A stretch of 64,000 nt of DNA from Candidatus Altiarchaeota archaeon. GTDB lineage: Archaea > Altiarchaeota > Altiarchaeia > IMC4 > SCGC-AAA252-I15. Shown piece after piece: positions 1 to 64,000 of this stretch. The notes under the pieces were generated by a model. It was not told the origin of the DNA and ran no database searches. It saw only the letters and a program-made list of their open reading frames with translations. The stretch spans positions 1-64,000 of the forward strand of contig JBDRLL010000003.1 in NCBI GenBank assembly GCA_043813075.1. The letters are read 5' to 3'. Numbering within the stretch: the stretch's first letter is position 1; every line of letters starts with the position of its first letter. The position numbers were made by a program, and so were the translations under genes.

Positions 1-1355
1 GCATAACGATAGCAATATGCGAGAGGAGAGGTTACTTTCCCATAATAGTGATGGCATTCACGTTCATGCTCTACTCTGGAATGGAAAGATTCCCAATGCT
101 AATGGACTTCAGCATGATAGGAGGATTCTATAGGACACACCAGAACACGTTAATCGCCGCACTCGCCATCGCAATCCTGCCCAACAAAGCCGTTATGGGA
201 ACACTCAACAGGATTGAGGGACGATTAAACATAAGCCTTAACAAGAGTGAGAAGGCCGTCTTCCTGCTAGGGGTGTTCATCGCATCATCCCTGCTGTTCG
301 CGCTTAACCCGGTCGACGTCCAGCGAGGGGACTACCAGACAGTACCCCAACACATCAAGAACGGATACATAGATGTGAAAGAGCCGGCAAGCCTCGCGCT
401 ACACTCCATATTCTACAGGATGATATATTCACATTTCAGCAAGACAACCGATATAATGGAATCGATAATATCATCCATCAAGTTTATGCATGCAGTCTAT
501 GGGGGGGTGTTCACCGTGATAATCCTGCTTCTCTCCGAAGAGCTATTCGAAAAAAAGACTGAGAGGGCGATATTCATGCTAGCATTACTCGGCAACTTCG
601 CGATACTATACTCCTTCCTAGGGTCCATAGACATATACGCCCCCACTCTTGTGGGGCTTACCACCTACGTGCTGTGCGCTACACGCTACCTGAACGGCAA
701 GTCAAACATCTACTGCCCATCCTTCGCACTTGCTATCGCAGCAAACATACACCTCTCAAACATGTGGTTCGCGCCAACAATACCACTACTAGTATTGCTC
801 AAGCACGGGCGCCTAGACATGGAATGCGTAAAGAAAATGACTAAAGCAAGCCTTGTGTTCACAATATCGGCGGCAGCACTGTACACGCCAACATTCATGG
901 AGGCATACCACGCATGGGACAGTATGGGAGAGAAGATGGCCTACTGGGCGGGAGACATGGGCGGGGGAGACAAGAACGCATTCAAGGCCATTGGAACCAT
1001 ATTCTCAGTGTACAACATCAACCTCATAGCAACCGAATACATTCTAATAACCATGCCAGGACTGGTGGTGGTCATCTATGGGCTGATTAAAACCGACGTG
1101 CGAAGGATAAAAGACGACAGGATACTCACCCTACTCACTGCAATTTTCCTGACATACTTAACCTACACGATAGTCCACGAAAACGACGGGCAGCTGAATG
1201 TGGACTGGAACCTCTACACCAACGCCGCGCTGACAACCACGCTATTCGGACTCAAAAACATGCGGGACAACGACCAGGCGATAATACTAAAGGCCATGAT
1301 AATAGCGGTTATAATGCACAGCATCCCGCTACTGGCAGGTCATTATTCGACATGA
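1..1355 (+). CDS. Multi-pass membrane protein, possibly GT-C-like; 5'-partial
   Basis: Frame is open from position 3 to the stop at 1355; about 10 hydrophobic segments; no diagnostic motif recognised. Confidence 0.5.
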   Translation, partial: ITIAICERRGYFPIIVMAFTFMLYSGMERFPMLMDFSMIGGFYRTHQNTLIAALAIAILPNKAVMGTLNRIEGRLNISLNKSEKAVFLLGVFIASSLLFALNPVDVQRGDYQTVPQHIKNGYIDVKEPASLALHSIFYRMIYSHFSKTTDIMESIISSIKFMHAVYGGVFTVIILLLSEELFEKKTERAIFMLALLGNFAILYSFLGSIDIYAPTLVGLTTYVLCATRYLNGKSNIYCPSFALAIAANIHLSNMWFAPTIPLLVLLKHGRLDMECVKKMTKASLVFTISAAALYTPTFMEAYHAWDSMGEKMAYWAGDMGGGDKNAFKAIGTIFSVYNINLIATEYILITMPGLVVVIYGLIKTDVRRIKDDRILTLLTAIFLTYLTYTIVHENDGQLNVDWNLYTNAALTTTLFGLKNMRDNDQAIILKAMIIAVIMHSIPLLAGHYST

Positions 1356-1846
1356 ACATCCTCAGCCACACCCTGCTTCAAGAGTATTCCCGCACTCTCA
1401 ACAGGAAGCTCCACCACATCATCAGCCTTGAACGGGCCATACTCAACAGCGTCCGGACCAACGATGACAGGAATCGCCTGCAGGAGCCTTACACGCTTTT
1501 TCTCCACATCAACAGGCTTCTCTGCCATAGGCTTATGGTCGAATATTATCCTATGATTTTCCGCGAGCATACTGATTATCCGCCGATATAATTCAAGTTC
1601 ATTTATTGTCGCATGCTTGGGGTTCTCAGGCTTGTCGAGGGTTCTCGCAGCATGGAGGAGTATCTTCGTCCTCCTACGCTCATACACTTCATTCAGTATG
1701 TCCTTTATATAGTCCCTATGCTGCGCTACCTCAGGGCTCTCCACCAGCTGCGCCGCCTGCGAGAAGAAGTCTTCAGTAATCTCCTGCAACGTCGTCGAAT
1801 TCTTCTCTAAACGGTAGATCCTCTCTAGATCAGAATACGTCATCAT
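1343..1846 (-). CDS. DNA replication GINS complex subunit (Gins51/Gins15 type)
   Basis: N-terminal helical A-domain (YSDLERIYRLEK..L..I.EDF...ERRRTKIL) and C-terminal B-domain (IPVIVGPDAVEYGPFKADDVVELP...LLKQGVAE); start moved to ATG 1846, just after the upstream stop. Confidence 0.85.
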   Translation of the reverse strand: MMTYSDLERIYRLEKNSTTLQEITEDFFSQAAQLVESPEVAQHRDYIKDILNEVYERRRTKILLHAARTLDKPENPKHATINELELYRRIISMLAENHRIIFDHKPMAEKPVDVEKKRVRLLQAIPVIVGPDAVEYGPFKADDVVELPVESAGILLKQGVAEDVHVE

Positions 1847-1850
1847 CCTG

Positions 1851-3257
1851 CTATAAGTAGCTTGAGCCAATCTTCCCGTACTCCGGGTTGATTATCTGGT
1901 CTTTCTCTATACCCTTCCACACTGAACCATACCTCTCCTGAAGCTGATACTCTATGGGCTTCGCCTGGTCTATTGCCTCTATAACATGCTGCTTCTCTAT
2001 AAGCTTATCCCCCTCGTCAGTGGCAAAGTCCCCGGCCAAACGTATCACCCCCCCAAGGTCCCTAAGGCGCAGCGTAAGGGAGTTTCTCGCGTCATCAACC
2101 AGCCTAGCCCGCTTTCGAGCCTCATCTATGAGTATCTCAACAACCTCCCTCGTCGCATGAGGTATCTTACCGTCCTTCGATATCTCCTGCGCCACGAACT
2201 GCGCCATATAAGCCTGGTTAAGAGTATTATCCTCCATTGTGGTCTCCAATAGTATCTCGTATCCGTTGCCTAGTATCCGCGATCTTAACGGGGGAAGTAT
2301 GTCCTGAACATCCCTTATGTTGCACGCTCCCACAAAGAGGAAGTCGCATGGAACATCCTCAACCTTCACCGACGCGCCACCAGACTGCGGGTTCCTCCCT
2401 GTTATCGGGAACTTCCTCTCCTGCATCGCCGTTAATATGAAGTTCTGAAGGTTGCCCAGATGCGGCAGCTCGTCTATGAACAACACACCCTCATGAGCCT
2501 CATGTATCGACCCAGGCACCACCCGAAGATACGCGGGAGTACCAATCTCATGATGGCTGCCGTAGGGGTCGTGCCTCACGTCACCAAGCAACTCAGTCTC
2601 ACTGGCCCCGGTCGCATGGATGAAATTCTTCCTGCTCAACGGGATGATAGTGTGACGCTTCTTCTTGTCAGGAGCCTTCAAAGCCATGTCAGGCTCCTGC
2701 CCGAATATCGCTATCTTACCTCCATTCTTTTTGTAGGATATCACCTGCTCACGGCCATCACTACCATAACAGGTAGCGCGTATCTCATCCTTCTTTGTTA
2801 TCCTCTTGTACTTGTTCTCACCGCACTTGGAGCAGGTTGGCGTGTTCGGAGCGCTGATGAAACCGCACGTAGAGCACTTGAATCCGAGCTGCTCCGCAAC
2901 ATACGCTGGAACTTCCTCTGGCTTAACAAGAGTCAGGTCCGACTTCGGCTTAACCACCTCGACCAGAGGCTTCTGAGGATTCAACATGTTATCCAAAACG
3001 TTTATCTGCTCCTTCGGCTTCGACAGGTGCAAAGCCAAAGACTGCGCAAGCATACTCTTACCCACGCCAGGCGGACCTACAAGCAACAGGTGCCGCCTCT
3101 GCTGTATGGCCAGGCGAACCTTCTTCACAGCATTAGGCTGGCCTATCACCTGGTCTATTATGTCCTCTGGTATGGGTATGTCCTTCGTCGTCTGGATTTC
3201 ATCCAACGGCTTCGGCTCCCTCTGCTGGCTGGATTTCCCCTTTTTCCTAGGCATCAT
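1851..3257 (-). CDS. Lon-family AAA+ ATPase lacking the protease domain, with a Zn-ribbon insert
   Basis: DQVIGQ, Walker A GPPGVGKS, LLGDVRHDP, Walker B VLFIDE, PLRSRI and LRLRDLGG as in LonB; CxxC-x10-CxxC insert; ends before any Ser-Lys domain; start at ATG 3257. Confidence 0.85.
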   Translation of the reverse strand: MMPRKKGKSSQQREPKPLDEIQTTKDIPIPEDIIDQVIGQPNAVKKVRLAIQQRRHLLLVGPPGVGKSMLAQSLALHLSKPKEQINVLDNMLNPQKPLVEVVKPKSDLTLVKPEEVPAYVAEQLGFKCSTCGFISAPNTPTCSKCGENKYKRITKKDEIRATCYGSDGREQVISYKKNGGKIAIFGQEPDMALKAPDKKKRHTIIPLSRKNFIHATGASETELLGDVRHDPYGSHHEIGTPAYLRVVPGSIHEAHEGVLFIDELPHLGNLQNFILTAMQERKFPITGRNPQSGGASVKVEDVPCDFLFVGACNIRDVQDILPPLRSRILGNGYEILLETTMEDNTLNQAYMAQFVAQEISKDGKIPHATREVVEILIDEARKRARLVDDARNSLTLRLRDLGGVIRLAGDFATDEGDKLIEKQHVIEAIDQAKPIEYQLQERYGSVWKGIEKDQIINPEYGKIGSSYL

Positions 3258-3343
3258 AAGAATATTATGTTTACATTGATTAATGATTCCATCAGGGGCT
3301 AGAAACCCTAAAAAGCCAAAGACAAAAAGAATTTCCAATACAG

Positions 3344-3388
3344 TATAAGATAATCTTTTATATTATAAGATTAGTTTTTTAGTATTAG
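3344..3388. repeat. 20-bp-period AT-rich repeat, locus 1
   Basis: TATAAGATAATCTTTTATATTATAAG (3344-3369) is 24/26 identical to 59448-59473. Confidence 0.65.
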
Positions 3389-3907
3389 GGATACTGCGAC
3401 ACCTAAATCGCTGACTGAAAACTCAGGCTCAACATCATACAATCCATCACCGCCGCCATAACCAGTCTCCACAAGTAGGGTGTGGCATCCAGCGTTAACA
3501 CCGGTAAGTATGTCAGTGGTCTTGTCGCCAACCATCCACGAGGACGATAAGTCCAGGTCGAAACTGGCTTCAGCCAGCCTGAGCAAACCGACGCCAGGCT
3601 TCCTGCACGAACACCCGTCCTCAGGAGCATGCATGCAGACGTAGACGGCGTCAATGCGCCCGCCATATCCCTCAACCTCTGCGAGCATGCGCTCGTGAAT
3701 CTCCTCCAAGACTCCAACATCAAGCATTCCGCGGCCGACGGCACTCTGGTTTGTGACCACCATAATCTTGTAGTCCGAGCCCGCGATGGTTTTCAGAGCA
3801 TCCAGCACTCCGGGCAGGAACTTGAAGTCACTCCATGAAGTCAGGTATCCGTCAACCTGCTGGTTGATTGTCCCGTCACGGTCTATGAAAACAGCCTTCT
3901 TCATCAT
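3371..3907 (-). CDS. gmhB: D-glycero-D-manno-heptose 1,7-bisphosphate phosphatase
   Basis: HAD motif FIDRDGTIN, VTNQS, CxH-x5-CxCRKP and MVGDK; adjacent to gmhA. Confidence 0.9.
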   Translation of the reverse strand: MMKKAVFIDRDGTINQQVDGYLTSWSDFKFLPGVLDALKTIAGSDYKIMVVTNQSAVGRGMLDVGVLEEIHERMLAEVEGYGGRIDAVYVCMHAPEDGCSCRKPGVGLLRLAEASFDLDLSSSWMVGDKTTDILTGVNAGCHTLLVETGYGGGDGLYDVEPEFSVSDLGVAVSLILKN

Positions 3908-4464
3908 CCAAAAATGCTTTCCTCAACAAGCCCGCATATTATGTGGGCGGCGGTTATGTGCGACTCCTGTATTCTAGGGGTGTCGGAGGAATCGATCATC
4001 ACACAGACGTCGGACAGTGCCTTCAGCTTCCCGCCCTTAGAACCAGTGAATCCAATTACCTTCATACCCCTCTCCCTCGCCTTCTCGACGGCGGCGATGA
4101 TGTTGGGAGAAGTCCCGCTCGTTGAGAACGCCATGAGAACATCACCTTCACTCCCGAGAGCCTCGACCTGCCGGGAGAAGAGGACGTCAACGCCATAATC
4201 ATTCGCCAGTGCAGTAAGTATGGAAGTATCAGTCGAAAGAGACACCGCCGGCAGGGCACGACGCTCCTTCTTGAACCTGCCCACAAACTCTCCAGCGATA
4301 TGCTGGCAGTCAGCGGCACTACCACCATTACCACAGAGCAAAACCTTTCCGCCAGACTTGTATACGCTTATTATGAGCTCTGCCGCGGACTCGACGTCAC
4401 CCGCATTAATCGTCTTCTTTGCATTAATGCTTTCCTCAATGCCCTTCAGGATTGTATCCATCAT
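3904..4464 (-). CDS. gmhA: Phosphoheptose (sedoheptulose-7-phosphate) isomerase
   Basis: CGNGGSAADCQHIAGE, TALANDYG, FSRQVEA, STSG, TPRIQESH. Confidence 0.95.
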   Translation of the reverse strand: MMDTILKGIEESINAKKTINAGDVESAAELIISVYKSGGKVLLCGNGGSAADCQHIAGEFVGRFKKERRALPAVSLSTDTSILTALANDYGVDVLFSRQVEALGSEGDVLMAFSTSGTSPNIIAAVEKARERGMKVIGFTGSKGGKLKALSDVCVMIDSSDTPRIQESHITAAHIICGLVEESIFG

Positions 4465-4532
4465 TTTAACCGATATGCGAAAGTAGATGTATTAAATGTG
4501 GTTATTAAATACTATAAACCATTTAAGAAAAA

Positions 4533-5234
4533 ATGCCGCGGAATGTGACGATAATAATACCGACATACAACGAGAAAGACAACATCAAGACGCTGATACA
4601 GGAGCTCTTTAAGACCGCAGGCGAGAACGACATAAATCTGGAAGTAATATTTGTTGACGACAACTCCCCCGACGGGACGGCAGAGGAGATAGGTGAGAAC
4701 ACAGGCAAACACAACATAAGGCTTATCAGAAGATCAGGGAAAATGGGCCTCGCCACAGCAGTTATCGAAGGATTCAACGCGGCTTCAAACGAGGTTGTGG
4801 GTGTCATGGACGCGGACCTCAGCCATGACCCGACCTCATTCCCAGAGGTATCAGGGCCCGTGCTCAACGGCGAATCATGGCTTAGCATAGGCTCAAGGTA
4901 CGCGGATGGGGGTGGCATAGAAAAATGGGGTCTGCGGAGGAAGATCATCTCAGGGACGGCTAAAGCGCTTTCAAGACCGCTAACCAGCATAGCAGACCCC
5001 ATGTCAGGATTCTTCTTCACGAAAAAAACGCTCTTAGAGAAAGGCAAGCTTGACCCTGTCGGCTACAAGATACTGCTCGAGATAATAGTCAAATGCAGGC
5101 CAGATAACATAAGAGAAGTCCCCATAACATTCAGGGACAGGATGCGTGGGGATAGCAAGCTTGACTTGAGGGAGCAAGTCAACTACTTGATACACCTTTT
5201 AAGGCTGTATTCGTTTAAGATTGGATTAACATGA
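4533..5234 (+). CDS. Polyprenol-phosphate glycosyltransferase (GT2, DPM1/ArnC-like)
   Basis: IIPTYNE, VDDNSPDGT, MDADLSH, GSRY, DPMSGFF. Confidence 0.9.
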   Translation: MPRNVTIIIPTYNEKDNIKTLIQELFKTAGENDINLEVIFVDDNSPDGTAEEIGENTGKHNIRLIRRSGKMGLATAVIEGFNAASNEVVGVMDADLSHDPTSFPEVSGPVLNGESWLSIGSRYADGGGIEKWGLRRKIISGTAKALSRPLTSIADPMSGFFFTKKTLLEKGKLDPVGYKILLEIIVKCRPDNIREVPITFRDRMRGDSKLDLREQVNYLIHLLRLYSFKIGLT

Positions 5235-5602
5235 AAACCAAAAAATGGGCGATGTTCGCGGTATTAGCGAGCACTTTCATAACCTCTTTCGGCCAGATAT
5301 TCCTCAAGAAGGGGGCGATGAGCCTGTCATTAAATCCCCTGGACGTGATCCTAAACGTACCCCTCTGGGTGGGCAGCATATTCTACGGTCTTGGGGCGAT
5401 AATACTGATTCTTTCTCTCAAGCATGGGGAGCTGTCAGTCCTGTACCCAATCTACGCACTGAACTTCATATGGGTGAGCGTACTCTCCCCATGGGTCTAT
5501 AGCACAGACGCCATGAACCCCGTCAAGTGGGCTGGCGTGGCAGTCATAATGATTGGTGTGAGCATCGTCGGCTACGGCAGCGGCAAGGGGGGTGAGTCAT
5601 GA
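5231..5602 (+). CDS. SMR/EamA-family small transporter (ArnE/F-like)
   Basis: 123 aa, four TM segments, GQIFLKKG and GELSVLYP motifs. Confidence 0.8.
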   Translation: MKTKKWAMFAVLASTFITSFGQIFLKKGAMSLSLNPLDVILNVPLWVGSIFYGLGAIILILSLKHGELSVLYPIYALNFIWVSVLSPWVYSTDAMNPVKWAGVAVIMIGVSIVGYGSGKGGES

Positions 5603-5946
5603 CGGAGATATGGGCTGTGGGGCTGATACTCACTGCAACGGTTATAGGAGGCTTCGGCAGCGTGTTCCTGAAGCAGGGGGCGGACAAGCTGAAGCTAAAC
5701 ATCAAGGGTATACTATTCAATAAGATGCTGATAAAGGGGGTGAGCCTATACACGTTCTCATCAGTATTCTTCATAACCGGTTTGAGGGGGGGTGAACTCT
5801 CAGTACTCTACCCCCTTGTCTCACTATCTTACGTATGGGTCTGCATATTCTCCATAAAATTCCTAGGGGAAAGGATGAACAAGTGGAAGTGGACTGGCGT
5901 ATTGTTCATACTCCTGGGAGTCAGCCTGATAGGCTTGGGAAGCTGA
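5599..5946 (+). CDS. SMR/EamA-family small transporter (ArnE/F-like), paralog of the upstream gene
   Basis: 115 aa, four TM segments, GSVFLKQG, GELSVLYP, FLGE; ATGA overlap with the upstream gene. Confidence 0.8.
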   Translation: MTEIWAVGLILTATVIGGFGSVFLKQGADKLKLNIKGILFNKMLIKGVSLYTFSSVFFITGLRGGELSVLYPLVSLSYVWVCIFSIKFLGERMNKWKWTGVLFILLGVSLIGLGS

Positions 5947-5959
5947 GGACTGGTGAACC

Positions 5960-7456
5960 ATGGACGAGAAGAGGATGGCACTCTTCGCGGTGCTGGCAGG
6001 GACAGTAGTTAGAATCATATTCTGGGCTACCACACCGGTCACTGGAGACGCATGCTTCCACTACAATGTCGCCAGGTTCATGTCTGAAAACCTGAGCATA
6101 CCATCATTCGAATACGTTACCGGAGGCAACCCCTTCTGGTATCCCCCATTATTCCACATAATAACGGCCGTATTGTACAGGCTGACTGGAATCCTGACGC
6201 TCACACCACTAGTCTTCGGCATAGGGGGACTGGTCGCATTCAAAAAGTTTTGCGACAGGTTCTACCCTGAACACTCATTGAAGTCCGTACTACTGCTCTC
6301 ATTCCTACCATTCCACGTGTACTACAGTGGGATAGGCTACCTAGAGTCCCTGATTTTCCTGACGACCGTCCTCTCATACCACTACTACTACGCATACCTA
6401 AAGGATGGTGGAAACAAGCAACTCGGCTACGCGGCCATAACATCAGCGCTAACCGCGCTGACCCACTACCATGGAATGATTATCCCATTATCCATAACCG
6501 CACACCTGGCCCTCAGGGACAGGAAAAAGGCGGCGGTATTCCTAGCTGCCGCACTGCTCATCGCCTCACCATGGTACGTTAGGAACTACATGGTGTACGG
6601 CAACCCGGTGTGGCCGAAACTATACGGCGGTAAATACCCGGGCTACAGGGACGTTCAGGGCATTTCAGTCGAGTCTGCGGTAGCCAGCATATTCAGCCCC
6701 GGGAGGTGGGTTAGCGTGTTCTTCGACTTCTGGATTGGGGCGCCGAACTCTGGAGAAGACTTCTGGAACAACGTTGAGGTCGGGGCTGGGAGATACCCCT
6801 TCTTCATGTGGATAATGGTCTTCTGGCTGACTGCCATAATCGCTTTGAGCATACTGTCGTTCAGGGGTTTTATGCGGGTAAGCGAAAGAAGGGACCAGGA
6901 GATGATTGCCATAGTTTTTGCGTTATCACTGATACCATTCACCCTAAACGGGCTCGCCCGCATGTTCATAGCAGTCATCCCATTCCTAGTCATCGCAGTG
7001 TCTAAGGGCGTTGGAGGCATCAGCAACAGGGGTATGATGCTTGCCACGCCAGCGGTAATACTACTTCTCGTCGGAGGGTCATACGGCTATGCCCAAACGT
7101 ACAAGAACCTGGTGGAAGGGTATGAGCCGTTCTTCGAGAAGATTCGCGAGGAGATGCCGGAAGGCTCTAGGATAGTCATGCCCTTCATGATACACGAGTG
7201 CATATACTATACTGGCATGCATTGCCTGAAGATAGGTGGTGCTGGAAGCCTCCCCGAGTTTGATACAAAAGACATGAGACAAATATTCAAGGACTATGAC
7301 GTGGAATACGTCTGCTGCAATAGGATGCATTGGAGCGCGCTCCCAGAGCAATACAAGAGCGTATGCAGGAGATTAAACAAGGAGAAATCATATGTATCAT
7401 ACAGTGAAGGTGACTCGTGGGGCAAGTGCTGGAATACCATGAGCAAAAAAAGGTGA
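5960..7456 (+). CDS. GT-C fold membrane glycosyltransferase (ArnT/PMT-like)
   Basis: First-loop acidic residue (GDACFH), YPPLF, PWYVRN..YGNP, many TM segments. Confidence 0.75.
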   Translation: MDEKRMALFAVLAGTVVRIIFWATTPVTGDACFHYNVARFMSENLSIPSFEYVTGGNPFWYPPLFHIITAVLYRLTGILTLTPLVFGIGGLVAFKKFCDRFYPEHSLKSVLLLSFLPFHVYYSGIGYLESLIFLTTVLSYHYYYAYLKDGGNKQLGYAAITSALTALTHYHGMIIPLSITAHLALRDRKKAAVFLAAALLIASPWYVRNYMVYGNPVWPKLYGGKYPGYRDVQGISVESAVASIFSPGRWVSVFFDFWIGAPNSGEDFWNNVEVGAGRYPFFMWIMVFWLTAIIALSILSFRGFMRVSERRDQEMIAIVFALSLIPFTLNGLARMFIAVIPFLVIAVSKGVGGISNRGMMLATPAVILLLVGGSYGYAQTYKNLVEGYEPFFEKIREEMPEGSRIVMPFMIHECIYYTGMHCLKIGGAGSLPEFDTKDMRQIFKDYDVEYVCCNRMHWSALPEQYKSVCRRLNKEKSYVSYSEGDSWGKCWNTMSKKR

Positions 7457-7460
7457 GTGA

Positions 7461-8417
7461 ATGTCCTCAATACTAGTGACAGGCGCGGCAGGATTCATAG
7501 GAAGCCACTTGGCGGAAAGACTACTGGACGAAGGACACATGGTAATCGCGCTCGACAACCTGGATGGATACTACAGTAGGGACATAAAGGAGGGGAACAT
7601 AAAGGAGGCGGAGTCAAACGCTGGATACACGTTCATAGAGGCTAGCATACTGGATTCAGAGTCAACAGCCAGAATCCTTGACGAACACTCCGTAGAATAC
7701 GTTATCCATGAGGCCGCCCAGGCTGGAGTTAGGGCGTCGATGGAGAATCCGGTCAAGACGCTTGAAGTCAACGCAATAGGAACGCTAAGACTCCTGGAAG
7801 CCATAGGCAAGTCCAGCGTCAGGAAGCTGGTGTTCGCTTCATCATCATCAGTGTACGGGAGAATCAAGTATCTGCCCTTCGACGAGGAACACCCCAAGAA
7901 CCCCATATCGCCATACGGCATGAGCAAGCTCATGTGCGAGGGGTACATAAGCCTATACGGCCAGACATACGGGCTGGAAAACACGTGCCTCAGGTACTTC
8001 ACGGTATACGGGCCCCGGATCAGACCGGACTTGGCGATACACAAGTTCACGGTTAAGGCGCTGAGGAACGAACCCATCGAAGTGTACGGGGACGGGAGCA
8101 AGACAAGGGACTTCACTTTCGTGGAGGATGCTGTCGACGCTACCGTGAAGGCAATCAGCAGGGGAGATGGAGCCTACAACATCGGTGGTGGCACTAGGGT
8201 GAGTGTGAAGAGGCTTGCTGAGATGATACTTGAGTATACTGGTGGGAAATCCAGGATAGAATACTCAGAATCCGTAAAAGGCGACGTCGAACACACCATG
8301 TCGGACACCAGTAAAGCAAGGGAAGAGTTAAGGTGGGTGCCGAATACGGGGCTTGAAGAAGGACTTAAGATGACGGTCGAATGGATAAGGGCAGGACTTG
8401 ATCACCCGAACCATTGA
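7461..8417 (+). CDS. NAD-dependent nucleotide-sugar epimerase (UDP-glucuronate/glucose 4-epimerase-like)
   Basis: GAAGFIG, AAQAGVR, ASSSSVYG, YGMSK, RYFTVYGPR. Confidence 0.9.
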   Translation: MSSILVTGAAGFIGSHLAERLLDEGHMVIALDNLDGYYSRDIKEGNIKEAESNAGYTFIEASILDSESTARILDEHSVEYVIHEAAQAGVRASMENPVKTLEVNAIGTLRLLEAIGKSSVRKLVFASSSSVYGRIKYLPFDEEHPKNPISPYGMSKLMCEGYISLYGQTYGLENTCLRYFTVYGPRIRPDLAIHKFTVKALRNEPIEVYGDGSKTRDFTFVEDAVDATVKAISRGDGAYNIGGGTRVSVKRLAEMILEYTGGKSRIEYSESVKGDVEHTMSDTSKAREELRWVPNTGLEEGLKMTVEWIRAGLDHPNH

Positions 8418-9796
8418 TTGCCGGTGGCAGCCATCCTATAGTCCACTTCAGAGCCGAGAATATTCCTAGCCGCCTTCAGACCCATGTCGACGGAATGGTC
8501 CATGTTGTTGTACCTGAAAAGTGCGTTACGCCCGAAATAACTCAGGTTAGATAGGGAGTCAAGGTACTCTTTCAGTGGATTCAGATGGTCCTGATAGTCC
8601 AAGTCATATATGGGATACGCATGCTTCATCCTGTTGACTACCGAATCGATCACGTCGCCCATCGATATGAATTCTATGTCATGGAGGTCTGAGATGACCC
8701 GCCGGGTCAGCTCTGCCTTGTCCATGTTCCATATCTCATCATCATAGTCGCATGTTATCTCAACCCCGATAACAGTCTTGCCTTCGGGGGCGTTATTGAC
8801 GCTGAAGTTCTTGTACTCGGTCACCCTGTTGCCGAGAATGTGCTTTTCAGGCAGGTATATCCAATGGTCGTCGCTCAGACTGTCTTTGTTGACCATGATT
8901 TGAGCGAACATGATGGACCTAAAACTCAGTTCAGACGAGTGATGGAACAGCTCCTCTGGAGGATTGGGTTTTATCATGGATATTATGTCTGTCAGCGGGA
9001 CTGTTGAGAAGAGATAGTCGCAGTCCACATTCTTCATGACCCCATTATCCTCGTAGACGACCCCATTCACAGAACCATCCTCGATATGGATCTCCCGTAC
9101 AGGAGAATTCAGTAATATCTTACCGCCATTATCCCTGATAAGCCGGGCGTATGTATTACATATCTCGCCGATGCCGCCATGAGCAGGATAATAGAATCTG
9201 GAGACATAAGTCCTGGGCGTGTCGCCGAACTTGAAGAGGGTCTTGACGACAGTATCCCAGAGGCTGAGGAGGCTTATCCTCTGGGCGGCCCAGTCAGCCG
9301 AAATCTTGTCACAGGGTATACCCCATGTCTTCTCAGTGTACTCGCCGAAGAATATCTTGTATAGAGTGTGGCCGAAACGATTAGTCACCCACGACTCGAA
9401 AGAATCGTCCGGATGAGGACTCAGCACATTCAAAAGCTTAACCTTCAGGTAGTCGATGAGTATCTTAAGTGTGACTACCGGCGGCATAGTAGCCAACGCA
9501 TTACTGAAACGAAGCGGATAGTCAAAAAACTTTTTGAACAAGTATATGCGGGACTTACGATTCCTAACGACGAGGTTATCCCCCATAACACCCTTCATGT
9601 GGGAGATCAAGTCCTCCTGCTTCGTGTGGAAACGATGGGGCCCCAAGTCAAACGTGAACCCGTTTTTGCTGAAGCTCTTGGCGAGACCCCCAACCTGGGA
9701 GTCCATCTCCAACACAAGAACCTGAACACCATTCCGAGTAAGCTCATAAGCAGCGCTCAACCCGGCAAGCCCAGCCCCCAATACAACAACCCTCAT
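8402..9796 (-). CDS. FAD-dependent oxidoreductase, UDP-galactopyranose mutase-like
   Basis: GAGLAGL, VGGLA, DLGPHRF, YTEKTWG, GRNALFRYNNMDHS; start at ATG 9796. Confidence 0.75.
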   Translation of the reverse strand: MRVVVLGAGLAGLSAAYELTRNGVQVLVLEMDSQVGGLAKSFSKNGFTFDLGPHRFHTKQEDLISHMKGVMGDNLVVRNRKSRIYLFKKFFDYPLRFSNALATMPPVVTLKILIDYLKVKLLNVLSPHPDDSFESWVTNRFGHTLYKIFFGEYTEKTWGIPCDKISADWAAQRISLLSLWDTVVKTLFKFGDTPRTYVSRFYYPAHGGIGEICNTYARLIRDNGGKILLNSPVREIHIEDGSVNGVVYEDNGVMKNVDCDYLFSTVPLTDIISMIKPNPPEELFHHSSELSFRSIMFAQIMVNKDSLSDDHWIYLPEKHILGNRVTEYKNFSVNNAPEGKTVIGVEITCDYDDEIWNMDKAELTRRVISDLHDIEFISMGDVIDSVVNRMKHAYPIYDLDYQDHLNPLKEYLDSLSNLSYFGRNALFRYNNMDHSVDMGLKAARNILGSEVDYRMAATGNQWFG

Positions 9797-9818
9797 GCTT
9801 CTTTGAGAATAGGTATTC

Positions 9819-9827
9819 TTTATTAAA
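9819..9827. promoter_or_regulatory. Candidate bidirectional TATA box
   Basis: TTTATTAAA lies 23 bp from each divergent start (9796 and 9850). Confidence 0.55.
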
Positions 9828-9849
9828 GAGCTTGATAAAAATAAGAGGG

Positions 9850-11037
9850 ATGGGGCGAAGAATGAGGGTATGCATGTTCGTGATGCTGCTGCCGCAGCAC
9901 GTTCTAGGCGGCATGGAAATCCACTCCATGGAGCTCGCAAAGGGGATAGCCAGGAAAGGCCATGAAGTGGTGGTCATAACCAACAGACATCCGGAAGGAA
10001 AGACAGAGGAGCATGTTGACGGCGTGGAAATAAGATATGCGGACGAGAAGGCCACTAGCAAGAGGCCTATGGGCATGAAGAGCCTGCGACTTCTGGAGGA
10101 ACTCCACAGGGAAAGGAAGTTCGACGTCATACACAGCCAGGCATTCTCTGCATTCTACTACGTCAGCACAGGACTGAAGAAGCGGCTTGGCATACCATTG
10201 GTGACGACACTCCATGGGACGCCGTTCAGCGAGGTTAGGAGCAACATGAATCAGGGCTGGAATAATATGCTCATACCCAAGATAGGCTTCCACCTTTTCA
10301 ATTACCAGTTCAGATTCAAGGAGATGATCAGTGAGAGTGATGCGGTGATAGCGATAAGTAAGGAGCTCGCTGAGAACGCTCCCAGTGAATTCAAAATACC
10401 GGCCGAGAAAGTCAAGATGGTGATAAACGGCGTAGACACAGAAGATTTCAGACCCTCTGAAAGCAGGCTAAAGAAGAGCCTGGGCGAGGGGAGGGTAATA
10501 CTGAGCGTCTCGGTACTGCACAGGCAGAAGGGAGTGCAGCACCTTATAAACGCCATGAAGGACATACTAGTGAAGGCGCCGGATGCCGTGCTCGTCATCG
10601 TCGGCGACGGACCATACAAGAAGGATCTTGAGGAACTCGCGTCAAAAAAAGAGTTGCGGGAGAGGATAATATTCAAGGGCAGGGTGCCGAACACTGAGTT
10701 AATTGAATACTACAACTCCTGCGACGTATTCGCGATACCAACAGTCAGAGTGGAAGGACTGCCTCTAATAGAACTCGAGGCCATGTCCTGCGGGAAACCA
10801 GTAGTGGCTTCAAACATAGGAGGCATACCGACTGTTATAGAGGACAGGGTCAACGGTATGCTCGCAAACCCGGGAGACGCTAAAGACCTTGCGGGAAAGA
10901 TATTGGAAGTCCTGTGCGATAAAAAACTCTCTGAGAAACTGGGCAAAAACGCGCGCAAGACAATATTAGAGAAATACAGCAGGGAGAGGATGGCTGAAAA
11001 CACCATAAGAGTATACGAAGACGTTACGAGAGGCTGA
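9850..11037 (+). CDS. Glycosyltransferase family 4
   Basis: GGME, TLHG, NGVD, KGVQHLI, EGLPLIELEAMSCGKPVV. Confidence 0.9.
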   Translation: MGRRMRVCMFVMLLPQHVLGGMEIHSMELAKGIARKGHEVVVITNRHPEGKTEEHVDGVEIRYADEKATSKRPMGMKSLRLLEELHRERKFDVIHSQAFSAFYYVSTGLKKRLGIPLVTTLHGTPFSEVRSNMNQGWNNMLIPKIGFHLFNYQFRFKEMISESDAVIAISKELAENAPSEFKIPAEKVKMVINGVDTEDFRPSESRLKKSLGEGRVILSVSVLHRQKGVQHLINAMKDILVKAPDAVLVIVGDGPYKKDLEELASKKELRERIIFKGRVPNTELIEYYNSCDVFAIPTVRVEGLPLIELEAMSCGKPVVASNIGGIPTVIEDRVNGMLANPGDAKDLAGKILEVLCDKKLSEKLGKNARKTILEKYSRERMAENTIRVYEDVTRG

Positions 11038-11040
11038 CGC

Positions 11041-12168
11041 ATGAAGATAGCGGTCACACTACACCAGATAACCAGGAGGGGGGGAATATGCAAGGTAGCT
11101 TCCGCACTGATAGACCGTTTCGTAGAAGAACATGAAGTCCACTTAATAACAGCGAGAATCACCACGCCCATAGAAGGACTGATAGTGCACAAGACACCAC
11201 TGATATGGAAGCCCATGTTCATGGAAATAGGGTCTGCAGTATACTTCAACACAACGACGGCCAACAGGCTGAGGAGGCAGATAGGGTTTGACGTGGTGCA
11301 CAGCCACGGCGCAGAGATGCTGGGGCCGGACGTTATCACAGCACACAGCTGCCATAAGGCCGCGATAGCAGACCTTGAGAAACACAGGGGCTGTGGCTAT
11401 GGCCTTATGAAGAGGCTGGAGCCGATGTCGAACATCGTCTTGGCTGTGGAAAGGCACAATTACGCTGGAGGGAACTACAGGAAGATTATCTCAGTCTCGC
11501 AGGGAGTCAAGAGGGAGATAATGAGGTTGTATGGCGTGCCTGACGAGGACATAACCGTGATACCCAACGGGGTTGACTTGCAGGAGTTCAATCCTGAGAA
11601 TAGGGGTGTTTATTCGAGGGAGACGAGGGAGAAGCTGGGGATAAGCATGGAGGACACGGTCCTGATGACAACATCCTGGGAGTACAAGAGGAAGGGTTTG
11701 AGACACATAGTGGACGCGCTACCGCTGACTCCAGAAGACGTCAAACTAATGGTGGTAGGGCGGGACGATGAGGGACCGTACAGGAGACAGGCGGAGAAGC
11801 TGGGCGTGAAGGACAGGCTCATTTTCGCGGGAACAACATCAGACATCAGGAGGTACTATGCTGCTGCAGACATCTTCGTGTTCCCGACGTCATACGAGGC
11901 ATTCAGCCTCGCCACACTAGAGGCTGCCGCCAGCGGACTGCCACTGCTCACCACGAAAGTAAACGGTACGGAGGAACTAGTCAAAGACGGGTACAACGGA
12001 CACTTCATAGAGAGGGATGGCACGGACATAGCGGAAAAGATAGGATGGCTCGCCGACAGGGGAATCCGGAGGATGGGGGAGCAGTCAAGGAAAACCGCTG
12101 AATCCTACTCCTGGGACGATATAGCAGAGAGGACGCTGGGCGTATACGAGGAAGTCTCTAGGAACTAG
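11041..12168 (+). CDS. Glycosyltransferase family 4 (WaaG-like)
   Basis: IPNGVD, RKGL, YEAFSLATLEAAASGLP. Confidence 0.9.
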   Translation: MKIAVTLHQITRRGGICKVASALIDRFVEEHEVHLITARITTPIEGLIVHKTPLIWKPMFMEIGSAVYFNTTTANRLRRQIGFDVVHSHGAEMLGPDVITAHSCHKAAIADLEKHRGCGYGLMKRLEPMSNIVLAVERHNYAGGNYRKIISVSQGVKREIMRLYGVPDEDITVIPNGVDLQEFNPENRGVYSRETREKLGISMEDTVLMTTSWEYKRKGLRHIVDALPLTPEDVKLMVVGRDDEGPYRRQAEKLGVKDRLIFAGTTSDIRRYYAAADIFVFPTSYEAFSLATLEAAASGLPLLTTKVNGTEELVKDGYNGHFIERDGTDIAEKIGWLADRGIRRMGEQSRKTAESYSWDDIAERTLGVYEEVSRN

Positions 12169-13739
12169 TTCGATACACCCATCGAGACTACCCACAACAA
12201 AAACTTCTTTATACGACCGTCAAAACCCATCTTCCCTAGGAACATCTCCATCATCTCAAAATCCATGGACGAGAAAGACTTAGAGACTAAGAGAGCTGTC
12301 GCATAAAGCAAAGCCGCTAGGGACAGGGGTGCTGCGATAGACAACAATGGATTAACGAAAAAGGGCTTTATCATGAGGATGGGGAGAATCATTATGGCCG
12401 ACGAGAATATAATCTTCGAAAGGCGGATGGAAGATGGTTTTAGCGATATCATCCCAAGCTCCCGTCTTAAGACGATGCATGATGATGCTAGGATGAATCC
12501 AGATGAGAATAATGTCGAGTACGCCGCCCCGGTAAGCCCCATCAGAGGAATCAGGATATAATTTGAAGCGATGTTCACAACAGCTCCAGAGCCGAGTATA
12601 AGGGCATTAAGATGCGGTTTACCGCACGCTGAAAAAAGCTCTTTATACAATATGGAAACACCAAAAAGGAAAACCCCGACAGACAAAATCTGAAGCGGCA
12701 CGACACCCTCAATATAGTCTGGAGTGAAGAATATGAATATTATTTCCCTGGAAAAAAATAGGATGACCACGAATATTGGCATGAATAAGAGGAAGAAGGA
12801 CTCGAGAATGTATGAGGACGTCCTGCTTGCCCTTGAAAAGTCCTTCCCGCCCAAGAACTCCGTGACAATAGGCCGAAATATGTCGGTAACTGAAAAAAAG
12901 AAGATAAGGCTTGCACTAGAAACCAACCACGCAACATTATAGACGGCTACAGACGAATCACCCATATAGTACTTTATGAGGAATATGTCCCCCCACGCAA
13001 GCAGGTTCATTGAGGTAGTGACCAGGATAAGACTAAAACCGAACTTCATTAATGGGGGAACGATATCCTTCTGGAATTCCCCTCCAAAACCATAGAGCCG
13101 GATGCAATAGGCTATAGACGACAAGGAATAGATGAGGAACAACACCAACAATATGCCAAGTAGCTTGAGATAAGAGTACCCTAATAATACAACCACCACT
13201 ATAGCAACGACTTTGAAAACACTTATTAGTAGGCCGAAGAAGGCGGATAACTCAGGCCGCCTGAAGCCACCGAAAACCCCTAGGAAATATTGCGATATGG
13301 AATGCATTGCATATAGAGAGAATACGAAGAGGAACCGGTAGTCGTCTATGCCAAAAAACCCGAGCTTGTGGGTTAATATCAGCAGAGGTGTTGACAAGAC
13401 AAGTATGAATGACGATATCAGAAGCCCTGTCTTATAGGTGGAACGGACTTTTTCCATGCTGCCCTCACCACGATAGAATGCTATGTACCTCTGTGCAGAG
13501 CCGCCTATCTCAAATGCAAGTAGTCCTGTCAAAGCCATTGCCAGAGACCATAGGTAAGTGAAGTTACCGTACGATTCCTGACTTAGGTATTTTACGAACA
13601 GTATGTTGAAGAAGTATCCAGTAATCTTCATCAGAACATACATCAGAAATAGGATTGCACCCGACTTTAGCATAACATCCCTCACGGGAGTTGAATCTGC
13701 ATCCCCACCAAGCACTAAATCACGCATGTCGAATACCAT
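12165..13739 (-). CDS. Oligosaccharide flippase (Wzx/MATE-like)
   Basis: About 14 TM segments, YLSQESYG, DIFLIKY, VAVYNVA, LIPLMGLTGAAYST; start uncertain (13739 or 13727). Confidence 0.85.
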   Translation of the reverse strand: MVFDMRDLVLGGDADSTPVRDVMLKSGAILFLMYVLMKITGYFFNILFVKYLSQESYGNFTYLWSLAMALTGLLAFEIGGSAQRYIAFYRGEGSMEKVRSTYKTGLLISSFILVLSTPLLILTHKLGFFGIDDYRFLFVFSLYAMHSISQYFLGVFGGFRRPELSAFFGLLISVFKVVAIVVVVLLGYSYLKLLGILLVLFLIYSLSSIAYCIRLYGFGGEFQKDIVPPLMKFGFSLILVTTSMNLLAWGDIFLIKYYMGDSSVAVYNVAWLVSSASLIFFFSVTDIFRPIVTEFLGGKDFSRASRTSSYILESFFLLFMPIFVVILFFSREIIFIFFTPDYIEGVVPLQILSVGVFLFGVSILYKELFSACGKPHLNALILGSGAVVNIASNYILIPLMGLTGAAYSTLFSSGFILASSCIVLRRELGMISLKPSSIRLSKIIFSSAIMILPILMIKPFFVNPLLSIAAPLSLAALLYATALLVSKSFSSMDFEMMEMFLGKMGFDGRIKKFLLWVVSMGVSN

Positions 13740-13749
13740 AGGATATGTT

Positions 13750-14763
13750 TTAGACTTCCCAGGTCTGAAGCCCTTCAAGATCAAACGTGAACGGAACCAC
13801 CTTCGCGCCAGCCTCCTCAAGCTTCCTCGCAACAACCTGCTCTTTGTTAGGCTCACAATAGAAGAACATGTGCCCACCACCACCAGCACCCGTTATCTTA
13901 CCTCCCATAGCACCATGCTTCCTGGCAAGCTGGTAGATGCTGTCTATGTACCTGTTCGTCATCATCGGGCTGAACTTCTTCTTCACATCCCACCCCTCAT
14001 GCAGCAGCCTGCCGAACTTCTCGAAGTCGCCCTTCCGTAGGGCGTAATTCACTTCCAATGCAAGCGCCTTGGACGAATGCAATGCTTCAACCACATTCTT
14101 CTTTTTCTGCATATAAGACTTGGTCTGGTCCGTTATGATGTCGCCTGAGACGCTACGGTCCATCGCATACACGAGAAGGAGGTTCTTCTCCAACTCGAGT
14201 AGATGATCCTTCTTAAGCTTGAGCGGGTTAACGCGGACGAAGTCATCACCCTTAAACTCTATGTAGTTGATGCCCCCGAAGACGGAGACGTACTGGTCCT
14301 GCCTGCCGCCCTTGTTGTTCAACTCCTCGCGCTCAAGTTGGAATGCGAGTTCCGCGACCTCGTAGTCGGTCATCTTCTTCTCGTGCTTGAGGTAGTTGAA
14401 CAATCCTATTAGCGAGACGAACGCGGACGCGGACGAGCCAAGCCCGCTCCTCGGAGGTATGTCGCCGCGCAGGAACATGTTCAAACCCTTCTCCCTGGAT
14501 GACCATAGTTTTTTGACTACAGCAATTAGCAGGTCGAGTTCGGTGCCGTACTTTAGCGACCGGTAGGAGCTGAACTTCATAAGATCAGAATACGTGTCTT
14601 GTATGAAGATCTTCTTGTCGTGCCTAAGGCTTAGACTTCCCCACGCATACTTGTTTATGGAGGCGCTCACAACAGCCCCACCATGCTCGTCACAATAGGG
14701 GGATACGTCCGTCCCCCCGCCAGCAAAACTGATGCGGACCGGAGCCCTGCTTCTGATAATCAT
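13750..14763 (-). CDS. hddA: D-glycero-alpha-D-manno-heptose-7-phosphate kinase (GHMP family)
   Basis: RAPVRISFAGGGTDV, PPRSGLGSS, GGRQDQY, GKITGAGGGG. Confidence 0.85.
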   Translation of the reverse strand: MIIRSRAPVRISFAGGGTDVSPYCDEHGGAVVSASINKYAWGSLSLRHDKKIFIQDTYSDLMKFSSYRSLKYGTELDLLIAVVKKLWSSREKGLNMFLRGDIPPRSGLGSSASAFVSLIGLFNYLKHEKKMTDYEVAELAFQLEREELNNKGGRQDQYVSVFGGINYIEFKGDDFVRVNPLKLKKDHLLELEKNLLLVYAMDRSVSGDIITDQTKSYMQKKKNVVEALHSSKALALEVNYALRKGDFEKFGRLLHEGWDVKKKFSPMMTNRYIDSIYQLARKHGAMGGKITGAGGGGHMFFYCEPNKEQVVARKLEEAGAKVVPFTFDLEGLQTWEV

Positions 14764-14801
14764 TTTGAATATTTTTTTACATACTTGTTAATAAAATGGA
14801 T

Positions 14802-15746
14802 TCACCGCCGGTACACTCCCAAATGCCATTTCACCGTCTCCCTGACACGGCCGACCTGCTCGAAACAGACTGTGGCCGCGTAGACCAGTGTGAGGGGGAT
14901 GCTCCCCATCATACGATAGCCTCTGCGCAAGACGAAAAGCAGGAACGATAGGGTGAGGAATATGGGGATTAACGGCTCTATGAATAAGAGGGGTAGGCAT
15001 GCGAAGAATCCGAAGACCCTGCCGTAATGCCATGCCTTCCTCTTCCAGCCCACATGATACATGACGTCAGTCAAGGCAGAACCCCCATAATTCATCCTCT
15101 TCCTGAACCACGCGTATGCGGAGTCTATAAGGTAGATGTGGTGGGCGACCGCTGACGGAACGTATTTCACCTTCATACCTTTCGAGAAGAAGCGGTAGAA
15201 GAATTCTATGTCCTCCCCATTGGTCTTGAACATCACGTCAAAACCACCAACCATGTCGAACACCTCCCTCTTGAAGACGTAGTTGAAGTAGTTCACCCGC
15301 CTGTTTCCCATGGAGAAAACCTGCGGTTCTCCGGTGAAGACTGCCCTCAGAGTCTTCTCATCCATCATGCAGAATATGCTCTTATCCTTGTTCAACGTGT
15401 CCACATATCCGGTCGCTGCCGACACGTCCTTGAAGTCCGTGTTCCTGAATATCTCCTCAAGCCAGTTCGACTCCAACACTATGTCCGAGTCTAGGAAGCA
15501 GATGAATTCCCCTCTAGCCTCCCGGATGGCGCGATTGCGGGTATCAGATAAGCCTGTGTGTGGTTTTTCCACAAGCCTTACGCCCTCGATCCCGGACACC
15601 ATGTCCCTAGTGCCGTCAGTGCTGCCGTCATCCACAACAATAATCTCGTGGGGCTGGATGGTCTGGGATTTTACAGCCTCCAGGACATCCCGTATGTAGC
15701 GTGAACCATTGTATACGGGCACGGCAAACGTGACTTTAAGCGCCAT
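14802..15746 (-). CDS. Glycosyltransferase family 2
   Basis: VPVYNG, VDDGSTDGT, FLDSD, GEDIEF; C-terminal TM segments. Confidence 0.9.
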   Translation of the reverse strand: MALKVTFAVPVYNGSRYIRDVLEAVKSQTIQPHEIIVVDDGSTDGTRDMVSGIEGVRLVEKPHTGLSDTRNRAIREARGEFICFLDSDIVLESNWLEEIFRNTDFKDVSAATGYVDTLNKDKSIFCMMDEKTLRAVFTGEPQVFSMGNRRVNYFNYVFKREVFDMVGGFDVMFKTNGEDIEFFYRFFSKGMKVKYVPSAVAHHIYLIDSAYAWFRKRMNYGGSALTDVMYHVGWKRKAWHYGRVFGFFACLPLLFIEPLIPIFLTLSFLLFVLRRGYRMMGSIPLTLVYAATVCFEQVGRVRETVKWHLGVYRR

Positions 15747-15781
15747 ATTGTAGATATTTATTGTTAATAGTAATTAGTTGT

Positions 15782-16792
15782 ATGCGAGTGCTTGTCACCG
15801 GAGGCGCTGGATTCATAGGCTCCAACATATCAGACTCCTTCCTTGAAGACGGGAATGATGTCGTCATATACGACAACATGTCGAGGAATGGGGTGAGACA
15901 CAACGTAGACTGGCTGAGGGAAAGGCACGGGAATGTTGAGGTTGTGGTCGGGGACGTCAGGGACTTTGAGAGACTCAGGGAAGCCGTGGCCGGAGCCGAC
16001 CTGGTATTCCATACTGCAGCTCAAGTGGCGGTCACCACTTCAGTGGAAGACCCCCGCATGGACTTCGAAGTGAACACCATCGGCACGCTGAACGTCCTGG
16101 AGGCGCTGAGGCTCAGCGACCTAGACGCTCACCTATTCTTCACGTCAACCAACAAGGTCTACGGCGAGATGACTGGCATAGGATTGGAGGAGAATGACGA
16201 CTCATACGACTACAAGACGCTGAAGGATGGCATAAGCGAAGAGCAGACCCTCGACTTCCACTCCCCATACGGCTGCAGCAAGGGCGCTGGAGACCAGTAC
16301 GTAAGGGACTACGCAAGGATATACGGCATGAAGAACGTGGTTTTCAGGATGTCCTGCATATACGGCACAAGGCAATTCGGCACAGTAGACCAGGGATGGG
16401 TCGCCCACCTCACGAAATCCGCGATAACGGGGGAGCCCATAACAGTATACGGGGACGGGAAGCAAGTCAGGGACATACTATACATAGACGACCTCGTTAA
16501 AGCGTTCAAGAATGCGAGTGAAAGAATCAAGAAGACGAGGGGGCAGGTGTACAACATAGGAGGGGGAAGGAAAAACGTCATATCCCTCATCGAACTCATA
16601 AGCCATCTGGAGGAACTAACAGGCAAAAAGATAGGATACGGTACAGAAGACTGGAGGCCCGGAGACCAGAAGGTGTATTACACGAACATAGGAAAGGCTG
16701 GAAAGGACTTCGGATGGGAGCCGTCGGTAGGTAAGAAAGAGGGGGTTGAAAGGATTTTCGATTGGATAAACAGCAACAAGGGATTGTTCTAG
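15782..16792 (+). CDS. CDP-paratose 2-epimerase (RfbE)-like SDR
   Basis: GGAGFIG, AAQVAVTTS, STNKVYG, HSPYGCSKG, FRMSCIYG, DQGWV, WRPGDQ. Confidence 0.85.
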   Translation: MRVLVTGGAGFIGSNISDSFLEDGNDVVIYDNMSRNGVRHNVDWLRERHGNVEVVVGDVRDFERLREAVAGADLVFHTAAQVAVTTSVEDPRMDFEVNTIGTLNVLEALRLSDLDAHLFFTSTNKVYGEMTGIGLEENDDSYDYKTLKDGISEEQTLDFHSPYGCSKGAGDQYVRDYARIYGMKNVVFRMSCIYGTRQFGTVDQGWVAHLTKSAITGEPITVYGDGKQVRDILYIDDLVKAFKNASERIKKTRGQVYNIGGGRKNVISLIELISHLEELTGKKIGYGTEDWRPGDQKVYYTNIGKAGKDFGWEPSVGKKEGVERIFDWINSNKGLF

Positions 16793-16795
16793 AAT

Positions 16796-17920
16796 ATGGA
16801 GACGAAAAGAGTTCTGGTGACAGGGGGTGCGGGATTCATAGGAAGCCACATAGTGGACGGACTAGTCGAAGAAGGCCATGAAGTCATCGTATTCGACTCC
16901 CTTGACGAGCAGGTCCACGGCAAACCAGGCAGGAAACCAGAATACCTCAATGAAAAAGCAGGCTTCATAAAGGGGGATGTGAGGGACGGTAATGAATTAT
17001 ATAAGGCGCTAAAGGACGTCCAAGTGGTCTTCCATGAGGCTTCAGCAGTGGGTGTGGGACAGTCCATGTACAGGATACACCACTATGTCGACGTGAATTC
17101 AACAGGCACTGCAATGCTGTTGGACATCCTAGCGAACAGGGAGCATGACGTAGAGAAGGTGCTGCTCGCAGCATCAATGTCCACTTACGGTGAAGGAGCC
17201 TACGAATGCGCGGACTGCGGGATGGTATACCCGGGACTAAGGCCTTTTGAACAGATGAGCAAAAGGGACTGGGGGGTAAAGTGCCCGGAATGCGGAAGTG
17301 AACTGGAGCCTGCGCCAACCCACGAGTCAAAGCCATTGAACCCCAACTCGATTTACGCGATCGGGAAGATGAATCAGGAGCAGCAGATAATGACGGTATG
17401 CAAGGCCTATGAGATACCCTGCGTGTCGCTGAGGTACTTCAATGTCTACGGCCCACGCCAGTCGCTTTCAAACCCGTACACCGGAGTCGCAGCCATATTC
17501 ATGAGCAGAATCAAGAACAACAATCCCCCGGTGATATACGAGGACGGCCTACAGACGAGGGACTTCATCAGCATAAGGGATGTCGTCAACGCAAACCTAC
17601 TGGCAATGGGTAAGAAGAGGGCGGACTATGAGGTGTTCAACGTCGGCAGCGGAGTGCCGACAACAATCGTGTCGGTGGCGGAGACTATCGCGCGCATGGT
17701 GGGGTCGGACGTAAAACCAGACATCACAAGCAAGCCGAGGAAGGGGGACGTAAGGCACTGCTACGCAGACATGAGCAAAGCGGAAGACATCCTCGGCCTA
17801 AATGACAGGATGTCATTTGAAGACGGCATGAGGGAGCTGGCTGAATGGAGTGGTGGAGAGCATGCGGTAGACAAGTTCGATGAAGCCAGAAGGGAGCTGG
17901 AAGAAAAAGGCCTAGCCTAA
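16796..17920 (+). CDS. NAD-dependent epimerase/dehydratase with a CxxC...CxxC insert (WbiB-like)
   Basis: GGAGFIG, VGVGQSMY, YGEG, CADC/CPEC, LSNPYTGV. Confidence 0.85.
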   Translation: METKRVLVTGGAGFIGSHIVDGLVEEGHEVIVFDSLDEQVHGKPGRKPEYLNEKAGFIKGDVRDGNELYKALKDVQVVFHEASAVGVGQSMYRIHHYVDVNSTGTAMLLDILANREHDVEKVLLAASMSTYGEGAYECADCGMVYPGLRPFEQMSKRDWGVKCPECGSELEPAPTHESKPLNPNSIYAIGKMNQEQQIMTVCKAYEIPCVSLRYFNVYGPRQSLSNPYTGVAAIFMSRIKNNNPPVIYEDGLQTRDFISIRDVVNANLLAMGKKRADYEVFNVGSGVPTTIVSVAETIARMVGSDVKPDITSKPRKGDVRHCYADMSKAEDILGLNDRMSFEDGMRELAEWSGGEHAVDKFDEARRELEEKGLA

Positions 17921-19398
17921 AACCCATCCAGCCTGTGTTTAACGTATTTCGGGGCTTCCCTCGCGAAACGAAGTGCTGTTGGGAGCAGACCATCTCGCCT
18001 TGAGAGGCTGTAGAACATCCCTGGTATTGAGGAGAGTCTCCTCTTCCTGTACACCCATTCCTCCTGAGCCATCTCGCACGCCTTACGCAAGTCATCCTGT
18101 GACATGGCATCAGTCTTGAACACCGCGCTTCCGGTGCCGTCGTAATCCCGCCAGTTCTTAGACAGTATGCATCCCTGACCGTCCAGCGTGTCGTAGTATT
18201 CGGTACCAGGGAAGGGTGTGACGATGGAGAACTGGACGCTGTCAGGCTCCAGCCGGAACGCGAAGTCCATTGTCTTGCGCACCGTATCCCATGTCTCGCC
18301 GGGAAGGCCGAATGTGAACGTCAGATGGGTTTTGACTCCGAGCCTCTTGGTGTATTCAACAGTCTTCTCGACCCTACCCAAGTCCAGGTTCTTATGGGCA
18401 TTGTCAACCAACTCCTGCACCCCGGACTCGACGCCATACTTTATCGCATACAATCCAGCGTCAGCCATCTCGTCAAGCATCTTATAGTCACTGGTGTCCG
18501 CGCGGGCCATGACAGCCCAAGGCACGTCAATACCATGGCCCTTGATTTCACCACATATCCTGCTTATCCTATCGGCGCCTATGTTGAATGTGTCGTCGTC
18601 AAAGTAGACTGACTTGAAACCGTACTTACCGATCATGGCAGACATCTCCTCGACAATGTCGACGGGGTCGCGCGGGCGATAGCTAGAACCCCCGTACATC
18701 ACCCTAGGCCAGAGGCAGAAGATGCACTGATAAGGGCATCCCCTGCTAGCCCACATCTGCAGGCTCGGCAACGGCATGCCAGCGAAACCGTCGACGTAAT
18801 TCATCATATTCAACTGGTGTCTTGCAGGCCATGGAAGCGCGTCTATGTCCTTTATCAGAGGCCGCCTCTCATTGACGACCATCCTGCCAGCGTCACGGTA
18901 CAATAGTCCACTCACGTCCTTCAGAGACTTGTTCTTCTCTAGACTCTCCGCCAAATCTCGGAGAGTGTAGTCGTATTCACCGACAAGAACATAGTCTATG
19001 AACGTGTTTTCACGCATAATAACCTCCGACAAGGCGCTTGCGTGAGGCCCGCAGAATGCGACCTGGGCTCCCATCTCGCTTATCGACCTCGCGGTCTCGA
19101 GGTCCACGTCTATTGAAGGCGTTGAAGTCTCCATGACAGCCAAATCAGGGCTGAACTTCTTGACTTCAGACAGGAACTCGTCAGTGGTTATCCCATCTGC
19201 GATACCGTCTATGAGCTTAACGTCATGCCCATCTGCTTCGAGAACAGCCGTTGAATAGGCAAGAAAGAATGGGAAGGGTATGTAACGTGGCTTGTCCATC
19301 TCCTTCTCCAGTTTGACTGTGAAAGGCCATCTGCTCCCAGCCCTTACTCCGCGGCGGGAACCAGCCGCCCACGGAGGGTTGCCTAGTAGAACCTTCAT
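17917..19398 (-). CDS. Cobalamin-binding radical SAM protein (HpnJ-like)
   Basis: N-terminal RAGSRWP, B12-binding region, CPYQCIFC, FDDDTF, YGVESG, PFPGT. Confidence 0.85.
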   Translation of the reverse strand: MKVLLGNPPWAAGSRRGVRAGSRWPFTVKLEKEMDKPRYIPFPFFLAYSTAVLEADGHDVKLIDGIADGITTDEFLSEVKKFSPDLAVMETSTPSIDVDLETARSISEMGAQVAFCGPHASALSEVIMRENTFIDYVLVGEYDYTLRDLAESLEKNKSLKDVSGLLYRDAGRMVVNERRPLIKDIDALPWPARHQLNMMNYVDGFAGMPLPSLQMWASRGCPYQCIFCLWPRVMYGGSSYRPRDPVDIVEEMSAMIGKYGFKSVYFDDDTFNIGADRISRICGEIKGHGIDVPWAVMARADTSDYKMLDEMADAGLYAIKYGVESGVQELVDNAHKNLDLGRVEKTVEYTKRLGVKTHLTFTFGLPGETWDTVRKTMDFAFRLEPDSVQFSIVTPFPGTEYYDTLDGQGCILSKNWRDYDGTGSAVFKTDAMSQDDLRKACEMAQEEWVYRKRRLSSIPGMFYSLSRRDGLLPTALRFAREAPKYVKHRLDGF

Positions 19399-19419
19399 GG
19401 TATTGTTTATTCGATTTCA

Positions 19420-20517
19420 CTACTTTAATGCATTGATTCTTTCCTTCAGTCTTTTGCCGAGGACTTTCCAGTCGTACTCCCGCACAGCCTTCTCACGGGA
19501 TCTTAAGCCCATCTCTCGGGCAGCCTCCATGCCAGCGTGTATTCCCCTGACTGCCTCGCTTATCGCAGCCGAATCTCCGGGGGCAGTCAGAAAACCCAGG
19601 TCCCCGTCATCCAGCACCACATCCAGTTCACCAACGCGTGAAGCTATGATGGGCCTTCCGGAGGACATGTACTCGAAAACCTTCACGTTACTCTGGTATC
19701 TTATGCCTGGAAGGTCTGTGAAGGGGGCTATAAGCACGTCCGCTGTGGAGAATATATCTGGGAGCTGCGAGTGGTCGACCATGCCTTTGAACTCGAAGTG
19801 TTCAGACAGGCCCTTTTCTTCCACGATGGCCTTAAGTTCGTCTAGCCTGCTGCCGCCGCCGACTATAACACACTTGATTCCAGAAACATCGTCCTTAACA
19901 TCATCGACAGCCTGTACTACAGGGATTATGTGCTTTATCTTGAACAGCATGCCTGAGAAGACAATCCTGAATCCCTTGTGGGGTTCAGCCGGACGGTTGA
20001 AGAATGAGGTGTCGACGCCATTCGGCACGTACACTGTCTTGCCCCTGAATCCAACAGGAATCTTCTCCTCGAGGGTCAAATGATTACCGTACATTATCAG
20101 TGCCGAAACCTTTAGTGAGACCCCAGCAAGAAACTCTGTTAGGCTAACCTTCCACCCTGGCTCATCATTGTCTGCGAGGGTTGCCGGATCCCATTCGTCA
20201 CAGTCAAAGACGATGGGCCGTCCGGTGAGAATCCGATAAGCGAGCGCTGTGGGGAGGGTGAACAGGTGTGGCTTGAGGAACACGACGACACTGGGCTTCC
20301 ACTTCAATAACGCCATCAAGGATTTGACCCACCATACGGGCAACAGCAAGAAAGACTTCCTGCCGAGGGGGAGGTAATGCCTCTCAGACCTAGTTGACAC
20401 GCCATACTTATCCTGGCCGGGCATTATAAGCCGGTAATCCTCAAACGCCTGCGCGAGGTAAATCAGCCTCCGGGTGCTCGCACCTGGCTCAGAGAAGGGG
20501 GAGATGAACACTATCAA
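19420..20517 (-). CDS. Glycosyltransferase family 4
   Basis: VPNGVD, KVFEYMSSGRPIIAS; TTG start preceded by GAGGGTG. Confidence 0.85.
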   Translation of the reverse strand: MIVFISPFSEPGASTRRLIYLAQAFEDYRLIMPGQDKYGVSTRSERHYLPLGRKSFLLLPVWWVKSLMALLKWKPSVVVFLKPHLFTLPTALAYRILTGRPIVFDCDEWDPATLADNDEPGWKVSLTEFLAGVSLKVSALIMYGNHLTLEEKIPVGFRGKTVYVPNGVDTSFFNRPAEPHKGFRIVFSGMLFKIKHIIPVVQAVDDVKDDVSGIKCVIVGGGSRLDELKAIVEEKGLSEHFEFKGMVDHSQLPDIFSTADVLIAPFTDLPGIRYQSNVKVFEYMSSGRPIIASRVGELDVVLDDGDLGFLTAPGDSAAISEAVRGIHAGMEAAREMGLRSREKAVREYDWKVLGKRLKERINALK

Positions 20518-20518
20518 T

Positions 20519-21643
20519 TCAAGCACCCTCCAATGCCTTAACGTATGTCTCAAGTATCCTGCCACACACGACGTCGGGGGTGAACAACTCCTCGACACGC
20601 TCCCTGGCTTTCATTGAGAGGAGCGCGTATTTGTCCTCGTCCGATAGGACACGGTATATCGCAGAGGCCAAGTCCGCTGGATCACGGGGCTTCGCGAGGA
20701 CTCCTGCACCGTCAACGACATAAGGCATACCAGAGAAATCCGTTGAGACAACAGGCTTGCCGCACGCCATAGCCTCAACCAGCACAAGACCGAAAGCCTC
20801 CTGACGAGTCACTGAAGGCAGCACCAGGACATCACATGCCGCATAGTATTCAGGAAGCTCATCAACAGGCACTTCACCCGCAAAATGAACTCCCTCAACC
20901 TTACTCTCGGAAACCATCTTCTTAAGCTCTCCTTCTAGAGGCCCTGCACCAACCAATACTAGGTCTAGCTTGTGCTTCACCCTCATTGCCCTGAAGGCTT
21001 CTATAAGGTATTCAATCCCCTTATAGCTGACGAAGCGGCCGACAAACAGGATTGCCTTGCGCTTCAAACCGAGTCTTTCCCTTACGCGAGAACCATCCAC
21101 TCCAGGATTGAATCTCCTAGTGTCAACAAAACTGGGGGCAACCACTACCTTACCAATGAACTTGGACAGGATCCTGGAGGATTCAGCGTAATTCGGGGAG
21201 GTGGCGAATATTGCCTTCGCCCGCGCGAGTATTTGGTTGAGGAAGATAGAGTAGCATATTTTGAATGGCATGTGGTACCACCGGTCCTTCAGTATGTCCG
21301 CGTGATACGTCACCACAAGGCTCTTTCCACGAAGCACGCTGGTTATCAGACAGTATATGCTGTTCAACGGGTCAGGCATGTTGACGTCTATGACGTCGTA
21401 TTCCTCCCGCAGCAGGTCTAATATCACCCCTGGAGTGAATGGCGCGTTGAACGTTGTGAAGAGGGTTCTTGAACGCCTGACTGTCACACCATCCTCGATC
21501 TGGGAGCCTTCTCCAGAGTCGTCTGAAGTCAGGACTAGGACTTCAACCCCGCGGGAACTCATCCACCCAGCAACATCCCTCACCCGCGACTCTAGACCGC
21601 CGACATACGGCGGATAATGCTTTGAAACAATGCATACCTTCAT
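20519..21643 (-). CDS. Glycosyltransferase family 4
   Basis: GGLE, TYHAD, FVGRFVSYKG, EAFGLVLVEAMACGKPVV. Confidence 0.9.
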   Translation of the reverse strand: MKVCIVSKHYPPYVGGLESRVRDVAGWMSSRGVEVLVLTSDDSGEGSQIEDGVTVRRSRTLFTTFNAPFTPGVILDLLREEYDVIDVNMPDPLNSIYCLITSVLRGKSLVVTYHADILKDRWYHMPFKICYSIFLNQILARAKAIFATSPNYAESSRILSKFIGKVVVAPSFVDTRRFNPGVDGSRVRERLGLKRKAILFVGRFVSYKGIEYLIEAFRAMRVKHKLDLVLVGAGPLEGELKKMVSESKVEGVHFAGEVPVDELPEYYAACDVLVLPSVTRQEAFGLVLVEAMACGKPVVSTDFSGMPYVVDGAGVLAKPRDPADLASAIYRVLSDEDKYALLSMKARERVEELFTPDVVCGRILETYVKALEGA

Positions 21644-21645
21644 CG

Positions 21646-22623
21646 TCAATACACGTCCACTATGCTTAGGAACGCTATTATTGCGAACACTATCTCGCAC
21701 GCGATAAGGGTTAATACAAGGCTGCGCTCGGATATGCCCCCAGTCAGGTACATGACAAGCCTGCCGAGGCCGTAGACCTCACTCTGCTTGGGGCATACGA
21801 GCAGGTTCTTTTTCACGTCACACCAGGACTCCGCTTGAAACCTGCTCCTAGCTTTCAGATACAGTTCAGCGAAGAATGGTATTATGAGTATGACGCCGAC
21901 CTTCTCGATGTTGCCTAGAATCACTATGGCAGCTACTGAAGCGCCTATGGATAGCGTCCCTATATCGCCTATCAGTATCCTGGCGGGATACCAGTTGTAT
22001 TTTATGAACGCGAGCAGGGAGCCGAACATTGCGGAAGACAGTATGGCAGCCTCAAAACCCCCGGTCAAGTAGGATATGAGCCCTATCGTCCCTGTCATCA
22101 CCAGGCCGAGGCCGGCCTCCAGGCCGTTGAACCCGGCCAGCATGTTGGTGGCATTGGATGCGCCGGTTATGGCAACGGGCACTAGTATGAGGACGTAGAG
22201 TATGCCGAAGTCGACTGGCCCGATGAATGGGAGCGTCATGGTGGTGACCCCCGCCTTCACTGCGACAAGCGGTAGTGAAGCGAGGACAGGTAGGAGTGCT
22301 TTCGTCCTCTGCCGCATTATGAACAAGTCGTCTATCACGCCTATCAATGCCATGATGAGTATGGTCGACAAGCCTGCGAGTATGTAGGTGAGGTTCAGTC
22401 TCTCGTCAATGAGACTGAATGTTATCAAAGCGATCGCCAGCAGCACGCCGACCACGAAACCGCCGACTATTGGGAGGCCGCCCATCTCCGGGACAGAAGG
22501 CTTCTTGGGCTTGTTCATGTCACGGCCAGTTATCTTGGCTGCCTTCAGCTTAGGTATCATGCGGCCGGTAGCCCAGTAGGTGAAGGCGAATGATGCTGCC
22601 AGCACGCATATAAACGCTATCAT
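21646..22623 (-). CDS. aglH: UDP-GlcNAc:dolichyl-phosphate GlcNAc-1-P transferase (AglH/GPT family)
   Basis: GRDMNK, VPEMGG, GVIDD, NATNMLAGFNGLE, NWYPARILIGDIG. Confidence 0.85.
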   Translation of the reverse strand: MIAFICVLAASFAFTYWATGRMIPKLKAAKITGRDMNKPKKPSVPEMGGLPIVGGFVVGVLLAIALITFSLIDERLNLTYILAGLSTILIMALIGVIDDLFIMRQRTKALLPVLASLPLVAVKAGVTTMTLPFIGPVDFGILYVLILVPVAITGASNATNMLAGFNGLEAGLGLVMTGTIGLISYLTGGFEAAILSSAMFGSLLAFIKYNWYPARILIGDIGTLSIGASVAAIVILGNIEKVGVILIIPFFAELYLKARSRFQAESWCDVKKNLLVCPKQSEVYGLGRLVMYLTGGISERSLVLTLIACEIVFAIIAFLSIVDVY

Positions 22624-22657
22624 GTTGTCACCGTATATGTATTGAGTTGTTTTATAG

Positions 22658-22819
22658 AAAAAGGATGGTTGCTGTGGTCGGGACCCAAGAACCTGATCGT
22701 CAGGCCGCACCGAAACGGATATCATGCCCCCTGTTAGGGACGCAATATTAATTATCCCGCCACAGACCTGTCGAGCATGAGCGAAGGCAGGTCCTTTCGT
22801 GCACCTTTATTAAAGGTGC
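22658..22819 (-). repeat. Palindrome cluster ending in a duplicated tRNA-Gly 3' end; candidate structured RNA or integration remnant
   Basis: 22670-22683 matches 22822-22835 at 13/14; hairpins GCACCTTT-ATT-AAAGGTGC, GACCTG..CAGGTC, CCTGA-TCG-TCAGG, CCG-AAA-CGG and CCCT-GTT-AGGG; T5 tract on the minus strand at 22658-22662. Confidence 0.55.
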
Positions 22820-22821
22820 TT

Positions 22822-22895
22822 TGCGGTGGTCGGGATTCGAACCCGAGTCGCAAGCTTGGCAAGCTCGAGTGATAACCAGGCTACACTACCACCGC
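22822..22895 (-). tRNA. tRNA-Gly(GCC)
   Basis: GCGGTGGTAGTGTAGCCTGGTTATCACTCGAGCTTGCCAAGCTTGCGACTCGGGTTCGAATCCCGACCACCGCA folds as a full cloverleaf; CCA not encoded. Confidence 0.97.
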
Positions 22896-22919
22896 GTTAT
22901 ATGTTTATTTTATAAATCC

Positions 22920-23031
22920 ACCCGATTAATGCGGGTTTCACGAGCCCGAGTGATACGGAGAATAGCGGAGCTATTCGACGCGCCAAAACCCGAATGGGTG
23001 TTGTGCGACCAGGCTACACTACCACCGCGTT
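22920..23031 (-). pseudogene. Truncated tRNA-Gly-like copy with a 52-nt two-hairpin insertion in the D-loop
   Basis: 23008-23031 is identical to 22875-22898 (24 bp); 22943-22955 matches 22862-22874 at 12/13; an anticodon-like arm and the TCGGGT T-stem half follow. Confidence 0.7.
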
Positions 23032-23043
23032 GGGTATTATGTT

Positions 23044-23172
23044 GTTGTGGTGCACTCAGCCCGTGGGGCTGATGTGCGCTGTGCGTGTGCACGCAGCGCA
23101 GACATTGTCTGCGTGCGCAAGCAAGCACGGCTTGCTTTGTGGAGCATTCCGTGCCTACGCTACCACCGCGTT
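23044..23172 (-). repeat. Third copy of the tRNA-Gly 5' end followed by four perfect hairpins
   Basis: 23155-23172 matches 22881-22898 at 17/18; hairpins at 23056-23072, 23082-23095, 23097-23113 and 23119-23137. Confidence 0.7.
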
Positions 23173-23245
23173 TTTGGGAGTATTTATTTTGGCTTTAGTG
23201 TTTATATGTCTTCTAATGGGTTAGGGGGTAGGATACGACCATCAA

Positions 23246-23288
23246 AACAAGAAGATTTTATATATTATAATTTATTCTTTTATTGTAT
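23246..23288. repeat. 20-bp-period AT-rich repeat, locus 2 (degenerate)
   Basis: AACAAGAAGATTTTATATAT / TATAATTTATTCTTTTATTG / TAT, abutting the stop codon at 23289. Confidence 0.4.
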
Positions 23289-24131
23289 CTATTTCTTCTT
23301 TTTGTTGAGTGAGGCTAGCAGCTCGCTGAACCCGAAAAACGATAGCAGGACCAGTGGGAGCGCCGTTGTGCTCGGACCGCAAGCACCAACAGCATCCTCC
23401 TCAGCCCCCTCGATAAACCGGTCTACACTGGTCTTTAGTTCGCCGTTGAAGTAGCATCTCACGGACGGGTCGTCGTCAGAGGCTTCTGTGCAGCATTTAA
23501 GCTCGACATCCTTGTAGCTCTTCTTAGTGAAGTAAAGGCTGCCCCTCGCAGCGCACTGAAGCTTTGAGAAATCCCTCGGACAGACGATTCCCATGTCATT
23601 GGCTGTGCACGGCGTCCTATCCTCGACAGCACACCGATTGTCTTTGCATTGGATGCCTGACGGACACCCGCAATCCTGGCAGCAGGTCTCCTCGGTCTCG
23701 CCCTTGTTCTTCTCACACAATTGGTTGCCGCATTTGCCGACAGAATCACAGTCCTTGGCTGCGATGGCAGCGCACTTGTCAGAGTCGTCAAAACAGGTCT
23801 GGCAGAACGGGTCGGTGCAGTCGTCTGAATCAGCTCCAGGACACCGGAAGTTGGTGCATGCCTTAAGGTTATCAACACATCTCTGCAGGGCAGGGCAGCT
23901 TCCCCAAGACCATTTTAAGGCAGACCCGGGGTAAGCGGTGAAAACACATATCCTGCCCAGGTTAACATGGGTGTCATAGCAGTATTTGTCCATTTTTCCC
24001 GCGGCGTTAAAACTGCATTTCGCACAGGAATCGATAAACGAGTCCCTGGAACAGGATGACATTGCGGAGACATTAGTTACGGCAGACAATAGGGTTATGG
24101 AGAACACCAGGACAACAAGTATTACTTTCAT
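23289..24131 (-). CDS. Secreted Cys-rich protein with a CGP-CTERM-like C-terminal anchor
   Basis: Signal peptide, 29 Cys; ends GACGP, hydrophobic stretch, KKKK. Confidence 0.7.
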   Translation of the reverse strand: MKVILVVLVFSITLLSAVTNVSAMSSCSRDSFIDSCAKCSFNAAGKMDKYCYDTHVNLGRICVFTAYPGSALKWSWGSCPALQRCVDNLKACTNFRCPGADSDDCTDPFCQTCFDDSDKCAAIAAKDCDSVGKCGNQLCEKNKGETEETCCQDCGCPSGIQCKDNRCAVEDRTPCTANDMGIVCPRDFSKLQCAARGSLYFTKKSYKDVELKCCTEASDDDPSVRCYFNGELKTSVDRFIEGAEEDAVGACGPSTTALPLVLLSFFGFSELLASLNKKKK

Positions 24132-24194
24132 GAATATAGAATTAAATAGAGGGTAAAAAAATAAGTTAAGCTATACGGTAGGTACTATCCAAGA

Positions 24195-26837
24195 GTGGAA
24201 AACACGGTAGGAGCTGGTTTTTACGGGAAAAACAGGAGGCTGATAACCCCAGTACTAATACTACTGGTCTCAGGCATCGTCTATTCCCAATACGGCATAC
24301 ACGGCCATCTGGACGATGACGACGCGTTGTTCGTGTACACCGGCCAGCAGCTAGTCAGGGGAGTGCCACCCTATAAGAGTTTCGTCGACAATAAGGGGCC
24401 GGGAACGGTTTTTATCACCGGTTTCGGAGTTTATGCCGCAAGACTCCTTAATGCAGACGACCTGCTTACAGTGAGGGCACTCTACCTCATAATAAGCTGC
24501 CTTGCAGCAGTATCAGTCTACTATTACGGTAAAAAGCTGTTTGACAACGAGAGGACGGGAATCCTGGCGGCAATCATATTCCTGGTGTTCTTCGGCTTCG
24601 GGAAACACGCACTCTCGGGGCCAAGGCCTAAAACCCCCATAGTCCTTTTAACCGTTATCGTGCTCTACCTCATTATTGAGAAAAGATGGTTTCTAGCAGG
24701 TTTCTTCAGCTCAGTTTCAACCATAATATGGCAACCCACTGGAGTATATTTCATCACTGCCTTAACGCTCGCGTACCTGCAGTCTGGACAGGACAGGTGG
24801 AGGAACGCCTTAAAGGCGGCGGCGGGCTTCATCCTCCCGATGCTGGTTATGAGCGCCTACTTCATAGTCAATGACGCGTTCTATGAAATGCTGGACGGCC
24901 TATTGATGTATAACATCCAGTATGCCTCCCGCAGGTTTGAGATAAACCTTCAGAGGGCTAAGTGGTCGCTTGGAATACTGGATAGCTTCCTTCCATACGC
25001 AATCAGGGGATTTCCAGTCATCCTAGTCTTGTATGCCGTTATATTCGTTAAGAATCTGCGTAGGGAGAAAAGCATTTACAGCGTGCTATCGAAGGACGCG
25101 TTCATGGGCCTTTACATGACACTCACTTCCATGACAATTTTCTCATTATTCGATTTTCAGGGATACCCCGACTTCTTCGTCTTCCTGCCGTTTATAGCCG
25201 TGGGTTTAAGCCATATCCTAAACAGCATCTTGGACAGGATTAATAGGGGATTCGGTTTGACTGGCGTGAAAGGGAACGTGTTGTTTTTAATATTATGTGT
25301 TTATCTTGCAGTATATTCTGGCGGGAACTATAAGGACAAGGCAAATTACGGTTTGAATGAGTTGACGGCATATACTGAGGCGCTCAAAAATCAGGTTGGG
25401 GAGGATACAGTCATATATTCGTTCAACAAGGCGCAACCGCTGGTACTGCTGAGGAGGGATAACCCGAACCCGTACCTGTCAATAGCCACCGGAAGGCTTA
25501 AGAGAATCGATGAGGAAGAGCCTGGCGGATTTGACGGTTGGTTGAGGGAGATGGGGGGCCATGAATCGTCGATAATATTCGCTGCAGAATACGCGCTGAA
25601 AAACGCTGAGAAGGAGGATGGGGGTTATGGGATAGACCTCCGGAATTGGCTTGAACTTAACTACAGAAAGAGTAGGGAGAAGTTTTGGGATAGGTATGAC
25701 AAGAGACCGTTGAATACCATGGTATGCGAGGGCTGTAATGTCATACTAATCTCCGCGGACTCGCTGAGTGCCGACAGAATGGACATATACGGTTATGACA
25801 GGAAGACAACCCCAAAAATCAACAGGTTTTTCAGGAGGAGGAGTATCTTCAATGGGATAAGCCCGACACCCTGCGCTGAAGAGGGTTTGTTGAGTATAAA
25901 CGCTGGGAGATTTGACTTGGGGGGTGTTGGACGGACAATAGCCGAGAACCTTCAGGAACAGGGATACTATACTGCCGAGGTAGTAAGCCTGATGGATGAC
26001 GACATGCAGATGATTAATGATGTTGGCCGTGGATTCTCGTATAAGGGGATACAGTGGAACAACAGGCACGACAGCGCAAAGAAAAGTCCGGGCAAGTCAA
26101 GGATGATAACAAGGTCTGCGATGGACTGGTTGGATGAGAACTATGACAGGGGGAAGTTCTTCTTATGGGTGCATTACTCTGACCTTCAGAACACAGAACC
26201 CTCGAGTAGAGGGTATTATGAGATACGTGATGAAAATGGCGATTTGACGGACGAAACAACCGGGAGGGGGCTGTTATACGATAGTGAATTACACTATCTG
26301 GACCAGCGAGTGGGACTATTACTCAGGAGAATATCGGAGCTAGGCCTAACCGAGAATACGGTGGTGATACTGACTTCAAGCAACGGCAAGTCGATGGAGG
26401 ATTACGTCTATCCTGCCGGATGCGGCAGCCTGAAGGAGGATAATGTTAACGTCCCGATACTTGTGAGTGTTGGAGGTAAGAAACTCGGGAAATACGGGAG
26501 GACAACACACCACGTCACAAGCACACTAGACATATACCCCACTTTAATGGGAGTGCTGGACATTGAATACGATGAAGGGGGGGTTGATGGAGTGGACATA
26601 CAGACGACGCCGGCCAACAGGAAAGCCTTCGCGATAATGGAGGACGTAAAGGCACTCAGGTATGCTAGGTGGAAGCTGTACTATGAAAACGATACTCCGA
26701 CAAGATTCTACTACATTTATGGCGACAGGGAGGAGGAGGTTAACATGATTAATGAGACCGATAACATAATCTACGGGTATATGAGGAGGAACATGGATAA
26801 ATTCATTGAAAAAAGATGGAATTCGACAGTATACTAG
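24195..26837 (+). CDS. GT-C membrane glycosyltransferase fused to a sulfatase/alkaline-phosphatase-superfamily domain
   Basis: DDDDALF..G and DNKGPG in the N-terminal multi-TM part; NVILISADSL.ADRM..YGY.R.TTP, FFLWVHY.D and DIYPTL in the C-terminal part. Confidence 0.75.
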   Translation: MENTVGAGFYGKNRRLITPVLILLVSGIVYSQYGIHGHLDDDDALFVYTGQQLVRGVPPYKSFVDNKGPGTVFITGFGVYAARLLNADDLLTVRALYLIISCLAAVSVYYYGKKLFDNERTGILAAIIFLVFFGFGKHALSGPRPKTPIVLLTVIVLYLIIEKRWFLAGFFSSVSTIIWQPTGVYFITALTLAYLQSGQDRWRNALKAAAGFILPMLVMSAYFIVNDAFYEMLDGLLMYNIQYASRRFEINLQRAKWSLGILDSFLPYAIRGFPVILVLYAVIFVKNLRREKSIYSVLSKDAFMGLYMTLTSMTIFSLFDFQGYPDFFVFLPFIAVGLSHILNSILDRINRGFGLTGVKGNVLFLILCVYLAVYSGGNYKDKANYGLNELTAYTEALKNQVGEDTVIYSFNKAQPLVLLRRDNPNPYLSIATGRLKRIDEEEPGGFDGWLREMGGHESSIIFAAEYALKNAEKEDGGYGIDLRNWLELNYRKSREKFWDRYDKRPLNTMVCEGCNVILISADSLSADRMDIYGYDRKTTPKINRFFRRRSIFNGISPTPCAEEGLLSINAGRFDLGGVGRTIAENLQEQGYYTAEVVSLMDDDMQMINDVGRGFSYKGIQWNNRHDSAKKSPGKSRMITRSAMDWLDENYDRGKFFLWVHYSDLQNTEPSSRGYYEIRDENGDLTDETTGRGLLYDSELHYLDQRVGLLLRRISELGLTENTVVILTSSNGKSMEDYVYPAGCGSLKEDNVNVPILVSVGGKKLGKYGRTTHHVTSTLDIYPTLMGVLDIEYDEGGVDGVDIQTTPANRKAFAIMEDVKALRYARWKLYYENDTPTRFYYIYGDREEEVNMINETDNIIYGYMRRNMDKFIEKRWNSTVY

Positions 26838-27946
26838 TAAGGTACGGTGAAATCAGCTTGAAGGGGGGAAACCGGAAATTCTTCGAAAACAAGCTGGCGT
26901 CAAACATAAGATGGGTTATGGACAGGGAGGGCGTTGAATACAAGGACGTTAGGAGGATACAAGGAAGGTTCATGATAGAAACAGGGGATGTGAAGGCTGT
27001 TAAAGCACTTGGAAGAGTCTTCGGCATCGCCTCCTACAGCCCCAGTAAGAAGATTAACACAGATATGAATGATATGAGGATGATGGCGGTGGATGTCGTG
27101 AGGGAGATGAAGCCGGAAACGTTTAGGGTGACTGCCCAACGCCTTGACAAGAGGGTTGAATCCACATCACAGAGGATAAACCAGGAACTGGGTGAAGCGG
27201 TCGTGGAGGGGACAGGGACTAGGGTGGACTTGAAGAACCCTGAACTCGAGGTAGGATTTGACGTCACGAAAGAGCATTCGTATGCATACACTAAGAGGAT
27301 ACATGGTCTTGGAGGGCTTCCTGTCGGGGTCTCGAGCAGGATCCTCTGCCTGCTTTCAGGGGGTATTGACAGCCCTGTTGCAGCTTGGATGATGATGAAG
27401 CGAGGTTGCAGCGTGACACTAGTACACTTTATGCACGGCAACACCATACCCTCTAAGATAAGGAGGATAAGCGAGGTGCTGGGCGGCTACTGCCCTGGCT
27501 TGAAGACCATAATCGTGCCTGCAGGAGAGCTTGAGAGGGAGATAATCAGTAAAGTGCCTGCAAAATACAGGATAGTTGTCATGAGGCGCATGTTCCTGAA
27601 CGCGACGGAAAAAATGATGAGCGCTGAGAAAGCACATGCAATAGTGACTGGAGACAGCGTAGGGCAGGTGGCTTCACAGACAATAGAGAACATTCGGGCC
27701 ATCCAGAAGGACTTTAAAAGCCTTGTACTAAGGCCTCTCGCATGCATGGACAAGCAGGAGGTTGTTGACCTGGCAGTGAAGATTGGGAGCTATGACGCTT
27801 CCATACTGGATTACAATGATTGCTGTAATTTCCTGGTGCCGAAACACCCTGAGACTAGGACAGGGGAGCATGAGGTTGTGGAATGGTGCTCGAAACTTGA
27901 TGAGGGGGTTATGGACTCTATCCTCGAGTCTAAACGGTTTTTATAG
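26816..27946 (+). CDS. thiI: tRNA 4-thiouridine(8) synthase
   Basis: RYGEISLKG.NR, THUMP domain, PP-loop LSGGIDSPVA, GQVASQT, RPL, DCC. Confidence 0.95.
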   Translation: MEFDSILVRYGEISLKGGNRKFFENKLASNIRWVMDREGVEYKDVRRIQGRFMIETGDVKAVKALGRVFGIASYSPSKKINTDMNDMRMMAVDVVREMKPETFRVTAQRLDKRVESTSQRINQELGEAVVEGTGTRVDLKNPELEVGFDVTKEHSYAYTKRIHGLGGLPVGVSSRILCLLSGGIDSPVAAWMMMKRGCSVTLVHFMHGNTIPSKIRRISEVLGGYCPGLKTIIVPAGELEREIISKVPAKYRIVVMRRMFLNATEKMMSAEKAHAIVTGDSVGQVASQTIENIRAIQKDFKSLVLRPLACMDKQEVVDLAVKIGSYDASILDYNDCCNFLVPKHPETRTGEHEVVEWCSKLDEGVMDSILESKRFL

Positions 27947-27985
27947 TACTTTTCCCGTATCATTAGTACTTTTAATGGAGTTAAT

Positions 27986-28894
27986 GTGAAAACGTTTTGG
28001 AAGGTTCTGGTAACATTCGGGGTGCTTGCTTTTTTTGTTGTAGTAATAGCGTCCATCGTGATAATGTTAACCCAGATAGGCTCAATGCCCGTAATAGGGA
28101 GGGGTTCTGTCGCAGTCATACCGCTCAGGGGCATGATTACCATGAGCGGGTGTCCGGGAGGCCTGTTCTACGTGGAGGAATGCTCTCAGGTTAGCGTGAT
28201 AAAACAGTATTTGAATGACGCGTCAAAAGACAGTTCAATCAAGGCAGTCGTCCTATACGTGGACTCTGGAGGGGGTAACGTAGTCGCCTCACGAGAGCTC
28301 ATGCGGGCTGTAAAAGAATTCGACAAGCCTGTTGTAACATGGATTGGGGAGGTCGGTGCGTCGGGAGCATACTACGTCGCGTCCGCAAGCGACTACGTAG
28401 TCGCTGACGAAGACTCCATGACTGGAAGCATCGGAGTCATAATGTTCGTACAACACTACTATGAACTTATGGATGAGATAGGGGTTAACGTGACTGTGAT
28501 AAAGTCGGGTAAAAGCAAGGACCTTGGAAGCCCATTCAGGCCGATGGACGAGGATGAGAAGGAGAGGATGCAGGCCATGATTGACGAGGTCTACTCGGAC
28601 TTTGTGGCAGACGTCGCGGAAAACCGTAACCTGAGTGTTGATGAGGTTAGAGGCTTCGCGGATGGTAGCATATACCTTGGCAGCGAGGCTAAGAAGCTTG
28701 GCCTAGTGGACGAGAACGGTGGTTTTGACGATGCGGTGGATATCGCTGGCAGATTAGGGGGTATTGAGGGCAAGCCGGATGTCAAGAACATTAAGAAGAC
28801 TATAGGCTGGAAGGACGTATTGATGGGTGGTGAATCACCAGACCTGGTGGATTCCCTGATGTACCGGCGTATTTTTAAGTACGAATTGCGATAG
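27986..28894 (+). CDS. sppA: Signal peptide peptidase (S49)
   Basis: DSGGG, GASGAYY, TGSIGV; N-terminal TM segment. Confidence 0.92.
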   Translation: MKTFWKVLVTFGVLAFFVVVIASIVIMLTQIGSMPVIGRGSVAVIPLRGMITMSGCPGGLFYVEECSQVSVIKQYLNDASKDSSIKAVVLYVDSGGGNVVASRELMRAVKEFDKPVVTWIGEVGASGAYYVASASDYVVADEDSMTGSIGVIMFVQHYYELMDEIGVNVTVIKSGKSKDLGSPFRPMDEDEKERMQAMIDEVYSDFVADVAENRNLSVDEVRGFADGSIYLGSEAKKLGLVDENGGFDDAVDIAGRLGGIEGKPDVKNIKKTIGWKDVLMGGESPDLVDSLMYRRIFKYELR

Positions 28895-28908
28895 GATAAG
28901 ACACAAAA

Positions 28909-29112
28909 ATGGGTAGGATAAAACAGACTTATCTGAAGAGGATTGCGGGGAAGCTTTTGAAGGACCGTGGGGAGATCTTCAATACAGAGTTCGAACACAA
29001 TAAGAAGGCGGTTCAGGAGAACACTGACATAACAAGCAAGTCCATCAGAAACAAGATAGCGGGATACGTAACGCGTGTCGTGAAGAATAGGGCGAAGGAA
29101 GAGTCATCCTAG
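28909..29112 (+). CDS. rps17e: 30S ribosomal protein S17e
   Basis: MGRIKQTYLKR...FEHNKK...SKSIRNKIAGYVT. Confidence 0.97.
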   Translation: MGRIKQTYLKRIAGKLLKDRGEIFNTEFEHNKKAVQENTDITSKSIRNKIAGYVTRVVKNRAKEESS

Positions 29113-29909
29113 ATTCTGTAGCATTCTTGCATTAGACTGCATGATTCGCATTTCTTGCCTGAGCCGTGAGGGCACACCTCGGGCAGGTCACCGTCAAGCA
29201 ACTCCAGTATGAGGTCTCTAGAATACAAAACCTCCCGCCTAAGCTTTTCTGTGTTTAACACTGGACGGGACTCGTGAACCCGCACATACTCCACCATGCC
29301 ATAAGGTATCATAACGCCAAACTCGTCTTCAACAAGCATGCTGTAGGAGCATATCTGGAGCCGGTGGCCGTTATGCACGTTTTCCGGTGGAACACCAGTC
29401 TTCAATTCCACAGGGAATAGGCTGTCCCGCCTCATTATCTTATCCACCCTACCCTTAAGCATGAGAGATTCGGACTTGATGGAATATTCAATCTTCCAGG
29501 GAGTCATGTATTCCAGCGCCTTCTCATATCCCATTTCTGAAACCATCAAATCCATCTTATCGGCAAGTATCCTAAACTCCGATGAAACCTCGTTTTTTAC
29601 CTCACCCAATAGACTGGCATGGTCTGGAATCCACCATTCCCGGAATATGTGCGGGAGATCGCGTGAAATCCTGTCCAACTCCGAGTCTAGGATGCCGTCT
29701 GCAGAACCTTTTTCACGGATTAAACGCATTATCTTAGCCTGTCGGAGAGACAATTCCTTTCGAACAGCATGACCCATCAAGCCCTTGAAAGTCGAATGGC
29801 CGACAATATTGCTCAAACCCATTACACGCTGGAGGTAAAGCAGCCTAGGGCAGTACGCGTAGACGTTCATGTCAGAAGCGTTAACATACCTTAATCCATT
29901 CTCTGTCAC
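29109..29909 (-). CDS. cas4: Solo Cas4/Dna2-like PD-(D/E)xK nuclease with Fe-S cysteines
   Basis: YCPR, LKGRVD, PVELKTG, Q...Y and C-terminal CxxCx5C; likely GTG start at 29909 after GGAGG. Confidence 0.8.
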   Translation of the reverse strand: MTENGLRYVNASDMNVYAYCPRLLYLQRVMGLSNIVGHSTFKGLMGHAVRKELSLRQAKIMRLIREKGSADGILDSELDRISRDLPHIFREWWIPDHASLLGEVKNEVSSEFRILADKMDLMVSEMGYEKALEYMTPWKIEYSIKSESLMLKGRVDKIMRRDSLFPVELKTGVPPENVHNGHRLQICSYSMLVEDEFGVMIPYGMVEYVRVHESRPVLNTEKLRREVLYSRDLILELLDGDLPEVCPHGSGKKCESCSLMQECYRI

Positions 29910-30243
29910 CCACAACCACCTCCAGCCGGCCGTTATATAGTTGAACAGTGCCGGTAACTTCGACTCTTGAACCCCTTTCAGGCATCCTCTCGATTCCAAT
30001 GCGCTGCGGCAGGAATACCTCTATCATGGAATTGTTCTCAACCACTGTCAGCATATGGCTCCCACCATCAAAACGATGGGTGGAGTGCACGTACCCTGCG
30101 AACCGCACGTTACGCTCCAGAGAGCTGACGCTAATGTCCTGGATGCGCGAATACGGTGGCTGAACGTGCTTCGACGCGTAATATAGTAGAACCAACCCCA
30201 CAACAGACACTGCCAGAGCGACGGCGAACATCCGCCCTGACAT
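29881..30243 (-). CDS. Membrane-anchored OB-fold nucleic-acid-binding protein
   Basis: N-terminal TM segment; VRFAGYV ... GSRVEVTGTVQLYNGRLEV. Confidence 0.75.
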   Translation of the reverse strand: MSGRMFAVALAVSVVGLVLLYYASKHVQPPYSRIQDISVSSLERNVRFAGYVHSTHRFDGGSHMLTVVENNSMIEVFLPQRIGIERMPERGSRVEVTGTVQLYNGRLEVVVGDREWIKVC

Positions 30244-30273
30244 ACAAAGATATAGGGGATTATTGAAATAAAA

Positions 30274-30927
30274 CTATATTTCACACGATTCTAAACGGTC
30301 TTCGAAGTAAAATTGGCTTAAAACGATAATCCATGGTATGAAGAACAGGAGTGGAAGGTACATCAGGTAAGCTGAGATGACGATACCCCCAAAGTACAGC
30401 AGATAGATTATCAGGACCTCCCTCAGATTCTCCCTGACGAAGCGATACGACTTGCTGAATGACTCAAAAACCCCCTCACCCTTCGCCATGTAGAAGGGAG
30501 CGAAATACAGGATAAACCCCAATATGATGGGCCCCACCATCGTCAGGGACAGGAATATGTTTGCTATAGTAACGGCCACGCTAGCCATGACTATCTTGAC
30601 TGTGTTGGCCTTCAGTGACTGGATGAAAAAATCGCTGCCAGCCTTGCCGCCGGAGAGGGCGTTCCTAGCTAGTACGGATGTCATGATGAATATGAACTGG
30701 TATGAGAGGCAGGCGACCACCATGAACACTAGGATCCACGCCAGGAACATGATGAAGAGATACAGAAAATCCAGGCCCGCGATAGCATTGAAGATTAATG
30801 CTAAGAAGCCGATGAATAAGCCGGCCATCATAAGGAGGAATATGATGAATATTATGAGCGTCGGGGTGAATATCCATGCGTCAGACAGAAGTAGTTCGTA
30901 TGCCTCCTTCAGTTTGAAGTCGGTCAT
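30274..30927 (-). CDS. Hypothetical multi-pass membrane protein
   Basis: Five to six TM segments; ESFSKSYRFV amphipathic motif. Confidence 0.7.
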   Translation of the reverse strand: MTDFKLKEAYELLLSDAWIFTPTLIIFIIFLLMMAGLFIGFLALIFNAIAGLDFLYLFIMFLAWILVFMVVACLSYQFIFIMTSVLARNALSGGKAGSDFFIQSLKANTVKIVMASVAVTIANIFLSLTMVGPIILGFILYFAPFYMAKGEGVFESFSKSYRFVRENLREVLIIYLLYFGGIVISAYLMYLPLLFFIPWIIVLSQFYFEDRLESCEI

Positions 30928-30950
30928 AGGATAATGTTCGTAGGGTAGAA

Positions 30951-30957
30951 TATATAT
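30951..30957. promoter_or_regulatory. Candidate bidirectional TATA box
   Basis: TATATAT lies 24 and 25 bp from the divergent starts 30927 and 30982. Confidence 0.55.
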
Positions 30958-30981
30958 CCCTGCGCGCAGAATATTCAGTAG

Positions 30982-32169
30982 ATGGCGTTCATAGTCATAT
31001 CCTCATGGATACCGAGGTCATACACCCACGTGTATGAGATAGGCGGTAAACTCGACGGTGTCGGACTGCCCATAGAAGACGTGAGGATAGAGGATGGCCT
31101 GTACTTCACTGTCAGGACAAGGGATGGGCGGAGGGTTGAGGCTTGCATGACGCCTTACGGGCTTTTCTCCTTCAAGTCGGAATTCGGGGAGGATGAGCTG
31201 AGCGATGGCCTGCTATCATCATTCAGCGAGGAGATTAGGAATCTACTGGTTGAGGACATCTTCGGGTCAATACAGAAGGTGACATACCAGCAGGTTAAGG
31301 AGGGTATAATCCCATTGTTCTTCCATAAGACCGTCTTCAGCAGACAGTTCCACCCTGGAAACACGAAGGCTGTGAAGTCCGGAAAGTATGAAGTTTATGT
31401 GAACGACCAGAACATATACTCGGCGGACTCTGGACTATACGTCTGCGGCGAGCCGGTGGCAGCAGACACTGGTGCCACAGAATACTTTTCATACATAGTG
31501 TTGACCAGCAGCTACGTCAACCACATGGTTGAAGTCATGTCAGGGATATACAAGAAGATCCTTGACGTTGAAGTGATAATAGAGACTGAGGAGTTCAAGG
31601 CAATCAAGAACGTGATGGTCTCCATAGGGACCATACGAAAGGACTGTTCTGAGAGATACGGCAAGCTCATGCAGGCGGTAAGCAACTTCAGCCATGCGGA
31701 AAGGTTGTTCAAATCCATGAGGCTAGACGACGCTCAAAAGCAGATGTCTTCAGCGCTTGGGATAGACCGTGGATTTGAGAGGTTGAAGGACGATTCAGAC
31801 TACCTGCTGCCGCTGTGGAGTGACGTGCTGATAAAGAACCTTGAGAACCTGGACTTCATGGTTAACGCACGCTTCGAACTGCAGCAGGCAATAGAGGTTA
31901 GGAAGGAGGAGAAGGAGATGAAACTCCTGCAGGCGATATTCCTCGTTGGAGTGATAGCCTCCATACTTACCTTAGGCGCAATGCCGGGGGCGACCATAAC
32001 ATTATACTCGCCGGATGGCGTACTACTGGCTGAAGGCTCCCTAATCTCATTCAAACTGGAGGACCTGGCTTCATTCGGGGTTCTCGCGATAATAGTCTCC
32101 ATGGTCTTTTTCATAGCGTTCAACTACATCTACTTTCACATAGGGAAACTGATGAAAGACAAGGATTAG
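30982..32169 (+). CDS. Hypothetical protein with CorA-like architecture
   Basis: Soluble alpha/beta domain, long helices, two C-terminal TM segments; GAMP where CorA has GMN. Confidence 0.45.
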   Translation: MAFIVISSWIPRSYTHVYEIGGKLDGVGLPIEDVRIEDGLYFTVRTRDGRRVEACMTPYGLFSFKSEFGEDELSDGLLSSFSEEIRNLLVEDIFGSIQKVTYQQVKEGIIPLFFHKTVFSRQFHPGNTKAVKSGKYEVYVNDQNIYSADSGLYVCGEPVAADTGATEYFSYIVLTSSYVNHMVEVMSGIYKKILDVEVIIETEEFKAIKNVMVSIGTIRKDCSERYGKLMQAVSNFSHAERLFKSMRLDDAQKQMSSALGIDRGFERLKDDSDYLLPLWSDVLIKNLENLDFMVNARFELQQAIEVRKEEKEMKLLQAIFLVGVIASILTLGAMPGATITLYSPDGVLLAEGSLISFKLEDLASFGVLAIIVSMVFFIAFNYIYFHIGKLMKDKD

Positions 32170-32174
32170 AATAC

Positions 32175-32981
32175 CTAGTGCTTTTTGCCGGAGTGCCTTG
32201 CATGCTTCATATGCTCTGCAGCATCCCTTAGATGGCGTCCGTGAGCCACCTCAGAAACACCCTTATGCGCCTTCTCAAATGACTCTACGACCTTGCTACC
32301 GGCCTCAGCAGTCTTACCGCCGACTTCAACACCCTTACCTCCAATCTCAGCGACCTTGCCGGAGACCTCAGCAACCTTGGTGGCCTGGGCTGCGTGACTA
32401 CCATGAGCAAGACCAGAAATCCCCTTCTCCACCTTCTCTAAGGACTCGACAACCCTGCCTCCAACATCGCCCACCCTACCGGACACCTCAGTAATCTTGG
32501 CTATCTGGTGGCTGTGCGCCAGACCGACAATACCCTTCTCGACCTTGCCCACAGACTCAACAGCCTTGCTGCCGACTTCAGCAGCCTTTCCTGACGCCTC
32601 GATAGCCCGGGAGGCCTTAAAAACCTCAGAACCCTTCGTGACCTTCACTATCTTTCCCGCCTTGCTTAACTGGGCTAAACGACCCACCTTAAGAATCCTT
32701 ATAAGCGGGATGACTGCTATTATGTCCAGCCAACACTTCCTAACGAAGAAGAATATGCTCTTAGCGTGATGATGGTATATCCTGTACTTCCAGAAGATGT
32801 CTATGGCAAAAAGACACAGGGCGAAAAAGTCCACTGTACGCAGCAAGTACTCAAACTCCTCAGACAAGTGCCACGTGAACTCCATGACCACCGCCAGGAT
32901 GCTCGCCATGGCAGCGATAAAAATGACTGCCTCCCAGTAGAATGGCATCTCACTGTCAAAAGAATCGCCTTGACTCGCCAT
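32175..32981 (-). CDS. Voltage-sensor-like domain protein without a pore domain, with a C-terminal repeat tail
   Basis: S1 WEAVIF, S2 D...LF..D, S3 WLDIIAVIP, S4 RILKVGRLAQLSK; no GYG pore; three ~26-aa repeats. Confidence 0.7.
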   Translation of the reverse strand: MASQGDSFDSEMPFYWEAVIFIAAMASILAVVMEFTWHLSEEFEYLLRTVDFFALCLFAIDIFWKYRIYHHHAKSIFFFVRKCWLDIIAVIPLIRILKVGRLAQLSKAGKIVKVTKGSEVFKASRAIEASGKAAEVGSKAVESVGKVEKGIVGLAHSHQIAKITEVSGRVGDVGGRVVESLEKVEKGISGLAHGSHAAQATKVAEVSGKVAEIGGKGVEVGGKTAEAGSKVVESFEKAHKGVSEVAHGRHLRDAAEHMKHARHSGKKH

Positions 32982-33010
32982 AGATAGAATTAGTAGGATG
33001 CTATTATAAT

Positions 33011-33169
33011 CTATCCGCCACCGCCGACAGCCTTCTTCTTGCTCTTCCTGCGTATCTTACCGGGCTTACCGCACTTCCGGCATTTTGTGGCCTTGACAGG
33101 ATTCTTAGCGTTGCAATGCATGCACACGCCCTTGAAAATCCTTTTCTCAGCTTCCTTAAACCTAGCCAT
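33011..33169 (-). CDS. rpl40e: 50S ribosomal protein L40e (not in the ORF track)
   Basis: Manual translation [52 protein letters not shown]. Confidence 0.95.
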
Positions 33170-33245
33170 CGTGGAGAATTATATGGGAGAATTGCTTTAA
33201 AAACAAACTTTTTAGGGAAAAGTTTGATCAAAAAAAGTGTTATAT

Positions 33246-33280
33246 GTCGTCGAGTCCACTAAAAATGGGTCGAAGACGGC
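33246..33280 (+). repeat. Hairpin downstream of tRNA-iMet with a GA/GAA internal loop
   Basis: GTCGTC-GA-G-TCCA-CTAAAAA-TGGG-T-C-GAA-GACGGC; same design as 22767-22791. Confidence 0.55.
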
Positions 33281-33307
33281 CTTATTGTGTTAAATGACAG
33301 TTTAATT

Positions 33308-33431
33308 TAGCGGGGGATGGATTTGAACCATCGACCTTCGGGTTTCTTACAATTTTCCGTCAACGCTCTTGCGTGAAGCGGAATATGATTGCTATGAGCC
33401 CGACGAGCACTCCTGGCTGCTCAACCCCGCT
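33308..33431 (-). tRNA. Initiator tRNA-Met(CAT) with a 49-nt intron at 37/38 (33344-33392)
   Basis: A1-U72 pair, GGG/CCC anticodon stem, CTCATA|intron|ACCCGA, T-arm GATGG-TTCAAAT-CCATC, BHB-like junction. Confidence 0.93.
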
Positions 33432-33513
33432 GTATTAGTGTTTAATGGGATGCTGGCGTCTTATGTTATAGAAGCATTGGTTTAAATAAGTCTTTATCCG
33501 CGCATACGCCAGG

Positions 33514-34332
33514 CTATACGAGGTTGAACACCGCCCACACCATCCCTAATCCTATGAACAATCCTGCTGCTATCGGGGGTAGCGCAGGCAATACCGTCCT
33601 TCCCCTACCCTGGATGTAGTAGAAGAGCCAGACAAGCCCAAGGAGGCCTCCGAATGCGGTGGGTATAGCGTAGCCTGGCCCGTAGTCTTTGAATACTGAG
33701 ACTGTGAGGACGAGGGGTAGCACCATGTCCCCAGTCCCTATGCCGAGATTACGCTCCCTGAAGGGTATGAGGAACATTAGGGGTAGGCTGTCGCCCTTAG
33801 ACTCCTCCGCTATCCGCACCATGTGTTTCGTTATGAAAACAGATATGAAGTCGTATACAGCTAGCACCAGAAGGAGGATTAATGCAGGGACCAGTGAAAG
33901 CGAAGCCCCGAACCACCCGCCTATGCCAGATAACGCAAGGCATAGTGAGACGTTCGTCAAAACCAGGCTATTCCTCCGGAAATATAAGACGACTGACAAT
34001 ACCAAGGCAATCAGGAGGCCCGCATCCCCGATGAAACTGGACAACGAAAACGTCATTCCACTGAAAAACGCTAACATCATTACGGCCCTAATCACATAAC
34101 CAAGGCGATGCTTCATCAGCAGTAGGACCACCGCCGTGACAATCAGCACGTACAAGAATATGTGGAGTGAAGATGACACACTATCAGGATCGGAGACCGC
34201 AGGCTGGACGACAGGCTCCCCGCCGCCGGGGGGATACATCAACGGCAGGAAGAACGAGCCCACATGCAGGCCGACAACCATCGTAGTCAAGTATATGGAT
34301 GCTAGTAGCGCTAGAGACTTTTGGCTTTGCAT
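33514..34332 (-). CDS. Presenilin-family intramembrane aspartyl protease (PSH)
   Basis: YD..SV..TKHM, GTGD and PALP motifs in a multi-TM protein. Confidence 0.9.
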   Translation of the reverse strand: MQSQKSLALLASIYLTTMVVGLHVGSFFLPLMYPPGGGEPVVQPAVSDPDSVSSSLHIFLYVLIVTAVVLLLMKHRLGYVIRAVMMLAFFSGMTFSLSSFIGDAGLLIALVLSVVLYFRRNSLVLTNVSLCLALSGIGGWFGASLSLVPALILLLVLAVYDFISVFITKHMVRIAEESKGDSLPLMFLIPFRERNLGIGTGDMVLPLVLTVSVFKDYGPGYAIPTAFGGLLGLVWLFYYIQGRGRTVLPALPPIAAGLFIGLGMVWAVFNLV

Positions 34333-34383
34333 ATGAATAAAAAGGAGGATAAGAAGAAAAAGAAGAGGGGGTGAAGGAAGCGA

Positions 34384-36345
34384 CTACTTCCTTCCTTCCA
34401 CCAGAGAGTCAACTATGCTCGGGTCAGCGAGCGTGCTCGTGTCACCAAGCTGGTCCACCTCATTGGAAGCGATCTTCCTCAGAATCCGGCGCATAATCTT
34501 GCCGGAACGAGTCTTCGGCAACGCATTCGTGAACTGTATTTTGTCAGGCTTAGCTATGGGCCCAATCTCCTTCACGACCGTCGCGACAATCGCCTTCTCC
34601 AACTCCTCAGAGGACTCCTGGCCAGCCTTCAGCGTAACGTATGCGTAGAGGCCCTGACCCTTTATGTCGTGCGGGTATCCCACCACAGCAGCCTCTGCTA
34701 CTGCGGGATGCTGGCCGATAGCGCCCTCAACCTCCGCGGTGCCGATACGATGCCCTGAGACGTTGATGACGTCATCCACGCGCCCGGTAATCCAGTAGTA
34801 TCCATCATTGTCCCTGTGGCAGCCGTCGCCAGTATAGAACTTCCCTGGGAATATGGAGAAGTACGTCTGCTTGAACCGGTCATGGTCCCCGTAGACCGTA
34901 CGCATCATCCCTGGCCAAGCGGCCTTTATGGCGAGTATCCCGGTGACGTCGTTGCCTTCCAGCTCCTTGCCCTGATCGTTTATTATGGCCGGCTCAACCC
35001 CGAAGAAAGGGAATGTCGCGCTTCCAGGCTTTGTTGGCGTCGCACCAGGGATTGGTGTGATGATTATCCCCCCAGTCTCCGTCTGCCAGTAGGTATCCAC
35101 TATAGGACACTTCTCCTTACCGATCACCTTATGATACCACATCCATTCAGGCGACTTGATAGGCTCCCCTACAGTTCCAAGAAGCTTGAGGGAAGACAGG
35201 TCATGCTTGTTAGGCCATTCATCGCCCTGCCTCATCAAAGCCCGTATTGCCGTCGGCGCGGTATAGAAGATGTTCACCTTATGCTTTTCAACAAGATCCC
35301 AGAACCTCCCGTAGTCAGGATAATTTGGGACACCCTCAAACATCATCGTCATAGCCCTGTTGGCTAGAGGACCGTATATGATGTATGAGTGTCCTGTAAT
35401 CCATCCTATGTCTGCGGTGCACCAGTAGACGTCTCCCTCATGATAGTCGAAGACGTACTTGAAGGTCGTAGCAGCGTACACCAGGTATCCGCCAGTAGTG
35501 TGCAACACACCCTTAGGCTTCCCTGTGGAACCTGAAGTGTAGAGGATGAACAAAGGGTCTTCAGCATCCATCTCCTCGGGCGGGCAGTCCGTGCTGGCTC
35601 CAGCCAGCTCCTCCCCAACCCAGAAGTCCCTGCCCTCCTTCATCTCAACGTCAACGCCAGTCCGCTTGACTACCAGAACCGTCTTTATGCTAGGCGCCTG
35701 CGCTATCGCATTATCTCCTGTAGACTTCATCGGAATCTTCTTGCCTCCACGAAGCCCGCCATCCTGAGTTATCAGCATGGAACACTGGGAGTCGTTTATA
35801 CGATCCCTTAGGGAGTCGGCCGAGAATCCGCCGAAGACTATTGAGTGTATCGCACCAATCCTTGCGCAAGCCATCATGGAGATCGCAAGCTCAGGGACCA
35901 TCTGAAGGTAGATACATACCCTGTCCCCTTTTTTCACGCCATGCTTCTTAAGCACATTCGAGAATTTAGAGACCTCGTCCATCAGCTGCTTGAACGTGAA
36001 CTTCTTCACATCCCCCGGCTCATTACCCTCCCATATGATCGCGGTCTTGTCTCCGTGGCCTGCTTCAACATGCCGGTCCAGGCAATTGTATGTGACGTTC
36101 AGTTTTCCGCCAGTAAACCACTTGATGTCCGCGGTATTGAAGTCGTATTCACGTACCTTACCCCACTTCTGGAACCAATCAATGCTCTCAGCCATCTTGG
36201 ACCAGAACCCTTCAGGGTCTTTAATGCTTTCAGTGTAAAGCTTCTCATAGTCTTCCATTGATTTTACGTACGCCTTTCCCTGGAAACCGGGGTTTGGCTG
36301 TATAACAACCGTGTCTTCTCCTAAATGGGATTCAACTCCGCTCAT
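34384..36345 (-). CDS. acs: Acetyl-CoA synthetase (AMP-forming)
   Basis: [35 protein letters not shown]. Confidence 0.97.
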
Positions 36346-36463
36346 TCTAATTCATCACCCAAAAATTTAATCAAAAAAACAGCGTCTCACGCTCTTTTTG
36401 GAGTATATACTTACAAATTCCTGTTTAAAAGTGTCGGGTTGCGGAACACAATATAATAGGCAG

Positions 36464-36967
36464 CTACGGTTTATCCCCGACAATCCAGGACTCCAGTATT
36501 TGAAGCAGCTGGATTGTCTCGGGAATGAATTCCACTTTATTGAGCTTGCCCTTAGCCTCCTCGATAGTCATGAATTCCCCGTACTCTATCTCATCCTCCA
36601 GCAAATCCGGTTTCCCTGACGTCTTAAACCCGTACACCATGACGTTCTCCTGCTCCTCATGCAGCCTCTTCCTGAAGAAGCCCATCCTAAAGGGGGTTGA
36701 AGCGACGCCAGCCTCCTCAAAAGCCTCCCGGACGACAGCATCATCATAGGACTCTCCGGAAGGCACATGCCCGCCCAATACGATACTCCACTGGCCGCCG
36801 AAGAATTCCTTGCCCCCAGACCTCCTGCTGACCAGTATCCTGCCTTCAGGGTCGAATATGAAGAACTGCACGCTACGGTGGAGAAGCCGTTTTTCATGGC
36901 ACTCCGTCCGGGACGCCCTGCCAACCACGTTGTCATCGTCGTCGACTACGTCGAAGTATTCTGTCAT
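36464..36967 (-). CDS. NUDIX hydrolase (YfcD/Idi-like)
   Basis: LLHRSV, GGHVPSGESYDDAVVREAFEEAG. Confidence 0.88.
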   Translation of the reverse strand: MTEYFDVVDDDDNVVGRASRTECHEKRLLHRSVQFFIFDPEGRILVSRRSGGKEFFGGQWSIVLGGHVPSGESYDDAVVREAFEEAGVASTPFRMGFFRKRLHEEQENVMVYGFKTSGKPDLLEDEIEYGEFMTIEEAKGKLNKVEFIPETIQLLQILESWIVGDKP

Positions 36968-37099
36968 GGATAAATATGCGCTTCAATAAATATCTCCATC
37001 CTAAAGGCTGGAGTATTCATTCAAAAGCGCAGACATCCATCGCATTCATCTGCAACATGGATGTTGCAGTATTATGCGCTTTTGTAGTAAATAATTCAC

Positions 37100-37960
37100 G
37101 TGGAACACGAGACATTGACTGCGTTCTTCTTTGTGCTTGGCATTCTGACGGAGTCGGTCATAATGGTTCGGAAATCCGGCAAGTGGGGTGAGTTCATATC
37201 AATCATCATCCTTTCGGCCATAACATCTTTTTTCGTGTTTGCTGACAACACGAACGTGAACATCATATTCCCAGCAATGGCCGGCATAATAGCATACGCT
37301 TGGATGTTTGCGACCGTGTTCAGGAAGGACATGCTGCCGGTCATCACAGAGGAGGTTATCCTCTCCCACACGATACTGTTCTGGTTCCTGGCCTTTGGCG
37401 TATTAAGGAGGTTTTACTTCCTCAGGGCAATGGACAACATACTGTTGCTGGCCCTGATTCCGACGGCGGGCGCATTATGGATTTCATTCACTGACAGAAG
37501 ACTCGACTTCTGGGGTAAGGCATTCTTCTATTCGTGGTTTCTATTGACCAGCGTGATTTTCATGGCGTATTACTTCATTGGAGGGGTTGTGAGCGTTGCG
37601 TACGAGTACATTGCAGGATCGCTTTCTGTTTTTGATTCTTTTTTCATGGGGATAGTCTTCCTTCACCTTATCGCCAACATAGCCTACGTGTTTGAATTGA
37701 TACCGATTCCTGGAAAGCATGAGACTATGGAACATAGGATGAGGGAGTGGTTCGGTTACTGTAAGGTTCTGGTGGGAAAGTATTCGGACAGGCAGATGAA
37801 GCCATTCCACGCGATGATGATTATGATATTCCAGGGCGGCAGCCTGCTGGCGAACATGCACTTCAGATTCGCGTCCGACTTCCTCCTGTTTAACCTATGG
37901 ATCCTGGCGATACCACTGATAAGCAAGCCGGACGCGATAAAACCTGTTGATAAGGGATAA
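37100..37960 (+). CDS. Hypothetical multi-pass membrane protein
   Basis: About nine TM segments; GTG start. Confidence 0.7.
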   Translation: MEHETLTAFFFVLGILTESVIMVRKSGKWGEFISIIILSAITSFFVFADNTNVNIIFPAMAGIIAYAWMFATVFRKDMLPVITEEVILSHTILFWFLAFGVLRRFYFLRAMDNILLLALIPTAGALWISFTDRRLDFWGKAFFYSWFLLTSVIFMAYYFIGGVVSVAYEYIAGSLSVFDSFFMGIVFLHLIANIAYVFELIPIPGKHETMEHRMREWFGYCKVLVGKYSDRQMKPFHAMMIMIFQGGSLLANMHFRFASDFLLFNLWILAIPLISKPDAIKPVDKG

Positions 37961-37984
37961 AAACCCGTAGAACCAAGTATTCAT

Positions 37985-38542
37985 ATGGACTGTGATTTTG
38001 GGAGGATAAGCAAGGAGGACAGCATCCTAGTGGTGGTCGACGTGCAGGAGAAGTTCGAGGCAGTCATACACGAGTGGGACTACATGCTTGAGAACATCAT
38101 CAAGATCATCAGGGGATTCTCAGCCATGGAACTCCCCATAATCGTGACCGAACAGTATCCGAGGGGGCTTGGCAAGACGGTTAGGGAGGTCAGCGAAGCC
38201 CTGGGGGAGTTCTCGCCCGTAGAGAAGACTTGTTTCAGCTGCATGGGAGAGCCGGAATTCAGGGAAAAGCTGAAGTCTTTCGGGCGTAAAAACATCATAC
38301 TATGCGGGATAGAATCCCATGTGTGCCTACTGAACACGACCCTTGACGCGATAGCTGAAGGGTATAATGTTCACTTCATAGTTGACGCCATATCATCAAG
38401 GAAGGCAGTCGACCACGGCATAACCGTTGAGAGAGTCAATCAGGCTGGTGCCTTCCTGGCTTCTGCGGAGATGGTATTGTTCCAGCTGCTGAAGGACGCG
38501 AAATCGGATGAATTCAAGAAGGTCAGTAGGATAGTGAGATAA
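37985..38542 (+). CDS. Isochorismatase-family cysteine hydrolase
   Basis: VVDVQE, TEQYP.GLG, KT.FS, GIESHVC. Confidence 0.92.
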   Translation: MDCDFGRISKEDSILVVVDVQEKFEAVIHEWDYMLENIIKIIRGFSAMELPIIVTEQYPRGLGKTVREVSEALGEFSPVEKTCFSCMGEPEFREKLKSFGRKNIILCGIESHVCLLNTTLDAIAEGYNVHFIVDAISSRKAVDHGITVERVNQAGAFLASAEMVLFQLLKDAKSDEFKKVSRIVR

Positions 38543-38543
38543 G

Positions 38544-38747
38544 CTATTTCTCTTCAGGCACTACAATGACCATCAGAAGGTACGCCAGCAATAGAGGGCC
38601 TATCCCAGATAGGAATGTGAGTATGATGTAGACGACCCTCACCACATTCGGGTCAACCCCGAGATATTCCCCAACACCGCCTAAAACACCGGTAAAAACC
38701 CGGTCTTTCCTGCTGCGAAACAGTTTCTTCTGCACATCCTTGGTCAT
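38544..38747 (-). CDS. PspC domain protein
   Basis: KLFRSRKDRVFTGVLGGVGEYLGVDPNVVR...VVPEE; start at ATG 38747. Confidence 0.9.
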   Translation of the reverse strand: MTKDVQKKLFRSRKDRVFTGVLGGVGEYLGVDPNVVRVVYIILTFLSGIGPLLLAYLLMVIVVPEEK

Positions 38748-38786
38748 TTTAGTATAGTTAATTTCTTGTGAGAGAATATATATGGC

Positions 38787-39290
38787 GTGAGGGTCTTCTA
38801 CGGGGCAGCGCTTCAAGGAGCGATAGACAGGTCTGAGAGGGCGCAATTACACTCAGAACTAATCAGGGCCATACGGGACATGGGATTCGAAGTGGCGACA
38901 GAACACGCCACTGGAAGAACAAAAGAAGAAGCCGTGCAGATTCTGGAGGAGACCATAGGACCACTGCCTCCAAAGGGAATGGAGCGGACAAGGTACATAA
39001 GGGATAGGATGATAGGATTCATCGAGGGTGACGTGTCTGCAGCAGTCTTTGAAGTCTCAACCCCCAGCCTGGGTACTGGCATCGAGATAGCGCACGCATA
39101 CCTCAGGCCTCGCATGGGATTGAGCGGCATCCCAGTGCTAGCACTATATCAGACAGGATACTGGCCCACCAACCTGTCGTCCATGATTAGGGGAATCAGT
39201 GCGGAGGAAGCCCCCGACTTCAGTCTGAGAGAGTATTCTAACGTCGATGATGCCAGGAGGATTATCAGTGAATTCCTCACTCTTCTGTGA
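38787..39290 (+). CDS. Nucleoside 2-deoxyribosyltransferase / DNPH1-like N-glycosidase
   Basis: TEH, IRDR, EVSTPSLGTGIEI, LSSMIRG. Confidence 0.8.
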   Translation: MRVFYGAALQGAIDRSERAQLHSELIRAIRDMGFEVATEHATGRTKEEAVQILEETIGPLPPKGMERTRYIRDRMIGFIEGDVSAAVFEVSTPSLGTGIEIAHAYLRPRMGLSGIPVLALYQTGYWPTNLSSMIRGISAEEAPDFSLREYSNVDDARRIISEFLTLL

Positions 39291-41283
39291 ACATGTACTT
39301 ACCATGCCTGGGCGAGTAGATGACTCCCTTGTTCCTTAACTCGTCGAGTATCTGCTCCACATCCCTCTTCTCCAACGCCTTCTCGGATGCTGAAAACACG
39401 ATCTCATCGAGGGAGGCCATTGTGTCAGGACTGGTTTCAACCAGCTCCTTTATTATGTTCTCCACCACGCGTATCCTGTCCCTGAGGGACTTCGGATGGT
39501 CTGTGACTATACGGTCTATGTCGAATTCACCGGTGGTCTCGTCGTAGGCTATCTCCCTCAACACGAACTCCGTGAGCCGTATGGCACGCTCAACGTCAGA
39601 TACACTGACCTCACCAGATAACCGTATCTTGGCTGAAGCCTCTGAAAGACGAACAAGAGCCTCCAGCTGACGCGGTGTCGCGGAAGCTGTCCCGCCCTTG
39701 CCGCGAGCCCTTATGGCAACATAGTACTCTTTTATCTTTTCGGCAGCATCCTCGGTCAGCATGGGCCGGATGTTCATCCGAGCATATGCTATGTACTTCC
39801 TGAGGAAGTCTATTTCGAGTTCAGGAGATATCTCATCCATCTCGTCTTCAGACATGTGCATCTTAAGCATATGGCTTGCGATAGCCCTGTCCGTCTCGCT
39901 GTCGAGGATGTCGCGGATGGGGAATATCAAATCGAACCTGCTTATCAGCGTCGGCGGGATGTCGAACTGGTCTGCGAGAGGCTTGTATGTGTCGAACCTG
40001 CTGAACTTAGGGTTTGCCGCAGCCAGTATGCTCGTGTTCGCCTTGAACTTTGTTATTATGCCAGCCTTCGCGACACTGATGGTCTGCTGCTCCATAGCCT
40101 CGTGCATGGCACTCCGGTCTTCGGCAGTCATCTTGTCGAACTCGTCTATCGCGGCTATGCCTCCGCCAGCCAAGACAAGAGCCCCCGCCTTAAGCGTCCA
40201 AGCTCCCTCCTGCATCTCATCCTTCTCGGCAGTGGCGGTCAAGCCAGCGCCAGTCGTGCCCTTACCCGTAACATAAATGCTCTTGGGAGCCGTCTGGTCC
40301 ACGAACTGCAGTATCCTGGACTTGGCGACACCCGGATCCCCAATCATAAGCAAGTGAAGGTCGGGCCGGACTGCAGTGCCGTCAGGCAGCTTCTTCCCTG
40401 GCCGTCCTCCGAACAGTTGCAGTGCTATAGCCTCCTTGACTTCATTGTAGCCGTATATGCTCGGGGCTATTGAGCCGATTATCTTGTCGTATAGTTTAGA
40501 GTCTTTGGATAGCTTCTTTATCTCCTTCTCCTCTTCATCGGTTATGTCGAAATCCTCGAAGTCTTTTTCAATGGGCTCTATTGTGCTCGCCAGTAGGTAC
40601 TTGGAGTATACAGCATCCTTGGACTTGGGCGGTTTGAGGCGGAGTATGCCGACCACCGCAACCTTGTCCCCGGCAGTGACGACGTCGGTTATGTCGTCTT
40701 CAGCCATTATCTCGATCCTCCTCGCCTGCTCGCCGCCTTTGAGCATTTCGAGGGGTTCCTGTATCTCAAGACGCTGTAGGTCAGTCCACTCCGATAATTC
40801 AGGGACGAAACGCAGATTGCTCTTACCGCATCCACTGCACCGTCCAGGCTCCTGAAGCATCCTCTTGGTCTGCGCCACCCAGTTGTGCGTGTCGCACACG
40901 TTGCATATGAACAGGCCGTTAGATACTTTTGGCAGTACGTCGCTTATCCTGTTGACGACGCCTTCAACAGAAATCATCCGCCCGATGTGGTCTGCGTTGA
41001 TGTCCTTCACCAGCGCGCTGTAGCCGTGCTCCTTTGGGAAATTGTTGAAACGCACGTTGAATTTAGGATTCTCGAATTCAGTGGGAATGCTCATGGCGTT
41101 GAGCGTGTCCTCGAACTCCCTTACCACCTCGTCAGGGCTCTCGCGAAGATTGTCTGCAAGCTCCCTGTCAAACCGCTCCAGCTCCTGGAAGTCCAAGACT
41201 AGGCTCTTGCTCTCAGGGTATATGCCAGCCAGCTTCTGTATCTTCTCCTTGTTCTTCTTAAGAAATTTCTCCACACTACTCAA
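39277..41283 (-). CDS. mcm: Replicative helicase MCM
   Basis: Zn finger, APSIYG, GDPGVAKS, IDEFDKM, SRFDL, C-terminal wHTH; no intein. Confidence 0.97.
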   Translation of the reverse strand: MSSVEKFLKKNKEKIQKLAGIYPESKSLVLDFQELERFDRELADNLRESPDEVVREFEDTLNAMSIPTEFENPKFNVRFNNFPKEHGYSALVKDINADHIGRMISVEGVVNRISDVLPKVSNGLFICNVCDTHNWVAQTKRMLQEPGRCSGCGKSNLRFVPELSEWTDLQRLEIQEPLEMLKGGEQARRIEIMAEDDITDVVTAGDKVAVVGILRLKPPKSKDAVYSKYLLASTIEPIEKDFEDFDITDEEEKEIKKLSKDSKLYDKIIGSIAPSIYGYNEVKEAIALQLFGGRPGKKLPDGTAVRPDLHLLMIGDPGVAKSRILQFVDQTAPKSIYVTGKGTTGAGLTATAEKDEMQEGAWTLKAGALVLAGGGIAAIDEFDKMTAEDRSAMHEAMEQQTISVAKAGIITKFKANTSILAAANPKFSRFDTYKPLADQFDIPPTLISRFDLIFPIRDILDSETDRAIASHMLKMHMSEDEMDEISPELEIDFLRKYIAYARMNIRPMLTEDAAEKIKEYYVAIRARGKGGTASATPRQLEALVRLSEASAKIRLSGEVSVSDVERAIRLTEFVLREIAYDETTGEFDIDRIVTDHPKSLRDRIRVVENIIKELVETSPDTMASLDEIVFSASEKALEKRDVEQILDELRNKGVIYSPRHGKYMFTEE

Positions 41284-41350
41284 AGCTTATCACCCTAAAC
41301 CATCCCCCCAGGAAAAGGTGGGTTAAGCTATAGACCATTGGAGTATAAAA

Positions 41351-42913
41351 CTATTTCAGTGATATCTCACCACCCCTTGAGAGAGCGTCGGAAATCAGCC
41401 TACCATGGTTAGAGGCCCTCGGAACGCGCATTACGCCAGACCGGTTGACCCTGCCAGAGTAGACCATACGGTCTCCAACATGAACTTCAACGTAACGGTT
41501 CGCGTGCGCCTGGGAACGTATTATTATGAATTTCTTGGTCCTGCTGACGGCCACACCATCCCTGCTCTGCCTGAAGGACAATGGCTTGCCCACAGGAACT
41601 ACGACAACCTCCTCCCCAAAACTGTATAACTCGTACTCCGGACTCCCGGTCTCGAAATCGCTTACCTGCAGCACTGGACGCGACAGGTCGCTTTCAGTCA
41701 TACCGTAGGGGACCTTCACGGTCATCAGAAGGGCGTATACCTTGCCGACCCAACCCTTGTCTATGTGTATGACAGTATCCACAATGTGGGGTATCATGCC
41801 CAACTCCACCCTCCCCACAAGCCTCTGGACAGCATCGATCGCCTTGCTTGAATGAGTAACGCCTATTAGGCCGACGCCGGCAAGCCGCATGTCAGCCAGC
41901 ACCTTGAAGTCGCTGGTCTTCCTGACCTCGTCGAATATCGTGTAGTCGGGTCGGACAAGCAGTAGTATGTCACTCGTCGACTCCATGCTACCGTTCAGGG
42001 GGCCGTATTGTGTTATGTACTGGTTAACCTGGAGGTCGCGGGGGTGTTCCATCGTCTTGACTATCATACCCTTTGACTGATAGTGCTCAGCCAGAGCCTG
42101 CGCGAAAGTGCTTTTACCCATTCCAGGAGAACCGGAGACAAGTATGCCCTCCGCGTGGGAGTCCAGCCTCTCGACGAGTTTCTCTGAGAGGTGGTAGTCC
42201 TCCAGTCTGGTTTTTCTTATGGGCTTGACCGCGGTTATCTCTATGCCATCGCTGAATGGGGGGCGGGTTATGACTATCCTGTAGTCTTGGACCTGTAGTA
42301 CGGTCGCGCCAGGATCCTGCTGCTCTATGAAACCCTCGGGATGCGCTATCGCGTATTCAACCAGCTCCCTAGCGTAAACGTCCGCCTGCCTCCGGGATAT
42401 TTCAGAGGAGACTACGACAAGCTCGAATGATCCTACTTCACCACGCTTAGCGAACACTGGTATGCCCTCCTTCATGTGGATGGACATCGTCTTCTCGTCA
42501 AACAATTCGAACAGCCTCGGCTTCGAATCCGTGGTCTTAGAGTCGATGTAAGAGACATTCACCCCCATCCCCCTGCATGCGAGGTAGTTTATGGGGTCGC
42601 TGGTCAATAGCATCGCTTTTTCGGATTCGGCTATGCCACGGAGTATTGAATCCAGCATTCCCGGATCTCTTGACTCGCCAGCCCTGGATTCCCTGAATTC
42701 GACTTCCTTATTAACGTCCTGGACCAGCTTCTGCAGGTTCTCCAACTCCTTCAGACCATCCAGGCCGGTCTCCATGCCTTGCCTGGCCTGCCGCTCAAGC
42801 TCTGTGAACACAGGCTCGGGGATTATCACAGTCAAGTCCCCGCCGAACCTGCTGACGTAATCTGTCAGAAGACCGTTCTTTATAACGCTCAAGTCAGGTA
42901 TAATCCGGGACAT
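41351..42913 (-). CDS. PIN-domain ATPase (PINA, COG1855-like)
   Basis: N-terminal PIN-like domain, GSPGMGKSTF, RPDYTIFDEVR, GRVELGMIP. Confidence 0.88.
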   Translation of the reverse strand: MSRIIPDLSVIKNGLLTDYVSRFGGDLTVIIPEPVFTELERQARQGMETGLDGLKELENLQKLVQDVNKEVEFRESRAGESRDPGMLDSILRGIAESEKAMLLTSDPINYLACRGMGVNVSYIDSKTTDSKPRLFELFDEKTMSIHMKEGIPVFAKRGEVGSFELVVVSSEISRRQADVYARELVEYAIAHPEGFIEQQDPGATVLQVQDYRIVITRPPFSDGIEITAVKPIRKTRLEDYHLSEKLVERLDSHAEGILVSGSPGMGKSTFAQALAEHYQSKGMIVKTMEHPRDLQVNQYITQYGPLNGSMESTSDILLLVRPDYTIFDEVRKTSDFKVLADMRLAGVGLIGVTHSSKAIDAVQRLVGRVELGMIPHIVDTVIHIDKGWVGKVYALLMTVKVPYGMTESDLSRPVLQVSDFETGSPEYELYSFGEEVVVVPVGKPLSFRQSRDGVAVSRTKKFIIIRSQAHANRYVEVHVGDRMVYSGRVNRSGVMRVPRASNHGRLISDALSRGGEISLK

Positions 42914-43047
42914 GATTCAATTCAATATGCTTTCACACGTATAAATCAGCCAAAAACAATGAAAAAATTATTCGACGATTGACGTATTTATTTGTGTTCG
43001 TTATTTATAAGGGACAACCGATTTATTAAGACGGTCAGGTAAGCATT

Positions 43048-43746
43048 ATGACCTCCAAAGACATGCTGGCTAAGACGATAGCCGGCGAAATAACACTATC
43101 AAAAAGGCCATCAGAGACCCTCAGGAAATGGAGGGAGATATTCGGGGTAAGGCAGGCCGAACTGGCCGAAGAATTAGGGGTCACGCCCTCAGTGATATCA
43201 GACTACGAGAAAGCGAGGAGGAAGACCCCGGGAACAACATTCATAAAAAAATACGTTGAAGCCCTGATAGGGTTAGACGAGTCGACGGGCGGGAAGGTGA
43301 CTGAAAAACTGTCGCCAGAGACGGAAACCGCCATACTCGACATAAGAGAACTATTGGAGCCAGTGAGGGCATCAAGGTTCGTGAAGATAGTAGAGGGCGA
43401 GGTGATCGCTAACAAGCACCTGCTCAAAAAAGAACTGGACGGCTACACCGTAGTCGACAGCATACAGGCGATACTAAAACTCTCCGACAGGGAGTTGGGC
43501 CAGATATACGGCACCAGCTCCAGGAGAGCGATAGTGTTCACAAAAGTGACGTATGGCAGGTCTCCGATGGTCGCCATAAAGGTGACGCACCACAAGCCGG
43601 CGATGGTGGTCCTACACGGGCTAAAACCGGAAAAAGTGGACAAGCTAGCCAAACACATAGCGGAGATAGAGGGCATAACGCTGGTTGTGACACGAATGGA
43701 GGACGAGGAAGAGCTCGTCAGAAGACTAAGGGAAAAAATACTCTGA
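43048..43746 (+). CDS. XRE-HTH transcriptional regulator (COG1709-like)
   Basis: [15 protein letters not shown]...Q.ELA, SVISDYE, GRSPMVA. Confidence 0.88.
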
Positions 43747-43748
43747 AA

Positions 43749-44798
43749 ATGCACGGGATAGTCGGATACGGGGCATACGTCCCAAGATACAGGATAAAGA
43801 CTGGCGAGATAGCCAGAGTCTGGGGCGAAGACGGGAAAAGGATAAGCAAAGGCCTTAACGTGATCGAGAAGAGCGTCCCAGCCATAGATGAAGACGCCGT
43901 CACCATAAGCGTCGAAGCAGCGAGACTCGCCTTAGCCCACAGCAAGGTGAACCCGAAAGACATCGAGGCAGTGTACGTCGGCTCTGAATCCCACCCATAC
44001 GCCGTAAAACCGACGGCAACAATCGTCGCAGAAGCGATAGAAGCAACACCACACCTAACCGCAGCAGACTACGAGTTCGCATGCAAGGCAGGTACTGCGG
44101 CAATACAGACATGCCTGGGGCTCGTGAAGTCTAAGCTAATAAAATACGGGATGGCCATCGGAGCTGACACATCCCAGGGAAGGCCTGGCGACGCACTTGA
44201 ATACACCGCGTCAGCCGGAGGGGCAGCCTACATCATAGGAGGGGAAAACGTAATTGCAGAGATAAAGGACACGTACTCTTTCACCACAGACACACCAGAC
44301 TTCTGGAGGAGGGAGGGACAGCCATTCCCGAAACACGGTTCAAGATTCACCGGCGAGCCGGCGTACTTCAAACACGTTTACGAGGCGTCAAACAGGATAA
44401 TGGAGAGGAACAACCTTAAGCCTGAAGACTTCGAGTACGCGGTATTCCACCAGCCTAACGGAAAATTCCCGCTGAGGGTCGGAGCCACATTAGGATTCAC
44501 TAAAGAGCAGATAGAGAAGGGACTATTAACCCCGATTATAGGAAACACGTACAGCGGAGCGTCGCCGCTCGGACTGGTGGCAGTGCTCGACGAGGCGAAG
44601 GAAGGCGAACGCATACTCCTAACATCCTACGGCAGCGGCGCTGGAAGCGACTCATTCATAATAGAAGTCACGGAAGAGAACGAGAAAAACAGGAACACGA
44701 AGCCTCTCAGAAAAATGATAGAAAAAAAAGAGTACGTGGACTACGCAATCTACGCCAAAAACAAGGGCAAGCTGAAGGGGGTTAACCTGGAAAAATGA
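43749..44798 (+). CDS. Hydroxymethylglutaryl-CoA synthase (archaeal)
   Basis: [35 protein letters not shown]. Confidence 0.96.
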
Positions 44799-45964
44799 AC
44801 GGAGAACGAGTGGCTGTGGTCGGCATAGGCATGACAGAGTTCGGGGAATTCTGGGAGAAAAGCTATAGAGACCTGATAAGTGACGCGGGAGCGAGCGCCA
44901 TAAAAGACGCAGGCATAGACGGCAAGGAAGTTGACGCGATATTCGTCGGCTCCATGAGCCCTGGACTGTTCATAGGACAAGAACACATAGGCGCCCTAGT
45001 GGCAGACTACTCGGGACTGGCAGGCATACCGGCGACAAGAGTCGAGGCTGCGTGCGCTTCAGGAGGCCTTGCGCTGAGATCAGCATTCCTCTCGATAAAG
45101 GCAGGAGTCCACGACATAGTAGTCGCAGGCGGAGTCGAGAAGATGACTGACGTCAGCACTTCACACGCGACAGTAGCCCTCGCTGGAGCTGGAGACCAAG
45201 AGTGGGAGGCATTCCACGGAGCCACATTCCCCGCACTATACGCTTTCATGGCCCAGAGACATATGCTGGAGTACGGCACAAAGGAAGAGCACCTCGCGAT
45301 GGTTGCTGTGAAAAACCATAATAACGGAAGCATGAACCCGAAGGCACAATTCAAGAACAAGATAACAGTGGAAAACGTAATGAACTCAAGCCCCATAGCA
45401 GACCCCCTGAAGCTCCTAGACTGCTCGCCCATAACAGACGGGGCGGCGGTCGTAATACTCGCAGGCGAGAAAAAAGCGAAGAAGCTGACAGACAACCCCA
45501 TATGGATAACAGGCTCAGGGCAATCCTCAGACACGCTCGCACTACACGACCGGAAAAGCCTTTGCAAGACCGAGGCGGCCATAAAAGCGGGGAGAGACGC
45601 CTACAAGATGGCTGGCGTTAAGCCGGATGACATAGACTTCGCTGAAGTCCATGACTGCTTCACCATAGCCGAATTAATGGCCATAGAGAGCCTAGGATTC
45701 TGTGATATAGGCAAGGGCGGTAAATTCACTGAAGACGGTGAGACGAGGATAGAGGGCAGCAGACCGGTCAACACCAGCGGCGGGCTGAAATCAAAGGGAC
45801 ATCCCGTTGGGGCGACGGGCATAGCACAAGCATACGAGGCTGTGACACAGTTAAGAGGAGACGCAGGCAAGAGGCAGGTTAAGGACGCTAGAATAGGCTT
45901 GACCCACAATGTGGGCGGCAGCGGAGCAACATGCCTGGTACACATTTTCGAGAGGGATGAGTGA
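44795..45964 (+). CDS. Acetoacetyl-CoA thiolase (archaeal)
   Basis: [27 protein letters not shown]; operon with HMGCS and DUF35. Confidence 0.95.
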
Positions 45965-46368
45965 TGAGTGAGGGACTGGCACTGCACTGGAGGCTGATAC
46001 CCCCGAGATACAATCTTGTGGGAACAATATGCAAGAACTGCGGCACAAAATTCTTCCCCCCAAGAAACCTATGCCCCGACTGCAGGAGAAAGAGCAGGAT
46101 AGAGCCGTACAAGTTCAACGGCAAGGGAGAGATATACTCTTACACGATAGTAAGGGCCACGCCAACAGGATTCGACTACATGAAGCCTTACGGTCTCGCG
46201 GTGATAAAACTGGATGAAAGCGACGCGATGCTGACAGCGCAGATAGTCGACTGCAAGCTGGAGGACATTGAAATCGGCAAGAAGGTTGCCATGGTATTCC
46301 GGAAGATTGTCGCAGACGATGACGAGGGCATAATAAGATACGGATACAAGTTCAAGCTCGTTGAATAG
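45961..46368 (+). CDS. DUF35 Zn-ribbon/OB-fold scaffold of the thiolase-HMGCS complex
   Basis: CKNCG..FFPPRNLCPDC, YGYKF. Confidence 0.93.
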   Translation: MMSEGLALHWRLIPPRYNLVGTICKNCGTKFFPPRNLCPDCRRKSRIEPYKFNGKGEIYSYTIVRATPTGFDYMKPYGLAVIKLDESDAMLTAQIVDCKLEDIEIGKKVAMVFRKIVADDDEGIIRYGYKFKLVE

Positions 46369-46373
46369 GACGC

Positions 46374-46835
46374 CTATTCATTCTCGCATACAATCAACCG
46401 GGTTATGTTGCTCTTAGCCTCAGAGAGAGGATGGAAGCGGGATAATATCATCATGGTCAGAAGGGTGACGATAAACGCCAGTATGTAGAATCCTAGTCCG
46501 ACAGATATCCCGACAGCAGCAGCTATCCATACTCCAGCGGCAGTGGTAATACCGTGGATTATATTGTCACGCTCCCTCCATATCAGGCCGCCGCCGATGA
46601 ATCCGACGCCAGTGACAATCTGCGAGACGATGCGCTCAGGATTAACAGAGCCTGGAAAACCATTGATAGACAATACAGTGAATACCGCAGCCCCCATGCA
46701 TATGAGGGAGAATGTCCGAGAACCCGCACCCTTAGGACCGCCCTTCCTCTCCAAGCCGATAAGGAGTCCGAGGAATGCCGCGAATATGACGTCAAGAATC
46801 ATCGCCAACTCCACGACGAGACGGTCGAATACCAT
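46374..46835 (-). CDS. MgtC/SapB-family membrane protein
   Basis: IGLER, AGSRTF, QIVTGVGFIGGG, GITTAA.W. Confidence 0.9.
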   Translation of the reverse strand: MVFDRLVVELAMILDVIFAAFLGLLIGLERKGGPKGAGSRTFSLICMGAAVFTVLSINGFPGSVNPERIVSQIVTGVGFIGGGLIWRERDNIIHGITTAAGVWIAAAVGISVGLGFYILAFIVTLLTMMILSRFHPLSEAKSNITRLIVCENE

Positions 46836-46895
46836 AATAAAGATGAGGTGGCGTAAGATAAAAAGACATAAAACCATGTACTGCGCTATTATAAC

Positions 46896-48275
46896 ATGGC
46901 GAACGGTTCACGACTGAGGGATTTAACTGGAGGAGCCCTACAATCATATAACTCGATGGAAGGCTTAACACCACCCAAGGGAATAAGGAGGGAGGCGAGA
47001 GTCGCTGCAGGCATAGACATAGGCGGGAAATACACGAAAGTCCTGGTTGAATCCAATGACGGTCGTGGAGGATATGCCGAAGTCCCCACATTCAAGAAAA
47101 GCGATGACATGCCCGTAGAAGAAAGGGTTAGGGGACTTGTAGATTCTACCATGCGGGCAATACTAGCAGCCGCGGCAGAGGGGGGCATAGAAGTGAGTGA
47201 GATAGACGCGATAGGCTTCGGAGCCCCGGGAGCCAGAAACCCGAAGACAGGGACATTCAGGATGCCGAACGCCATTGGAATGGGATCTGACGGAAAAATC
47301 GCTGAAGTAGACTTCGAGAGAGGACTTAGGACAGCGCTCGCAGCCAAAGGACTCAAGAAAGACGCGCACGTCAGGGGAGGCAACGACTGCGACGTGGCAG
47401 CGGCAGCGGTTGACTTGGGCGAAGCAGTGAAAACCGTTAAGGAAGGTTCAGGGGACTGGAGGACGCTAGAGGGTGGGGAGGAATCATTCTACATACTGCT
47501 CGGGACAGGCATAGGAGTCGGCTGGAACACCAAGGACGGGATAAACGAAGGCGCGACAGGGAAAATGGAGGGAGGCCACAGTGAAGTGCAGACAGGACTG
47601 GAGTGGATCACGTGCGGCTGCGGTAAACCCAACCACGGGAGCGTGTGCGTTGAAGCAGTCGCCTCGACGACAGGCCAGGAAAAGATTATGAAGAGATTCG
47701 TCCAACACGCGTTCAGGGACGCGTCACTGCTGAAGGCGGATGAAATGAAAATCCTGCTTGATGAGACAAGAAGATGGAACCAGGAGAAACTAGGTAAAGG
47801 CGTTTCAGGGGAGGAGGTAGAGACCCTGGGTAAAAGCATCGCAGCCATAAACGCCATAATGGGCAGGCTAGAAGGAAGAGGAGATGCAGTTAACATGGCC
47901 GCCCTCGCTGAAGACATACAATTCGACTGCGGGATAATACACGGTCTAGCGACCGGGAAGAACCCCAGGGTGAGCCTGTGCGCTGAAGTCACAGAATTGG
48001 CTGGACAACACCTTGGGAGATACATGAGGAACACGATCATGCTAAGAAACCCGAAGAGGATAGTTATAGGTGGGGGAGGAGGCAGGACATTCAACTCTGG
48101 AGACGAAACCACAAACCCATTCTGGAGGGGGATGATGAGCGAACTCAGGGACGAATACGACCCGTTCGGCTCCATCAGAGACACGTGGATTATAATGGCA
48201 GACAAGGACAAGAACCTGGGGATAGACGGCAGCCTAAGGCTAGCAAGACTAGAATACGCCCGTAAGGCCCCATAA
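46896..48275 (+). CDS. Divergent ROK-family sugar kinase with insertions
   Basis: GIDIGG, GAPG, ND.D.AA, LGTGIG, EGGH...CGCG...CVE..AS, IVIGGG. Confidence 0.75.
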   Translation: MANGSRLRDLTGGALQSYNSMEGLTPPKGIRREARVAAGIDIGGKYTKVLVESNDGRGGYAEVPTFKKSDDMPVEERVRGLVDSTMRAILAAAAEGGIEVSEIDAIGFGAPGARNPKTGTFRMPNAIGMGSDGKIAEVDFERGLRTALAAKGLKKDAHVRGGNDCDVAAAAVDLGEAVKTVKEGSGDWRTLEGGEESFYILLGTGIGVGWNTKDGINEGATGKMEGGHSEVQTGLEWITCGCGKPNHGSVCVEAVASTTGQEKIMKRFVQHAFRDASLLKADEMKILLDETRRWNQEKLGKGVSGEEVETLGKSIAAINAIMGRLEGRGDAVNMAALAEDIQFDCGIIHGLATGKNPRVSLCAEVTELAGQHLGRYMRNTIMLRNPKRIVIGGGGGRTFNSGDETTNPFWRGMMSELRDEYDPFGSIRDTWIIMADKDKNLGIDGSLRLARLEYARKAP

Positions 48276-48299
48276 AAAAAGGTATTTGAAGGGAATGAC

Positions 48300-49472
48300 C
48301 TAGAATGTCTGGACGTCCCCCTTCATACACCTCTCAGTCAAGTCAGTGACGTGCTCAAGCCAGTAGTCGCTGATCTCAGCAGCCTTCTTCTCTATTCCCC
48401 CATCACCCCAAACCTGCACGCTAGCGCACAACGGCTGGTCGATTGGCTTGCCAATCTGACTCATCAAACGCACGTAAGCCTGTCTAGCACCTGCCTCGGC
48501 AATCTGCATCGCAATCTCCTTTGAAAGAAGGTTGTATAACTTGCCGACATGATTGACTGGATTCTTGCCTGCAGTAGCCTCCATGCTCATGGGACGATAG
48601 GGTGTGATAAGCCCGTTCGCACGGTTGCCCCTGCCCACTGAACCGTCGTCACCCTGCTCAGAGCTGGTACCAGTCACAGTCACGAAGACCTCCTCATCAT
48701 CATAATTGTCTCCAGTATTGATTTCAACCTTAACATCCCTGTCGGTTATGCCCGCCACAAAGTCTTCCACAAGACGGGTCTCCTCCTCCATAATGCTCTG
48801 ATAGTCGGCGAAACTGGGTATATGCCTTGAGACCATAGCATTGCAGATAGTCAACGTTATCTTGTCGTCATAGCGGACGCCCATAACCTTGATGTCAGTC
48901 CCACTGCCCTTAATCTTCTTCTTCATAGGGCCGTTCATGTAGGCCTCGGTCTCATATACTAGCTTCTCCACCAGACTGAATGGCGCAAAACTCACTCCAA
49001 ACGAAGTGTCATTACTCCTTGGAACGCCATCACGACTGAAAACATCCCTAAGGTCTGTTGAACCAATACCTATCTTCTGGTCAAGGATGACATCCTTGCC
49101 GACCTTTATGTCAGGTATCAGAGACTCAAGATATTCCTTGGCTGCATTAATAGCTATCTCACCCACCGGAATCTCCTGATTATCAACCTTAGTGGTAGCC
49201 CTGCCACTCAATAGTATGTAAAACGGCTTGTCAATGCTTCCAGCACCCCAGTCAGGACTGCTCAACCCACCAACCAGCTCCACCTGGTCCGTGTTATGAT
49301 GCATTATATGCCCAAACCTCTTCACATACTCCTTAGACAACGCCCTGCTCACAGCCTCAGCTAGTCCATCGCATATGCTGTCAGGATGTCCGACACCTTT
49401 CCTCTCAACGAGTTCTGTCCCATGCTCTTCCAGGACAGGTTCCTTCATAGACTCAACGCTTATATTCCTCAT
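48300..49472 (-). CDS. mat: S-adenosylmethionine synthetase (archaeal type)
   Basis: ERKGVGHPDSICD, NDTSFG, DDGSVGRGNR, GKNPVNHVGK. Confidence 0.96.
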   Translation of the reverse strand: MRNISVESMKEPVLEEHGTELVERKGVGHPDSICDGLAEAVSRALSKEYVKRFGHIMHHNTDQVELVGGLSSPDWGAGSIDKPFYILLSGRATTKVDNQEIPVGEIAINAAKEYLESLIPDIKVGKDVILDQKIGIGSTDLRDVFSRDGVPRSNDTSFGVSFAPFSLVEKLVYETEAYMNGPMKKKIKGSGTDIKVMGVRYDDKITLTICNAMVSRHIPSFADYQSIMEEETRLVEDFVAGITDRDVKVEINTGDNYDDEEVFVTVTGTSSEQGDDGSVGRGNRANGLITPYRPMSMEATAGKNPVNHVGKLYNLLSKEIAMQIAEAGARQAYVRLMSQIGKPIDQPLCASVQVWGDGGIEKKAAEISDYWLEHVTDLTERCMKGDVQTF

Positions 49473-49477
49473 TTCAA

Positions 49478-50419
49478 TCACTTGGATTTAGCATCAGTTA
49501 TGCCATCAGTGACAACCTCGAAAACACATTCCGCGTCAGGCATGTTGGGGGAGTCGATAAGGGACGCAACCCTCTTAGAACCCTTACCCTTCTTCAAATA
49601 AACCCTGAATGTAGAGTGATGGCCGACTATGTGACCGCCTATTGGCGCGGTCGGGTCGCCGAACAGTATGTCAGGCCTCGACATGACCTGGTTAGTGACT
49701 ATGACAGCGGCATTATGAAGGTCAGCTATCTTCCTCTGGAGGGTGTGCATGTGCCTGTTAAGCTTCTGCTGCCTTGAGGCGAGCGTGCCACGGCCAGTGT
49801 ATTCAGCCCGGAAATGCGCCGTAAGCGAGTCGACTATGAGCAGTTTTATGTTCTTCTCCTTCATCATCTCAGCCGCTTTCTCTGCGAGAAGCATCTGGTG
49901 GTCGCTGTTGTATGCACGCGCGACATATATGTTCTTCAACACCTCTTCAGGCTTTAGCTTAAGCGCCTTAGCCATCTGCTGGATACGTTCAGGCCTGAAC
50001 GTGTTTTCGGTGTCAATGTATATTGCGCTGCCTTCCAGACCACCCTTGGACTTGGGAAGCTGCACGTTGACTGCAAGCTGGTGAGCCACCTGAGTCTTGC
50101 CGGAACCGAATTTGCCGAACATCTCTGTTATGGCCTGTGTCTCGATTCCGCCACCGAAAAGCTTGTCGAATTCCTTGCTGCCGGTGGATAGCTTACCAAC
50201 CAAATCTCTTTTCGCTAGGACTTCCAGGCCAGACTCGAAGCCCATCTTGAGGTTATCGCGGGCTGCGGCAACGATCTTTACTGCGGTCGCTTCTCCAATC
50301 CCGATATCCTTCATCTCATTGGTGGATGCTGCGGCAATCGCCTCTAGGGTGTCGTATCCCGCCTCCTTGAGCTTTTCAGCTATGGATTCCCCGACACCAG
50401 GTAGTTCCTCTATTTCCAT
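49478..50419 (-). CDS. radA: DNA repair and recombination protein RadA
   Basis: N-terminal Hh[31 protein letters not shown]. Confidence 0.97.
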
Positions 50420-50486
50420 TTCAGAGCTAACAGTTATTTGAAGATGACATTAAAAAATGGCCTACAGAGAGAGTGATTGAAAAGTA

Positions 50487-52430
50487 TTAATCCATGATTT
50501 TGCCTAGTTTTTCTATTATCTTGTCGCCGCGCAAAAGGGAGTTTTTCAGCACGTCTATCAGCGTCTTCGCGGGTATGATCTCTATCTTGCCCTCATACTT
50601 TTTCTCCAGTAGGACATCCTTCATGTTGCTTTCAGGTATTATAACCCTCTTTAAGCCAGCCTCTATGGCAGCCTCTATCTTGTGGGTTACACCACCTACT
50701 GGAAGAACCTCGCCCCTAACAGTAAGGGATCCTGTCATCGCGACTTCCTGGCTGACCGGAACCTTCTCCAACGCGGATATCACCGCTACTGCAACGCTCA
50801 CTGAAGCGGAGTCACCCTCAACACCCTCATACGTCTGGAGGAACTGGACGTGTATGTCGTGGTTGCTCACATCCTTGCCGCTAATCATCTTGACCAATGC
50901 CGAAACGTTCGTCACCGCTTCTTTCGCTATCTCACCCAGCTTCCCTGTGGCGATTATCTTCCCAGACTTCTGCGTGTGAGCGGGAGCGACCTCAGCGACT
51001 ATGGGGAGCACCGTCCCCCCGTCACCCATGACTGCGAGACCGTTCACCCGACCAACCTTGCTGCCTTCGATGATGAGAATGTTGTACTCCTTCTTCCGAT
51101 CCAAGTAGACGTCGCCAATCTGCTGCTCAAGGGTTCTCGCAGACTTCTTACCCTCAAAAACATCCTGTGGAGTCACATACTTGTGCTTCTTCTCGTTCGC
51201 TATGTCCCCCGCAGCCCGTATGAGACCTCCGAGCTCGCGGAACTTCAACGTGATCTTATCTCGCATGCCAGCCTTTCTCTTGGCCTCACGGATTATCTCC
51301 TCCACAGCCTCCTTCGTGAAGTGGGGTATCTTACCGTCCTTCGTAACCTCCTGGGCGACGAACTGGATGAACTTCTTGCGCACTTCATCTGTGTCGTCAA
51401 CCATCTCCTCCATGAATATCTCATACCCGTAGCCACGTATCCTGGATCGGAGGGCCGGATGCATCTGCTCTATCACCTGGATGTTGCCTGCCGCTATTAG
51501 TATGAAATCGCAGGGCACCGGATCTGTCATCACCATAGCCCCTGAACTCATCTCGCTCCGCCCGGTTATGCCAAGCCTCTTCTCCTGTATTGCTGTCAGA
51601 AGATCCAGCTGGCTCTTACCTAAAGTCCCGACCTCGTCGATGAACAACACCCCCTTATTGGCCTTGTGGATAAAACCCGCTACAACACGGACGTGGGCAG
51701 GTGTGCCGAGACCACCACTCTGCAGGGGATCATGCTTCACATCACCGAGAAGCGCTCCAGCGTGAGCTCCAGTACCGTCGAAGAACGGAGCCATCTTGCG
51801 TTCCGCATTATCGACTATAAGCCGGGGGACCATAGTCTTGGAGCCGCCCATAACACCCCTTATGTTCACCCCAAACAACAGCAGTAATACAACCCCGAAC
51901 GCCATCCACGCAGCGACTATTATACCGTCCTTGACTATGCCGAAGATGTAGGCGCCTATCGGCAGCAGCAGGAACAGGAAGAATAGCATGGGCATGCTGA
52001 TCCCCTTACCGCCGGAACTAGCAGACTCCTTATCCCGCTCCGCCTTGATTATCTTCCTGCCCTCACCAGCAGGAACAACTATGGTCTTTGGGTTGTTCTC
52101 ATCCTCCATGTTGGCGATGCTCAACACATCAACCAGTTCCTCACACGGCAGGAGTTCGGCCATAGCGTTCGCGAGCATGCTCTTTCCAGTACCAGGCTCG
52201 CCTATGAGCAGTATGTGGCGCCTCTGCCTCGCAGCCTTCTTTATTATGCCTACCGCCTTGTCCTGACCGATGACCTGGTCTATAATCCGCTTTGGAACGT
52301 GAATCTCGTCCGTGTTCTTGAAGTCACTCCACTTCTTCATGTCCTCGACATTCTTCTTCTCGTCCGCGACGACACTCTCCGACTCCTTCTTGTCTAAGGG
52401 CTTATCCGCGGAAACAGTATTCTCTTCCAT
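50487..52430 (-). CDS. lonB: Membrane-anchored ATP-dependent protease LonB
   Basis: GEPGTGKS, two-TM insert, FIDE, catalytic EGDSAS and GGVTHK. Confidence 0.96.
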
Positions 52431-52473
52431 GCTCAAGTAATACTAGTATTAAAATTTAATAACCAGGGAGGGT

Positions 52474-53448
52474 TCACCAGGTCACTATTATGTCATCAGT
52501 CCTCTGCCTGCTGTCGACGACCGTGTCTGAGACGCTCATCCTGACACCCGCATCATGCATCTTCAGGCCGGTCATCCCTATCATAACCCCGTTGTCGCCC
52601 AGAAACCTACCGGGGAAGTCAAAGCACGCACCGTGTTCACCAGTCATTAGTGACATCATCTCCTGAAGCCGCTTATTGTATCCCACCCCGCCCGCGAGGA
52701 GCACCTCCTTTGCCTTAAGGTGTGCCAGCGCCCTCTCTGAGACCTCACACATCATGCTGAACGCAGTCTCCTGAAGGCTGAAGCAGACGTCCTCAAGCCG
52801 TTCACCAGACCTGTACTTCTGGAGGGCGGCAGTCAGTATGCCGGAAAAACTCATGTCAGTCCCCTTAACCACATAGGGGAGTTCAATGTACTTGCCTCCG
52901 TTACGAGCCAACTCCTCTATCTTCGGGCCTGCAGGATGGGATAGGCCAGTCTCCCTCCCGAACTTGTCGAGCATGTTTCCAGCCCCTATGTCCAGAGTCT
53001 CCCCGAATACCCGGTACCTGCCGTCCTTGAGCTTGATGACCTGGCTGTTAGCGCCAGACACGTAAAGCACAAGAGGGTCTGTGAACCCGGATAAAATCTT
53101 TCCAACCTCTATGTGGGCTACACAATGGTTGACGCCTATCAGGGGGATGTTATAGTGGAGTGACAATGCTCTCGCGGCAGTGGCGACAGTGCGCAGGCAA
53201 GGGCCTAGACCAGGACCCTGGCTGAAAGCTATCAAACCCACTTCACTTATGGATATTCCAGCATCATTCAACGCCTTGTCCAATGTAGGCTTAACGCGTT
53301 CAGTCATGTGCTGGCTCGCATCACGAGGGTGTATGCCCCCAGACTCAGGACTGTACGTGTCGCGGACATCAGCCAACACATTGTATTCCCCGTCAACCAC
53401 GCCCACACCCATAGTATGTGCGGTACCCTCAAAACCGACTACAATCAT
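52474..53448 (-). CDS. kae1: tRNA N6-threonylcarbamoyltransferase Kae1 (not fused to Bud32)
   Basis: EGTAHT, GPGLGP, NHCVAHIE, ETLDIG.GN, DNG.MI. Confidence 0.96.
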   Translation of the reverse strand: MIVVGFEGTAHTMGVGVVDGEYNVLADVRDTYSPESGGIHPRDASQHMTERVKPTLDKALNDAGISISEVGLIAFSQGPGLGPCLRTVATAARALSLHYNIPLIGVNHCVAHIEVGKILSGFTDPLVLYVSGANSQVIKLKDGRYRVFGETLDIGAGNMLDKFGRETGLSHPAGPKIEELARNGGKYIELPYVVKGTDMSFSGILTAALQKYRSGERLEDVCFSLQETAFSMMCEVSERALAHLKAKEVLLAGGVGYNKRLQEMMSLMTGEHGACFDFPGRFLGDNGVMIGMTGLKMHDAGVRMSVSDTVVDSRQRTDDIIVTW

Positions 53449-53502
53449 CGTTTAATACGGTGTATGGCAGGCATAAAAACACTTGAAACAAAGTAGTATT
53501 CA

Positions 53503-54453
53503 ATGAAAGACGGGAGGGAAGTCCACACGCTGATATGCCACAAACACGTGAACGTGGGTTTGAAGTGCCTCGATTCCCTGCTGAGGTTCTCGCAGGACCC
53601 GCTAAAGCTGGTCATACACGACGACGGAACGCTAACAGACAAAGACGCGGAAGAAGTGAAGTCAAAGTTGGATAACGCCATGCTGATAAGACGTGACGAG
53701 GCGGATGAAAAAGTCAAACCCATGCTAGCGAACCACCCGCACTGCATGAAACTGAGGGAGGTCAATCCACTATCATTAAAACTGATGGACGGGCCGCTAC
53801 TTAGCAATGGAGACTATGCGTACTGTGATGCTGACGTCCTGTTCACACGGCCGTTCACGGGACTGTTCAAATGGCCTGACGAGAAGACTTCAATGGTTTT
53901 TATGAAAGACAGTATTGACTCGTACGTCCTGAAGCTCAGGCATGTGATTGGATCTGGGAGGATGAGGATTTTATCGAAGATAAACACGGGGCTGATATTT
54001 GTCAGAAGGGGTGGTTACAGTCTAGACGCATTGGAGAACATCGTGCAGAAATTGGATTACAGGCAAGGCCATCAGTTCTATGAGCAAACCTGCTGGGCGT
54101 TGATGGCTGCGGGAGCGGAGTGCAGGCAATACGATCCCTTGAGAATCAGGACCACGATAAGTGACGTGCGGGGATGCCTGGAGGACTACAGGGGGCTTAC
54201 CGGCATTCACCTGACCGGGCCTAACAAGATGAACATAGACTACATGCTTGATGGACTTGGGTCTGGTGATGATGAAGAGGTGGAAGAGATTGGGACGGTA
54301 GATGCTGCGGAAGCGGGTTTAAAGGATTTGAGTAGAACCATCGTTTATTTCACGCCAGCATACGGGGGATACGTTAGATTATACAGGGACTACTACGCCA
54401 ACACACGGGTTTACAGGATGATGCGGGGCATTCGAGAAAAATACGGGATCTGA
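53503..54453 (+). CDS. Putative GT-A fold glycosyltransferase; paralog of 63016..63972
   Basis: IHDDGTL, KLMD, DADVLF, INTG, EQTCWA. Confidence 0.65.
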   Translation: MKDGREVHTLICHKHVNVGLKCLDSLLRFSQDPLKLVIHDDGTLTDKDAEEVKSKLDNAMLIRRDEADEKVKPMLANHPHCMKLREVNPLSLKLMDGPLLSNGDYAYCDADVLFTRPFTGLFKWPDEKTSMVFMKDSIDSYVLKLRHVIGSGRMRILSKINTGLIFVRRGGYSLDALENIVQKLDYRQGHQFYEQTCWALMAAGAECRQYDPLRIRTTISDVRGCLEDYRGLTGIHLTGPNKMNIDYMLDGLGSGDDEEVEEIGTVDAAEAGLKDLSRTIVYFTPAYGGYVRLYRDYYANTRVYRMMRGIREKYGI

Positions 54454-54521
54454 TGAACCGCATCTAGCTTAATGCATCACCATATAAGACAGACGCCATT
54501 TATTAGTATTGTATTGTCCTA

Positions 54522-55046
54522 ATGTATACCATCATGGGTGTGGGAATACTATCCGGCACGAAAGTCCTGGTGGGTGACAGCGACACCAAGAGCCAGCTTA
54601 TTCAAAGGGGATTCGGTGAGGAGGAGGATGGGACTTACGTCCTGTCGCTCATAGAGGCTTTATTCCTCGTGGAGGAGGTTAAGCTAGACGTTATGAAGAA
54701 GGAGAAGCCCCTCTCGTTCGAAGACCTCGTTAAGCTCGGCTCAGCCAAGGAAGAGGAATTCTACAACAAATACATCGTCTACAAGGACTTGAGGAAGCGT
54801 GGCCTTGTCGTGAGGACTGGATTGAAGTTTGGCACAGACTTCCGGCTCTATGACCGAGGAGGCAGTGTGGGTAAAAGCCACTCCAAATACCTGGTGCACG
54901 TGGTGCCTGAGGAGTACTCCTGCAGTTTCCCTGAGATGGCGCGAGCACTACGACTAGCGAAGAACGTGAACAAGGACATGATATACGCCATAGTCGATGA
55001 GGAATGCGACGTCACGTATTACCTGGTTGATAGGATGAGGCTGTAA
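54522..55046 (+). CDS. endA: tRNA splicing endonuclease (single-unit, alpha4-like)
   Basis: LSLIEALFL, VYKDLRKRG..VRTGLKFG.DFRLY, catalytic His (SHS) and Lys (VNK); alternative start at 54534. Confidence 0.93.
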   Translation: MYTIMGVGILSGTKVLVGDSDTKSQLIQRGFGEEEDGTYVLSLIEALFLVEEVKLDVMKKEKPLSFEDLVKLGSAKEEEFYNKYIVYKDLRKRGLVVRTGLKFGTDFRLYDRGGSVGKSHSKYLVHVVPEEYSCSFPEMARALRLAKNVNKDMIYAIVDEECDVTYYLVDRMRL

Positions 55047-55393
55047 TGGACTACAGGAAGTTCGCCATAGACTTCATAATCGGCGGCATGATGGTGGCAG
55101 GCGCTGTGACAGTGGGAGTGCTAGTGAACCCCGCCTTGGGGGGTATTATGGCCGGAGCTCCTCTGCGTCTCGCAAGCACCATATTCCTTACTGGAATGCA
55201 TGAAGGGGATAAACTAGCCTATGAGATGGCGAAAGGCTCGCTCTACGCAGTGTTGGGGACACTATTGTTCTCACTGTCGCTTGTGTACTTGATGCCCAAA
55301 GTGGGTTTGACCAGGAGCTTTGTCTTATCCACGACAGTCTGGATGATTGCGACGATAGGGCTTTATTCCATAGGGAAGGCTGTCCTTAGGTAG
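55046..55393 (+). CDS. Small four-TM membrane protein (DUF3147-like)
   Basis: FIIGG..V, GGIMAGAP; four hydrophobic segments. Confidence 0.6.
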   Translation: MDYRKFAIDFIIGGMMVAGAVTVGVLVNPALGGIMAGAPLRLASTIFLTGMHEGDKLAYEMAKGSLYAVLGTLLFSLSLVYLMPKVGLTRSFVLSTTVWMIATIGLYSIGKAVLR

Positions 55394-57028
55394 TCAGCTT
55401 AGAAAGGTTTTTTCAGTTACGGTTATGCTCGGCTTCTGGCTCTGATTGTAGAAGTACGTGTAAGTCGTCCCGCAACCATAAGCCTTATCACCCACGCAAG
55501 TGACTATGTGCCTGGTGTCGGACACCATGCCAGCCATCGTATTCTTGACTGTAGGGTCAAAGTAGACCCAACCACCATCATAGTACTCAACCCACGCATG
55601 GCCGTCGGCGCTGCTCGAGTTCACCAGGAATCCGGTAACCCTCCTTGCTGGTATGCCAAGGCATCTGAGGAATACTGCGGCAAGATCCGCGTGCTCATCG
55701 CACGCGCCCTTACGGTTAGAGTAAGCGTATAACCCACCATGCTCCAGCTCGTCAGCGTAGTATTCTATGTTGTCGTTCATCCAGGAGTAGACTTCAATCA
55801 CCGTATCGCCCGGTTTCCCTGACCTGAATGCCTCAGACGGGGGGCATAACATCTTCGACGCCACACTGTCCATCTCCAACGCATAGGACATGTCAGCTGA
55901 CGCCATCATCCTCTTAGACGGCCTTAAACCGCCATTCAACTCTACATCCTGGGTTATCCTTATCTCCCTTATGCCTTTACCATCGAAATCCAGCTCATAG
56001 GAGTAGACCATATTACCGTCATCATCCACAAAACTAGACTTCGGACTAATGCTTGACTTGGTTTCGATGAGACGCTGATACGGCAGGTAGTCTATGGCGG
56101 CGGGCGTCACATTCAATACGATGCTGGTGCCATACCCGGAATTCTCAACAGTCACCACCTTAGTTATCCTACGTCTCTCGACGCAATCACGGCCACACAC
56201 ATCACCGCAGTCGACGCGCTCCTCCCGCCCATCAAGGATATTGTTGTTGCAGTCCTGCTGGAGTTCATTGTAGTCTTTAATGTGCTTGTTGAATCTGTCG
56301 ACGAACTCACGGTCCTGCTGGACGGACTCTGTCATCAGCGTGTTCGCGGAGTTGAGGAGTCCTGGCTTCCTCTCCGTAGCGTACTTTATCATCTGATCGA
56401 TGGACTTCAGATATAGCTCAAGAGTGTTGTCGAATATCGAGTGCATGCCAGCGAACTCTGTTGGGGGTGTGAGCATCTTCAGACGGGAATGTATCGAAGA
56501 TATGCGGGAGTAGGACTCGATAGCACTCACCTTCAGGGCGTTGAAGTCGTAGTCCCTGTTGTACGCGTTGACTGCGCCACCATACTCCATGGACTCGTTG
56601 TACCACTCATCCCTCAAAGCGTTTATCCTGTTGACGTAGTTCGTACCGGAGTCATTGCACGGGTCGCATGGCCCGCCACAGTCCACCCCCTTCTCCCCCT
56701 GATTCTGCATGCCATCGATGCACGTCGCTCTGCAGTCTTGAGGGCAGTTGAGGTAGTCTTCAGTGGTCTCGCACGCGCTGTTCCCACAGCATTCAAGGAG
56801 CTCCTGGGACACGCAACTCCCGTTCATGCACGTGTATGCAATGCAGCCGCCGGTGCCGTAACACCCCTTTTCCGGGCCGTCAACAGGAGTGTAAACACAC
56901 TCCATGCTGTCGTTGCAGTAGTCAAAGGTGCATGGATTACTGTCGTCGCACACTGGACACTGGCGAGTGCAACCTAAAGCCATGAAAACCACTAAGGCGA
57001 CGACGGGAATAATGTTCCTCGACTCCAT
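55394..57028 (-). CDS. Lipoprotein with Cys-rich repeats and a C-terminal transglutaminase-like domain
   Basis: Lipobox ALGC, CDDSNPCT, VDCGG.C, catalytic GACDEHA / HAWVE / FDPT. Confidence 0.85.
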   Translation of the reverse strand: MESRNIIPVVALVVFMALGCTRQCPVCDDSNPCTFDYCNDSMECVYTPVDGPEKGCYGTGGCIAYTCMNGSCVSQELLECCGNSACETTEDYLNCPQDCRATCIDGMQNQGEKGVDCGGPCDPCNDSGTNYVNRINALRDEWYNESMEYGGAVNAYNRDYDFNALKVSAIESYSRISSIHSRLKMLTPPTEFAGMHSIFDNTLELYLKSIDQMIKYATERKPGLLNSANTLMTESVQQDREFVDRFNKHIKDYNELQQDCNNNILDGREERVDCGDVCGRDCVERRRITKVVTVENSGYGTSIVLNVTPAAIDYLPYQRLIETKSSISPKSSFVDDDGNMVYSYELDFDGKGIREIRITQDVELNGGLRPSKRMMASADMSYALEMDSVASKMLCPPSEAFRSGKPGDTVIEVYSWMNDNIEYYADELEHGGLYAYSNRKGACDEHADLAAVFLRCLGIPARRVTGFLVNSSSADGHAWVEYYDGGWVYFDPTVKNTMAGMVSDTRHIVTCVGDKAYGCGTTYTYFYNQSQKPSITVTEKTFLS

Positions 57029-57420
57029 CAGACATTCCTCCAGAAGCCCTTGAAAATCCTCCCGAACGCTCCGGCCAGGTTTCCTTGACCAACAGTATTT
57101 TCACCGAGGAACGACAGGAGTTCCGCGTATTTAGCCGACTCCCTAGGCCCGATAATGTATTCGCTGATGACTTCCAAGTCATGGCTGTCCAGAGAAAAGC
57201 GGGGGTTGTATTTAACATATTCCGACTCCCTGTTGGTGCCGTCGTTTTTCAAGAACACTGACTCAGCCATCCCGACTTCAACGAGTATCTGCACTATCTT
57301 CCTTGCTTCAGTGAGGCTTCCAATCATCTCCCTGAGTTCGCCCACGCTTAGCCTTCCCTTGGATTGAAGCGTCTTGACTGTGTTCAATAGTTTCTCTGAG
57401 CGGGTCTTGTATTTAGACAT
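57028..57420 (-). CDS. Hypothetical protein, possible winged helix
   Basis: LSVGELREMIG...ARKIVQILVEVG pattern; coupled to the downstream gene. Confidence 0.55.
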   Translation of the reverse strand: MSKYKTRSEKLLNTVKTLQSKGRLSVGELREMIGSLTEARKIVQILVEVGMAESVFLKNDGTNRESEYVKYNPRFSLDSHDLEVISEYIIGPRESAKYAELLSFLGENTVGQGNLAGAFGRIFKGFWRNV

Positions 57421-57480
57421 CTTTGGTTTTGGATGGGGAATTGTTACCTATTTTAAAGAGTAATTAATATAGAGGATATC

Positions 57481-58485
57481 ATGGAGTACGACCTTCGCAA
57501 GCTCGCTAAATACCCGTTCCTTGATGAAGCGAAATCGTATGTTGCGTCACTGGGGATAGGTCTTGAAGGCATGACTGATGACCCCGTCTATTCCGCCTGC
57601 ATTGAGAAGGGCAGGGAGCGTGTCATATCATGCATTAACGGGGAGTTCAAGCCTGATACGGGGGAGACACTCCCGATGCAGCTGACTGTATTGAGCTATC
57701 CTATCGCGAGGATAATAGCGAACAGCCTAAAAAGCAAACCGCTTTTCGAGAAATACGCTCTAGGGGAGGCGAAGGCTGTGGGCAGGTTCCTAGAAGACGA
57801 GGATGACGAGGTGCTGGGGGAGATAGTCCAAGACCTTGACGTCAAATACTATGACGGGGTGATGCCGCTGGCGGAATACCTGAGGCTCGGCAGATTCCTG
57901 GCGAGGAGGAACAGCAAGTGGAAGCTGGTAAACCGCGTGGTGGACGGGGGCATGGTCAGGATGGACGTGTCAGACTTCAAGACAATTTTGAACGAGGCGG
58001 TTAGGATAAGGGTCATGCAGCCACTGGACGTTAAGAACGTGCCTGAGAAACTCAAGGTTATCGCCAAGAACATCAACGCGTCCATGACTGGAGTCAGGGA
58101 TGAGATCAGCATCGAGAACGTTGACATGGACGCCCTGCCGGAGTGCATACAGAAGATGATTGCGATGCTCGAGACAGGCAGCGCATCCCACAACGCCATG
58201 TTCATACTCGCAACCTTCTTCCTGAACCTCGGCCTCAACAAGGATGATGTCCTCAAAGTGTTCATGAGGTCGCCGGACTATAAGGAGGATTTAGCCAGCT
58301 ACCAGATAGAATTCCTGTCCGGCGAGAAGGGCGGGACCGCCTACACGTGCCCCACCTGCGAGACAATCAAATCCTATGGCCTGGGGTGCAGCGACTGCAC
58401 ATTCCGGCATCCACTGCAGAAGTACAGGGTTAATGCGAGGGAAAATAGGAATGCCGGCAAGTATAAAAAGAGCCATAATCAATAA
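57481..58485 (+). CDS. priL: DNA primase large subunit
   Basis: KYPFL.EA, SYPIAR, WKLVNR, LPECI, YQI, Y.CP.C, HPL. Confidence 0.92.
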   Translation: MEYDLRKLAKYPFLDEAKSYVASLGIGLEGMTDDPVYSACIEKGRERVISCINGEFKPDTGETLPMQLTVLSYPIARIIANSLKSKPLFEKYALGEAKAVGRFLEDEDDEVLGEIVQDLDVKYYDGVMPLAEYLRLGRFLARRNSKWKLVNRVVDGGMVRMDVSDFKTILNEAVRIRVMQPLDVKNVPEKLKVIAKNINASMTGVRDEISIENVDMDALPECIQKMIAMLETGSASHNAMFILATFFLNLGLNKDDVLKVFMRSPDYKEDLASYQIEFLSGEKGGTAYTCPTCETIKSYGLGCSDCTFRHPLQKYRVNARENRNAGKYKKSHNQ

Positions 58486-58491
58486 GAGTGT

Positions 58492-58809
58492 ATGGACAAA
58501 ATATTCTTGGTTAAACTAGAGAGGACTAGGGCTTACTGGGACTATTATAAGATGATCTTCACTATGCTCTGCCTTGCGTGCACCGCGCTTATTGTTTCAA
58601 CAGCCATATTCTTCCACGCTGGGGCTCTGAGTTTCATAGCAGCAGTGGGTTTGAGCGCATTGTTCCTGCTTGTGATCCTCCTCCTGCTCGCGGTCATGTC
58701 GCTGATGATATGGAGTTTTGAGAACAAGCACCTTCACGACCTGATAGCTGACGAGATAGAGGATGTCCAAGACACTCCAGAGGAGGAGCAGGAGTACCCG
58801 CTAGTCTAA
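58492..58809 (+). CDS. Hypothetical two-TM protein with an acidic tail
   Basis: 105-aa ORF directly after priL. Confidence 0.6.
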   Translation: MDKIFLVKLERTRAYWDYYKMIFTMLCLACTALIVSTAIFFHAGALSFIAAVGLSALFLLVILLLLAVMSLMIWSFENKHLHDLIADEIEDVQDTPEEEQEYPLV

Positions 58810-58950
58810 CGCAGTATTTCAGAGCAGTTGCGGGAGTATCTTCCGTGACTTCGATCTCCCATGTTCCGTTGTGGCGTCAAATCTTTCGACAGCATGCTTC
58901 TGCAGTTCCTCACGATAGACCATATTACCACATATGGTTTTTAGGGTAAA

Positions 58951-59349
58951 TCAGTAGTAGGCTAGGAGTGTTCCTGAACTGGCCCTTTCCACGGCCTTCC
59001 TGCGCATCTGGTCGTAGTCCGGCTCTCTTACGGGCTCCACAACACCAAGGTGGTCGTTTATCCATTCCACGTATTCAACAGTCTTCTTGCAGTTGTGGAT
59101 GGCGTTCTCTATGTTGTCGGGGTTGTCATTGGCCTTCATCGCGTTCAGGTAGGCGGAGCACATCTCTTTCATGTGGAGTAGTGCGGGCACGCGCATCCAT
59201 TCTATGAGGTTCTCGAGTTCTACGACGTGCAGGCCTGATAGGGTTTTGCGCAGGTTGTTTCTCGCTTCTTTGCGGATCTCCTTGTTCGGGTGCCATACGT
59301 CCGAGTGGTTGTTTATGAGCACCCGCGTGTCGATACCCCTTAAATCCAT
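58951..59349 (-). CDS. Hypothetical protein
   Basis: Open frame filling the gap; ATG preceded by GGGGGA. Confidence 0.5.
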   Translation of the reverse strand: MDLRGIDTRVLINNHSDVWHPNKEIRKEARNNLRKTLSGLHVVELENLIEWMRVPALLHMKEMCSAYLNAMKANDNPDNIENAIHNCKKTVEYVEWINDHLGVVEPVREPDYDQMRRKAVERASSGTLLAYY

Positions 59350-59407
59350 TCCCCCATTAATTATCACGGAATCAGGGGGTTAAAAAGGCGTTTCTAGAGC
59401 AAAGGAA

Positions 59408-59473
59408 AAGAAAAAAAACTTTTAAAATATAAGAAAATGTTTTATTATATAAGATAATTTTTTATAGTATAAG
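59408..59473. repeat. 20-bp-period AT-rich repeat, locus 3
   Basis: TATAAGAAAATGTTTTATTA / TATAAGATAATTTTTTATAG / TATAAG starting at 59428, 59448 and 59468. Confidence 0.65.
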
Positions 59474-59474
59474 G

Positions 59475-60737
59475 CTATTTCCCGAACTTTTTTAGCGCCT
59501 TCCTCAGCTCCTCGTGGTCTCTCGCGTAATCCTCTAGGGACACTCCCTCAAGCACCGCGTCAACCGCCTGCCGCATGCTCTTCGCCCCAGCAACCGTCCC
59601 ATCCGGGTGGCCGTGAACGCCGCCGCCGGCCTGTATGATGACGTCCTTGCCCATGAAGTCCATCAAAGGCGGGACTATCCCCGCATGCATGCCGCCGCTG
59701 GAGACAGGGAACACCGGCTTCATGCCATACCACTTCTGGGGCAGCACAAACTCGTCCATCCTAACGTCATCCTCCACTATGGCGTCGCGTATGGCCATAA
59801 CCTCCCTCATGGGGCCCTCCATCTTGCCGACTGCAGTGCCGATGTGAAGCTGGTCGACCCCAATCATCCGGTATATCTTAGCCAACGCGAGCATCGTTAT
59901 CCCATGACTCTTGTTCCTGGTCAACGCGGCATGCATTGCCCTGTGGGCGTGCAAGACCAGGCCTATCTCATGCATCCTAACGGTCTGGACCGCGCTGAAA
60001 CCAAGAGTCACCACGTCTATCATCGCGTAACGGCCGCCATGGTCCTTTATGAACTCCATGCGGCGTATCATCTCACTGGTCTCCGCGGTGATGTTCGCCA
60101 TATACACCTTCTGCTCGCCGGTCTCAGAGTAAGCCTTGTCACGCGCCTCAAGAGTCTTGATCACCCGGTCTTCGAAACGGTTGAATGGCTGGTCTGTCAG
60201 GTTCTCATCGTCCTTGACTATGTCGCAGCCGCCAAGCCAGCTCCCATAGGCGACGTCAGCGTGCTGCTGTGAATCCAACCCCACCTTCGGCTTCACTATA
60301 GTCCCCACAAGAGGACGCTCACTGACCTCCAACACTTCCCTTACGCCGGAAACCCCAAAGTGAGGGCCCTTATGCGCCTTCAGCACCGCCCTCGGAAAGC
60401 CTATGTCCAGCAGCCGGAGGTTTTCAATGGCCTTCATGCCGTAGATGTTTCCGGCGATGCTGCTCATAATCTGCGGTACGTTAGAGGGCTCGAACAACTC
60501 GAGTGGATACGCTATCTTGGCCAGCCCCTTCTTCTCATCCATCCAGTACACGTGGGGCTGCAGGTTCTCACGCACCTCATCCTTCATCGTCGACACGTCA
60601 GTCCAAGTGCCGATGCTTGACTCGCCGGTAACATGCTCGCACGCCTTCGGGAAAGAGATGCCCTTAGAGGGCTCGATGTAGAACAATGTCAGCATATCAT
60701 TGTCGTCCGGCGCATACTTCAGGTCGATGTAGGACAT
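59475..60737 (-). CDS. rbcL: Form III ribulose-1,5-bisphosphate carboxylase
   Basis: ESSIGTW, GTIVKPKVG, DIVKDDE, HAHRAMH, VGKMEG, SSGG, QAGGGVHGHP; no small subunit gene. Confidence 0.93.
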   Translation of the reverse strand: MSYIDLKYAPDDNDMLTLFYIEPSKGISFPKACEHVTGESSIGTWTDVSTMKDEVRENLQPHVYWMDEKKGLAKIAYPLELFEPSNVPQIMSSIAGNIYGMKAIENLRLLDIGFPRAVLKAHKGPHFGVSGVREVLEVSERPLVGTIVKPKVGLDSQQHADVAYGSWLGGCDIVKDDENLTDQPFNRFEDRVIKTLEARDKAYSETGEQKVYMANITAETSEMIRRMEFIKDHGGRYAMIDVVTLGFSAVQTVRMHEIGLVLHAHRAMHAALTRNKSHGITMLALAKIYRMIGVDQLHIGTAVGKMEGPMREVMAIRDAIVEDDVRMDEFVLPQKWYGMKPVFPVSSGGMHAGIVPPLMDFMGKDVIIQAGGGVHGHPDGTVAGAKSMRQAVDAVLEGVSLEDYARDHEELRKALKKFGK

Positions 60738-60792
60738 AAGAAGATAATCGTATGACGGCTATAAAAAAGGCAGCGCTCCCTAAAGTAATCAC

Positions 60793-61935
60793 ATGAGAGT
60801 GTCTTGTAGTGCCAGTCAAAAGCCAGACGAGATATTCAAGCATCTTACTGACGTGCAGCCTGCAAGCGAGGGTATGAAGGCTGAAAAGCGCGAATACACC
60901 ACAATATACAGTTTTCCGAGCAGGAAGGATTACGGCAGAATAACAGTGTATAACCCTGTGTTCCATTCAGGGAACACTGAAATCCCATTCAATCTCTCCC
61001 GACTGGCAAGTCCTGAAGGCCGCGATTTCGTAGCCGCCCTAACAAGAGCACGGCTTGACACGCCATACGGGGGGCCGCAGGATGAACGTGACCTACCGTA
61101 CTACAGGATATGGGAGAAACACCGGACTGACGAGTCGAGTTTTATATGTTCTGTTACCGGTTCTTTCAGAAGGCATGTTCTGGGAATGCCCTGTGTTATT
61201 AGGGGCGAGGAGTCCATGCTAGAAGCCAAGATCCCTGGGGAGGATGTTGAACACCGCCAGGTCAGTTTGAGAGACTTTGACTACACCATGAGAATGGTCA
61301 ACAGATACGGTTTTAATGCCGGATTCATGGAACCCGTCATGAGCGTCTATTATCCTGATGCAGAATCCGAGTTGTATGGCGAACGTAGGAGGGAGCCGAT
61401 GCTTGCGGTTTTTTTCCGCCATCATCCGAACAGGAGGCTGTACGATCACACCCACAACGAACCGGTTAGCAGAGGATATCTGCAGCACGTTGCAAAAAAC
61501 TGCGGCATGTCAGTTGAAAACCTGGTTGAGGATGTCGCATGCAGCGTATTCGACATACTCGGGAAGATTCACGCAGAGGGTATACTAATCCAGGGGGAAG
61601 CCTTCCTCTGGAATTACATCCTAACTGAGAAGGGGAAGACAATGTATGTGCCAGACTTCGACCAGTCAAGGGAGATTGAATACCCTGAGGAATACCAGCG
61701 ACTTGGGGGGACAGAAGTCGCAGACATGACGCTACACACGATGAGACACATTATAGAGCCCAACATACTAGACCCTGCAAAGCGTACCGCGATAATAACC
61801 AAGTGCCTTAAGAATTATGCAGACACTATGAGGAGGTATAATGCAGGATTATGCGAAACAGGGCCTATACCACCTCCTCCTGAAGGCGAGCGTGAATTCG
61901 ACGTGAAATCCATTGTTGGAGAGGGCATACGATAA
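60793..61935 (+). CDS. Protein-kinase-like fold protein with an altered catalytic loop
   Basis: LGKIHAEGILIQGEAFLWNYIL...YVPDFD resembles Bud32/RIO/Kdo kinase H..G..HGD....N...DF. Confidence 0.5.
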   Translation: MRVSCSASQKPDEIFKHLTDVQPASEGMKAEKREYTTIYSFPSRKDYGRITVYNPVFHSGNTEIPFNLSRLASPEGRDFVAALTRARLDTPYGGPQDERDLPYYRIWEKHRTDESSFICSVTGSFRRHVLGMPCVIRGEESMLEAKIPGEDVEHRQVSLRDFDYTMRMVNRYGFNAGFMEPVMSVYYPDAESELYGERRREPMLAVFFRHHPNRRLYDHTHNEPVSRGYLQHVAKNCGMSVENLVEDVACSVFDILGKIHAEGILIQGEAFLWNYILTEKGKTMYVPDFDQSREIEYPEEYQRLGGTEVADMTLHTMRHIIEPNILDPAKRTAIITKCLKNYADTMRRYNAGLCETGPIPPPPEGEREFDVKSIVGEGIR

Positions 61936-61950
61936 AGCAAAACAATTGCT

Positions 61951-62961
61951 ATGAGAATGCACAGGGTCCAACACAGGCAGGGGGCAGGAGATGAGAGAAA
62001 AAGGATTAGGCTTCCTGAAGAGGAGATAGAGTTGAGGGGGCCTGAAGAGCCAGTTAGGAAGAGGCGTCAGAGGAAGCATAAGCCTGTCGTAGACTTGTAC
62101 TCGTATCACGCCACTAACGTGCCTAAGTTCAATGCCCTTGCTGAAAGCAATCCCGGCGTCAAACACATTTACGTGGGTTATGAATTGGATGGTGGATTCT
62201 CATATGAATACGCTGCTGACGGCAGTTGGGAGGGGAGAACGTGGGATCCTGGCGAACTATCGAAACGTAGTGCCGACGACGTGTTCAGGGAATACGCCAG
62301 GGGTAGGAGGAGGGAATTCTCGTCAAAGGATGTCCTAGTGTGGCTGAAGTCCCAGGACGACAACTCTGTTAATCGATTCAACATAGATGGGTGTATTCCG
62401 CCAAAGGAAGTTTTGAAAGAGTGCATGAGGGTTCTGGAACCGGGAGGGGCGATAGAGATGACGGTACCGTATCATGACAAGGAAGTGTCTGACAGAGTCC
62501 TGACTGAAATGCAGTTAAAGACTAGTACTGTGCCGCTATCACCGCTGGATTTGACGGCAGACTCTGTGAGAAATGACCTTTTCGAGGATAAATGGCGCCA
62601 CCCGGTGAAATACATCATAGAAAAGCCGGGTGGCGGCATAGAAGTGGACCGCAGACCGTTCTGGGAACGCCTAAACATGGAGCATATGAGGACGCTTGAG
62701 GGGAGGGTATATTCACAGCTTATCATGGACATTCATGAATCATTGAGGAGGGACCATGGCATGGATTACGGAGACCAGCTATTCGATGCGTTCAGGCACC
62801 CGACTACATGGGACATATTTAGAGACGTCTCAAGACTAGAAGAAGAGGATGCTTCAAGACTCAGGGGAGTGTTGACAGGATTAGATGATGAGGGGAGAGT
62901 CCTGGAATGCCAGAAACCATTGTTCACTGAATTAATAAGAGCAGCCAAAAGACCGGTATGA
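61951..62961 (+). CDS. Hypothetical protein with a class I methyltransferase-like segment
   Basis: YVGYELD, DDNSVNRF, LKECMRVLEPGGAIEMTVP; motif I degenerate. Confidence 0.5.
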   Translation: MRMHRVQHRQGAGDERKRIRLPEEEIELRGPEEPVRKRRQRKHKPVVDLYSYHATNVPKFNALAESNPGVKHIYVGYELDGGFSYEYAADGSWEGRTWDPGELSKRSADDVFREYARGRRREFSSKDVLVWLKSQDDNSVNRFNIDGCIPPKEVLKECMRVLEPGGAIEMTVPYHDKEVSDRVLTEMQLKTSTVPLSPLDLTADSVRNDLFEDKWRHPVKYIIEKPGGGIEVDRRPFWERLNMEHMRTLEGRVYSQLIMDIHESLRRDHGMDYGDQLFDAFRHPTTWDIFRDVSRLEEEDASRLRGVLTGLDDEGRVLECQKPLFTELIRAAKRPV

Positions 62962-63015
62962 AGATGGTGATCGACCTAGACTCAGTTATATTCTGGCACC
63001 TAAATTATTATCAAG

Positions 63016-63972
63016 GTGGATGACATGACAGAGCCCCTTGAAGTCCGCAGCCTTGTCTGCCGTAAGAACGTCGAGGTTGCACTGGTATGCCTGGATTCGC
63101 TCATCAGATTCTCCGCAGAACCCTTAAAGCTCATAATCCACGACGACGGCTCCCTGACGGAGAATGACGTTGAAAGACTCTCTGAAGGACTCGGCAACCC
63201 GGAGATAATAAGTCGGCCATGCGCTGACGAGAGGATGGAGCCGCTACTCGAAGGCTATCCGATGATGAAGGAGGTCAGGGGCATGAACCCGCTGACCCTC
63301 AAGCTGATGGACTGCCCCATGATGTCGGACGGAGACTACGCCTTCTGCGACCCCGACGTCCTGTTCACACGGCCGTTCACGGGACTGTTCAAGTGGCCTG
63401 ACGACAAGGTTAATGCATTGTTCATGAAGGACCATTTAGACTCCTACGTGTTCAGACTGAAGGACATGGTGGGTGATGGCAGGATAAGAACTCCTTCAAA
63501 GGTTAACACCGGCATAATATTCCTAAGGAAAGGGGCCTTCAACCCGGGCATTGTTGAGGAGGTTATGGGACGGCTGGACTACAGGCGCGGGAATTTCCTC
63601 TACGAGCAGACGTGCTGGGCAGTCATCGCAGGCAGGGTTGGGTGCATGCAATACGATTCAGAACAGGTGAAGACGACTGACAACAGGTTCATGAACCACC
63701 TGGAAAGGTACTCTGACGCAGCCGCAATACACTTGACTGGAGGGGGCAAACAGCGTTTGAACGAGCTGATGGGAAGGATGGTTTTAATGGGTGATGGAGA
63801 GCCTGAGGAGATTAAGACTATCAGGCCGTGCAGCATGGACGCCCATTCCATAATCCACATACTATGGCACTTCAACGTTTTCCAGAGATACGAGAGGGTT
63901 TACAAGAGATGCTATGAGGGGACGATACCCTGCAGGACCTTGAGGAGGATTAGGGAGGGTCTTGGCGTATAG
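63016..63972 (+). CDS. Putative GT-A fold glycosyltransferase; paralog of 53503..54453
   Basis: IHDDGSL, KLMD, DPDVLF, VNTG, EQTCWA. Confidence 0.65.
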   Translation: MDDMTEPLEVRSLVCRKNVEVALVCLDSLIRFSAEPLKLIIHDDGSLTENDVERLSEGLGNPEIISRPCADERMEPLLEGYPMMKEVRGMNPLTLKLMDCPMMSDGDYAFCDPDVLFTRPFTGLFKWPDDKVNALFMKDHLDSYVFRLKDMVGDGRIRTPSKVNTGIIFLRKGAFNPGIVEEVMGRLDYRRGNFLYEQTCWAVIAGRVGCMQYDSEQVKTTDNRFMNHLERYSDAAAIHLTGGGKQRLNELMGRMVLMGDGEPEEIKTIRPCSMDAHSIIHILWHFNVFQRYERVYKRCYEGTIPCRTLRRIREGLGV

Positions 63973-64000
63973 GCTATATCCTGCCCTTTGTCGAGGGTAT

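Follow-up and report, generated by a model that had tools for sequence, protein, structure and literature searches.

A tRNA-Gly(GCC) gene of a Candidatus Altiarchaeota archaeon embedded in copies of its own ends and in hairpin modules that recur across archaeal phyla

The window analysed in this study comprises 64,000 nucleotides of a Candidatus Altiarchaeota archaeon (contig JBDRLL010000003.1) and harbors on its minus strand an array in which an intact tRNA-Gly(GCC) gene (22822..22895) is accompanied by two upstream copies of its own 5′ end and by one downstream copy of its own 3′ end. This gene is the sole tRNA found in the array by ARAGORN as well as by Rfam (RF00005, 62 bits vs a gathering score of 29) and the only functional gene of the array; the inserts hold no open reading frame of relevant size.

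Following the minus strand, the array opens with a TATA box (TATAAA, 23201..23206), by its position the probable promoter of the whole unit, ~35 nt upstream of 5′ remnant 1 (23155..23172). This remnant is formed by the leader AAC and tRNA positions 1-15 with one mismatch, the local alignment spanning -3..15. Spacer 1 (23032..23154) leads to 5′ remnant 2 (23008..23031), consisting of the leader AAC and tRNA positions 1-21 and identical to the gene. At the D-loop position of remnant 2 a 52-nt insert (22956..23007) containing the hairpin GAATAGC-TCC-GCTATTC is found, followed by a copy of raw tRNA positions 22-34 (22943..22955, TATCACTCGGGCT, repeat family D3, 12/13 or 92% identical), which is absent from the initial annotation of the locus. 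Remnant 2, the insert and this additional 13-nt copy together represent a truncated and interrupted copy of the 5′ third of the tRNA. The segment in front of the intact gene (22899..22942) is occupied by an H3-type hairpin (GUGAAACCCG-CAUUAAU-CGGGUGGAU) and an A/T-rich tail including TTTATAAA at 22916-22909, i.e. at -21 to -14 relative to the tRNA. Downstream of the gene the 3′ spacer (22684..22821) contains an H1 variant, a second hairpin and then more hairpins. It is followed by the 3′ remnant (22669..22683), which covers tRNA positions 60-73 plus a single trailer nucleotide and differs from the gene at one position (CCACAGC vs CCACCGC), and by a T5 run (22658..22662), the probable terminator of the unit. 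A public DNA run, possibly from the source sample, contains 23% of the sampled words and two short identical pieces (23027-23215 and 23255-23413).

The repeat alignment places G1 of the 5′ copies at 22895, 23028 and 23169 with spacings of 133 and 141 nt, reproducing the three starts and the periods given in the initial annotation. Within family D1 (24 nt; 3 nt of leader and tRNA positions 1-21) the segments 22875-22898 and 23008-23031 are 100% identical, as had been claimed for the middle copy, and the third copy (23149-23172) is 79% identical over 24 nt. The 3′ end, described earlier as recurring ~150 bp downstream, is repeated at a distance of 152 nt (family D2, 22660-22683 vs 22812-22835, 79% over 24 nt; also seen as CCCGACCACAGCA vs CCCGACCACCGCA), and the TATAAA (23206-23201), the TTTATAAA before the tRNA and the T5 run (22662-22658) are all present as noted. 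According to the local alignment the inner boundaries of the remnants lie in the D-arm/D-loop (raw positions 12-27) and in the T-arm/T-loop (about 51-61). Remnants 1 and 2 lack the rest of the cloverleaf, and what comes next is a complete tRNA with its own leader instead of the missing exons. In contrast to an interrupted tRNA gene, the spacers do not lie between exons that rejoin to a full cloverleaf, and repeat and fold analysis found no complementary flank pair forming a splice motif between the array pieces. Of three ARAGORN introns employed as positive controls, a strict-BHB scan retrieved only one. A relaxed Rfam scan of the region with E up to 10 gave no partial tRNA match in the spacers and nothing credible. 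Hidden Val and His tRNAs, as might be read from the loops CCCACGG (spacer 1) and UCGUGAA (before the tRNA), were rejected: the loop length varies in genome G002, position 33 is C, the acceptor is that of Gly and no T-arm follows.

A TATA box at the usual distance precedes the outermost 5′ remnant only, and a T-run follows the 3′ remnant only. With the probable promoter and terminator at its outer edges, the unit of ~520 nt is therefore probably transcribed as a whole. Elsewhere in the genome, TATA boxes are found similarly far upstream of 5′ remnants and of remnant-free tRNAs, and T-runs also follow 3′ remnants at loci L002, L007 and L008 and at the tRNA-Phe of the window's genome. Of the earlier proposal of a ~520-nt transcript cut at the tRNA ends, the single unit fits this geometry, while the cutting is unsupported, the remnants lacking the rest of the cloverleaf.

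The array is rich in palindromes. Five perfect hairpins with a stem of at least 7 bp and a 3-nt loop are located at 23137-23119, 23113-23097, 23072-23056, 22976-22960 and 22819-22801. Counting nested registers, 13 hairpins are called as compared to a mean of 0.88 in dinucleotide shuffles, 0 of 300 of which reach 13. The about ten near-perfect hairpins described before thus reduce to five perfect ones and others that are imperfect, and the excess over shuffles stands. The fold check suggested at that time reveals an array much more stable than shuffled sequences, the 521-nt minus-strand RNA folding with -209.5 kcal/mol vs -170.8 ± 6.2 for shuffles (z = -6.2).

The spacers are members, some of them degenerate, of a modular family of three hairpins denoted H1-H2-H3, in which H1 has the form NNAC-GGCUCGCUCC-GUNN and is followed by ACACGCG. 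Spacer 1 is a degenerate H1-H2 module with an H1-like GCACGG..CCGTGC containing extra palindromes (23154-23125), ACACGCA (23088-23082) and the H2 hairpin CAGCGCACATCAGCCCCACGGGCUGAGUGCACC (23081-23049). It is 91% identical over 56 nt to a unit upstream of tRNA-Gly in G002; its H2 also recurs in genomes G008 and G019, where it is part of a canonical tRNA-Thr(TGT) intron, and in G034, where it occurs in multi-copy arrays. The H3-type motif at 22899..22942 also precedes tRNA-Gly in G002 and at locus L004. In G002, H3 comes directly after H2 with no remnant between them, and remnant 2, which parts H3 from H2 in the array, was thus apparently inserted into an older unit; the H1 loop of the array is mutated and interrupted as well. 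In the 3′ spacer an H1 variant, GCACC-UUUAAUAAA-GGUGC with ACGAAAG (22819-22795), is followed by the hairpin GGACCUG-CCUUCGCUCAUGCUCGA-CAGGUC (22794-22765). The first hairpin of this spacer recurs in a tRNA-Gln intron (C26) and at loci C31 and C10, and hairpins of the type CUUCGC..CUCGA recur in introns and flanks. No recognisable relatives were found for the 52-nt insert, searched in the genome, or for most of the 3′ spacer. Each spacer has a conserved, complete left end (H1) and a variable right end, and the inserts at tRNAs measure 40-150 nt.

Both hairpins show covariation. In the H1 stem of 58 archaeal copies 99.1% of the cells are paired, with GC 27, CG 21, UA 6 and AU 4 at the outer pair, and the covariation score is reached by 0 of 500 shuffles. 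H2 is 100% paired in 13 chosen sequences, with compensatory changes in five of seven pairs. The H1 motif occurs at 69 loci in GTDB species genomes, 62 archaeal and 7 bacterial, the latter without the stem; the reversed pattern, used as a control, gave no match in 5 and in 49 genomes. The element family is carried by 17 of 49 genomes of the order and, leaving aside the window's own genome, by 12 of 20 genomes of the taxonomic family, and labelled carriers include Altiarchaeales, Woese-, Nano- and Iainarchaeota, Thermoplasmatota and Methanosarcinales. With respect to position, 2 of 64 H1 copies are inside tRNAs as introns called by ARAGORN, 5 are found no more than 12 nt behind the 3′ end of a tRNA, another 2 share 1-4 nt with a tRNA end, 7 are upstream of a same-strand tRNA, 7 are antisense and 1 is further downstream. 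Introns homologous to the array modules comprise the H2 in tRNA-Thr(TGT) and, as called by ARAGORN, H1 copies inside tRNA-Ser and tRNA-Arg. Copies are also found at protein-gene ends and inside operons of protein genes. Rfam 15 contains no matching family: 12 loci with canonical copies match tRNA only, and the window passes tRNA only. The exact 38-nt tRNA piece and the H2 hairpin pattern gave 0 matches each in public metagenome contigs, and the literature search retrieved no account of the H1-H2-H3 motif or of such arrays. Judged by eye, the modules do not fit K-turn, C/D box, H/ACA, hammerhead or integron attC readings.

Copies of tRNA ends are widespread in this genome. Searching with 13-mers, up to 2 mismatches and a reach of 450 nt, 16 of the 34 tRNAs detected by ARAGORN are preceded by a copy of their own 5′ end (9/34) or followed by one of their own 3′ end (10/34). 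Copies of opposite polarity are found at 0 of 34, and termini of other tRNAs, employed as a control, gave 13 and 15 matches in 1122 trials each (about 1%). This count of own-end copies excludes chance, and together with the polarity and the low controls it argues against random decay of tandem gene duplicates, a reading rejected here for the lack of wrong-side copies. The one-off decayed duplication named earlier as the refuting case does not describe the locus either, given the 16 affected tRNAs and the architecture shared by relatives. Among 11 tRNA-Gly loci of relatives a 5′ copy lies upstream in 2, and a 3′ copy is flagged downstream in 6, that at L011 apparently by chance; different modules occupy the same site in close relatives. 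The 5′ remnant agrees with the acceptor stem of its own genome, GCGGTGG in the window's genome and GCGGCCG in G002, which is unexpected for an inherited neutral relic unless gene conversion took place or the remnants formed independently.

Direct repeats of 15-101 nt flank 10 of the 27 element copies with enough flank for analysis, the control maximum being 11 nt, and the other 17 copies have no detectable target duplication, which is thus not obligatory. The same signature of module and target duplication is found at protein-gene ends, namely at the trpE/trpG junction and at L116 and L099, and the trpE/trpG site also bears it in a member of the same taxonomic family that belongs to a different genus (L111). 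In none of the units are the two ends paired by an inverted repeat. Accordingly, the initially proposed repeated insertion of hairpin cassettes at a tRNA att site survives in its first part, as the spacers belong to an element family that recurs at many tRNAs and in several phyla, often between target duplications. The att site as such is not supported: many different tRNAs and protein-gene ends are targeted, the duplications are variable in length, and searches of the 89%-complete genome yielded neither a tyrosine integrase nor a Y1 transposase nor a reverse transcriptase. The search for a recombinase elsewhere in the genome, proposed in the initial annotation, was negative for the Phage_integrase and Y1_Tnp profiles.

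Taken together, the layout of the array and the distribution of its modules suggest, with a probability of roughly 0.6, a single tRNA-Gly(GCC) transcription unit of a probably Altiarchaeales-related archaeon that has been invaded several times by short, hairpin-rich selfish modules of an intron type, each of which duplicated an end of the tRNA. Each invasion would leave behind a duplicated piece of the tRNA's own end. The outermost 5′ remnant would now be preceded by the original promoter and the 3′ remnant followed by the original terminator, and the inner 5′ remnant, itself interrupted, would sit inside an older unit. Processing of the common transcript by RNase P and tRNase Z would yield the tRNA, with remnants and modules as by-products. 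The favoured mechanism is an insertion coupled to a long and variable target duplication, selection keeping only those events in which an intact gene copy would persist. Several findings speak against the invasion reading: searches with the RVT_1, Phage_integrase and Y1_Tnp profiles revealed no inserting enzyme, 17 of the 27 copies show no target duplication, the 52-nt insert and most of the 3′ spacer stand without relatives, and the 5′ remnants agree with the acceptor stem of their own genome. More tentatively, H1-H2-H3 may constitute an undescribed family of mobile structured non-coding elements, shared by Altiarchaeota, DPANN lineages, Thermoplasmatota and Methanosarcinales, which colonises tRNA units (introns, leaders and trailers) as well as conserved protein-gene ends and inserts with long variable target duplications without a known transposase, integrase or reverse transcriptase.

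The alternative that survives best, doubtful as it is, reverses the order of events. An ancestral tRNA-Gly with family introns in both the D-loop and the T-loop would have recombined with an uninterrupted copy derived from another allele, from a piece of foreign DNA or from a cDNA, one junction being homologous and the other illegitimate, thereby stranding the old first exon with its intron upstream and the old last exon downstream. The D-arm/D-loop and the T-arm/T-loop are sites of non-canonical archaeal introns, and it is there that the inner boundaries of the remnants are located. The complete left and variable right ends of the spacers agree with this order of events, as do the 3′ remnants of tRNA-Phe, tRNA-Asp, a 'SeC' call and the tRNA-Gly of G001, which represent T-arm halves separated by a conserved insert in the T-loop and lie directly behind the intact tRNA. 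However, the protein-gene ends (trpE/trpG, L116 and L099) bear the same signature, and a prior intron stage would break the gene there; moreover, the intact genes beside remnants often keep their canonical intron (Asn, Asp, Phe and Thr), and RVT_1 was found in 0 of 6 element-bearing genomes, all of them incomplete MAGs.

Invasion by selfish modules also has to be weighed against a functional multi-RNA operon, in which the modules would be useful small RNAs and the remnants would be kept for RNase P, tRNase Z and the splicing endonuclease to free them. The covariation of H1 and H2 across phyla is in line with this, and the modules could indeed be functional RNAs rather than selfish DNA; their positions in tRNA units (leaders, introns and trailers) are those at which processing enzymes act, and the array folds much better than its shuffles. 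Yet an operon of this kind appears improbable in view of the mutated and interrupted H1 loop, of remnant 2 lying between H2 and H3, and of remnants unable to form a cloverleaf. The patchy carriage of the family, the exchange of modules at one site between close relatives, and the copies that are antisense to tRNAs or within protein-gene operons point in the same direction.

Even less probable is a classical integration, the remnants representing attL/attR blocks of plasmids or viruses that were later deleted to about 100 nt. Direct repeats of a tRNA end flanking an insert beside an intact gene are the textbook signature and are present in the array, the signature is reported for a 1.8-kb element of Caldiarchaeum in the published description (PMC3293823), and at the tRNA-Met of the window's genome a 1.4-kb insert with one DUF4185 gene is flanked by 30-nt copies of the tRNA 3′ end. 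Against it, Phage_integrase (PF00589), the integrase profile covered by the search, has no match in the genome, and the H1 motif has no match in 2.9 million viral contigs; inserts of 40-150 nt with conserved complete left ends at many tRNAs would demand many att specificities of one integrase. A split, multi-exon or alternatively spliced locus making a second tRNA, such as the Gly(CCC) that ARAGORN does not detect beside GCC and UCC, or a misassembly, is highly unlikely, notwithstanding the tri-split Gly tRNAs described for Caldivirga (PMC4033280), as there is no second anticodon arm, intact T-arm or cloverleaf, the 3′ remnant shows mismatches to the 5′ strands, no repeat exceeds 24 nt in a contig of 190 kb, and the architecture recurs in other MAGs.

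A 2026 census of Asgard tRNA genes calls the arrival of archaeal tRNA introns open (10.64898/2026.10.13.758758). Because one and the same family is encountered in true introns, as inserts in leaders or trailers and flanked by duplicated exon ends, the insertion events can be read directly from the DNA, and the modules may show how such introns arrive. If this reading is true, H1-H2-H3 provides a directly observable route for tRNA intron arrival and for tRNA gene fragmentation. The covarying H1 and H2 hairpins are candidates for a new family of RNA or single-stranded DNA motifs, and the patchy spread across phyla may mark gene flow among co-occurring subsurface archaea. Genomes of this kind also defeat tRNA finders, with 36 calls by ARAGORN and 20 by Rfam vs about 46 tRNAs expected, and many of their tRNA-end fragments are open to annotation as pseudogenes or att sites.

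SINEs and related non-LTR retroposons are short non-autonomous elements with target duplications of variable length, one conserved complete and one variable end, and a preference for tRNA genes. All of these properties are shared by the family of the array. In contrast to SINEs, its conserved end is opposite to that expected from target-primed reverse transcription of a sense RNA, and RVT_1 was not found in the six incomplete element-bearing MAGs, an external source being possible. Integrative elements at tRNA genes keep the tRNA intact, place a partial copy of its end beyond the insert and commonly have T-loop boundaries, as is seen here. The array differs from them in its tiny inserts, its many target specificities, the lack of a detected integrase and the presence of the module at 5′ ends and in protein genes. 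Such elements are also covered in PMC4033280, along with the split and tri-split tRNA genes of Nanoarchaeum and Caldivirga, whose pieces are encoded separately and, according to that account, are shared between Gly isoacceptors; unlike these, the array has an intact tRNA-Gly(GCC), and its pieces cannot complete a second tRNA. A high density of MITEs is reported for Ca. Altiarchaeum hamiconexum and a Woesearchaeon (PMC11602168). As far as the description given there permits a comparison, MITEs resemble the modules in being short, non-coding and multi-copy in the same lineages, and differ in their terminal inverted repeats and their short, fixed target duplications, the duplications here being long and variable.

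Similar intron sequences in different tRNA species, implying intron movement between tRNA genes, were described in work of 2010 (cited in PMC4033280 and PMC4731332). Here, too, a related module is found in different tRNAs; that work concerns a different phylum, and in the accounts cited exon-end duplications and copies outside tRNAs or in protein-gene ends are not reported. Closest to the present locus is Caldiarchaeum subterraneum, in which a 5′ tRNA fragment lies upstream of an intact or interrupted gene with inserted DNA between them, an arrangement through which, as its authors propose, introns are gained and genes become fragmented (Sugahara et al. 2012, PMC3293823). The array likewise has a 5′ tRNA fragment upstream of an intact gene and an insert between the two. 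As described, however, the Caldiarchaeum insert is 1.8 kb long, encodes a recombinase and occupies one locus, whereas the inserts here are geneless and only 40-150 nt long, affect about half of the detected tRNAs and consist of conserved, covarying modules that extend across phyla.

The intact tRNA-Gly(GCC) gene of the array lies at positions 22822-22895 of the minus strand and is called by both ARAGORN and Rfam, each giving one tRNA call in the 64-kb window. Repeat comparison on the same strand finds its leader AAC plus tRNA positions 1-21 as two 24-nt copies of 100% identity (22875-22898 and 23008-23031) and a third of 79% identity (23149-23172), with spacings of 133 and 141 nt, and alignment places a copy of the last 14 nt of the gene, with one mismatch, at 22670-22683 (minus strand). 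The three 5' ends and the downstream recurrence of the 3' end reported in the initial annotation are thereby confirmed. A 13-nt copy of raw tRNA positions 22-34 at 22943-22955 (minus strand) had been missed there; from this copy together with 5' remnant 2, the middle unit is recognizable as a truncated copy of the gene's first third that a 52-nt insert splits at the D-loop. According to a relaxed Rfam scan of the array, the remnants cannot fold as tRNAs.

The suggested folding check of the array RNA (521 nt) gave z = -6.2 against shuffles. Hairpins with 3-nt loops had been described as well, and five perfect ones with stems of 7-8 bp are present, far above shuffled sequence; the TATA box, the TTTATAAA too close to the intact tRNA and the T5 run are all as originally read. 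The listed 359-aa open reading frame of the neighbouring GT4 glycosyltransferase (21646-22725, minus strand; Pfam) begins within the array. Since homology to relatives starts only at residue 35, the true start is probably an ATG near 22622-22623, which would make the overlap with the 3' remnant spurious. The protein is 65% identical to that of a 'Candidatus Altiarchaeales archaeon' genome, 63% to that of G002 (another genus of the same family), 61% to that of the 'Euryarchaeota archaeon SCGC AAA252-I15' genome and 52% to that of a same-order genome, so that an Altiarchaeales-related organism is probable. The DNA run containing part of the window is labelled groundwater metagenome and may itself be the source sample.

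The array spacers belong to a family of elements, the better-preserved units of which follow the order hairpin H1 (NNAC-GGCUCGCUCC-GUNN), ACACGCG, hairpin H2, GCAC, hairpin H3 and A-rich tail. Spacer 1 (23032..23154, minus strand) shares 91% identity, over 56 nt, with the unit that precedes the G002 tRNA-Gly; its own H1 is mutated and interrupted, and its H2, GCGCACAUCAGCC..GGCUGAGUGCACC, sits within the canonical tRNA-Thr(TGT) intron of two genomes (G008, G019) and is repeated in tandem multi-copy arrays of another, G034. The hairpin GUGAAACCCG..CGGGUGGAU directly upstream of the intact tRNA-Gly is H3; because in G002 the same H3 follows H2 directly, remnant 2 seems to be a later insertion that split an older unit. 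The 3' spacer (22684..22821, minus strand) opens with an H1 variant (GCACC-UUUAAUAAA-GGUGC-ACGAAAG) recurring in a tRNA-Gln intron. The conserved H1 forms the left end of each insert and the right end is variable. Elsewhere in the window's own genome (G000) units are found behind the 5' remnants of Asn and Thr-GGU, immediately past the tRNA 3' ends of Thr-UGU and Val-GAC and, with no remnant present, in the Ile leader, and related variants open canonical introns (Arg, Gln, Asn, Asp).

At L093 (G034:C64:9750-10750) tandem units of ~157 nt consist of an H1 variant (GAACC-GCUAAAUC-GGUUC), the H2 of spacer 1 and H3, with 0 ARAGORN tRNAs in the 1-kb locus. Upstream of tRNA-Gly in two species of one genus (L005 in G019, L009 in G008) a common leader module of an H1 variant and a GGCCAUCUUCGGCG..CUCGAUGACC hairpin is found without any 5' remnant, one of the two leaders carrying an additional tandem H1-like hairpin; the modules downstream of tRNA-Gly differ among three species of this genus.

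Searching GTDB species genomes with the H1 pattern GGCTCRCTCCGTNNACACGYG yielded 69 loci, 62 archaeal and 7 bacterial, the latter taken as chance matches because they are devoid of the flanking stem. By record titles the archaeal carriers are Altiarchaeales/Altiarchaeota, Woese-, Nano- and Iainarchaeota, Thermoplasmatota, Methanosarcinales and one SAG. A copy is present in 17 of 49 genomes of the window's order and in 12 of 20 of its family (the window's own excluded); the reversed pattern gave 0 matches in 5 and in 49 genomes, and no copy was found in viral contigs. Invariance of the H1 loop and tail is partly imposed by the pattern. The two outer stem pairs, which it leaves free, covary (58 sequences; 99.1% of cells paired; outer pair GC 27, CG 21, UA 6, AU 4), with a score reached by 0 of 500 shuffles. 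For H2, pairing is complete (100%) in 13 hand-picked sequences of one subtype, and 5 of 7 pairs show compensatory changes. No Rfam family matches the H1-H2-H3 elements. Of the 64 H1 copies placed relative to ARAGORN calls, 2 lie inside tRNAs and 5 at most 12 nt after a tRNA 3' end, while 2 more overlap a tRNA end by 1-4 nt; 7 precede a tRNA on its own strand, 7 are antisense and 1 lies farther downstream. Several further copies adjoin visible tRNA fragments.

Direct repeats of 15, 17, 21, 22, 28, 39, 53, 60, 72 and at least 101 nt flank 10 of 27 distinct H1 copies with enough flank (control maximum 11 nt), the left repeat stopping within 8 nt of H1 in all ten. Some duplications fall in protein-coding DNA: an antisense element at the trpE/trpG junction (L122, G000:C1:1822-1944; genes identified by Pfam) has a duplication of 66-72 nt that leaves both reading frames whole, the same junction is also occupied in another genus of the family (L111), and gene starts are duplicated at two loci of a Nanoarchaeota MAG (L116 and L102). 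At L047 the trpE/trpG junction adjoins an element.

The arrays are best explained by module insertion coupled with a long and variable target duplication: modules would insert, the target would be duplicated in the same event, and only insertions leaving a whole gene would survive. In a close variant introns would come first, an uninterrupted gene copy being patched in later by homology-anchored illegitimate recombination; this fits well with 3' remnants split at the T-loop, but poorly with the protein-gene cases.

The assembly to which the window belongs comprises 41 contigs (1.8 Mb); ARAGORN with intron search gives 36 tRNA calls for it, many long-introned, and the Rfam tRNA model 20. Among the 34 ARAGORN calls no longer than 400 nt (own 13-mers, up to 2 mismatches), 9 have an own 5' 13-mer within 450 nt upstream and 10 an own 3' 13-mer downstream, so that 16 of 34 bear an own-end copy on the expected side, one or two of which (e.g. 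Ser-GCT) may be chance matches; termini of other tRNAs match in 13 and 15 of 1122 control trials. The habit is thus genome-wide, which disposes of the one-off decayed duplication considered in the initial annotation. Random decay of tandem gene copies is excluded by strict polarity, wrong-side copies (5' downstream or 3' upstream) occurring at 0 of 34 tRNAs. Remnants end internally in the D-arm/D-loop (raw positions 12-27) or T-arm/T-loop (about 51-61), and on the outer side they extend to differing points, from the tRNA end itself to 18 nt or more past it. At 11 tRNA-Gly loci of relatives a 5' copy lies upstream in 2 and a 3' copy is flagged downstream in 6, one apparently by chance; in G002 there are two copies. 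In G000 neither ARAGORN nor Rfam detected His, Trp, Gly-CCC, Val-CAC or several of the Leu, Ala and Pro isoacceptors, and the 'tRNA-SeC' call at C10:65232-65393 is probably mistyped. ARAGORN with intron search also gives a tRNA-Ser(CGA) with a 49-nt intron at 33308-33431 (minus strand) of the window, absent from Rfam at the gathering threshold.

The 5' remnants, rather than the intact genes that follow, have TATA boxes upstream at the usual distance (about 30-45 nt), and T-runs come after the 3' remnants; this arrangement leads us to infer a single ~520-nt transcript that RNase P and tRNase Z would process to free the tRNA.

A second insert family (CGCUCGG..hairpins..GAGUG) resides at T-loop position 59/60 of 3' remnants of tRNA-Phe, tRNA-Asp and the 'SeC' call in G000 (C3:125020-125119, C6:87600-87749 and C10:65130-65231, respectively) and in a tRNA-Gly copy of G001 (L008). 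L008 also contains a second tRNA-Gly(GCC) body, located about 20-190 nt downstream of tRNA-Gly; it has inserts in the D-loop and the T-loop, lacks a 5' acceptor strand and would be either a 5'-truncated copy or a split-gene piece. At L123 (G000:C24:5051-6565) tRNA-Met is followed by a 1.4-kb insert and a 30-nt copy of the tRNA 3' end; the insert carries one DUF4185 lipoprotein-like gene and neither H1 hairpin nor recombinase. The repeat signature is like that of the array, but at kilobase scale.

Reverse transcriptases were not found in six element-bearing genomes, and the genome of the window yielded neither a tyrosine integrase nor a Y1 transposase; as the MAGs are incomplete, all absence statements carry less weight. 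In Caldiarchaeum a tRNA 5' fragment and its gene are described as lying on either side of a 1.8-kb insert that bears a recombinase, an arrangement proposed as a route of intron gain (PMC3293823), and the similarity of introns between different Thermoproteales tRNAs was interpreted as intron transposition (Fujishima 2010, via PMC4033280). A high MITE density is reported for Altiarchaeum and a Woesearchaeon (PMC11602168), and a 2026 preprint on Asgard tRNA genes calls open how introns arrive (10.64898/2026.10.13.758758). Our literature search returned no description of the H1 motif, its cross-phylum spread or miniature arrays of this kind. We file the array under the known mobile-element-driven disruption of tRNA genes.
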